A DNA stretch of 37,243 bases from an uncultured archaeon (lineage in GTDB: Archaea > Asgardarchaeota > Lokiarchaeia > Sigyniarchaeales > SOKP01). Positions 1 through 37,243 of the stretch are shown one piece after another. The notes under the pieces are model-generated. The model searched no databases and was not told the DNA's origin. It saw only the letters and a list, made by a program, of their open reading frames with translations. Made by a program: the position numbers and the translations under genes. Numbering within the stretch: the stretch's first letter is position 1; the number at the start of each line of letters is the position of its first letter. The stretch lies in contig CAZGJX010000002.1 of NCBI GenBank assembly GCA_964525635.1, forward strand, positions 76,124 to 113,366. The letters are read 5' to 3'.

Positions 1-195
1 GATGATGGGCCTGAAGTAAATACTTATGATACTGATCCTAATGATGAAGATTCTGATGATGATGGATTAAATGATGGATCTGAAGTAAATACACATAATA
101 CTAATCCAAATGATCCTGATTCCGATGATGATGATTTTTCCGATAGAGAAGAAATACTTGCAGGAACAGATCCATTAGATCCAGATGATTATCCT
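1..195 (+). repeat. ~69-nt (23-aa) coding tandem repeat, bacterial TSP3-type DxDxDG..D..E
   Basis: gatgatgggcctgaagtaaatac at 1 recurs as aatgatggatctgaagtaaatac at 70; a third degenerate unit follows. Confidence 0.75.
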
Positions 196-345
196 GATGA
201 TACAACAACTTCATCAACCTCAACAACTACAATAACAGGGACACCAGATGATATTCCTGGATATGATTTATTCTTTTTGATAGGAATAATAGGATTGATA
301 ACTGCCATTTTTAGTAGAAAAATCAAAAATAGCATGAAGAGTTAA
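1..345 (+). CDS. C-terminal part of a cell-surface protein with TSP3-like Ca-binding repeats, Ser/Thr linker and Loki-CTERM-type sorting signal (5' truncated)
   Basis: Manual frame-1 translation: DDGPEVNTYDTDPNDEDSDDDGLNDGSEVNTHNTNPNDPDSDDDDFSDREEILAGTDPLDPDDYP-DDTTTSSTSTTTITGT-PDDIPGYDLFFLIGIIGLITAIFSRKIKNSMKS*. IPGY motif, TM helix, basic tail; TAA at 343-345. Not in the ORF track. Confidence 0.85.
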   Translation, partial: DDGPEVNTYDTDPNDEDSDDDGLNDGSEVNTHNTNPNDPDSDDDDFSDREEILAGTDPLDPDDYPDDTTTSSTSTTTITGTPDDIPGYDLFFLIGIIGLITAIFSRKIKNSMKS

Positions 346-376
346 TTATCTAAAATTAGATATAAATCTAAAAATC

Positions 377-388
377 TTTTTTTTTTTT
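377..388 (+). terminator. oligo-T tract, probable archaeal intrinsic terminator
   Basis: Run of about 12 T some 30 nt after the stop at 345. Confidence 0.45.
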
Positions 389-471
389 AAATATATCAAA
401 TTTCTGAATTAATAGATTTTAATAAGTCTTAATGATAAAATAAATTGAAGGAAAGACATTATATCAAAAGA

Positions 472-1065
472 TTATATAAGTATTGCATTAAAATTATAAT
501 AACTTAACATTAATCTATTTAATTCTTTAAATGCAGTAAGAACATTGTAATTTTCTAAAGAAGATGTTTTATAAAACCCATCTAAATTATATTTTTTAAC
601 AAATTCCATAATATTATTCTCTTTGACAATTTCCATCTCAGAACTATTTTCTAATAAATCACTTTTACTTCCTACTAGCAATACTGGTATTTTTTTATCG
701 TTTATTGTTTTTAAAAGATCGTACCAATAATTTAATTGTTGAAATGAAGAATAACTCACTAAATCAAATACTAATAATGCACCATCTGTCCCGTTTAATA
801 ATCTAGGAATTAAGGATTTAAATCTCTCTTGACCTCCAAAATCAAAAATAGAATTAACTATATATTTATCTTCTGAATTAGACTCTTTATCATCATCAAA
901 TTTAATATTTAAATAAGTGGAGTGGAAATTTAACCCAATTGTCATCTCTGTGTCCATATGAAATGAATTAAAACAGTATCTATTAAATAAACAAGTCTTA
1001 CCAACTCCGCCACTGCCAAGAATTACTATCTTAAAACAATAAACAACTTCTTTAAATGGTCTCAT
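472..1065 (-). CDS. Rab-like small GTPase (Ras superfamily)
   Basis: G1 GSGGVGKT, G2 TIGLNF, G3 DFGGQERF, LLVFDL, G4 SKSD, G5 TSS; no C-terminal Cys. Confidence 0.92.
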   Translation of the reverse strand: MRPFKEVVYCFKIVILGSGGVGKTCLFNRYCFNSFHMDTEMTIGLNFHSTYLNIKFDDDKESNSEDKYIVNSIFDFGGQERFKSLIPRLLNGTDGALLVFDLVSYSSFQQLNYWYDLLKTINDKKIPVLLVGSKSDLLENSSEMEIVKENNIMEFVKKYNLDGFYKTSSLENYNVLTAFKELNRLMLSYYNFNAILI

Positions 1066-1258
1066 CTTTGATTCTATGTATATGCGTTAAAAATAGACTA
1101 ATTAAATAGGTTTTTTTAGAATTATAATTATACATTGTTAAAAAAAATATTTGAATGTCCTATTATTCATAAGAAAAAATATAAAATTTTATTATCTTAT
1201 TTAAAAATATATATTAATTTTCTTTTAATTGACAAATTATTTTTAATATGGTATTAAA

Positions 1259-2167
1259 ATGCAAAATAAGTTATCTCCAGAAAAAATTATTATTCGTCCT
1301 CCAGTTGAGGCAAACTCGATTCTTATAGCTGTTACTGGAGGATGTAGCTGGGGTAAATGTATATTTTGTGGGACATATAAAGGTGTATATGGAGGAATTC
1401 AAGAATACGCAATTAGACCTCTTGAAGATGTTTTAAGAGATATAGATAGTTATGCTGAACAAAATATCAGTGGATTTCCCGTTTTTCTTGCAGGAGGTAA
1501 TCCATCATCAGCACCAACAGATTATTTAGTTAAAATCTTAAAATATATAAGAAATAAACTAAAAATTGTAAAGAGAGTCAGTTGTTATGCTAAAGCTTTA
1601 GATATATTAAGAAAAAATGATGATGAGCTAAAAAAATTATCTGACGCAGGATTAAATATTGTATATATGGGATTGGAGAGTGGTAGCAGTAATATTCTAA
1701 GAATGATGAAGAAAGGAACAAATGCTGATTCAATGATAAGAGCAGGAAAAAAAATATTAAATGCTGGTATAGATTTAAGCTTATATATTATTCTTGGTTT
1801 GGGAGGTTATAAATATTCTAAAGACCATGTTGATGAAACAGCAAGAGTATTAACTGAAATTAATCCTACAATATTTCGATTTAGAACTCTAAATATAATA
1901 CCCAATGCATCTCTATGGGATGAATGGAAATCTGGTAAATTTAAGCTATTAAGTCCTATTGATTGTATAAAAGAAGAGAGAGATATTATTTTAAAATTAG
2001 GTCCTGATGTTAGTTCACAAGTATTTAATGATCACATATCTAATTATAGCTCGATAAAAACCTTTAACATTAGAGAAGATCGTGAGTTCTTTATTAAATC
2101 TCTTGATTCTTTAATTAATGATCCCAAAATGCAAAATTTGCCAAGAAAAAATTTGATTCATATGTAA
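1259..2167 (+). CDS. radical SAM protein
   Basis: CxxxCxxC (CSWGKCIFC), N-terminal IRPP, VYMGLESGS and IILGLGG motifs. Confidence 0.9.
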   Translation: MQNKLSPEKIIIRPPVEANSILIAVTGGCSWGKCIFCGTYKGVYGGIQEYAIRPLEDVLRDIDSYAEQNISGFPVFLAGGNPSSAPTDYLVKILKYIRNKLKIVKRVSCYAKALDILRKNDDELKKLSDAGLNIVYMGLESGSSNILRMMKKGTNADSMIRAGKKILNAGIDLSLYIILGLGGYKYSKDHVDETARVLTEINPTIFRFRTLNIIPNASLWDEWKSGKFKLLSPIDCIKEERDIILKLGPDVSSQVFNDHISNYSSIKTFNIREDREFFIKSLDSLINDPKMQNLPRKNLIHM

Positions 2168-2220
2168 GAATTAGAATATCATTTCTATTAAATCGATTTT
2201 TTTTTATTTTATAAACCTAA

Positions 2221-3354
2221 TTAATAACCTCTTTGCCATAACCATAGAAGCATTTTACCAATTAGTGCTGTTTCCATACCTGCAAATGAATGGTTTCCTT
2301 TTTCAAAAAAGATATAATTTTTTGGGTTTAAACTAAGGAATTTTTTATTTATCTCAAAATTTTCATAATTAATTATCTCATCATCTTTACAGTGAGCAAG
2401 CATAACGCGATAATTATTATCAACATCCCAATATACAGGATGATCGAAAAATCCTTTTCTTTTATTAAATGAATTTAAAATTGGGGATACTATTCTATTT
2501 TGTAGATTAGTAGGTTCAAGATTTATACCAATTAATTCATATCCTGCTTTCATTAATTTTTCTCTTCTGAAAATCCCAATTTTTAATTTTCTTGTTGCTG
2601 TCATTTGAAGATCTGCCCAGGCGGCTGCAGCCATAACAAATTTTATTCGGTGATCTAAATATGCTTCATTTAACACAATTCCACCTCCTTGAGATATACC
2701 CCATGCAATTATTTCGTCTGAATTCACATCTCCGACATCTTTTGCACGTTTTTCAATAAATTCTACAACATTACTAAATTCTTCAATGATATATCCCATG
2801 TCCCATTTATTGCCAAAATTTGCTTCCCCATGTCCTCTAGAATCATAAAATAATACAGTAAAACCAATAAAAGATAAAGGAATACCAAATGAGTAATAGT
2901 TCTGTCTTATACTATTCAAACCATGGCACATAATTAATACAGGGGAATTTTCCCTAGGTGTAGAGGGGCTTTTTACAAGTTCTCCAGGTAAATAATTGCC
3001 TCCTCCAATTGGAATTTTAATTTTTTCTAAAGATACTTGTTCTGAGCTAAAATCATATAATTTTCGACCCATTACATAATCAATTCTTTTAAAAGACCAA
3101 ATTATCGCCATAAATCCCATCAAACAATAAATAACTCCTAAAAGTAGGCTAGGAAGCCAAATAAGACCATTTATTTCCCATCCCAAGTTTAAATCTAATG
3201 ATAACATTTGAACTACACATGGTAACCAAAAAAAAAATTGAGGTATTGTAAAAAAGAGGATATATTTAAGAATTAAATTTCTAAGATATTTACTATGCCA
3301 ATTAATACCTTCCCAAGTTATCCCTTCTAAAAAATATTGTATATTTTTCTTCAT
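2221..3354 (-). CDS. membrane-anchored alpha/beta hydrolase (serine type)
   Basis: Two N-terminal hydrophobic helices; HGL oxyanion region, YDSRGHG, nucleophile GISQGG, acid HCKDD, His GNH. Confidence 0.88.
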   Translation of the reverse strand: MKKNIQYFLEGITWEGINWHSKYLRNLILKYILFFTIPQFFFWLPCVVQMLSLDLNLGWEINGLIWLPSLLLGVIYCLMGFMAIIWSFKRIDYVMGRKLYDFSSEQVSLEKIKIPIGGGNYLPGELVKSPSTPRENSPVLIMCHGLNSIRQNYYSFGIPLSFIGFTVLFYDSRGHGEANFGNKWDMGYIIEEFSNVVEFIEKRAKDVGDVNSDEIIAWGISQGGGIVLNEAYLDHRIKFVMAAAAWADLQMTATRKLKIGIFRREKLMKAGYELIGINLEPTNLQNRIVSPILNSFNKRKGFFDHPVYWDVDNNYRVMLAHCKDDEIINYENFEINKKFLSLNPKNYIFFEKGNHSFAGMETALIGKMLLWLWQRGY

Positions 3355-4154
3355 TATTTTTCATATATTTTTTTTCTTTCAATTTGTTTATATTTTGGAT
3401 TAAGCTTTTGCTTTATTTTAATACTGAAAAATGCAGCTACACTATGCTCCATACTCAATAGATAATGCCCACCAAAATCAAGAATTAGAAGATTGTTTTT
3501 TTTTAAAGCTAAAAGATCCCTATTTTTTTCAAAATCTGAAAATGGAACGATTTTATCATCTTTACAATGAGCTAAATACACCTTATCCGAATTATTCCTC
3601 TTTTCAATTTTATTTTTATCAATTAAATACAATGAAATTCCACAAATAATTTTAACATCCTCATCTATCAATCCTTCAAGAAGAACTATTTCAGCTCCAT
3701 AATCAATACCGAAGTAAATTAGATTATTTTTATCAACTCTATCATTTTGCCATAATAATTGTTTAATCCTCGGCATAATCTTACGATTTTTTTTTATAAA
3801 TTCAGCTCTACTTAATTTTTTATTGTATAACTCAACACATAAGGTTGGATATCCTTGTAAGGCAAAATGAGCACCCCAATGCTCAAAAAATGGATATTTT
3901 TTATCCCTTCTTGGAAGAATAATTACCCCTGGCATTTTATTAGAATCTAAGAAATCTGATGATGTATATAAATAACAATTAATTAAATTTCCCTCTGAAT
4001 CATTTATTTGGATTTTCTTTATCTCTAAATTATGTGTTATAACTCTATCCCATCTTTTATTAATTTTATCTGAATTCATCTTAAAAATCATTAAGATGAA
4101 ATATATGATTAATAATAGAAATGCTATAAATAGAACCCAAAATAATATAATCAT
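3354..4154 (-). CDS. membrane-anchored alpha/beta hydrolase-fold protein, paralog of the downstream gene, Asp at the nucleophile position
   Basis: N-terminal TM; GIDYGA aligns to GISQGG; LAHCKDD and GGH shared; stop overlaps the next start (TAATG). Confidence 0.75.
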   Translation of the reverse strand: MIILFWVLFIAFLLLIIYFILMIFKMNSDKINKRWDRVITHNLEIKKIQINDSEGNLINCYLYTSSDFLDSNKMPGVIILPRRDKKYPFFEHWGAHFALQGYPTLCVELYNKKLSRAEFIKKNRKIMPRIKQLLWQNDRVDKNNLIYFGIDYGAEIVLLEGLIDEDVKIICGISLYLIDKNKIEKRNNSDKVYLAHCKDDKIVPFSDFEKNRDLLALKKNNLLILDFGGHYLLSMEHSVAAFFSIKIKQKLNPKYKQIERKKIYEK

Positions 4155-4175
4155 TATTTTCTCCCTTTAATTAAC

Positions 4176-5582
4176 TTAATATTTTGGACGAAAATCTAAA
4201 ATACGTTTTTCTTTCAGTTGAGTCTCCATTCCTAAAGATCGTGTAATTTCATCTGAACTCATTATAGTAATTATATTTGGAGATAATTCCATCTTATCTT
4301 TAATATAATTTGATAAATCTTCAATAATATTTCCTTTTTTTTTTTCTTTTTTTCTTTTTTTTAGACTTATATTAATTATTAATTCATCCATCATCGAGTC
4401 TCCTTTCTTAAGTATGATCTGCCATTCATCAATATTCTCATATTCTGGCATAATGTCATAAAATTGATTTAAATCTATTAATGTACCTTTAACTTTATCA
4501 AATTTCACCTTTTTTATTTCAGATATTCTACTAATCATTGAGGAAATGATTGGAACATTTCTTTTGCAATATGGGCATTTTTCATATCTGATTCCTTCCT
4601 CAGCAATATCACCTGTACGATAATTCATAACAATTGTCCCACGACCACCAAGTGCTGTCCAGACCAACTCTCCTTTTTCTTCAGGTCCTACTCGTTCACC
4701 TGTCTTAGGATCTATACAATACCAAAGCTCTAAATCGGGATAAGTATGATAGCCTGTTAATTCACCATCGATTCCTTCTGGATGTGGACATTCGAGAGGT
4801 GCTATCCTTGATTCTGTAAAACCATAGGCAGCACAAATTCTTGGATCTTGTGCATTCATCGAATTTAATAATTCTATTATTCTTTTTCTGAAAGTGAAAT
4901 TACATCTATCTCCTCCTGTGATTAACAAACGAATGTCCTTTAAATAATGTTCATATCCAATCGCGGTCTTAAATGAATGATAAATATATCCTGGAACTCC
5001 TATAAAAACTGTACCTTTCATCATCATTGTTAAATTCACTATTTTTTGAGTACCAAGAATTTTTCCTCCTCCTGTATGGATTGCTGTGAGTCCATTACCC
5101 GTAGTTGCATAATAAACCAACCAAAATGCAAGATGTGGTGAATAAGGAAATGAATTGATAATAATATCTTTCTTATCCATTCCAGTTACTTCAGACAATC
5201 TTTTTGCAACAGGTATCATAATATTTTCCATATCCCAATTAGAATACCAGAAAGGAGTACTGAATGCTGTCCTACCTGTTGTAGCGATCATAAACTGCGG
5301 TTTATATGAGGGGTCTTCAATTTTTTGCATAATGTAATAAGAAGGTATAAATGGATTATCATCTATAGGTGCAATATCTTTTTTAATCGTAAATGGGAAT
5401 TTTATTATAAAATTATCAACAGAATTGATAGTAAGTGGATCTATATTGTTCTCTTTAATTATTTTCTTGTAAGCAGGATGATATCTCGCTATTTCTTGGA
5501 CCATTAACTTTATCTTTTTATCTTGCATTTTAGATTGCTCATCATAAGATAATGAATCCCAATTATCCAACGCATGTTTCAT
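4176..5582 (-). CDS. phenylacetate-CoA ligase (PaaK)/F390 synthetase-like adenylate-forming enzyme
   Basis: ATTGRTA (P-loop-like), YGFTES, GELVWT, NYRTGDIA, CPYC motifs. Confidence 0.85.
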   Translation of the reverse strand: MKHALDNWDSLSYDEQSKMQDKKIKLMVQEIARYHPAYKKIIKENNIDPLTINSVDNFIIKFPFTIKKDIAPIDDNPFIPSYYIMQKIEDPSYKPQFMIATTGRTAFSTPFWYSNWDMENIMIPVAKRLSEVTGMDKKDIIINSFPYSPHLAFWLVYYATTGNGLTAIHTGGGKILGTQKIVNLTMMMKGTVFIGVPGYIYHSFKTAIGYEHYLKDIRLLITGGDRCNFTFRKRIIELLNSMNAQDPRICAAYGFTESRIAPLECPHPEGIDGELTGYHTYPDLELWYCIDPKTGERVGPEEKGELVWTALGGRGTIVMNYRTGDIAEEGIRYEKCPYCKRNVPIISSMISRISEIKKVKFDKVKGTLIDLNQFYDIMPEYENIDEWQIILKKGDSMMDELIINISLKKRKKEKKKGNIIEDLSNYIKDKMELSPNIITIMSSDEITRSLGMETQLKEKRILDFRPKY

Positions 5583-5612
5583 TTCTTACACCATATTGCT
5601 TTAATAAGTTCT

Positions 5613-5810
5613 TCAATCTAACTCTTCTAAAGTTAATTCCCTTAATATTTTTGATTTACATTTTTTATTCGGACAACGATTTCTTTTTTTCTTAGCACAT
5701 TTGATACATACTATTCTTAAACATTCTTGACATATTAATAATTTATTATTTTCTGCTATAGGTTGATGAGGAGATAATAAGAAACCACATTCATTACAAG
5801 CTTTAGTCAT
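5613..5810 (-). CDS. small 8-Cys zinc-finger protein (C4C4 RING-like spacing)
   Basis: C-x2-C-x18-C-x2-C-x4-C-x2-C-x7-C-x4-C in 65 aa; 30 nt upstream of the ligase gene. Confidence 0.75.
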   Translation of the reverse strand: MTKACNECGFLLSPHQPIAENNKLLICQECLRIVCIKCAKKKRNRCPNKKCKSKILRELTLEELD

Positions 5811-5931
5811 CTATTATCAATATTATATAATTTCAATTTAATAAATAATCTTATAATTATCTAAAAAGTCAGTAAGATAAAAACAAAAAACAGATTTTAC
5901 CGATTTTTCTATCTATAATAATAATAAATAA

Positions 5932-6438
5932 TCATTCAAGTTTCTTAACATATTCATTTAATTTGTTCAATGATTTTTTATATGAAGATATCATTTCTAA
6001 AAAGAGATTATTAAGATTATATAAACGAGAATATCCATTTAAGGGTTTTAATACTTCTTCTTTATAATCCAATTCTGAATTAATATTATTCAGCTCCTTT
6101 TCCCATTTTATTAATCTCTCTATTATATTTTTTGTCCATTTTAGAAATATAAGACCTGCATTTTCAGCATAATATATTATTTTTCCCTTTTTTGATACTT
6201 CTTTTTTATTTATTAATCCCATATCTACAAGATTATTCACTTCTTCAGAGACTTTACCGGCAGATAATCCTGTTATTTTTTGTATAGTTTTCTGAGTTAG
6301 ATATTTTCTTGTGATAAATAGACCTAAAATCTTTGTAAAATAAGCATCTCTACTAGCAAATAAAGGAGATCCAATAAGATGATTCAATATTTCATCTTCT
6401 AATTTATATATATCGGGATCAAATAATATCTCTTTCAT
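5932..6438 (-). CDS. GbsR/MarR-family winged-helix regulator
   Basis: LTQKTIQKITGLSAGKVSEEVNNLVDMGLI HTH, C-terminal dimerisation helices. Confidence 0.85.
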   Translation of the reverse strand: MKEILFDPDIYKLEDEILNHLIGSPLFASRDAYFTKILGLFITRKYLTQKTIQKITGLSAGKVSEEVNNLVDMGLINKKEVSKKGKIIYYAENAGLIFLKWTKNIIERLIKWEKELNNINSELDYKEEVLKPLNGYSRLYNLNNLFLEMISSYKKSLNKLNEYVKKLE

Positions 6439-6968
6439 TTTTCTGTCTCTAATTTAATTTGTTGACCTATTGTTGGAAATAATTCTTCATATATTTTAAA
6501 AACGTTTATAATTTCATCAATTCTTTGTGAAATATGGTTTGCTCCATTTTTTGATTGTTTTGAAAGATCTTCTAATAATTTTTTTTTATTTTTCAGAAAA
6601 CTTATAGATAACGCGAAACTTTTTAATCCAATTTCTAATCCTCTTGTCCCTATCATATCAATATCTCCAGAAAAATAATAAATATATGTATGTGTATTTG
6701 GAATAAGTTTTTTACTAAAGTAATTAAAACCTAACATAACTGAAAGATAGGTTGAGATAGTACCTGCAGAAAATCCTGTTAACTCTTTTAATTCTTTTTG
6801 GGTCAATTCTCCATGAATTAAAAGATATATTGATAGAGCTAAAAATTTTGGATTAACTCTTTTTTGTTGTCCAATATCTAGTAGAAAATTTACGATTTTA
6901 TTCTCAAATTTTCTGAGTCTTTTATCAAATATTCTATTGTTAGATTCATCATCATTTTTATCCATCAT
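6435..6968 (-). CDS. GbsR/MarR-family winged-helix regulator (tandem paralog)
   Basis: ELTQKELKELTGFSAGTISTYL HTH; ATGA overlap with the downstream paralog. Confidence 0.85.
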   Translation of the reverse strand: MMDKNDDESNNRIFDKRLRKFENKIVNFLLDIGQQKRVNPKFLALSIYLLIHGELTQKELKELTGFSAGTISTYLSVMLGFNYFSKKLIPNTHTYIYYFSGDIDMIGTRGLEIGLKSFALSISFLKNKKKLLEDLSKQSKNGANHISQRIDEIINVFKIYEELFPTIGQQIKLETEK

Positions 6969-7010
6969 TTCATAATAATAATAGTAATTCTTTTATAAAA
7001 ATCTTTTTTA

Positions 7011-7084
7011 AGTTTCAAACATTGTGAAGACCCAACCTATAATTATAAATAATACTTTATTATGATTTCACAATATTTGAAACT
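7011..7084. promoter_or_regulatory. pair of inverted 18-bp operator-like sites in a divergent promoter
   Basis: AGTTTCAAACATTGTGAA (7011-7028) and TTCACAATATTTGAAACT (7067-7084) are reverse complements at 17/18; AT-rich TATA-like 38-bp spacer. Confidence 0.7.
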
Positions 7085-7105
7085 CGGGAAACATATATAT
7101 AAAAA

Positions 7106-7973
7106 ATGATAGATAATATGGTTTCTGTTTATGAAAATTTGTACCCTAATATTGAATATTTCTTAATTAGTGAAAAAGAAATCCCTTCCGAAAAGATAGA
7201 TAGATTATTTCTTAAAAAAGGTCAACATAGAGCTGTTAATAAGAAACTTTATTTTGGTGACCTCTTTAAATAAGTCTCAAATAAAATTCCCTATAATTCT
7301 TTTGGTTTTATTGGATCAATTACCTTTGGATTAATTACGTTTGGATTATCGATTTTAATTAGTTATTTGTTAATTAATCAATCAGATCCGAATTTTAACA
7401 TTTTTTATCGATGGATTAGTAATCTAGGCATTGGAGAAAATGGATCATCAATTATATTTAATCTAGGATTACCTATTTCAGGAATTATAATATTTTTTTT
7501 TCATAATTATATTAATCATTGATTTAAAAAAGAAATTCAGTTCTAAATTCATTTTAATTCTTATTCAAAGTTCATCAATTTCCAACTCATTTGGATTAAT
7601 TCTTGTGGGGATATCTCCATTAAATCTACCTCTTTTGCATAATATTATTGCAAATTTTGACTTTTTTGGAGGATTGTTATTTAATTTACTCTATGGGTTT
7701 ATAACATTAAAAATATCAAAGAAACCAACGATTCATGCTATATTAAGTCTAATTGATTCCATGAGTTATATTTCTTTTAATATCACTCAATTATTCTCAT
7801 TAATTACAAATCACACGGGAATATTAAATTATTTCTTTGAATGGCTAACTTTATTTTTACATCTTTCTCATCAAATTGAATTGTCATTATATTCTATTAA
7901 AAATTTAAATCATTTTAAGAAATTTATCTATAGACGACAAAATAATATATTGAAAATTTTAGCTTTGGGATAA
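7106..7973 (+). pseudogene. interrupted DUF998-like multi-pass membrane protein
   Basis: WISNLGIGENGSSIIFNLG in one frame, GLILVGISP...LHNIIA...FFEW in the next; joined by removing one T from the T9 run at 7493-7501; in-frame TAA at 7271-7273. The 5' boundary is uncertain. Confidence 0.65.
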
Positions 7974-8090
7974 ATCAAAGTATCTTAAGAATTATATATC
8001 AAAAAGTATTTAAATCATATAAGATAATTATTATTAGGCATAACTAATTATATAAGAAATTTAAATAAGAAAAAGAGAATTAAGGATCTT

Positions 8091-8846
8091 ATGGACAAAA
8101 TAAGTGATTTAGAAATTATAAATAATTCTCAGAATTATCAAATAATTGTTCAAGATTTATATAAGTCATATAAATCAGGTAATATTGAATATAATGCACT
8201 TAATGGGATTAGTCTTTCTATTGAAAAAGGTGCTTTTAAAATGATTCTTGGACCATCTGGATGTGGTAAAACAACTTTATTAAATATGTTAGGTGGACTT
8301 GATTCACCAGATAAAGGTAATGTCTTAATTGATTATAATCGTATCTATAAGGATATTACGAAATTTTCTAAAGATGAACTTACACAATATCGTAGAGAGA
8401 AAATTGGAATTATTTTTCAATTTTATAACTTAATACCTATTTTAACAGCTTTAGAAAATGTGGAATTAGCTGCAAGATTTTCTAATAGCTCAAATCCAAG
8501 AGAAAAATCTAAGGTTATTTTGAAGGAATTCGGTTTAGGAAATAAATTAAAAAATTATCCTAATCAATTGTCTGGTGGTGAACAACAGCGAGTGGCCATA
8601 GCAAGAGCTTTAATAAAAGATCCACTTTTAATTTTGGCAGATGAACCAACTGGAAACTTAGATACTAAAAAAAGTAAAGAAATTTACAAATTATTAAAAT
8701 CATTATCTGTAGATTATGGAAAAACAATATTAATAGTTACTCATGACGAGGATATGGCTGATAAGTATGCGGAAAATCATATACATATTCGAGATGGAAA
8801 ATTAATTAAAGAAGAAGAAAAAGCTCATTATGATATATATAAATAA
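8091..8846 (+). CDS. ABC transporter ATP-binding protein (LolD/MacB family)
   Basis: [45 protein letters not shown]. Confidence 0.95.
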
Positions 8847-8881
8847 GAATTATCAAAAATAAGAGAGGGATAATTATTAAA

Positions 8882-11266
8882 ATGTCAAAATGGTTTATTT
8901 GGAAAAAAGGATATCGGACTATTACTAAAAATAAAAGAAAAGTCATACCAATCGTTTTATTAATGCTTTTCAGTATTGGTTTTGGAAGTCTAATGTTTGA
9001 CATGCAAGATGCAAGACATAGAATAATCGAAGAAACAATTGAATTAACGAATTTTACAGATGGATTTATTTATACAGATCCAATCAATGCTTCTTTTGTA
9101 AATCCAATCATGAATAATTTCACGAAAGATTATATAGAATTTCATGAAACAAGAGCAATCCTTGGTATGAAATTTGAAATAAAAGGAATTGAATATGATG
9201 GATTAATTATAGGAATAAATCTCTCTAGATCAATACATATAAACGCACTAGTTGATGAAAATAAGCATTATATTAGAAATTATGAATATTGTTTGGATTA
9301 TTCATTTGCAAAGGAAAAAAATATAAAAATTGGACAGGAAATAACCCTTAAATTTGGCTCCAAAGAAAAGATAATCTCAGTAGAAGATATTGGATTTAAT
9401 ACTGAATTTTTATATTATCCTTTAGTTGAGAGTATTGCATTTCCATCTTTTAAGCCATTTCCTGTGTTATACGTTGATATAATTTATCTAAATGATAATT
9501 TCATCCCTTTGAGTGAGATAATTATCAATGAAATATTGTACAAATTGAAATCAGGTATAACTCAAGAACAATTTGAAAAGGTAATAAATGATAATTTAGG
9601 ATTATATGTACATGAAGTGTTAAGTCAGGATGAAAGTCCTTTTTTAAAGACAATGAGAGAAGATGAAGAGGGAGATCGTCAATTTTTGTTGACATTTGTG
9701 TTTATTTTTATCGCTGGATCTCTAATTGTATTAATCAGCGTAATTCACCGTCTTATCGAATTTGATCTAAAATCAATTTCAGTCTTCCAAGGTCTGGGCG
9801 CAAAAAAGAGAGAGATACTTAGTAGTTATTTAATTTTTAATTTGATTTTATTTACGCTTTCTTTAATTCTTGGTGGAATAGTAGGTGTTTTATCTGGAAT
9901 TCCTATAAGTCAATATATCGCAACAATTATGGGAATTCCATTTTTTCCACAGGTTTCTTTTACATATTTAAATATTTTTATCATAGGGTTAGCAATGCTA
10001 GTATTTTCATTATTAACTACTATTATCGTTGTTATGAAATCTTTCAAAATGGATATTCAACAATCATTAAAACATGAGACGAAATTTTTAGATAAAACAC
10101 CTTTTTTGGAAAAAATTATATTAAAACTAAAAAACTATATACATCCTTTTACAAGTTACAATCTACGGAAAATTATAGGAAAAAAATTATATCTATTCTT
10201 TATATTTTCAGCATTAATTATATCATCATGCTTTTTAGTTTTTGCATATAGTTTACCAGATAGTATTGATTACTCAATAGATTACAAAATTAATAAGATT
10301 GAAAAATGGGATGGAGTAGCGACAACATGGGATTATACTGAAACTAACCTGATAAATGATAATTTCACAGCATTATCAAGCATAGATAATTTTGAATTAG
10401 GTATCTCAGAGCTAGTTTTATTTAATAAAGATAATTCAAGTGAATTTAATAATTACCTACATCTAATGGCATATGAAAATGGTTCAAAAATGCATTCATT
10501 TGAGTTACAAAATGGTAAAAGAATTTCAAATATAGGAGAGTGTTATATAACAAAAGATATTATTAGCAAATATTCTGTAAATGTTGGAGGTTATTTATAC
10601 GTTAAAAATCACTCATATACAGAAGCATATCGTCTTAAAATTACTGGGATTATAAATGATTTTGCAATTAATTCAATATATCTTTATATAGAAACGGCTC
10701 AAGAAATATTAGGATATTTTAATAAAGTTAATACTATTTTTTTTACAATTGCTTCAAATAATACAGATGCACTAATTCAAACTGAGGATTTAGACTATGT
10801 TCAAAAAGTAGTATTAAAAGATGATATAGAAAAAACTTTGAAAGAAACTTCCGAATTATTTAATGTTTTCACGATAGCATTTGGAATTATATTTACACTA
10901 TTTGGATTATTAATTTTTGGAACTATAGTAAAAAATTTAGTAGAGTATCGTATAGAAGACTATGCAAACATGAAAGCATTAGGATTATTTGATTTTGAAA
11001 TTAAACGCAGTATTTTGAAAGAAGTCTTTGTCTATTTTGTGATTTCAATCCCTATTGGAATTATTTTAGGAAATTTCATAACATCTATTCTAATTGATTC
11101 TTACGGGGATGAAATGATGGGAATTCATTCTCACATCTATCCAATTAGCTACCTTTATCTTGGAATAAATCTTTTAGCAATACTTTTTGTTGTTTTATTC
11201 ATTCAATTTAGAAAAGTAAAGAATATGAATATAACTGAAATAACTAAAATGAAAACCTTTGGATGA
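8882..11266 (+). CDS. FtsX/MacB-like ABC permease with two repeats
   Basis: Duplicated TM-extracellular-3TM architecture with FQGLGA and MKALGL motifs; follows the ATPase gene. Confidence 0.9.
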   Translation: MSKWFIWKKGYRTITKNKRKVIPIVLLMLFSIGFGSLMFDMQDARHRIIEETIELTNFTDGFIYTDPINASFVNPIMNNFTKDYIEFHETRAILGMKFEIKGIEYDGLIIGINLSRSIHINALVDENKHYIRNYEYCLDYSFAKEKNIKIGQEITLKFGSKEKIISVEDIGFNTEFLYYPLVESIAFPSFKPFPVLYVDIIYLNDNFIPLSEIIINEILYKLKSGITQEQFEKVINDNLGLYVHEVLSQDESPFLKTMREDEEGDRQFLLTFVFIFIAGSLIVLISVIHRLIEFDLKSISVFQGLGAKKREILSSYLIFNLILFTLSLILGGIVGVLSGIPISQYIATIMGIPFFPQVSFTYLNIFIIGLAMLVFSLLTTIIVVMKSFKMDIQQSLKHETKFLDKTPFLEKIILKLKNYIHPFTSYNLRKIIGKKLYLFFIFSALIISSCFLVFAYSLPDSIDYSIDYKINKIEKWDGVATTWDYTETNLINDNFTALSSIDNFELGISELVLFNKDNSSEFNNYLHLMAYENGSKMHSFELQNGKRISNIGECYITKDIISKYSVNVGGYLYVKNHSYTEAYRLKITGIINDFAINSIYLYIETAQEILGYFNKVNTIFFTIASNNTDALIQTEDLDYVQKVVLKDDIEKTLKETSELFNVFTIAFGIIFTLFGLLIFGTIVKNLVEYRIEDYANMKALGLFDFEIKRSILKEVFVYFVISIPIGIILGNFITSILIDSYGDEMMGIHSHIYPISYLYLGINLLAILFVVLFIQFRKVKNMNITEITKMKTFG

Positions 11267-11292
11267 AATTAATTTTTTTTTCTTTTTATTTA

Positions 11293-12369
11293 TCAAAAAA
11301 TTGCATTTTTAAGAACATTTAAAGTCATTTCATCAATCCTCTGTTCATTTTGATAATTTGGATTGTCCTGATACTTTTCTGTAAAGTCATATATGCCAAA
11401 GTCCATATTTTTATAAGTCCAATATGTATAAGATATCTTATTTTTCTTTAGGATTGACATTAAATCTTCAATCCAATTTTTTCTTGTTATTAGATCTGCT
11501 TTAGCAATACATCCAAATTCTCCACATAATATTGGGACATTATATTTATCTCTAAATTCTAATATAGGTTCAAGAGAAGACTCCATTCTTTCTTTATCCC
11601 ACTTTCCAAGTTCGTTTTTAACTCTTTCTAAAAGAGCATGATCCTTTAATTGCTTAAATTTATCAGCTGAAAGTTCATAATATCCAGGATATTTTTCAAT
11701 TTTTCTATGTATATTTCGTAAATAAAATGTAATCCATTCAGCCATTTGATGTGTAACCCAATGCGGTTCATAATAATGAAAACTATAAATAATATTGTCA
11801 TCAGAGAATTTTGGGATATCACTAAAATTTCCTGGCTCTCCCCATAAATTAGATTCTATAATAATATCATGATCTGTATCTATTGTTCTTATTGTTTTTA
11901 TTGCTTCTTCGGCAAGATCATACCATAATCTATTTTGTGGTGCTATCGGTTCATTTAGTATTTCATATATTATGTTTTTTTGATCTCTGAATCTTTTAGC
12001 TATAAACGCCCATATTTTTAAAAATCTTTTTCTATTTAATGAATTTTTATCCCAGATATTATTTATTTTATCTTCTCTAGTATCAAAAGTATGTCCAGGA
12101 GCTTTATGAAGATCCAAAATTAGTTCAGTATCATATTTCTGGGCCCAGTGTAATACTTGTTCTATTTTGCTTATTCTTTCTTCAATAATATTATAGGGTT
12201 CTTCTTGATTTTCAAGAAAAAAATAATCTACAGGCAACCTTAGACAATTAAAATTCCAATTTTTGATTCTAATTACATCTTCCTCGGTTATAAATGTATT
12301 CAAATGAACTTTAGAAAATGCTTCCACCTGTGAAAAAAATCCTCCAAGATTAAGACCAAAAAGCTTCAT
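11293..12369 (-). CDS. glycoside hydrolase family 5 (CelC-like endoglucanase), no signal peptide
   Basis: GLNLGG, RLPVDY, LDLHKAPG, YEILNEP (acid/base), FHYYEP, CGEFG (nucleophile), YWTYK. Confidence 0.92.
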   Translation of the reverse strand: MKLFGLNLGGFFSQVEAFSKVHLNTFITEEDVIRIKNWNFNCLRLPVDYFFLENQEEPYNIIEERISKIEQVLHWAQKYDTELILDLHKAPGHTFDTREDKINNIWDKNSLNRKRFLKIWAFIAKRFRDQKNIIYEILNEPIAPQNRLWYDLAEEAIKTIRTIDTDHDIIIESNLWGEPGNFSDIPKFSDDNIIYSFHYYEPHWVTHQMAEWITFYLRNIHRKIEKYPGYYELSADKFKQLKDHALLERVKNELGKWDKERMESSLEPILEFRDKYNVPILCGEFGCIAKADLITRKNWIEDLMSILKKNKISYTYWTYKNMDFGIYDFTEKYQDNPNYQNEQRIDEMTLNVLKNAIF

Positions 12370-12564
12370 AATTTAATATTATATTTTGTTATATATTATA
12401 AAATAAACTATTTTGAATAAATTTATGTATCAACTAAATAGTATTAAGAAAATGTTAATTTTATTTTAAAAAACTTTTTTTAACAAATATATGAATTTTA
12501 TTTTTCATGCAGAAATGAATTACCAAGAATATTAAATTTCCATAATATATATTGATAAAACTTA

Positions 12565-12683
12565 GGGTGCGTACAAAATTCAGTGATGGAAGAATATATT
12601 CTTTTATTAAATTATAATTTTAGGAGAAATATTCTAAAATAAATCAATTTATGCATTTTTATCACTAACATTTGTACCTACCC
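12565..12683. mobile_element. 119-bp MITE / non-autonomous IS derivative
   Basis: Terminal inverted repeats GGGTGCGTACAAAATTCAGTGAT and ATCACTAACATTTGTACCTACCC (18/23), flanked exactly by direct repeat AAAACTTA (12557-12564 and 12684-12691). Confidence 0.8.
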
Positions 12684-12764
12684 AAAACTTAATAATAAAA
12701 AATATCTTTTATATTAACATTTAAATCTATCAATAGTTAAAAAAATAATTTTATATTTAAAAAA

Positions 12765-14234
12765 ATGTCTGATTACTTTAGGAATAAGATCCATCATAAA
12801 GAAATAATTGCTACATTCGATGACATCTTAATTTTACCTGGTTTTACTGAAACATTTGAAATTGATCTTTCATCTAGTCTTGGTAAATATAATTTTAACA
12901 TTCCCATCATAACAGCAGCTATGGACACTGTAACTGAGGATGAGACGGCAATAAAGATGGCCTTATTGGGGGGATTAGGTGTTTTACATCGTAATTGTTC
13001 TTATGATAAACAATTGAAAATGTGTAAAAATATAAAAAGAGCTCGTTCATTCGTTATTAGAGACGTTGCTACCATTAATATTAACTCAGATTTGAGAGAA
13101 GCTAAATCTCTTATGGAAAAAGAAGGAATAAGTGGACTTGTAGTTATTGATAATAATAATAAAGTTAATGGGATCTTTACTAAAAGAGATATACCCTTTT
13201 CCGAGGAGGAAGTAAGAAATGGGAAAGTTAAAGATTATATGTCTACAGATGTTATTTCAATTCCACGAGAGTCATCAAGAGAAGAGGCATTAAACATTTT
13301 ATTTAAAAATAGAATTGAGAAACTACCTATTATAGAAAATGGACTTTTAAAGGGGCTTATAACTAAAAAGGATTTAAAACCTGAATTTCCATATGCATCC
13401 ATAGATAATGAGGGGAGACTGCTATGTGCTTTAGCTATTAGTCCTAAATTTCCTGAATCAGTTGAATCTCAAATGAAATTAAAAGAAATAGATAAATATG
13501 TGGATATTTTTTTTTCTGATGTAGCTGAATTCTATAAAGAGAAGGATATTAAGGGTGTAAAAAAATTAATGGAGTTTCTTGATTCTGATTTTGTATTGGG
13601 AAATATAGGAACATATGAAGGAGCAGAACATATACTAACTAAATGTGATTATGATACTGATAAGTTTATTGCAATTAAAGTTGGAATGGGCTCTGGCTCT
13701 ATTTGTTCCACATCTATTCAAACAGGAGTAGGAGCACCAACCCTATATGCTACAGCAGAAGTCGCAGATGCAATTCAAGACTATAATCCTAAAATGAGTT
13801 TAATTGCTGATGGGGGTTTTAAAAACCCTGGTGATTTACCCAAAGCTTTTTCAGTTGGAGCAAATATGATTATGTCAGGCCATTTTTTTGCTGGTTGTAC
13901 TGAAAGTCCAGGATATATTGATACAATCCAAGGTCGTAAGGTTAAGGTTTATAGAGGTATGGGAAGTCAAAATGCTAGAGATGTTGGTTTTGTATCTGAT
14001 AGATATGTTGATGGATCAACAAAATTTCTTCCAGAAGGAGTTTCAAGTTATGTTCCATTTGTAGGGGGTCTTTCTTCAGTAGTTCTAACATTGCAACAAG
14101 GATTAAAAAATGGAATGGTCTATGCTGGTGCGAAAAATATAGAAGCAATGAAAAAGGTCAAAATTGGAATAGTATCATACGCAGGGCAAAGAGAATCAAG
14201 ACCTCATGATTTATTAGATAATGTAAATTACTAA
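12765..14234 (+). CDS. guaB: inosine-5'-monophosphate dehydrogenase with CBS pair
   Basis: TFDDILILP, AAMDTVTE, GMGSGSICST (catalytic Cys), IADGG, YRGMGS, PEGV. Confidence 0.93.
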   Translation: MSDYFRNKIHHKEIIATFDDILILPGFTETFEIDLSSSLGKYNFNIPIITAAMDTVTEDETAIKMALLGGLGVLHRNCSYDKQLKMCKNIKRARSFVIRDVATININSDLREAKSLMEKEGISGLVVIDNNNKVNGIFTKRDIPFSEEEVRNGKVKDYMSTDVISIPRESSREEALNILFKNRIEKLPIIENGLLKGLITKKDLKPEFPYASIDNEGRLLCALAISPKFPESVESQMKLKEIDKYVDIFFSDVAEFYKEKDIKGVKKLMEFLDSDFVLGNIGTYEGAEHILTKCDYDTDKFIAIKVGMGSGSICSTSIQTGVGAPTLYATAEVADAIQDYNPKMSLIADGGFKNPGDLPKAFSVGANMIMSGHFFAGCTESPGYIDTIQGRKVKVYRGMGSQNARDVGFVSDRYVDGSTKFLPEGVSSYVPFVGGLSSVVLTLQQGLKNGMVYAGAKNIEAMKKVKIGIVSYAGQRESRPHDLLDNVNY

Positions 14235-14335
14235 TTTAACTTTCTCTTCTCTTTTACACTCAATATATTAGAAATATATTTATTGAGATTGTAGAATCAT
14301 TGATGAATTCATGTAATATATTAATTTCTTATATG

Positions 14336-15205
14336 TTATGTTTTTGGCGGACCCTTTATAATATGTTTTAGCATTTCTTCATATGGACCTCGCCAATCAT
14401 TAATTGTTTCAGACCACCAAGTTGCTCCCACATCAATATATGGTTCTATTATCTTTTTAGCTTCAATCTTATCTATTGGTGTTTTTCCAGCTATAATTAT
14501 ATCATAATTTTCCATATTTTTTCTAAATTTTTTAATATAGAATATTATCTCTTCTACATCACTATTATATAAGCTTCTAGGAGAGGATCCCTCATATTTT
14601 GCACAAATAGGACAAACACCATCATACTTTGCAGCACGCTTAAATGGATTTTTATATGGCCATCTTCCAGCGATCCATATTGGGATTTTTTTATTAAATG
14701 GTTTTGGTTTAAAAATTACTTCTTTTATTTTATAATGATTACCATCATAACTAAAAGGATTTCCTGATAAAAGACCCTCTAAAATTTCTAATCCTTCATC
14801 ACATTTTTGACTCCTAATTTTCAAATTTTCCTCTTCTCCAAAACCCTCATATTCAAAATTAGGATTACCAAGACCTATACCTAAAATTAATCTACCTTTT
14901 GATAACCGATCGAGGGAAACAATTTCTCTTGCTAATTTCCAAGGTCTTCGACGAGGAAGTGGGGTAACATATGTTCCGATTTTAATCTTTGTTGTTACTG
15001 TAGCAATTGCTGTAAGGGCAATCCATGGATCAGTAAAAGATTCTCCAAATTGATTATTTCTTTCCAAACGTGATGATAGGTACATATGATCCCATAAAAA
15101 AAATCCATCCCATCCCGCTTCTTCAGCATCTTTAGCTAATTTCATTAAAATATTAATATCAGAATAAGTACCAAAATTAGGCATATTGAGACTATATTTA
15201 ATCAT
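14336..15205 (-). CDS. LLM-class flavin/F420-dependent oxidoreductase
   Basis: AEEAGWDGFFLWDH, DPWIALTAIA, LDRLSKGRLILGIGLG, IPIWIAG. Confidence 0.9.
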   Translation of the reverse strand: MIKYSLNMPNFGTYSDINILMKLAKDAEEAGWDGFFLWDHMYLSSRLERNNQFGESFTDPWIALTAIATVTTKIKIGTYVTPLPRRRPWKLAREIVSLDRLSKGRLILGIGLGNPNFEYEGFGEEENLKIRSQKCDEGLEILEGLLSGNPFSYDGNHYKIKEVIFKPKPFNKKIPIWIAGRWPYKNPFKRAAKYDGVCPICAKYEGSSPRSLYNSDVEEIIFYIKKFRKNMENYDIIIAGKTPIDKIEAKKIIEPYIDVGATWWSETINDWRGPYEEMLKHIIKGPPKT

Positions 15206-15502
15206 ATTATTACTTTATACTGATAATACTCTAAATTTTCTTTAGAATATTTGTAATAAAAGGTTTTTAATTTTAAAATTATACCTTTTATTATCCAGAC
15301 CCCTACTTTTCTTTATTTTATTGAAATATTAATTATTTTAACGAAATAATCATAAAAGTTACTTAAGATAAAAAGAAGTTGAATACTCTTATTTTCTCAA
15401 TTATTTATTAAAGATTAATTAAATAATTTTATACAATATTTATAGTATATAATTCATTATCTTTCTTAATAGACAATAGAAAATAATGTTTTAGAATTAA
15501 AA

Positions 15503-17107
15503 ATGAAGAAAATTAAACGAGCAATTATAAGTGTTTTTGATAAAGATGGAATAATTGAATTTGCAAGAGTATTGGTTGATGAATTCAATATTGAAATTTT
15601 ATCTACTGGAGGTACAGGAAAATTACTGGAAGAAAATAATATAAAGTATATTAAAATCTCAGAGTATACAAAATCACCTGAAATGTTTGATGGTAGAGTC
15701 AAGACTTTACATCCTAAAATTGAGGGTGGAATTCTTTATCGTAGAAATTTAAAAAAGCATATTAAAGATGCAGAAACTTATGATATCCCTTCAATTGATA
15801 TGGTTGTGTGTAATTTATATCAATTTAAAGAAGCAATATCAAAACCGGATATTACTTTAAATGAAGCTTTGGAGATGATTGATATAGGGGGTCCTACAAT
15901 GATTCGTGCTGCTGCTAAAAATTATCATGATGTTGTTGTTATTCCAAGTTCAAAGCATTATAATCAAATCATTGAAGAGCTAAGAAAAAATAATGGAGAA
16001 GTGACTGATAATACAAGAGCTTTACTAGCTCAAGAAGTATTCTTGATAATGGCAGATTATAATGTTGCTATAGCAAATTATTTACAAAGTTATTATTTTC
16101 CAGAGACTAAATTAAATAAAAATCTTATTAAAAATTATGAAAAAGTCCAAGATTGTAGATATGGAGAGAATTGGGATCAAACTGCAGCATATTATAGAGA
16201 TATCTCAGCTAAATATGGTTTACATATGTTTAAACAATTAGGAGGAAAAGAAATATCTTTCAATAATTTTCTAGATATTGATGCATGTATTCAAATGTTA
16301 TTAGATTTTGGCACAGAAAATCATGTCACCGCCATTTTAAAACATACATCTCCAAATGGTATGGCTCTTGATAGAGCGAATCAATTAAAATCTGTAGAAA
16401 TGGCATTTAGTTGTGATCCTCTCTCCGCTTTTGGTGGAATTTGGGGTGTCAATCAACAATTAACTACTGAAGTAGCTGATTTTATAGTTAATAAAAAGAA
16501 GATATTTATTGAAGTAATAATGGCACCCTCTTTTGAAACTAAAGCATTAGAAATATTAAAAACAAAAGAAAACATAAGAATCTTACAATTTAATGATTTT
16601 CTTACAAAAAAGAATGACATATATAAAAATCTTGAATTGAGATCTACTTTAGGAGGGATACTTGTCCAAGAATATGACCATAAGCCTATTATTAAAGAAT
16701 GGAATAATGTAAGTGAAAGGAAAGTAAATGATATAGAAAAAGAAGCACTTATTTTTGCATATAAAGTATCAAAATGGACTAAATCGAATTCTGCTTGTTT
16801 TGCACAGATTTATGATACAGGAATTTATTCAATTGGAATAGGCGCTGGACAACAAAGTAGAGTCCACGTTGTTAAGTTAGCAGCACAAAAAGCACGAGAA
16901 TTTGGACATGAAGAAGCCCTAGAAAAATCATTTATGGGTACAGATTCTTTTTTTCCATTCCCAGATGGATTAGAAGCAGCAGTAGAAGCGGGAGCAAAAG
17001 CAGTTATAAATCCTGGTGGATCCATTAGAGATGAAATGGTAATAAATAAAGCAAATGAACTTAATTGTGCTTTAGTTTTTTGTGGAAAAAGGGTTTTTCG
17101 TCACTAA
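15503..17107 (+). CDS. purH: bifunctional AICAR formyltransferase / IMP cyclohydrolase
   Basis: AIISVFDK, STGGT, GRVKTLHP, IDIGGPTMIRAAAKN, RYGEN, SAFGG, DSFFPF, PGGSIRD, RVFRH. Confidence 0.96.
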   Translation: MKKIKRAIISVFDKDGIIEFARVLVDEFNIEILSTGGTGKLLEENNIKYIKISEYTKSPEMFDGRVKTLHPKIEGGILYRRNLKKHIKDAETYDIPSIDMVVCNLYQFKEAISKPDITLNEALEMIDIGGPTMIRAAAKNYHDVVVIPSSKHYNQIIEELRKNNGEVTDNTRALLAQEVFLIMADYNVAIANYLQSYYFPETKLNKNLIKNYEKVQDCRYGENWDQTAAYYRDISAKYGLHMFKQLGGKEISFNNFLDIDACIQMLLDFGTENHVTAILKHTSPNGMALDRANQLKSVEMAFSCDPLSAFGGIWGVNQQLTTEVADFIVNKKKIFIEVIMAPSFETKALEILKTKENIRILQFNDFLTKKNDIYKNLELRSTLGGILVQEYDHKPIIKEWNNVSERKVNDIEKEALIFAYKVSKWTKSNSACFAQIYDTGIYSIGIGAGQQSRVHVVKLAAQKAREFGHEEALEKSFMGTDSFFPFPDGLEAAVEAGAKAVINPGGSIRDEMVINKANELNCALVFCGKRVFRH

Positions 17108-17423
17108 AATAAAGATTATTTTTTTATTCAGAAAAATATTAAATTATTAACATTAAAAAAAACTTAAATTTTATTTTTTAAATAAATCTTGAAATTCATT
17201 AAATTTATGACGAAAATAATCGATTATATTAACTCATATATCCTATTTATAATTCTAATTTATTTAATATCTAAATTGAATTGATTCTAAAACGTCATTA
17301 AAAATATTTATATTCGAGAAATGATAATTAATAATACTCATAAATTCTTTTAATTGATTTTTTTTATTAAGAGATCATTTACTAGTTATGTAAAATTTAC
17401 TCCACAGAAGAGGACTTTAAACC

Positions 17424-17708
17424 ATGGATTTTTTCTTAAAGAATTTGAGAGAGACTTTAGAAGCAATAAATAAACTTATTGATAATAATGTTAATATGGT
17501 TAATACTAAACGAATTAGAAGATTTAATAAAATTAAGTCCTCAGACCGCTCTAAAATTAATTTTATTTGGCGATCTCTTGCATATTTGGAAGAAAATGGT
17601 GTTTTAGAAATGAATGGAGCAATTAAACCTAAATGTTATAAAATCAAATCAAATTCCAAAATTGATGTTGATAATTTTATATCTAATATTGAAAACGAAC
17701 GTAAATAA
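17424..17708 (+). CDS. small basic protein, possible winged helix
   Basis: 94 aa with GAGGA upstream; FIWRSLAYLEENGVLE...PKCYKI resembles a recognition helix plus wing. Confidence 0.65.
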   Translation: MDFFLKNLRETLEAINKLIDNNVNMVNTKRIRRFNKIKSSDRSKINFIWRSLAYLEENGVLEMNGAIKPKCYKIKSNSKIDVDNFISNIENERK

Positions 17709-17717
17709 TTCTCTTTA

Positions 17718-20465
17718 TTAAACTAAGTTTAATTCTTCCCTTAATTCGATTAATTTTTGGTTTGATTCATCATCATCTGGATTATTTAATACCCTTTTTT
17801 GATAGAAAATTATATTTTCATATTTTAATTCTAATTTATTAAATATAGTTACCCAAGAATTAAAATTCTCTATCAAATTATTGACTTCTTTATCTTCAGC
17901 AAATGACTTTATATCTTTTTTTTTATCACTCATATAAGATATAGATTTATATTTCTTTAATGTAATACCTTGTTCTTTCAACAATTTTTTATTTATTCTA
18001 TTAATAAAGGCATCTAATTTACTTTTCCAAAAGACATAACTATCATTTATTCTATCGATTGCATCTTGTATAATTTTTATTTCTTTCGGAATAATTGTGG
18101 TTTCTTTATTGAGAATTGGTTTTATTTTATTAAATTCTGAATTGAATCTTCTTACATAATAATCTATAACTTTTTCAAATTCATCTAAATATGCATTATA
18201 ACCTTTAGCAAATACAATTTCATCACTAGTAAAAGTAAGGGTTTCATCATCAAATTTACCTTTAATTTTACCACCTTTATAGATTTCATTGAAAACTTCA
18301 GTAAGAAGGGATATTTCATCATCTGATAATGTCTTTCCGTAAAAAAAATCATGAAAAGAAAATAAAATTTTATTAGAAAGCATTAGATTTTTTAACCCAT
18401 TTTCAGTATAGAACTTAATATCATCATCCTCATAAATAATACCCCTAATTTCACCATTTGTTTGTAAATCCTCGATTAAATCTTTCATAATTTTTGAATT
18501 TATGTCAAAATTTCCCAGAGATATGAAATCAGTGTCTTTATAATCCCTTTTTAAGCTACGTATAATTTCTTTTTTAGCATTATCTATTTTTAAGGGATCA
18601 AATATTAAAAAATCTCCCCTCTTAAGATGATTTAAATTCAGGTCTTTGAGAAAATTAAGAAAGGATTTATAATCCATACCTGTTTTTTCTAAATATTCTG
18701 ATATCTTGATTTGGTCTTTCTTTTGAATCTCTTCTCCTATTAAGTTGATATTTTCATCCATTTTTTGAATAATTTGTTCTCTTTCAATATTTAATTCTCT
18801 GGAAAGTTTATTGATACGATCTAATTTTTCCTGCTGATCTATAATTAGGTTAATATCTTCAATTTTATCTTTCAAATATTTTGAGTAATAAAAAATTTCC
18901 CTGGATTTATTCCAAATTCCACTTCTTTCATCTATTTCTATAGTAAAAATATTCAATAATAATAATTCTTTTATGTTTAATTTTTCAGAAATTTTCTCTA
19001 CATCAAAAAAACCTATAATCTTTGAATTTTCTAATTCTTTTTTAAAACGAAAATTTCCAACATTAGTTAGCCAACTTGATCCTTTATGAAAATTTGTTAA
19101 ATAATCTTTAGGAAGATACTTTATAATCTTAATAAATGAATTTTCTGTAAAATTTTCTCTATAGTTTTTTAAATTAATACAATTCTCCTTTGCAGCTATT
19201 TCTCTTATTTCTTCCTCTATTTTTGATAAAATATAGAATTTTTTCTTTTCCTTGCCTACTATCATCTTATAATTGGATTCTTTTGATATTTTTTTTATAA
19301 TTTGAATTATATAATCTAATGGAAGATAATTAAAATCATCTAAATTAATGTAACCTCTTTCTTTAAAAGAACCAATAAATAAGGATTCAACATAAGGTGA
19401 TGGATAAAAATTTAATTCAGAGAGAAAACCGTTAATATGGTTTAATTTTAATAGAGTATTTAAAAATATTTTTAAATTAGGATTATCTAAAATGTCCGAG
19501 AATTTATCAAGTATCTCTTGATGTGATATCTTCCGATTTTGTTTGAAATAGTCGATTAATTTCTCTCTTTCTAATTCATAGAAATATAATTGGTTTTTTT
19601 CTAAATTTTTAATATAAAAGTAAATTTCTTTATCCTTTAAAATTGTTTTTTTGAAACTGTTCAAGTAGGTTTTAAAATCAATATTTTTATCTTTTTTTAC
19701 TTTTAAAAAATCATATTTGCATTTAATAAAAGTATTCTCCAGATTTTTTAATATGTTATCAATGTTCTCATATTCAAAATCTATATCTTTCATATCTATG
19801 AAGAGTTTTTTAACTAAATTAATCAAACATGATTTGAGATCAGAATTTGCTAAATTATAAAATTCCAAAATCGTTTTGCTGGCTAATTCTCTTAATCTAT
19901 ATAATTGCTTAAAATTATAATTTTCACATTTTTGCAGAAAGCTAATAAGAATAATGATATTTTCTATTTTTCCATCTATAATTTCTATATCCAATGATTT
20001 TATAAGATTATCTTTATAATTACATATTTCTTGTGGCTTTATTTCAACCATATTTTGTAAAAAAAAATAACAATTTTCTCTAACATCTTTAGTTGAGGTT
20101 GATAGCAGTTCAGTGAATTGAGAATAATAATTCCTATTTATAAGGTCAGGATTATTTAAAATAAAAAAACCTAAAATAGTTATTGAATTTAACTTTAATT
20201 TAATATTATTTGAGTAAAGAAAAGGCTCAATTTTATTTATCAAATCAATATTTAATAGGTCTGATTTTTGTTCAGCTAAAATACTTAAAATATAAGTAAT
20301 AGGGATTTTTAGATAATCATCTTGATCTAATAAGTTCTTCAGATCCTCTAATTCCGAAGATATATTTGAATATCTCTCTTTTTGGTAAAGTTTATTTATT
20401 TTTTTTATATATGGAATAAGTTTAGGATAATCTTGAAAATCTTCGATATTAAACATAGTTATCAT
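17718..20465 (-). CDS. large HEAT/ARM-repeat plus tandem winged-helix (PCI/UFL1-like) protein
   Basis: N-terminal HEAT-like helices (LLSTSTKDVRENC); repeated helix-helix-G.I.G..FY units; helical C-terminus. Confidence 0.6.
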   Translation of the reverse strand: MITMFNIEDFQDYPKLIPYIKKINKLYQKERYSNISSELEDLKNLLDQDDYLKIPITYILSILAEQKSDLLNIDLINKIEPFLYSNNIKLKLNSITILGFFILNNPDLINRNYYSQFTELLSTSTKDVRENCYFFLQNMVEIKPQEICNYKDNLIKSLDIEIIDGKIENIIILISFLQKCENYNFKQLYRLRELASKTILEFYNLANSDLKSCLINLVKKLFIDMKDIDFEYENIDNILKNLENTFIKCKYDFLKVKKDKNIDFKTYLNSFKKTILKDKEIYFYIKNLEKNQLYFYELEREKLIDYFKQNRKISHQEILDKFSDILDNPNLKIFLNTLLKLNHINGFLSELNFYPSPYVESLFIGSFKERGYINLDDFNYLPLDYIIQIIKKISKESNYKMIVGKEKKKFYILSKIEEEIREIAAKENCINLKNYRENFTENSFIKIIKYLPKDYLTNFHKGSSWLTNVGNFRFKKELENSKIIGFFDVEKISEKLNIKELLLLNIFTIEIDERSGIWNKSREIFYYSKYLKDKIEDINLIIDQQEKLDRINKLSRELNIEREQIIQKMDENINLIGEEIQKKDQIKISEYLEKTGMDYKSFLNFLKDLNLNHLKRGDFLIFDPLKIDNAKKEIIRSLKRDYKDTDFISLGNFDINSKIMKDLIEDLQTNGEIRGIIYEDDDIKFYTENGLKNLMLSNKILFSFHDFFYGKTLSDDEISLLTEVFNEIYKGGKIKGKFDDETLTFTSDEIVFAKGYNAYLDEFEKVIDYYVRRFNSEFNKIKPILNKETTIIPKEIKIIQDAIDRINDSYVFWKSKLDAFINRINKKLLKEQGITLKKYKSISYMSDKKKDIKSFAEDKEVNNLIENFNSWVTIFNKLELKYENIIFYQKRVLNNPDDDESNQKLIELREELNLV

Positions 20466-20617
20466 ACGACTCTTTTAATTATTTAATTAAGATTAAAATA
20501 TGAATTTTTTTAATAAAATAATAATTCATAAAAAGATAAAGAAATATAGAGTTAGTTTATTTCATTAGCTAAAATAAAGTATAATAAAAAAATTAAAAAA
20601 AAAAATTTTAAATTTAT

Positions 20618-21277
20618 TCAAACGCTTTCATCTTCATCAACAGAGATATAACTTAAGAGTTTATCAATCCTATCTGCCTTTTTATTTATATTAAGAACAG
20701 TTGGCAAAACGATTACTTCATCTGTTTTTCCCGGTAATAAAGTAATTGATCCTGCTCTTAAGAATAAAAACTCGAAAACATCTGTTATAGTTTTCCTAAT
20801 TCTTAAATTTCCTGCAGGATATCTCTCTGCTGAAGTAATTATACCGCTTTTATGATATATTTCATTCTGTTCAATTTTCCAATAGTTAAATCGAGCATTT
20901 AAAACAACTATGCCTAAAACAAGCCCTAAGATTATTGTCATAATAAAATAGAATTCAGCGGTTATTCCAATATTAAATGGATCTCCAGAACCACCAAGGT
21001 CCACATTGGGTAATATTAGGAATATCATAGCAACAAGTACTATAACAATAAGCAATATTAGTATAAAGAATTTTGTCGATGAGAAGTCAAATGCTACTAC
21101 AAATATATTTGTAAAAAAAACAGCAGTCCAAACATATCCTAAAATATAGTTTGGATCATCCCCGATGACAAACTGAATAATCCATAATACTAAAGATGTT
21201 AAAAACACAGGATAGAAAAATATTACTTTAGGATAATTTCTTAAAAAAACTGCTTCTCCTTTTGTTTTTTGACTCAT
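20618..21277 (-). CDS. four-TM membrane protein with C-terminal bacterial PH-like domain
   Basis: Four hydrophobic segments, then YWKIEQNEIYHKSGII...FLRAGSITL. Confidence 0.6.
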   Translation of the reverse strand: MSQKTKGEAVFLRNYPKVIFFYPVFLTSLVLWIIQFVIGDDPNYILGYVWTAVFFTNIFVVAFDFSSTKFFILILLIVIVLVAMIFLILPNVDLGGSGDPFNIGITAEFYFIMTIILGLVLGIVVLNARFNYWKIEQNEIYHKSGIITSAERYPAGNLRIRKTITDVFEFLFLRAGSITLLPGKTDEVIVLPTVLNINKKADRIDKLLSYISVDEDESV

Positions 21278-21430
21278 TTTTATTTTACCTTAGATTAATA
21301 ATTTATATGTAAAATATTTCTAAATTTATTAAAATAATATAAACTATATAGTATATAAAATATTTGTTAATCATTTTTCAATAAATTATTTTATATTTAA
21401 CTATTTTTACACCTTTTTTTTAAAAAAAAA

Positions 21431-22186
21431 TTAAAAATGGTCTCTAAGAGAATGAACCATTTTATTAGAATATTCTATTTGATTATTTCCATTATCACTT
21501 ATTCCCATATGCCCCGGTAAAAGAAATTTTACATCTAATTTACTAACAAATTCAATTGATTCTTGAAGCATAGTAAGAGATCCACCAGGGAAATCATATC
21601 TTCCAAAGCTACCTCCTGTAAAAATTAAATCTCCTGGGATTAAAATCTTTTTAGTTGGTTCATAATAAACAATAGATCCTAATGAATGTCCTGGTGTGTA
21701 ATATATTTTAAAATTAAAATCCGAACATATTTCTATTTCCTCATTTGCTTTTATATGATTAACATTAATTGGGATAATTTTTACTCCAAACATTTTAGCA
21801 TTTATTCCTAAATTTCCCGGAAATATATCAGATTCTTTACCTTTTTGTAAAATATTTGCCGTCTTTTCGTATGCAAAAATTTCAGGAGGATTCTTTTTTA
21901 ATTTCTCTAATAAAGGATACAATCCGAGAACATGATCGACATGTTCATGAGTAAGGTATATTTTAGTTATTTTTTTATAATCTAAATCTAATTTTTCCAT
22001 ACCTTCGAATAATGATTTTAAAGATTTTCCATTCCCCGTATCAAATAAAATTAGTTCATCCTTTTTTCGATTTTTAATAAGATATTGATTACAATCTAAC
22101 ATTTGAGATTCTTGAAAATAATATAAATCTTTAATTACTTCTTTTCCATCTTTAATTGAACTACTGAAATACAATTTTAATCCCAT
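21431..22186 (-). CDS. MBL-fold metallo-hydrolase
   Basis: THEHVDH, TPGHSLG, GDLIF, GRYDFPGG, LPGH. Confidence 0.92.
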   Translation of the reverse strand: MGLKLYFSSSIKDGKEVIKDLYYFQESQMLDCNQYLIKNRKKDELILFDTGNGKSLKSLFEGMEKLDLDYKKITKIYLTHEHVDHVLGLYPLLEKLKKNPPEIFAYEKTANILQKGKESDIFPGNLGINAKMFGVKIIPINVNHIKANEEIEICSDFNFKIYYTPGHSLGSIVYYEPTKKILIPGDLIFTGGSFGRYDFPGGSLTMLQESIEFVSKLDVKFLLPGHMGISDNGNNQIEYSNKMVHSLRDHF

Positions 22187-22337
22187 ATAAAAATTTTTTA
22201 GAAATATAAAGAATCTTTTCTTTAATTTTTTGCCTTTCTTGATGAAAAAAAGAGGTATTAATTATTTATATATTTAATTTTAAGGATTAAAAAAGAAAAT
22301 AAATTAATTTTTAAAAAAAGTCTTGAAAATATATTAT

Positions 22338-22961
22338 TTAAAATTCAGTACCACATTTTTTACACACTTTCTTTTTAGCATACATGGGAAGATTACCAAT
22401 ATAACTTAATATTTTTGATTTATCTTCTGTAACTTTTATATCTTTACCAACAGCTCCACATTTAGGACATGTATCTCTCTCTTTTACTTCATCATTACTT
22501 AAAATAACTTCAGCAGGTTTTAATTCTTCTAATTCCTTTTTTGCTTCTTCAAGTTTTTTATTTAAATCTTCAATTACCTTATCTTTCTCTGAATTACTTT
22601 CTTCAAGGTCTTTTATTTTTTCATCTTTTTCTGAAATTGAATCAGTTAATTCTTCAATCTTTTTATTTAATTCTCCCATTTGTGAAATTGATTTGGAATT
22701 TAAGTCATTTGATTCTTCACATTTTTTCTTGAGTTGAGCATTTTCAGTTATTATGTTTTCTAAATTCTTTTTGATCTCATCCATTTCTGAATTTAAACTT
22801 TTTATCATGCTCTCAGAATTTTTAAAATCTTGACTTACCTTTTCATTTATTATTTTTACCTTGTCTAGTTCTTCTTTTGTTTGTTTTAATTCTTCTATAG
22901 TTTCCTCTAATTGTTTTTTAACTAGTTCATTTTCATCTATATCTGACATATTTGTAAACAC
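22338..22961 (-). CDS. coiled-coil protein with C-terminal zinc ribbon (true start possibly ATG at 22949)
   Basis: About 140 aa of heptad-rich E/K/L sequence, then CPKC...CKKCG. Confidence 0.85.
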   Translation of the reverse strand: MFTNMSDIDENELVKKQLEETIEELKQTKEELDKVKIINEKVSQDFKNSESMIKSLNSEMDEIKKNLENIITENAQLKKKCEESNDLNSKSISQMGELNKKIEELTDSISEKDEKIKDLEESNSEKDKVIEDLNKKLEEAKKELEELKPAEVILSNDEVKERDTCPKCGAVGKDIKVTEDKSKILSYIGNLPMYAKKKVCKKCGTEF

Positions 22962-23138
22962 TTTAGATTTTAATCTGATTTACACTTATAATAATATAAT
23001 TAATTTTTATACCTTTTCATAAAGATAATTTTATAGACTATAAAGTGATATTATTTTTTTCATAATTACGAATCTAGAAAATAACGACAGTAATACTTCA
23101 AAAAGATAATAAATATTAATATTCTATTTATAATTAAT

Positions 23139-23522
23139 ATGAGAGATCATCAAAATATCGATAAATTTAAGCAAAAGATTGATTTTGGAATTAAATTCTG
23201 GTTAAAATTTGATGATAAAAGTATTTTAGGAACTGGATGGGCAAGATTATTGGATATGATTGATAATAATCAAGTAACCTCTCTATCACAGGCTGCTGAA
23301 AAGTGTAATTACTCTTATAAATATGCTTGGAATATCTTAAAAAGAATTGAAAAAAGAACAGGCAACTCTCCTGTTATTACAAGTAAAGGAGGTACAGGTG
23401 GTGGAGGTACTGTAAAATTGAATAATTGGGGGTTATATATTTTAAAGGTATTTAAAATTCTCTCCGAAGATATTGAAAATTTTAAATTAGGACTAGAACA
23501 GAAGATAAAAAAGCTTTATTAA
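23139..23522 (+). CDS. ModE-family winged-helix regulator (DNA-binding domain only)
   Basis: KFWL...LGTGWARLL...SLSQAA...YSYKYAW...TSKGGTGGGG. Confidence 0.88.
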   Translation: MRDHQNIDKFKQKIDFGIKFWLKFDDKSILGTGWARLLDMIDNNQVTSLSQAAEKCNYSYKYAWNILKRIEKRTGNSPVITSKGGTGGGGTVKLNNWGLYILKVFKILSEDIENFKLGLEQKIKKLY

Positions 23523-23595
23523 ATAAATTTAATTGGAATAAAAATTAATTTAATTCGATTAAAACTATCATATTATTAATTGAAAGGATGATATA

Positions 23596-24033
23596 ATGTA
23601 CGAAGAAAAAAATAATTTGAAAAAATTTGGACAAATAAAAATATCTGAAATTATGATAAAAAATCCTTTAAGCATTACTCCTAATGAAAAAATTAGTACA
23701 ACAGAACTTTTAATGGTTAGAAAAAATATTGGAGGTCTTCCAGTAGTTGATTCTTCTGAAAAGAAAGAATTAATCGGGATAATAACTCAGAGAGATATAA
23801 GATTAGCACGGTTTGCAATGTCTTTAGATACACCTAATACTCTTGTAGAAGATTTAATGACATCTAAACCTTTTGTTGCAAAAGAAAGTGATACTATTTT
23901 AGCTACTTTAAAAAAAATGTTTGATAATAATATTGAACGAATGCCTGTTGTGAATAATAATAATGAATTAATTGGATTAGTTTTAGAAAAAACTATTTTA
24001 GAAAGATTATTGAAATATATAACTAATGAATAA
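23596..24033 (+). CDS. CBS domain pair protein
   Basis: IGGLPVVD...LIGIITQRDI and IERMPVVN...LIGLV. Confidence 0.92.
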   Translation: MYEEKNNLKKFGQIKISEIMIKNPLSITPNEKISTTELLMVRKNIGGLPVVDSSEKKELIGIITQRDIRLARFAMSLDTPNTLVEDLMTSKPFVAKESDTILATLKKMFDNNIERMPVVNNNNELIGLVLEKTILERLLKYITNE

Positions 24034-24154
24034 ATAAAATAATAAATTAAATAAAATATATTACCTATGATTTAAAATAAATTTAATTAGGTAAATTCTT
24101 ATAGTAATTATATTCACGATTTTAAATTTCTATTAATTTATAAAATTGATTTAA

Positions 24155-25705
24155 ATGTCATTACCTACACCAGGCACTCCAATTATAATTGATATTGGTT
24201 CTGCATATGTTAAAGTGGGATTTGCTGGCGAAACAAGCCCTCGATATATATTTCCTTGTATAACAGGAACAGAAAAATATCACTCTGTTATGGTAGATGT
24301 AGATGCAAGAAATGTTTATGTAGGGCAGGATGCTATGAAAATGAGGGGTGTATTAAAAATCTCTCACCCTATTCAACGGGGATCTATAGCCGATTGGGAT
24401 AGTTACTATCAAATATTAAATCATATCCTATATACTCTTCTAAGAATAGAAAATCCATTAGATTATCCTATTTTATATGTTGAAAATCCATTTGAACCAA
24501 AAGATATAAAAGAATATATTGCAAGAGTATTCTTTGAAACCCATCAGATTAATAGTCTTATTATGGTTCCCTCACCTATTTTATCCTGTTTTTCTGTTGG
24601 ATTAACAACTGGATTAGTTATTGAAAGCGGAGATGGAATCACATGGATTGTTCCAATCATAAATGGACAAATCATATCACAAGCAGTACAAAGACTTAAT
24701 TTAGCCGGTATGGATGTAAGTAATAATTTGAAGGCTTTAATGATGAGAGAAGGAATTAATATTTCATCCTCAGCTCAAGATGAAATTATAAGAGAAATAA
24801 AAGAAAAAAATTGTTATTTTGTTATAGATCCAGAGCATCCCGGAAAGGCTGGTGATAACGTAGAATATCCAATGCCAGATGGTTCTACTGTAAAAATACA
24901 GGATCATATCCTCTATAATGCGACAGAAGTTTTATTCCAACCATCAATGATAGGTTCAAATTCACCTGGAATCCAGCACGCAATAATAACAGCTTTGCAA
25001 AATGTTAATCAAGAGAAGTGGAGTGAATTATTATCTCATATTGTACTTTCTGGAGGAAATCTTTCTCACAGTGGTTTTGAAGAGAGATTAAAAACAGAAT
25101 TGAATATATTATTACCACAATATGGAATAACAGTTAAATCAAAAGGTCGTGAAAAGAAAATAGAACAAAAAGTGGAAAGTCTTGAACCTATAAAAGGAAC
25201 AAAAAAAAACCAAGATAACTGTCCACAATGCGGTACTTTAGTTGATTTAACTAACAATATAACTAATTGTCCACAATGTGGTGCTAATATGCAAATGCCT
25301 CAAATTGATATCAACATAGACCAACAAAGTATTGATGAAACTCAAAACGCTGATTATATAAAATGCCCTAAATGTACAAAAGAAATATCAGATAAAGAAT
25401 CTTTATTTTGTCCATATTGTGGATATAATTTAACGGTGACTCCTACTCCTATTACCAAAAAGGAAATTGAATCAGTAAAGTTAAAGTCATCAGGAAAAAT
25501 TGGATTCAGTGAATATGCAGATTCTAAAAAAAGTGGTTTAAGATTCTTTATTCCTAATAATCTACAACTAGCTGTATATAATGGTGCTACAATTTTGGGA
25601 AGTTTGCCTTCTTTTAGAAATTTATTTATAACACGAGAACAATTTGAAATAAATAAAGAAATATTACATACAGATCTTTCTCAAATATTTGCAAATTATA
25701 CTTGA
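24155..25705 (+). CDS. actin-related protein with internal double zinc-ribbon insertion
   Basis: IIIDIGSAYVKVGFAGE, YVGQDA, FFETH, TTGLVIESGDG, IIREIKEK, YPMPDG, EVLFQPS, IVLSGG, GATILGSL; insert with four CxxC. Confidence 0.93.
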   Translation: MSLPTPGTPIIIDIGSAYVKVGFAGETSPRYIFPCITGTEKYHSVMVDVDARNVYVGQDAMKMRGVLKISHPIQRGSIADWDSYYQILNHILYTLLRIENPLDYPILYVENPFEPKDIKEYIARVFFETHQINSLIMVPSPILSCFSVGLTTGLVIESGDGITWIVPIINGQIISQAVQRLNLAGMDVSNNLKALMMREGINISSSAQDEIIREIKEKNCYFVIDPEHPGKAGDNVEYPMPDGSTVKIQDHILYNATEVLFQPSMIGSNSPGIQHAIITALQNVNQEKWSELLSHIVLSGGNLSHSGFEERLKTELNILLPQYGITVKSKGREKKIEQKVESLEPIKGTKKNQDNCPQCGTLVDLTNNITNCPQCGANMQMPQIDINIDQQSIDETQNADYIKCPKCTKEISDKESLFCPYCGYNLTVTPTPITKKEIESVKLKSSGKIGFSEYADSKKSGLRFFIPNNLQLAVYNGATILGSLPSFRNLFITREQFEINKEILHTDLSQIFANYT

Positions 25706-26017
25706 ACTACTATCGCCTCCAACGTTATTTCTAAATAATTAAAATCACTTGTTTTCATATTTATTCCATTAACCAAATATAAGAACTTCTATTGAAAACA
25801 ATTTTAACCCATATCATTTAAATTATAATAAAAACAGTTTTTTAGTTGTTTGAGCTGATAAAACTATCAATAGAAAAAATAATTATTTACTCTTTATAAA
25901 TAGAAAACAAATATAAGACACTTAATTCATAATTAAATATCTTTATTAGTTAATTTTTAATTTAAAGTTAAATTTAAGAAGATTAATTTTTGAAAGATAA
26001 ATTGAGGTTTTACTATC

Positions 26018-27106
26018 TTGAAAAGGAAAAACTATAAAAGATTGATTATATGCTTTTCTATGATATCTTTATTAATAATAACTCCATTGTCGTCTGCTAA
26101 AACGAGAAATAATTACTTAAAAAATTTTATTTTAGATAATAGGATTTCTGATTCTGGTGGATTTTCAAATGTTGTTGGTTCATGGTATGATTATGAAGTA
26201 ACATCTTATGCATTTGATATTTTAGATCATTATGATTTACTTAAAGAAAAAGTTGATCGTCCTGATACAGGAGAAAACATTGCTAAACTCATTAGTGATG
26301 CTATAACAAATGAATTCATTGATCTTAATATTCTTTATTTCCTACTGAATTCTTTAAATTGGATAAATCAAATTAATACAGCAATTAATTCGACTGTGAA
26401 AAGTAAAATTATAACATATCTCAATCAAACAGAACTAACAACTGGGGGATTTACAATAACTAATACAACTTCTTCACCAAATATTATTTCAACCTATTAT
26501 GGAATTAAAAGTTCTGAATTAATCGGACGTCCACTCAATTACACATATAGGAATATAATTTGGATTTTAGATTGTTATAATGCAGATGGAGGATTTGGAG
26601 GAAATGAAATTATGCAATCGACCCTTTTTACAACATACTATGCTGCTTTATCATTATCGGAATTAGGAAGTTTCTATAACTTATCTACTTTGGAAAATAT
26701 TCTTGAGTATACTAAAGCACATTATATTTCTACTGGAGGTTATAAACCTGACTTAGCTTCAGACATGGCTCTTTTAAGTAGTACATCTTATTGTATAAAA
26801 CTTATTTCAATGATTCCTGATGCTACGTATAATAGTAAAAGCTCAACAATTAGATGGATTTTAAATCAACAAAATATTATTGATGGGGGTTTCTCAAATC
26901 CATCTACTGAAGAAGAAATTAAAAGATCCTCTGTGATTTGTTCCTATTATGCATTCAATGCATTAAGAGAGTTAAGTGCTTTAAGTTATTTAGATGAAGA
27001 CATTGGAATAACGGAATTTAATTGGATTGTATTGCTAATTGTATTAGTGGTTATAGGAGTTGCTGTCGCTTTAGTTTTCTATATATGGAAAAGAAGACAA
27101 ATTTGA
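26018..27106 (+). CDS. secreted, membrane-anchored prenyltransferase-beta/squalene-cyclase repeat (alpha/alpha barrel) protein
   Basis: TTG start, signal peptide, five GGF/GGY repeats followed by TYY/SYY helices, C-terminal TM then WKRR. Confidence 0.8.
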   Translation: MKRKNYKRLIICFSMISLLIITPLSSAKTRNNYLKNFILDNRISDSGGFSNVVGSWYDYEVTSYAFDILDHYDLLKEKVDRPDTGENIAKLISDAITNEFIDLNILYFLLNSLNWINQINTAINSTVKSKIITYLNQTELTTGGFTITNTTSSPNIISTYYGIKSSELIGRPLNYTYRNIIWILDCYNADGGFGGNEIMQSTLFTTYYAALSLSELGSFYNLSTLENILEYTKAHYISTGGYKPDLASDMALLSSTSYCIKLISMIPDATYNSKSSTIRWILNQQNIIDGGFSNPSTEEEIKRSSVICSYYAFNALRELSALSYLDEDIGITEFNWIVLLIVLVVIGVAVALVFYIWKRRQI

Positions 27107-27112
27107 TTAATC

Positions 27113-27973
27113 ATGGATAAATTACTCGATGGTAAAAAATTAGCCAATGAATTAAACTTAAAACTAAAGCAGGAACTTCTTCTTTTAGAAAAAAAAACTA
27201 CTATTCAACCGAAATTAGCTACTATATTAGTTGGAGAAGATCCAGCTTCAAAAATTTATGTTAATATTAAACATAAAACTTGTACTGAAGTTGGAATTGA
27301 TTCAAAAATGGTTTCTCTAAGAAAAGATATATCTATTGCTGAATTGCATAAAGAAATTGAAAAACTAAATGCTGATAAATCTGTACATGGGATATTATTA
27401 CAACTACCTTTACCAAATCATCTAAAAGATTATACTAATCAATTTTTACAAGAGATAGAAACAAAAAAAGACGTTGATGGCTTTAATTATATAAATAGAG
27501 GAAAACTTTTCGATTATGATGAAGAATTAGCTCCATGTACTCCAAAGGGAATAATCACTTTATTAGAAAGAAATAATATTGAAATTAAAGGTAAGGATAT
27601 CACTATAATTAATCGATCAAATTTAGTGGGTAAACCCTTAATATTTATGTTTTTAAAAAGAAATGCTACTATTTCAGTATGTCATACATCGACAAAAGAT
27701 ATAAATCGATATATAAAACAAGCAGATATTTTAATTATAGCTGTGGGGCATCCTAATTTTATAACTAAAGAAAAAATCAAGGAAGGAGTTGTAATAATTG
27801 ATGTTGGAACAAATAGAGTAAATGGAAAAATATGCGGAGATGTTGATTTCGAAGGTGTATTTGATATTTGTGGGAAGATCACACCAGTTCCCGGGGGAGT
27901 TGGACCAATGACTGTCGCTTCTTTACTTCAAAATACTATGAGTGCTTATAAAACACAATTAGGTATCAATTAA
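27113..27973 (+). CDS. folD: methylene-THF dehydrogenase / cyclohydrolase
   Basis: ILVGEDPAS, GILLQLPLP, KDVDG, PCTPKG, RSNLVGKP, ITPVPGGVGPMT. Confidence 0.96.
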   Translation: MDKLLDGKKLANELNLKLKQELLLLEKKTTIQPKLATILVGEDPASKIYVNIKHKTCTEVGIDSKMVSLRKDISIAELHKEIEKLNADKSVHGILLQLPLPNHLKDYTNQFLQEIETKKDVDGFNYINRGKLFDYDEELAPCTPKGIITLLERNNIEIKGKDITIINRSNLVGKPLIFMFLKRNATISVCHTSTKDINRYIKQADILIIAVGHPNFITKEKIKEGVVIIDVGTNRVNGKICGDVDFEGVFDICGKITPVPGGVGPMTVASLLQNTMSAYKTQLGIN

Positions 27974-28090
27974 GCAATTATGTATTAGTAAAAAAAAAAG
28001 TATTAAAATAAATTATATCTATAAGATATATATAGTCTTATATTATCATTAGAATTTAGTATTATAATATTGAATAAATTTTCTTGAATT

Positions 28091-28552
28091 ATGGCTGTAC
28101 TTGAAATTGGAATTAATTTAGGAAATAGGAATATCTTTGAAATTCAATACTATACAGCTTCAACTAATCCCTTAGATCCTGACTTAAGAGCGGGATTTCT
28201 TTCTGCATTAGAAAGTTTCACATCAGAAGTTTTCGGTGATGATATAAATGTTGTTTCCTTGGCTTCTTTTAAATTAGTTTGTTATTCAGAATCGATTACT
28301 TTGCCTCTAGCAGAAGAAGCAGGTAGTAAACAAGCTTTATTATATTATGCAATTATTGAAAAAGAAACTGATACAGATGTTGTAAAAAAACATTTAATAG
28401 AAATTAATAAACACTTTTTAAACCGTTTTTCTTTGAATGATATCTTTTCTAAAAAGAAAAAATTTTTTGAAAAGAAGTTCACTGAAAGAATAGATAGTAT
28501 TTTAGGAGATTTAAAGTTAAAGACGGAGGATAGATTCAGATCTATATTTTAA
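28091..28552 (+). CDS. longin-like domain protein
   Basis: LRAGFLSALESFTSEVFGDDINVVSL matches the longin alpha1-beta3 pattern common in Asgard proteins; beta-beta-alpha-beta-beta-beta-alpha-alpha layout. Confidence 0.72.
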   Translation: MAVLEIGINLGNRNIFEIQYYTASTNPLDPDLRAGFLSALESFTSEVFGDDINVVSLASFKLVCYSESITLPLAEEAGSKQALLYYAIIEKETDTDVVKKHLIEINKHFLNRFSLNDIFSKKKKFFEKKFTERIDSILGDLKLKTEDRFRSIF

Positions 28553-28571
28553 ATCAAAAAGAGTGATTTAA

Positions 28572-29747
28572 TTGTCTTCTAACATCGGTCCCGAAGCAAA
28601 TGCAGCATATCAAAAATATCTGGATGCTGAATCCCTCGAGGAACAAATCAGATGTCTTGAAGAATTTATATCTTTAGTTCCTAAACATAAAGCAACAGAA
28701 AAAATTGTTGCATTAAATAAGTCTAAACTCGCTAAACTTAAAAGACAATTGGAGATAAAAAAAAAAAAATCACCCACTAAAGTTGTTAGTCCATTTTCTA
28801 TAAAAAAAGAGGGTATACAAATAATATTAATAAGTGATTATTATACTCCAGGGGTAGGGAAAACATCATTACTCAATTTTTTAACGAAAGCTGCCAAAGA
28901 TAAAATTGGTAGTTTTAATGCTCTCCCTGAAATAGGTATATATAATTATGAAAAGATAAGATTTCAAATTGTTGATATGCCTTCATTAATGAAAGGTGCA
29001 TCTAAGGGAGTTGCAAATGGAAAAGAAATAATATCACAAATTAGAGCATGTGACCTAATTTGTTTATGTATCGATTTAACGAGAAATATTGATGAACAAA
29101 TCGATTTATTATTTACAGAACTAAATAATGCAGACGTTAAATTAAATGAACCTCCACCTCCAATTGAGATTGAGAAAACCGGTTCTAATAATATTCAACT
29201 TTTTTATTTAACGACCGAATCTAAGGAAAATATGGAATTATCAGATAAGATAAAGGAGATTATTCGAGCTAATGGAATACAAAATTGTATTGTAAAATTA
29301 TATGGAAGAATAACAATTGATCAAATTCTTGACAAATTAAACCATTCTGTTGTCTATAAAAAAGCAATTATAATTGGAACTAAAGGTGATCTTCCCCATA
29401 CAGAAGAAAAGTTTGAGTTATTGGAAAAAAAGTATTCATATAATTTTAGGTTGGTAGCAACTAGTGTTCATAAAAGTATTTTTCCAGATAATTTTGGAGA
29501 ATTAGTATTACAATTGTTAAATAAAATTAGAATATATACTATGAATTCAGGTATTGTGGCTGAAAGACCCCTAATTATGAATGAAGAGGCAATGGTAAAA
29601 GATGTTGCATTGAAAATACACAGAACTTTTGTAGAGTTATTCGATTTTGCTACCGTTATAAGAGAGTCTGCTCGACAAAAACGTAAAAAAGTTGGTTTAG
29701 ATTATGAATTAGAGGATAAAGATAAAATTGAAATTCATACCATTTAA
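28572..29747 (+). CDS. DRG/OBG-family GTPase with C-terminal TGS domain, degenerate G motifs
   Basis: PKHKATE, VGKTSLL, QIVDMP, GASKG..NGKEII, VKDVALKIH, VGLDYELEDKDKIEI. Confidence 0.88.
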   Translation: MSSNIGPEANAAYQKYLDAESLEEQIRCLEEFISLVPKHKATEKIVALNKSKLAKLKRQLEIKKKKSPTKVVSPFSIKKEGIQIILISDYYTPGVGKTSLLNFLTKAAKDKIGSFNALPEIGIYNYEKIRFQIVDMPSLMKGASKGVANGKEIISQIRACDLICLCIDLTRNIDEQIDLLFTELNNADVKLNEPPPPIEIEKTGSNNIQLFYLTTESKENMELSDKIKEIIRANGIQNCIVKLYGRITIDQILDKLNHSVVYKKAIIIGTKGDLPHTEEKFELLEKKYSYNFRLVATSVHKSIFPDNFGELVLQLLNKIRIYTMNSGIVAERPLIMNEEAMVKDVALKIHRTFVELFDFATVIRESARQKRKKVGLDYELEDKDKIEIHTI

Positions 29748-29906
29748 TTTTAACATTTCCACGATTTTAGTAGCATTTCTCAAAAATAAATTATTAATTG
29801 CATATTAAATATATCCAAATCGACAAGTAGAATTAGCATAATCTTTCTAATAATAATAAGGAAGCATACTACTAAGTATATAAATGATTAATAATCTTAT
29901 TTTTCT

Positions 29907-32585
29907 TTATCCTTTTATTTTTTCAATTAGAAGAGGAATTTCTTTTAATTCATTTTTATATTCAGTGTCTAAATTGTGAATTCCCTTAGCGATGTTCTTA
30001 ATACTCTCAAATGAATAAATTAAATTCTCAAAATAATCAATTAAATCTCCCTTAAAGATTAAAAGACTATATTTTTCCTCTAAATATTGATGAATATCTC
30101 CAATTGAGAATTTATCTTCTGTTCTTAATTTTAGGATTATTTGTTCAAGATTCAGACGTCCGCATTCTTTAGCACAATAGGGTTTATCTTTACAAGAACA
30201 AGTAAAAATATCATCTATCCATTTAATGACCAGATTAATAAAAGTTTGAGAAAACTTTTTTCTTTTTTTCACATATTCTGCATCCATCAATGATAAAACA
30301 CTCGCACTAAAAAAGTTATTAGAAAAGTATTTCATTCTCACATTTTTAGAAAGGTCAGCAACAACACTTTTAGATAAATATACATTCCTCAAAGATCTTA
30401 GATTTAAAACAATTTCTCTTATTGTCTGTTTTTTATTTTTTATCACGTCTATAATATCAATTGCCTTTTCTATGTTAAGAAAAGATTTTGCAATTGCTTG
30501 TCCTAATTCTGTAGGTTTTATAAAGGTATTATTTTCTCGTAGAATTAGTTTTTTTTCAAGTAATTTTTTGATTAAAATATCAATTTTATAATCCCCATTA
30601 ATTAAATAGTTATAAAACCTATCTATTGTCTCTTGTCTAATACCCTCATTAAAACTTGAAATTAGAGCTAATAATTCCGTTAGAGATCGATCTTCATTAG
30701 GTTCTAATTCGAAATCTTTTATTTTTCCATTAAGGAGTTTGATTGCAATATTTTCCTCAGTAATTTCCATCCTTGGATTATATATTTTTTCAGGTTGAAC
30801 AAGTAAATAAGCTCTCCCTAATTCATGTTTTTTTAATCTTCCAGCACGACCTAACATTTGTTCAAATTCTGCAACAGTTAACCATTTAGTTCCCATAGCT
30901 AGCGACTCAAAAATAACCTGACTTGCAGGTAAGTCAACACCCGCTGCTAGTGCTGCTGTGGCAACAACTCCAGATATTTTTTGATTTTGAAAATCAGATT
31001 CAATTATTTTTCTTTCCTCATTAGTTAATCCTGAATGATATGATCTTACATTAAGCCCTTTATTTTGAAGATATCTTGTAATTGATTCACACTTTTTTCT
31101 AGCATGTGTGAAAATTATTGATTGTCCCCGGAATCCATATTTAGATTTCTTCGAAAATGCGGCTCTACCTAAATTATGAATATAATTTAATTTCTTATTT
31201 TCATTTTGGCATAAAATCAAATGTCTTTCTATTGGAACAGGTCTATTTGTATATCGAATTAAATTACAATCTAATTTTTTTGCTAATATTTCAGGTTCTC
31301 CAATAGTGGCACTTAAGTATAGATATTGAACATCTTCAAAAATAGTTTTTACTCTTGCTATTAATCCATCAAGAAGAAATCCACGTTCAGGATCTATTAA
31401 AGTTTGAATTTCATCTATAATGATTGTTGATATAATTCCAAGAATTTCTTTATTTCCACTTCTTAAAATATAATCTATCGCTTCATAAGTGGCTATGATG
31501 ATATTTGCCTCTGTTAAATCCTCTATATTGTCTAAATAAAATTTATCCAAAAGAGATTCTCCAACTCTCTTGATAACCTTTAAATTTAAAGATTTATATT
31601 TCTCTTTAAATTCTATTTCTCGCATATTAGCTAAAGCGACTATAGGAACTAAATAGAGCATTTTTTTACTAGGATCCTTTAATAATTTTTTAATGCCCGT
31701 TAATTCTCCAATTAAGGTTTTACCTCCTGAAGTTGGAGCCATAACTAACTGATTTACATTTTCTGAGAGTAATCCTTTATCAATAGATATTGCCTGAATG
31801 GGTAATAGTTTAGAAATATTTCTTTTTTTTAATATTATTTTCAAAGATTGAGGTATATCTAAATCATCTATCTTGTAATCCAGATATTTTTTACTTACAG
31901 GTATATCCTTTTCAACATCATATAACGTTATACTATTGTTCTTAATTGGATTAAAATCTGGTTTAAATGATTCTAACACTTTTTTCACATCTTTAAACTT
32001 CAATATAAGATGAGTAAAAAAATTCTTTAATTTTGGATTTATTTTCTTAGTTGAAAGGAGATTTCTTATTTGAGCCTGTCGTAATACAATCTCTATTGCA
32101 CATTTAGGACAGATTTTGTTATTTTTAATTGAAGTAATTTGATATCCTTTATCTAGAATTTTAAAATTATTATTATCCAAACAGATTTTACAAAAAGTTA
32201 ACTTAATTACTTTCTCTTGCTGAAATTGCAAATTATCCAACATGATTAAAATCGATTGATTATCATCTGGATTACTATATTCCGAAAAGGCAACATATTG
32301 ATTCTCTTCAGAGAGTATAAACTTCTTAAAAAGTTTAGGATCCACAGGTTGTACCCCTCCATCCAATAATATTTTATCAAATTTTAAGGGTCTTAATTTA
32401 TTTTTAAAATCCAATCCAATTATTACAACCCCTCTAAAAAATGGATTAGAAATATAAGAAAACGACTTTTTACCAATTTTTTTTAATGATTTGATATAAA
32501 AGAAATTAACATTAAATTTGTTCTGTTTCTTATCTTTTTGATCCCTATCTATAACAATGAAATATTTTTTCTTAATCGTTTTCAT
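29907..32585 (-). CDS. SF2 Ski2-like helicase, archaeal ASH-Ski2 type
   Basis: APTSGGKT, DEIQ, LSAT, YHSGL, AAGVDLPA, QMLGRAGR; N-terminal CxxC pairs and C-terminal CSC..PYC...CG. Confidence 0.9.
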   Translation of the reverse strand: MKTIKKKYFIVIDRDQKDKKQNKFNVNFFYIKSLKKIGKKSFSYISNPFFRGVVIIGLDFKNKLRPLKFDKILLDGGVQPVDPKLFKKFILSEENQYVAFSEYSNPDDNQSILIMLDNLQFQQEKVIKLTFCKICLDNNNFKILDKGYQITSIKNNKICPKCAIEIVLRQAQIRNLLSTKKINPKLKNFFTHLILKFKDVKKVLESFKPDFNPIKNNSITLYDVEKDIPVSKKYLDYKIDDLDIPQSLKIILKKRNISKLLPIQAISIDKGLLSENVNQLVMAPTSGGKTLIGELTGIKKLLKDPSKKMLYLVPIVALANMREIEFKEKYKSLNLKVIKRVGESLLDKFYLDNIEDLTEANIIIATYEAIDYILRSGNKEILGIISTIIIDEIQTLIDPERGFLLDGLIARVKTIFEDVQYLYLSATIGEPEILAKKLDCNLIRYTNRPVPIERHLILCQNENKKLNYIHNLGRAAFSKKSKYGFRGQSIIFTHARKKCESITRYLQNKGLNVRSYHSGLTNEERKIIESDFQNQKISGVVATAALAAGVDLPASQVIFESLAMGTKWLTVAEFEQMLGRAGRLKKHELGRAYLLVQPEKIYNPRMEITEENIAIKLLNGKIKDFELEPNEDRSLTELLALISSFNEGIRQETIDRFYNYLINGDYKIDILIKKLLEKKLILRENNTFIKPTELGQAIAKSFLNIEKAIDIIDVIKNKKQTIREIVLNLRSLRNVYLSKSVVADLSKNVRMKYFSNNFFSASVLSLMDAEYVKKRKKFSQTFINLVIKWIDDIFTCSCKDKPYCAKECGRLNLEQIILKLRTEDKFSIGDIHQYLEEKYSLLIFKGDLIDYFENLIYSFESIKNIAKGIHNLDTEYKNELKEIPLLIEKIKG

Positions 32586-32771
32586 CTCTAAAAAGAATTG
32601 AGTAAATGATTGATATCTTACATAAAATAATATAATATTGAATAAAGAGTTTATTTTCTCTCAATTATGGAGTATTCTTCTAAACCATTCTGTTATTGAA
32701 AGAATATCTTCATATTATAATATTTTCTAGTAGTGGGTAGAATTTATATTGATATAAAAAGAAAAGAGATG

Positions 32772-32933
32772 TTAGAAGCCAAAAATTTGTTTGATTTGAT
32801 CATAGATCCCTTTAATTTCTCTAAGTTTAGTTTCATCCCCCGAATTTAGATAATGTTCAATCCACTGGGCTAAACCATCATTTTGAATCCACTGTAAAAA
32901 ATATTCTACTGATTGTTTATCTTCTTCTGACAT
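32772..32933 (-). CDS. small acidic helical protein (53 aa), below ORF-track cutoff
   Basis: MSEEDKQSVEYFLQWIQNDGLAQWIEHYLNSGDETKLREIKGIYDQIKQIFGF*; followed by T-rich tract. Confidence 0.7.
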   Translation of the reverse strand: MSEEDKQSVEYFLQWIQNDGLAQWIEHYLNSGDETKLREIKGIYDQIKQIFGF

Positions 32934-33095
32934 AGTTAAAAATATTTACTTAATTATAATTATTATCTTATTATAAAAAATATAGTCAAAATACTTAAAA
33001 TTATTTATCTTAAAAAAAATATAGAATAATTATAAATTGTAATATTTATAAAAGATATCTAATAACACTAAAAAAAAAAAGGAAAATGAAGAATT

Positions 33096-34049
33096 ATGCC
33101 TGATGTAACTATAAAAACCCCGAATTTGGACGATATATTTGAAAAATGGAAACAAATTACCAGTCGTAAAGAAAGAAAAAAACTAGAAAAAGAATTTGGT
33201 ACTAAAGGAGCAGTTTTCTCACTCGATGTTATCTCTGCAGCTGAAACCGTAAAGGATACAATGAAAGAAGCCGCTATATATTTTGCAATTAAAAAATCCA
33301 TTGAACCCGTAAAAGAAGGAGAGAAAGAAATCGTTTTAAAAGCAGATAAAGTAAGTAAAGGGATATTTTTTAATTTTAAGAAAGATGTCCTTAAAGATAA
33401 TTGGAATGACGATGATTTGGTTCCATTTTATAATACTCTTAAACCAAAACCTTGTCAAAAATGCAATGGTAAAGGATATCATGAAGAAAAATGCAAGATC
33501 TGCGATGGAACAGGGAAAGTTATAGATAAAGTAATTGTATTAGAAGATGAAGAAAAAAACAAACTAAAAAAAGAGTTTCAATATTCCTGTGAAAATTGTT
33601 ATGGAATGGGTAATTTTAAAGAAAGATGTAAGGAATGTAATGGTGCTAAAAGTCTTTATACGTATCAACTTAAAGCTGTTCCGTTTAAGAGAGTTGTTTC
33701 AGGTCAACCTGTCTTACATAGTAGTGCAAAAACAAAATATGAGAAAGAAATTGAAAAAGATCTTCATCAATTAATTGATGAAGTAGAAGGAATTAAATTT
33801 AACGACTTTAAAACATTAACCAATAAAGCTGAAGCTTCATTAGGGTATTGGAATAAAAATATCAAAAAAACTATCTCTAGCGCTAGTTCGGATTATAAAA
33901 CGTATGAAAAAGATAAAGATACAAAAATCGAAACGAAAATATCTTTGTTTCCAATGATTCAGATGTTTTGTGAGTCTAAGAAAGGAAAATCTTTTGAAAT
34001 TTATTCAATAGGTTCAGATAAAAAGTTTATTGTGTATTCTAATTTTTAA
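33096..34049 (+). CDS. DnaJ-type CxxCxGxG zinc-finger protein lacking a J domain (SSUH2-like)
   Basis: CQKCNGKG, CKICDGTG, CENCYGMG, CKECNGAK; no HPD motif. Confidence 0.8.
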   Translation: MPDVTIKTPNLDDIFEKWKQITSRKERKKLEKEFGTKGAVFSLDVISAAETVKDTMKEAAIYFAIKKSIEPVKEGEKEIVLKADKVSKGIFFNFKKDVLKDNWNDDDLVPFYNTLKPKPCQKCNGKGYHEEKCKICDGTGKVIDKVIVLEDEEKNKLKKEFQYSCENCYGMGNFKERCKECNGAKSLYTYQLKAVPFKRVVSGQPVLHSSAKTKYEKEIEKDLHQLIDEVEGIKFNDFKTLTNKAEASLGYWNKNIKKTISSASSDYKTYEKDKDTKIETKISLFPMIQMFCESKKGKSFEIYSIGSDKKFIVYSNF

Positions 34050-34343
34050 ACCTTTTTTTTCTCAGAACCATTTAATATTTACTTTTTTTTTATGGTTATG
34101 ATTACAGGAATCATTAACTTCTTTTTAAAACTAAAAGTAATTTTTAAAGGTCTAAAAATGGCCAGAATTTAAGTAAGTTTAAGTTTGGAAGTGAAATTGG
34201 GGTCTATTTAGAGGAAATAATATTAATTTCATTTAATCTTAAAATTTTTAAATCTTAATTAATTAAAAATATCATCATTTTAATTGAAAAGATATAATTA
34301 ATCATCAAAAAATAATCACTAATAAACCTAATTTGTAATTACC

Positions 34344-35324
34344 ATGATTCAAGAAGATATAGACGCAGACTCTTTTAAAATTAGAATGAAACTAATAGAA
34401 GAATTCCCAAAATTTATTCCTGAATTAAACTATAACTCAAATAATCAGTTAGCAATAAATAAAATAAGTTTTAAAGCCCGTCTACTAAGTAATTTTTTCT
34501 ATAAGCGAATAGAAAAGAATGATCTTATTTATTTTAAGTATCGAAGTGGAAAAATACAATTCATGCCACTATTTAGTTTAACAAAAGCATTAGCTTGTTA
34601 TAATGATTACATAAAAAAAAAAGATAAAAATGACCTCAAATCTTTTATAAAAATATCTGAATTGATGATTAAGAAACTTGAAAAGAGAAATAGTATAAAT
34701 GGTTGGTTATTCAAAAAAAAAATTATTATGGCAGGATATCCCCCTGCTACGAATAGTTATTCTGCTTTGTTCAATGCACGCGGATTGAGTGTTTTAATAA
34801 GATATTATCAATTCCAAAAAAGTAAAACATTATTAAAACAAATAGAAGAAATACTTAATTCTTTCGAAATTGAAAGTAATAAAGGAGGGGTGCTTAAAAA
34901 AAAAGGAAAAGATAAATGGTATCTAGAGTATTCTTATGGAAATAATACTCCTGTTGTATATAATGGTTTTTTAAGCGCACTTATAGGGCTCTATGAAACA
35001 AGTCAATTTGGGCCAGTAGAAATAAGAAAAAAAGCAAATACACTGTTTAACGACGGTCTTAAAACTCTTGAAAATAATATTGAGAATATCATTATGAAAA
35101 ATTCTCTATTAACATGGTTAAGATATGATGATAATAAGCAATTTTTTGCAGATGGTAACTATTTCAATATTAAACTTAAACAAATTAAATATTTATATTC
35201 TAAGACAAATAATATAAAACTTTTGACAACCATAAATCATTGGGAAAATATATATAAAAAAAACAAATGGAAAGCAAATTTATATGAATGGTTTTATTTT
35301 ATATATAAAAAACTCACTAGATAA
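34344..35324 (+). CDS. D-glucuronyl C5-epimerase C-terminal domain protein
   Basis: YSALFNARGLSVLIRYY, KGGV, WYLEYS, VYNGFLSALIGLYE, LFNDGLKTL, WLRYD. Confidence 0.82.
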   Translation: MIQEDIDADSFKIRMKLIEEFPKFIPELNYNSNNQLAINKISFKARLLSNFFYKRIEKNDLIYFKYRSGKIQFMPLFSLTKALACYNDYIKKKDKNDLKSFIKISELMIKKLEKRNSINGWLFKKKIIMAGYPPATNSYSALFNARGLSVLIRYYQFQKSKTLLKQIEEILNSFEIESNKGGVLKKKGKDKWYLEYSYGNNTPVVYNGFLSALIGLYETSQFGPVEIRKKANTLFNDGLKTLENNIENIIMKNSLLTWLRYDDNKQFFADGNYFNIKLKQIKYLYSKTNNIKLLTTINHWENIYKKNKWKANLYEWFYFIYKKLTR

Positions 35325-35508
35325 ACTTTTATTTGGCTTGTAAAATCCTTGAGAAGGATAGATAGAATAATAAAATAGAAGTTAAAATATATTTATCTCT
35401 AATGATTCAGATGTTCTATGAGTCTAAGAGAGAAAAATCATTTTAAATCTGTTCTATAAATTAAGATATAGATAATATAGTATACTCGAATTATTAATTC
35501 CTTTTTTA

Positions 35509-36108
35509 TTATAAAAAATTACTAATAATGAAAAGATAGAAAATTATACCAATAATATATAATATAAGATTCCCCAAAGTTACAGCAAGAATGATTTTTC
35601 TAAATGAGATATAATTCTTAATATTCCCCCCACCATAATATAAATCATGAAATTTTTCTTCTCTGTTTCCTTTAGCATCATAAAATTTTTGAATTCTATT
35701 TTCTATTTTTCCCTACATTTCAAGATATAAAACTTTAAAAAAATAATTATAATAATAAGATTCTGCTATAATTAATATAATTCCAAATAATAAAGAAAAT
35801 AGAAAGTAAGATATTAATCCCTTATACTGAATTTGTATTAAAAATATTGTAATTTGAGATATTGAAAAAGTGAGTTGTTTTATTAGGAGGATATTTTTTA
35901 AAAGTTTTAATTTATTTCTTTTACTTCTTACATTTATCATTAGAAATATGATAAATTGAATAAAAGAAATAATTAAAAAAAAAACAAAATAAGATAAAAA
36001 AAGATATTTAAATGTTGATGAGAGATAACATGCGACAAGAATGCCCATTATAGCTAAATAATATATGAAAAAATAACAAATCTGGGTTAAAGTTAATTTA
36101 ACTTTCAT
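35509..36108 (-). pseudogene. multi-pass membrane protein interrupted by one in-frame TAG (35713-35715)
   Basis: 131-aa hydrophobic ORF; the frame stays open 67 more codons after TAG, ending in a TM helix and TAA at 35509-35511. Confidence 0.55.
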
Positions 36109-36207
36109 ATTAGAATATAAATCTAAAATTGAATTTATTTATTATTATCCTAACCTTTATTATAAATATAAAACAACGTATCTTTAATATTCTCTATTCA
36201 TAATTAT

Positions 36208-36666
36208 ATGATGGAATTAAATATAAGGAAAATAAAAGAAGATGACTTGGAAGAATTACTAGATTTATATCAATTTCTGCATCCTATGGATATAACAATA
36301 GAACCAAATGATAAAATTATAAATATATGGAAAGAAATTTTGAATAATTCTCTAATAAATATATTTCTTGTTGAATATAAAAGCAAAATTGTTTCTTCTT
36401 GCGTGTTAAATATTATTCCTAATTTAACTAAAAGTGGTAGACCTTATGCTCTTATAGAAAATGTCATAACGCATCCAGATTTTCGAAAACATGGATATGC
36501 AAAATACTTGCTTAATTATGTAATTGATTATTCTAAAAGAAAAAACTGTTATAAAATAATGTTGTTATCTTCAAAACACCGTCCTGAAGCTCATAAATTA
36601 TATGAGAAAGTTGGATTAAATAAAGATAAGAAATACGGCTTTGTTTTATATCTAAATAATAAGTAA
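36208..36666 (+). CDS. GNAT family N-acetyltransferase
   Basis: IENVITHPDFRKHGYA, CYKIML, AHKLYEKVG. Confidence 0.92.
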   Translation: MMELNIRKIKEDDLEELLDLYQFLHPMDITIEPNDKIINIWKEILNNSLINIFLVEYKSKIVSSCVLNIIPNLTKSGRPYALIENVITHPDFRKHGYAKYLLNYVIDYSKRKNCYKIMLLSSKHRPEAHKLYEKVGLNKDKKYGFVLYLNNK

Positions 36667-36824
36667 TTTAAAAATTTCTTTTTATAATTAGAGCTGAAAT
36701 AGCATTAAAAAATAAATATTACCTCGAATTACTTATCTCGTAGAAAAAGTATTCGTAGTAAAATATAACAATAATATTATATTTTCTAGAAATAATAAAA
36801 AGCATTTATAAAGAGAATAATAAG

Positions 36825-37243
36825 ATGTTAGATTATAATGCAGGACAAGTAAAATTAATTGACCGCATCCAAAGTACATGGTTAGTCAAGAAGAGTTTTC
36901 CCCATATGCAGGAGAAGGGGGTTATTATGGATATTACAACTGTAGAACAAGCTCAAATAGCGGAACAAGCAGGAGCTGTGGCTGTAATGCTATTAGATAA
37001 ATTACCTTATGATATAAGGCAAAGTGGGGGTATTGCTCGAACAGCTTCAGTAAAATTATATGATGAGATTCGGGAACATATTTCAATTCCAATTATGATG
37101 AAATGTAGAATTGGTCATATAGGTGAAGCTCGTGTATTGGAAGCAGCAGGAGTTGATACTATCGATGAAAGTGAAGTACTTACACCTGCAGATACAGAAC
37201 ATCATATATGGAAACATGATTTTAAAGTACCTTTTGTATGTGG
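36825..37243 (+). CDS. pdxS: pyridoxal 5'-phosphate synthase lyase subunit (3' truncated)
   Basis: Manual translation: [24 protein letters not shown]...GGIAR...[17 protein letters not shown]...[10 protein letters not shown]...FKVPFVC; runs off the window. Confidence 0.93.

What the first reader, a model, noticed from the sequence alone, without database searches (positions are those of the whole stretch)
24155..25705. Actin-related protein with a ~135-aa double zinc-ribbon insert
Seen: all actin core motifs are present. Between GFEERLKTELNILL and LRFFIP...GATILGSL, where conventional actin has only the short APSTMK loop (about residues 321-326, subdomain 3), there are ~135 extra residues (about 25120-25537). 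They hold two Zn ribbons: CPQC-x12-CPQC and CPKC-x11-CPYC. Known: eukaryotic Arps gain specialised functions through loop insertions in the actin fold. Inference: this is an Arp-like specialised paralog in which the ribbons recruit partners, membrane or nucleic acid, or cap/nucleate Lokiactin filaments. I know of no characterised actin with Zn ribbons inside the fold.
Basis: partly seen in the sequence, partly recalled or inferred. Interest (0 to 1): 0.88.

Follow-up and report, generated by a model that had tools for sequence, protein, structure and literature searches.

The report
Lokiarchaeal zinc-ribbon actin-related protein
This is a real actin-like protein kept across one whole order of Asgard archaea, with zinc-binding modules spliced into a filament-contact loop; it has kept only one of actin's two stacking faces, so it may cap the growing end of the archaeal actin filament, which can be tested in cultured strains.

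Summary
Observation confirmed. ORF 24155-25705 (516 aa) is an actin-fold protein with about 136 extra residues at actin loop 322-326, holding two C4 zinc ribbons on flexible linkers. It is no artefact: 120/120 close homologs keep all eight cysteines, an independent contig spans both insert junctions, and orthologs occur in 88 of 90 other genomes of this order but in none found outside it. Cultured members are L. ossiferum UYP44711.1 (one ribbon) and P. syntrophicum QEE17409.1. New here: F-actin contact residues of the pointed face (K39, M44, R62, V64, D244) are at least 97% kept, while their barbed-face partners (E167, F169, H173, D288, R290) are lost and the insert sits on that face. A second Arp of the same genomes shows the mirror pattern (p about 0.02-0.05). 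Best reading (about 0.4): a non-polymerising Arp that docks on Lokiactin barbed ends as a cap carrying adaptor ribbons; an Arp2/3-like nucleator is unlikely. No paper describing the insert was found. This scan has reported the family before in at least 16 other genomes.

The parts
24155..25705 (+). Gene for the zinc-ribbon actin-related protein (ZR-Arp), 516 aa
   Evidence: ORF; PF00022 248 bits; AlphaFold2 model pLDDT 80.4, pTM 0.72; Foldseek TM by target about 0.90 to actin
24176..25120 (+). Actin core, N-terminal part (residues 8-322): phosphate-1, phosphate-2 and adenosine motifs, subdomains 1-4
   Evidence: phmmer against PDB actins E 1e-74 to 1e-66; dN/dS about 0.06-0.07 for the whole core against same-genus orthologs
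24272..24310 (+). Lokiactin-like D-loop (residues 40-52), the retained pointed-face contact; K41 and M46 equal actin R/K39 and M44
   Evidence: K39 97% K plus 3% R, M44 98% in 218 family members, weighted
24572..24646 (+). Span holding the replaced hydrolysis residues: S140 (actin Q137), E157 (D154), W164 (H161). The sensor H73 is R75 at 24377-24379
   Evidence: Lokiactins keep Q137, D154, H161 and H73 at 100%
25004..25036 (+). Subdomain-3 barbed-face segment (actin 285-294), degenerate: D288 variable, R290 mostly W (W289)
   Evidence: R290 is W 75%, R 7%; D288 has no consensus; Lokiactin R 100% and D 93%
25121..25537 (+). Insert (residues 323-461) replacing actin loop 323-326: linker, ribbon 1, linker, ribbon 2, acidic linker
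   Evidence: insert 97-210 aa, median 132, over 218 members; linkers pLDDT under 50
25220..25282 (+). Zinc ribbon 1 (C356, C359, C372, C375), present in every family member; flanked by conserved hydrophobic motifs [LM]-x-x-[VI] before and Q-I-x-I after
   Evidence: pLDDT about 75-78
25364..25423 (+). Zinc ribbon 2 (C404, C407, C419, C422), absent from some lineages including L. ossiferum and family f32
   Evidence: 198 of 210 proteins have four CxxC, 10 have two; four f32 genomes have one ribbon
25538..25705 (+). Actin core, C-terminal part (462-516), with a conserved extension of about 4 residues (S509 to F512) beyond the F375 position
26018..27106 (+). Conserved downstream neighbour: alpha/alpha-toroid (PF00432) protein with an N-terminal signal-like segment, a C-terminal membrane helix and a basic tail of about 5 residues
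   Evidence: immediately downstream on the same strand in 28 of 30 other loci across all four families. A functional link is not shown.

Best explanation
ZR-Arp is a nucleotide-binding, probably hydrolysis-poor actin-related protein that cannot stack on itself. It adds to the barbed end of a Lokiactin filament like a normal monomer, using its retained D-loop and subdomain 2/4 contacts, and then stops growth because its own barbed face has lost the partner residues and carries a 136-residue insert. It is the mirror image of dynactin Arp11. The tethered zinc ribbons, a promiscuous module in this genome, would then project from the capped end as adaptors that recruit a partner protein and place or regulate the filament end. 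Shown: fold, insert site, conservation, residue asymmetry, distribution. Inferred: zinc and ATP binding, low ATPase activity, Lokiactin binding, capping, adaptor role.
For: Contact residues were taken from the F-actin cryo-EM paper 10.1101/309534. Pointed-side members K39, M44, R62, V64 and D244 are 97-100% kept. The fraction similar to Lokiactin is 0.79 (pointed) against 0.50 (barbed), p=0.037; loss relative to Lokiactins p=0.024. Lokiactins keep both faces (0.98/0.96). The C8-type Arp of the same genomes is the reverse (keeps Y143, Y169, H173, D286, D288, R290; loses M44 and R62), interaction p=0.02-0.045 (0.005-0.03 with broader sets). [quoted passage not shown] ZR-Arp occurs in four f32 genomes where no C8-type Arp was found, which leaves Lokiactin as the likeliest partner. 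The same face logic was used to propose pointed-end capping by Arp11 (PMC2174220). The L. ossiferum ortholog was assayed by RT-qPCR and Lokiactin is several-fold higher (PMC9834061), as expected of a sub-stoichiometric factor.
Against: No binding data. The statistics are modest, several residue sets were tried, residues are not independent, and some comparisons were not significant (BLOSUM on the 12+12 set p=0.14; broad sets p=0.08-0.12). Some pointed-face residues are not kept: E205 is K/Q, P38 is E in half, and the 199-202 stretch is deleted in the family of the cultured strains. D244 is invariant in all four actin families, so it is uninformative. The M44 pocket and cleft core (F143, T148, I165, I345, L346, L349) are retained, so the barbed cleft may still bind something. 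The text of the L. ossiferum Lokiactin co-IP names a profilin, gelsolins and an ARF GTPase as enriched but no Arp (PMC13716822 and its preprint; the full table was not available). The f32 genomes are only 63-88% complete.
Confidence: 0.4

Rival explanations
1. A monomeric ATP-bound scaffold in a complex that is not a filament, working like eukaryotic Arp4/Arp8. The conserved pointed face binds some non-actin partner and the ribbons bind further proteins or nucleic acid.
For: H73 to R and loss of Q137 and H161 parallel human Arp8, whose flexible loop insertions are thought to explain its failure to polymerise and may mediate protein contacts (PMC3510490). No Arp is named among the Lokiactin co-IP hits.
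Against: Arp8 covers its pointed end with insertions, whereas ZR-Arp keeps a Lokiactin-like D-loop of normal length and the specific filament-contact residues. The insert is not basic. No chromatin-type genes are among the conserved neighbours.
Confidence: 0.25
2. ZR-Arp binds actin-fold partners through its pointed face but not at filament ends: a closed heterodimer with the mirror-image C8-type Arp, or a sequesterer of Lokiactin monomers.
For: The faces are complementary: ZR keeps the pointed side and C8 the barbed side. Both occur together in most f1 and f2 genomes.
Against: No C8-type Arp was found in four f32 genomes that all carry ZR-Arp (genomes incomplete). The two genes are not linked.
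Confidence: 0.15
3. A link between the cytoskeleton and the cell envelope: ZR-Arp works with the downstream membrane-anchored alpha/alpha-barrel protein. This is compatible with capping.
For: The neighbour is adjacent and co-oriented in 28 of 30 other loci, including three f32 loci where the ModE-like and FolD neighbours were not seen. A neighbour of the C8 Arp is kept in only 3 of 11 f2 loci.
Against: Gene order is generally stable in this family (C10 Arp neighbours 27-29 of 29). The unrelated FolD gene is also kept in f1 and f2. The neighbour's predicted cytoplasmic tail is only about 5 residues. The intergenic gap here is over 300 bp.
Confidence: 0.2
4. An Arp2/3-like nucleator that presents a free barbed end to template a new Lokiactin filament (one of the first reader's options).
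For: It is a conserved Arp in organisms with dynamic actin protrusions. The cleft core residues F143, T148, I165, I345 and L346 are kept.
Against: The barbed-face partners E167, Y/F169, H173, D288 and R290 are lost and the insert lies on that face. The C8-type Arp fits this role better.
Confidence: 0.07
5. A second, self-polymerising actin with a re-engineered interface, decorated by flexible ribbons.
For: The core is under strong purifying selection; the D-loop and the M44 pocket are both kept; the insert linkers are flexible and could loop out.
Against: The salt-bridge pairs R62-D288 and D244-R290 are broken on one side with no compensating change. The hydrolysis residues are lost. The barbed-face positions vary within the family, unlike a polymer interface.
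Confidence: 0.1
6. Assembly chimera or chance cysteines.
For: None.
Against: 120/120 homologs; 88 of 90 genomes of the order; two closed genomes of cultured strains; an independent contig across both junctions.
Confidence: 0.01

Closest known systems
Ca. Lokiarchaeum ossiferum ARP UYP44711.1 (NEF87_000996) and Promethearchaeum syntrophicum QEE17409.1
   Same: Orthologs: same clade, same insert site, same gene neighbours. UYP44711.1 is one of the three non-Lokiactin homologues placed among the ARPs and assayed by RT-qPCR in PMC9834061.
   Different: The paper does not mention zinc or the insert and is the only one found citing this accession. The L. ossiferum protein has one ribbon (499 aa). 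Neither protein is characterised.
Lokiactin / eukaryotic actin (PF00022; solved relative 'HC1 actin', PDB 9wc4)
   Same: Fold (TM by target about 0.9), nucleotide-binding skeleton, D-loop and pointed-face contacts.
   Different: About 35% identity; insert of about 136 aa; Q137, H161 and H73 replaced; barbed-face contacts lost; restricted to one order.
Dynactin Arp11
   Same: An Arp that keeps one filament face and loses the other, and so was proposed to cap a filament (PMC2174220).
   Different: Opposite polarity (Arp11 keeps the barbed face and lacks residues 38-57), no zinc ribbons, part of dynactin. No orthology is claimed.
Nuclear Arp8 / Arp4
   Same: Large flexible loop insertions; H73 to R; Q137 and H161 substituted; non-polymerising (PMC3510490).
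   Different: The large Arp8 insertions are in the D-loop and hydrophobic plug and cover the pointed end; only a 5-residue insertion lies at the subdomain-3 barbed end. No zinc ribbons; INO80 context.

Membership tests
Actin family (PF00022) | Profile score over the curated cut-off | tested here: met
   248 bits against a cut-off of 27
Actin family (PF00022) | Four-subdomain actin fold | tested here: met
   AlphaFold2 model and Foldseek, TM by target 0.87-0.92
Actin family (PF00022) | Phosphate-1, phosphate-2 and adenosine motifs | tested here: met
   D11, G13, K18, G156, G158, K213, E214, G301 and G302 kept at 93-100%
Lokiactin | Falls in the Lokiactin clade with high identity | tested here: not met
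   35% mean identity; separate clade; the genome has its own Lokiactin, 89-100% identical across the order
Lokiactin | Catalytic Q137 and H161, sensor H73 | tested here: not met
   S/T/A, W/T/H and R; 100% kept in Lokiactins
Lokiactin | Both longitudinal filament faces conserved | tested here: not met
   pointed 0.79, barbed 0.50, against 0.98 and 0.96 in Lokiactins
Lokiactin | Forms double-helical filaments | not testable with these tools
   needs purified protein
Asgard actin-related proteins (ARPs sensu PMC9834061) | Divergent actin paralog outside the Lokiactin group in an Asgard genome | tested here: met
   ortholog UYP44711.1 is one of the paper's three ARPs; tree
Arp2/Arp3-type nucleator | Intact barbed face for daughter-filament growth | tested here: not met
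   E167, Y169, H173, D288 and R290 lost; insert on that face
Arp2/Arp3-type nucleator | Orthology to eukaryotic Arp2 or Arp3; ARPC subunits | not tested
Arp11-type cap | Barbed face kept, D-loop region deleted | tested here: not met
   the reverse pattern; it may work like a cap but is not an Arp11
C4 zinc ribbon (PF13240, PF13248, PF12773) | CxxC-x10-12-CxxCG knuckles over the cut-off | tested here: met
C4 zinc ribbon (PF13240, PF13248, PF12773) | Binds zinc | not testable with these tools
   needs ICP-MS or a PAR assay; iron is not excluded

The most novel reading that the evidence does not exclude
Lokiarchaeia of this order use a pair of mirror-image Arps to finish Lokiactin filaments: ZR-Arp as a barbed-end cap built from an actin fold and carrying zinc-ribbon adaptors (I know of no eukaryotic Arp that caps barbed ends; eukaryotes use CapZ or gelsolin), and the C8-type Arp as a pointed-end cap or nucleator. 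This would be a dynactin-like, Arp-terminated filament logic evolved independently in archaea.
Probability: 0.2. Interest if true: 0.88.

Novelty: new variant of a known kind. Interest (0 to 1): 0.62.

Why it matters
How Asgard archaea regulate their actin filaments is open. Published work points mainly to gelsolins and profilins, and the Arp paralogs have no assigned function. This family is near-universal in the order that holds the cultured Lokiarchaeia, has an architecture I could not find described, and shows a residue pattern that gives a sharp prediction: barbed-end capping that depends on the D-loop, with the second Arp acting at the opposite end. A positive result would show Arp-based control of filament ends in archaea. 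The family is confined to one order that is not the closest to eukaryotes, so it is a lineage innovation and probably not the ancestor of a eukaryotic Arp, which limits its weight for eukaryogenesis.

Tried and rejected
ESM Atlas feature search of the insert gave no usable hit; the structure search returned only the family's own unnamed cluster and ordinary actins. A second AlphaFold2 model (Harpocratesius ortholog, 9 rows) had pLDDT 58.6 and was uninformative. Sequencing runs: no RNA holder listed. The sigma-70 promoter and terminator scan was at chance level and is not suited to archaea. The Lokiactin control was distorted by one mis-assigned partial actin (L171) and was rerun without it; only the corrected values are used. 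A first MAFFT alignment of the four own actins misplaced the insert boundary; the boundary was taken. The tree is a quick IQ-TREE run with SH-aLRT only, midpoint-drawn, without verified eukaryotic Arp references, so it shows that ZR-Arps form one group but not their sister group. Co-IP supplementary tables were not held. Two PMC ids recalled from memory were not held. NCBI labels such as Thor-, Hod- or Heimdallarchaeota on a few homologs at 55-59% identity were not accepted as wider distribution, because the genome survey found no long form outside the order; mis-binning or mislabelling is the likelier cause but was not tested.

Full report
Observation. The window holds an ORF at 24155-25705 (+) of 516 aa that scores 248 bits on Pfam Actin. 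Against solved actins it aligns as residues 3/10-322 and 462-505, which are nearly contiguous in actin. P321 matches actin P322 and L462 matches I327, so about 136 residues are added at the subdomain-3 loop (window 25121-25537). The four CxxC pairs lie at 356, 372, 404 and 419 and pass several zinc-ribbon cut-offs. The AlphaFold2 model (pLDDT 80.4) has a confident actin core, two moderately confident ribbons (about 75-78) and linkers under 50. Foldseek gives TM by target of about 0.9 to actins.

Reality and spread. All 120 best homologs carry four CxxC. In a wider set of 210, 198 have four and 10 have two. A contig from another salt-marsh sample covers both insert junctions without differences. 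Against same-genus orthologs, dN/dS is about 0.06-0.07 in the core, 0.12-0.22 in the ribbons and 0.4-0.5 in the linkers. The genome has four actins: Lokiactin, this protein, and two further Arps called C8 and C10 here. The long form was found in 70/71 other genomes of the own family, 13/14 of family f2 (three split over contig ends), 1/1 of f31 and 4/4 of f32. It was not found in about 225 genomes of other Asgard orders, whose listed best hits are ordinary actins ending at query residue 328 or earlier. Named members are Ca. Harpocratesius repetitus MCF2140085.1, P. syntrophicum QEE17409.1 and L. ossiferum UYP44711.1, which has one ribbon. With the insert removed, the family is one group (SH-aLRT 99), separate from Lokiactins and from the C8 and C10 Arps. 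Ribbon 1 is universal and flanked by conserved hydrophobic motifs; ribbon 2 is missing in some lineages. Similar ribbons occur in about 31 ORFs of this genome, so the module is promiscuous and does not name its ligand.

Active site. The binding skeleton is kept, but Q137 is S/T/A, H161 is W/T/H, H73 is always R, D154 is E and G15 mostly A. Lokiactins keep Q137, H161, H73 and D154 fully. Q137 and H161 position the attacking water in F-actin (10.1101/309534). Human Arp8 has similar changes, binds ATP stably and has only low basal ATPase activity (PMC3510490). I infer ATP binding with little polymer-coupled hydrolysis.

Filament faces. In F-actin, subdomains 2 and 4 of one subunit contact subdomain 3 of the neighbour toward the pointed end through R39-D286, K61-E167, R62-D288, D244-R290, M44 in a pocket, and P38/I64 on Y169. 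I mapped these named residues onto 218 ZR-Arps, 42 C8 Arps, 32 C10 Arps and 31 Lokiactins with sequence weighting. ZR-Arps keep K39, M44, R62, V64 and D244 at 97-100% but lose E167, F169, H173, E270, D288 and R290. The fraction similar to Lokiactin is 0.79 on the pointed side and 0.50 on the barbed side (p=0.037); Lokiactins give 0.98 and 0.96. C8 Arps are the reverse (0.70 and 0.90), losing M44 and R62 and keeping Y143, Y169, H173, D286, D288 and R290; the ZR-minus-C8 interaction has p=0.02-0.045. C10 Arps keep neither face. Broader residue sets chosen from memory give the same direction with p from 0.005 to 0.12. These tests are modest, residues are not independent, E205 and the 199-202 stretch are not kept, and the core of the barbed cleft is retained.

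Mechanism. A subunit with a working pointed face and a dead, insert-bearing barbed face can add to a barbed end but accept nothing further. This is the mirror image of the argument used for Arp11 at the pointed end of the dynactin filament (PMC2174220). ZR-Arp occurs in f32 genomes where no C8 Arp was found (incomplete genomes), which favours Lokiactin as its partner. I put barbed-end cap with ribbon adaptors at 0.4, non-filament scaffold at 0.25, Arp heterodimer or monomer sequestration at 0.15, self-polymer at 0.1 and Arp2/3-like nucleator at 0.07. Against the cap, the text of the L. ossiferum Lokiactin co-IP names no Arp among the enriched proteins; a one-per-filament cap could be missed, and the table was unavailable.

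Neighbourhood. The order ModE-like HTH, (CBS), ZR-Arp, alpha/alpha-barrel membrane protein, FolD is kept in f1 and f2. The barrel gene follows directly in 28 of 30 other loci, including f31 and f32. Gene order is generally stable within the family, FolD is probably a bystander, and the barrel's cytoplasmic tail is about 5 residues, so an envelope link stays at about 0.2.

What is known. PMC9834061 lists UYP44711.1 among three ARPs, measured by RT-qPCR with Lokiactin several-fold higher, without mentioning zinc or the insert. It is the only paper found with that accession, and keyword searches found no description of the architecture. NCBI names most members only 'zinc ribbon domain-containing protein'. 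The library lacks most subscription papers, so prior notice cannot be excluded. Earlier agents of this scan reported the same family in at least 16 other genomes. Their notes agree on reality, lost hydrolysis residues and the membrane neighbour, all of which I tested here; a look-up for the face-asymmetry reading found no note holding all the words.

Verdict. A real, order-wide, uncharacterised Asgard Arp subfamily with a new domain architecture: a new variant of a known kind. Interest 0.62. The cap hypothesis is specific and testable in cultured strains but rests on sequence patterns only.

Noticed in passing
L002 (G000:C8:15810-16922, minus) and orthologs L085-L113, L192-L204: A second Arp of the same order (371 aa) keeps the barbed-face filament contacts (Y143, Y169, H173, D286, D288, R290) but has lost M44 and R62 and has Q137 to D/G and H161 to R: a candidate pointed-end cap or nucleator, the mirror image of ZR-Arp. 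Present in f1 and f2, not found in f32.
   Followed up: partly
L004 (G000:C10:13853-15016, plus): A third Arp (388 aa), found at the threshold used only in family f1, has lost both filament faces but shares R290 to W with ZR-Arp and has very stable neighbours.
   Followed up: partly
G186:C652, G252:C26, G132:C84 and others: About a quarter of family-f1 genomes carry a second Lokiactin-like copy at 80-84% identity, while the main Lokiactin is 95-100% identical within the family.
   Followed up: no
L222-L225 (G002, G014) and L226, L227 (G294, G237): Other Asgard lineages have long actins of other kinds: 693-754 aa forms lacking the N-terminal actin part (L222 has two Actin-profile stretches), and 777-853 aa forms with an N-terminal actin and a C-terminal region without a Pfam hit.
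   Followed up: partly
window 22338-22961 (minus): A coiled-coil protein of 207 aa ending in a single C4 zinc ribbon, divergent from the ModE-like gene two genes upstream of ZR-Arp; not seen at this position in the 20 related loci compared.
   Followed up: partly
window 28091-29747 (plus): A 153-aa protein without a Pfam hit (longin- or roadblock-like by eye, untested) directly before an Obg/DRG-like GTPase with a TGS domain; the pair is conserved in family f1.
   Followed up: no
window 17718-20465 (minus) and 20618-21277 (minus): Two proteins (915 aa and 219 aa) with no Pfam or NCBIfam hit that are conserved upstream of the locus in family f1.
   Followed up: no
window 26018-27106 (plus); paralogs on G000 C3, C4, C44: The membrane-anchored alpha/alpha-barrel protein ends in a basic tail, usually ending R/K-I, directly after its membrane helix, possibly a sorting signal; three paralogs occur in the genome.
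   Followed up: partly
window 34344-35324 (plus) and 33096-34049 (plus): A D-glucuronyl C5-epimerase C-terminal domain protein and a protein with a DnaJ-type central zinc domain.
   Followed up: no

Follow-up and report, generated by a model that had tools for sequence, protein, structure and literature searches.

The locus and its actin paralog

The window analyzed here, a 37,243-nucleotide stretch of a Lokiarchaeia contig, carries an actin-related protein of 516 residues (hereafter the 516-aa ARP), residues 1-168 of which had been covered by an earlier reading of the sequence. The gene and the elements that set it apart from actin are as follows.

24155..25705, plus strand: 516-aa ARP gene, ortholog of Lokiarchaeum ossiferum UYP44711.1 (PF00022, E 1.5e-73)
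25121..25534, plus strand: insert of ~138 aa in subdomain 3 (actin 322-327), on the barbed face; linkers modeled at low confidence
25220..25279, plus strand: C4 zinc ribbon 1, four invariant Cys
25364..25420, plus strand: C4 zinc ribbon 2, four invariant Cys
25535..25702, plus strand: actin C-terminal segment resumes (actin ~328-375); the C terminus is unlike that of actin

The protein matches PF00022 over residues 8-331 at 248 bits (cut-off 27), and its closest solved relative is HC1 actin (PDB 9wc4, E 3.7e-74), followed by eukaryotic actins. In HMMER alignments to three PDB actins the match breaks off at residue 322 and restarts near 462; in between, residues 356-426 are matched by zinc-ribbon families. 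These ribbons are of the generic DZR type, and a relationship to the Zn domain of the Loki 2DGels was rejected. The AlphaFold model has a mean pLDDT of 80, with values above 90 in the core, including the blocks that hold the four substituted sites discussed below, and below 50 at the tip of the D-loop and in the linkers of the insert; a Foldseek search with it recovered actin at a target TM of ~0.9. By both fold and profile, the protein is thus a member of the actin family, of which the genome encodes four: a Lokiactin (P0121), the 516-aa ARP, and two further ARPs, P0122 and P0123. A pseudogene or an assembly error was rejected, as reading frames are intact and identity among 120 ortholog clusters is 55-82%. 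A scan of the window for promoters and terminators with a bacterial consensus stayed at chance level (25 hits versus 30.8 expected).

An altered hydrolytic site

The nucleotide-binding elements and the substituted sites map as follows.

24191..24214, plus strand: phosphate loop 1 (D13-K20 = actin D11-K18); S14 kept in the 516-aa ARP, E/Q in distant orthologs; G15 replaced by A
24377..24379, plus strand: R75 = actin H73, sensor loop; 135/135 orthologs
24572..24574, plus strand: S140 = actin Q137; S/T/A in 135/135, Q in none
24623..24646, plus strand: phosphate loop 2; E157 = D154 (130/135), G159-D160-G161 kept, W164 = H161
24623-24625, plus strand: codon of E157 (actin D154)
24644-24646, plus strand: codon of W164 (actin H161)
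25049..25060, plus strand: adenosine loop; G301-G302 kept, T/S303 replaced by N

The sequence-only reading had proposed that Q137 is replaced by S, D154 by E, H161 by W, and H73 by R. We checked these sites in the HMMER alignments to the three PDB actins and in a BLASTP alignment to the Lokiactin of the same genome, any of which could have placed Gln or His there. All four pairwise alignments are without gaps around the four sites, so that misalignment was rejected and R75, S140, E157, and W164 stand. Among 120 near orthologs, R75 is found in 120, E157 in 118, and W164 in 116, and position 140 is T in 62, S in 55, and A in three, never Q. With 15 distant orthologs added, R at actin position 73 and a small residue (S, T, or A) at 137 extend to all 135, and E at 154 to 130; position 161 among the distant set is T, H, S, N, W, Y, or F, and H161 is retained in the L. 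ossiferum ortholog. H161W was hence rejected as a hallmark of all orthologs. Lokiactins, for comparison, keep Q137, H73, D154, and H161 in 87/87. Judged from this conservation, the four substitutions reflect neither chance nor decay and are conserved by selection.

The lytic water of actin is positioned by Q137 and activated by H161 (PMC3587832), and actin carrying Q137A/D154A/H161A binds nucleotide, does not hydrolyze it, and polymerizes at nearly normal rates (PMC6867828). The three sites changed in that ATPase-dead mutant are changed in the 516-aa ARP as well, and Q137 is missing in every ortholog; the little hydrolysis predicted by the earlier reading is therefore supported, and the 516-aa ARP is likely to hydrolyze little ATP. 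The loss of Q137 as a bare observation is ordinary, given that all three ARPs of the genome (the 516-aa ARP, P0122, and P0123) lack it. H73R, which had been counted among the lost hydrolytic residues, does not belong there: H73 is a residue of the sensor loop, and H73R often occurs alongside Q137 in divergent actins, nine database representatives combining the two. A search for literature on H73R actins returned no relevant paper, nor did we find one on the insert or the substitutions in the open-access literature, a scope that misses most subscription papers.

Nucleotide binding, also part of the earlier reading, is plausible for the 516-aa ARP itself, which keeps D11, G13, S14, K18, G156, D157, G158, K213, E214, G301, and G302 and has both phosphate loops and the adenosine loop, with D11, G13, K18, G156, G158, G301, and G302 invariant among orthologs. 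It is less sure family-wide: distant orthologs replace S14 by E or Q and D157 by E, C, T, or S, and because of this variation ATP binding may be uneven across the family. The change at S14 affects 13/13 distant orthologs with a full N terminus (loci L035-L050), and the new residue adjoins the invariant R73; we speculate that an E/Q14-R73 salt bridge might fill the γ-phosphate site in these proteins.

One alternative is that the active site has been rewired rather than silenced, the longer E157 side chain and a water in place of the Gln side chain allowing slow or partner-triggered hydrolysis. The conservation of E154 in 130/135 orthologs and the retention of H161 in three distant orthologs and in L. 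ossiferum point in this direction, as do two precedents: Q137A actin has low activity, with a water taking the place of the side chain and zero hydrolysis not demonstrated (PMC10062479), and a weak, low basal ATPase is found in Arp8, where positions 73, 137, and 161 hold R, E, and S (PMC3510490). Against it, position 161 drifts among seven residues (W, T, H, S, N, Y, F), as would a site that has no part in catalysis, the distant orthologs vary at S14 and D157, and the paralog P0122 likewise has E154. We consider it decidedly unlikely, and it can be combined with any of the binding models below.

Whatever its exact rate, low hydrolysis alone says nothing on whether the protein caps or polymerizes, since the ATPase-dead mutant polymerizes normally and all three ARPs of the genome lack Q137. 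The earlier step from the active site to a template or cap thus does not follow, and the question has to be put to the binding faces.

Orthologs and taxonomic spread

Named homologs of the 516-aa ARP are from Lokiarchaeota/Promethearchaeota. Orthologs of ~490-570 aa are present in ~119 of 126 genomes of its own taxonomic family and in the three other families of the order, making it an order-wide, single-copy gene within one order of Lokiarchaeia. Nothing above Lokiactin-level matches was seen in seven genomes sampled from other orders of the class, and no full-length match was returned from a sample of 123 further Asgard genomes. In this sampling, members came from one order only, so the family has little direct bearing on the eukaryotic ancestor. 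In a FastTree phylogeny (midpoint root, deeper branches not resolved), the orthologs form one clade with UYP44711.1 at a support of 1.0, outside the Lokiactin clade.

The RT-qPCR primers of a study of L. ossiferum (PMC9834061) match one of our loci (L168, genome G152) exactly, which identifies the ortholog there as UYP44711.1; by primers and tree, P0122 corresponds to UYP44126.1 and P0123 to UYP47647.1. That study assayed the UYP44711.1 transcript, found Lokiactin transcripts several-fold above those of the other actin homologs, and reported neither a residue analysis nor a function for UYP44711.1. The family is therefore already on record as an Asgard ARP without an assigned function; the H161W pattern is family-specific. 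UYP44711.1 and the 516-aa ARP are about one-third identical and share R73, S137, E154, M44, and R62 and the same neighbor genes; the 516-aa ARP displays the R73, the small residue at 137, the zinc-ribbon insert, and the downstream toroid gene of the UYP44711.1 type. UYP44711.1 differs in its length of 499 aa, in having two CxxC motifs instead of four, in keeping H161, and in Q14 and C157.

Two CxxC motifs, probably forming one ribbon, are also seen elsewhere among orthologs of family f3 and some of f2 (L040-L042, L141, and L047, besides L168 of L. ossiferum). In one genome (G144, contig C37), a second ARP copy of 385 aa (L038:2276-3430, minus strand) lacks the zinc-ribbon insert altogether; its D-loop is shortened, its branch long, and its neighbors different, and the normal copy is also present.

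Opposite constraints on the two filament faces

The segments that correspond to the filament contacts of actin are the following.

24266..24325, plus strand: D-loop, residues 38-57; K41, Y42, V45, and M46 = actin 39, 40, 43, and 44; under strong conservation; the monomer model shows a disordered tip
24341..24352, plus strand: MRGV motif (actin 61-64), a nearly invariant contact of the pointed face
24656..24679, plus strand: W-loop (actin 165-172), degenerate; Q172 stands at actin Y/F169, aromatic in no family member, and E167 is replaced by N
24767..24787, plus strand: pointed-face segment in subdomain 4 (actin 202-208), conserved in its own family except for the loss of E205
24875..24883, plus strand: PDG = actin 243-245; invariant pointed-face contact
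25007..25024, plus strand: barbed-face segment, actin 286-291; 287 and 288 variable, R290 replaced by W

The D-loop had been described as actin-like and as aligning to actin without gaps. It is full-length and indeed gap-free against eukaryotic actin (7/20 identical); against Lokiactin and HC1 actin, however, it is two residues shorter, and its conserved donor residues (K39, Y40, and a hydrophobic residue at 61) follow the Lokiactin rather than the eukaryotic versions. The broader proposal of filament-type contacts holds for one face and fails for the other. Using the long-pitch contact pairs listed by Chou and Pollard (10.1101/309534), we found that pointed-face (donor) residues are kept (K39 in 118/120, Y40 in 119/120, M44 in 114/120, and R62 and D244 in 120/120), whereas on the barbed (acceptor) face position 169 is never F or Y (it is Q, K, or V), 287 and 288 are variable, R290 is W in 120/120, and E167 is N. 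Some barbed-side residues (D286, F143, T148, and L346) are retained in part or completely.

Column conservation is 0.93 for the pointed and 0.69 for the barbed face in the 516-aa ARP family, as against 0.82 and 0.88 in 87 Lokiactins; in this count columns 324-326 of the barbed set fell on the insert, and leaving them out gives the same result. Site rates on a tree of 52 orthologs are 0.38 for the pointed and 1.31 for the barbed face, with an all-site mean of 0.96 (Mann-Whitney p < 1e-4, in a test that treats sites as units though they are not independent, with site sets derived from eukaryotic F-actin); restricted to surface sites, they are 0.41 and 1.55 (p = 0.0005). This slow-pointed, fast-barbed pattern was not found in Lokiactin (0.78 versus 0.43) or in the two other paralogs (0.65 versus 0.74 and 0.72 versus 0.59). 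The P0122 family has lost both M44 and R62 while keeping Y169, D286, D288, and R290, so that M44 and R62 are dispensable for the fold. Conservation of the pointed face shows that it binds something but does not name the partner.

A subunit of this kind would be able to enter a barbed end and unable to receive the next subunit, and the asymmetry of the faces thus favors a barbed-end terminator. It argues against an Arp2/Arp3-like template whose barbed face starts a daughter filament, as such a template requires the opposite face to be conserved. Of the two roles raised in the earlier reading, a cap, here at the barbed end, is accordingly the one favored by face conservation, the template being disfavored by its degenerate barbed face. 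Some observations do speak for a template: the insert falls at the loop where Arp3 bears a short insert, and published trees place the three L. ossiferum paralogs with ARPs. Yet Arp2 and Arp3 keep Q137 and H161, which the 516-aa ARP has lost, and P0122 fits the part better with its retained barbed residues and a proline-rich WH2-like gene upstream in 25/33 loci. We regard a template role as very improbable.

It could also be envisaged that the protein forms a stable filament of its own, or co-polymerizes with Lokiactin, through a remodeled barbed face (invariant W290 and N167) with the ribbons outside. ATPase-dead actin polymerizes normally (PMC6867828); W289, N170, G171, and F146 on the barbed side are invariant or nearly so in its own family; and in the model the insert, being on flexible linkers, could point outward. 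A homopolymer nonetheless requires both faces to be constrained, and here the barbed face evolves faster than the average site, W289 is lost in distant orthologs, and abundance lies far below that of Lokiactin. This makes a filament quite improbable.

Abundance and Lokiactin coimmunoprecipitation

In the supplement of a proteomic study of L. ossiferum (10.1101/2025.11.30.690169), GNAMCCOK_01003 (31.93 kDa) and GNAMCCOK_01004 (41.88 kDa) fit by mass FolD and the product of the toroid gene, from which GNAMCCOK_01005 can be taken to be the ARP ortholog. It was detected in 16/16 proteome columns with a mean of 16.12, versus 21.69 for Lokiactin, a gap of ~5.6 log units, or ~47-fold if the values are log2, the sheet stating no unit. 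Such a low ratio of ARP to Lokiactin would suit a factor acting at filament ends.

The cytoskeletal candidates enriched in the Lokiactin coimmunoprecipitation of the same study are one profilin, five gelsolins, and an ARF GTPase, with no ARP named (10.1101/2025.11.30.690169). GNAMCCOK_01005 is absent among the rows listed (ratios +10 to -1.06), although the less abundant FolD is present there. A stable, abundant complex with soluble Lokiactin is made less likely by this absence. Against a cap retained in a pelleted or membrane fraction the evidence is weak, and the ortholog concerned shares only about one-third identity with the 516-aa ARP. GNAMCCOK_00418 (UYP44126.1, the P0122 ortholog) had no row among the proteomics rows listed.

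The absence of the ARP ortholog from the coimmunoprecipitation rows is in line with a further alternative, that of a scaffolding pseudo-ATPase within a closed complex. The pointed face would then lie on the barbed face of another ARP (of the UYP44126/P0122 or the UYP47647/P0123 type) or on an unrelated protein, and not on a Lokiactin filament. This would liken it to the nuclear Arps, which act as nonpolymerizing subunits: Arp4 and Arp8 show similar active-site changes and inserts and do not polymerize (PMC3510490). A complementary partner also exists, as P0122 and P0123 keep an aromatic residue at 169 and a conserved barbed face. Conversely, the donor residues mirror those of Lokiactin, the ARP genes are unlinked, and no P0122 ortholog turned up in a search of four f3 genomes (63-88% complete), each of which encodes the 516-aa ARP type. 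A closed complex strikes us as somewhat unlikely, yet it is the chief competitor of the cap proposed below.

A putative barbed-end cap

Taking these findings together, we tentatively propose, at rather less than even probability, that the 516-aa ARP is a low-abundance, one-sided actin paralog that ends an actin-type polymer, most likely the Lokiactin filament, at its barbed end. The protein would very probably bind nucleotide and hydrolyze little of it, and would thereby lack a built-in ageing clock. Like a normal incoming subunit, it would probably dock with its D-loop and subdomain 4 against the subdomain 1/3 face that an actin-fold partner leaves exposed. Being unable to take the next subunit on that strand, it would stop growth of the strand. 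That the partner is Lokiactin, and with it the whole chain of events, remains tentative at the same level as the proposal itself. The zinc ribbons on their flexible linkers might, more speculatively, tether the capped end to some partner.

Several points stand against a cap. E205 has disappeared, lateral contacts are kept only to a moderate degree, and the D-loop falls two residues short of that of Lokiactin. Family f2 has a 3-aa deletion near 202. In addition, a single ARP can obstruct no more than one strand.

By the features tested here, the 516-aa ARP is neither a Lokiactin nor an Arp2/3-type template. It shares with Lokiactin (HC1 actin being the solved relative) and eukaryotic actin the fold, 38% identity over the core, the phosphate and adenosine loops, the D-loop core, and the 61-64 and 243-245 motifs. 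It has the pointed-face contacts of a conventional actin (M44, R62, D244) and lacks those of the barbed face (Y/F169, D288, R290), whereas Lokiactins keep F169 and D288 in 87/87 and R290 in 98% and have no 138-aa insert. It lies in a clade of its own, in a genome that has its own Lokiactin.

The likeness to the nuclear Arps is one of design, not descent, an altered hydrolysis site being combined with retained nucleotide loops. Arp4 has Thr at Q137, where the family has Thr or Ser, and does not hydrolyze; Arp8 shares Arg at 73 and a non-His residue at 161; and both bear a large loop insert (PMC3510490). There is no sign of orthology to either in a tree that holds no named Arp4 or Arp8 sequence. 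The inserts of Arp4 and Arp8 disable filament contacts, in contrast to the actin-like D-loop that the 516-aa ARP keeps under strong constraint.

Arp2/Arp3 and the dynactin subunit Arp11 are actin paralogs that sit at the pointed end of a filament and present their barbed face. The 516-aa ARP would have the opposite polarity, and differs from the nucleators Arp2 and Arp3, which keep Q137 and H161 (PMC3587832), in having the faster-evolving face on the barbed side (1.31 versus 0.38). Capping protein and the gelsolins, including the Asgard 2DGels (PMC9433394), do the same proposed job of blocking the barbed end with unrelated folds. The 2DGels are controlled by calcium and are enriched in the Lokiactin coimmunoprecipitation, whereas the ARP ortholog is not among the rows listed there.

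The prevailing view is that Asgard actin is regulated chiefly by profilins and gelsolins (PMC13716822), and none of the three L. ossiferum ARPs has been given a function. New in the present work are the asymmetry of the faces, the link to the UYP44711.1 proteomics, and the comparison with the coimmunoprecipitation. The residue pattern yields a specific, testable prediction for one ARP in cultured L. ossiferum, namely a nonhydrolyzing subunit that binds by its pointed face only. If it is a barbed-end cap, it would be an actin paralog of a polarity opposite to that of Arp2/3 and Arp11 and would show that end regulation can arise by duplication of actin. By extension, polarity-specific end pieces might have evolved from actin in this order of Lokiarchaeia, the zinc-ribbon ARP as barbed-end cap, a role that to our knowledge no eukaryotic Arp has, and the UYP44126/P0122 type as pointed-end template; we hold this to be unlikely, but if true, the pair would have arisen independently as a counterpart of the combination of Arp2/3 and capping protein.

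P0122 (L002:1480-2595, minus strand; genome G000, contig C8), the ortholog of UYP44126.1, shows the reverse pattern at the named contacts and is a candidate pointed-end template; its substitutions S14Q, Q137D/G, and H161R are found in 45/45. A statistical mirror image was not found, both faces of P0122 being conserved and the mirror limited to the named contact residues. The gene upstream in the 25 loci mentioned above (L002:3650-4081, minus strand, and 24 others) encodes a proline-rich protein that ends in a nearly invariant WH2-like motif; the flanking sequence of three f2 loci showed no such gene. The UYP44126 ARP gene of L. ossiferum sits immediately downstream of a gene for a small GTPase, in the same orientation (L182; G152 457728-458301).

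Gene neighborhood

The gene that follows the 516-aa ARP is conserved in position across the order.

26018..27106, plus strand: α-α toroid (PF00432) protein gene with a predicted signal peptide and a C-terminal membrane helix; next gene in 44/47 loci

GNAMCCOK_01004, the toroid ortholog, reaches about the abundance of Lokiactin, shows no enrichment in the coimmunoprecipitation, and may be a major surface protein. Because of the difference in abundance (21.46 for the toroid versus 16.12 for the ARP), we rejected a stoichiometric complex of the two. The ARP-toroid gene block may be conserved by inertia, since two further neighbors, an upstream gene for a ModE-like wHTH protein and FolD on the downstream side, are often kept too, and a functional link between ARP and toroid is putative. 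The ModE-like wHTH and CBS-pair genes lie at 23139-24033 (plus strand), the former being kept in f1 and most f2 loci and the latter in f1 only.

Three further ORFs of the window have no Pfam match at E 0.01: 17718-20465 (minus strand, 915 aa), 20618-21277 (minus strand, 219 aa, membrane), and 28091-28552 (plus strand, 153 aa), the last preceding a DRG-type GTPase gene (28572-29747). The gene at 22338-22961 (minus strand) encodes a coiled-coil protein whose C-terminal C4 zinc domain carries an extended loop with a Tyr, resembling the Zn domain described at the C terminus of Loki 2DGels; seven further copies of this domain are encoded in the genome, nearly all of them C-terminal.
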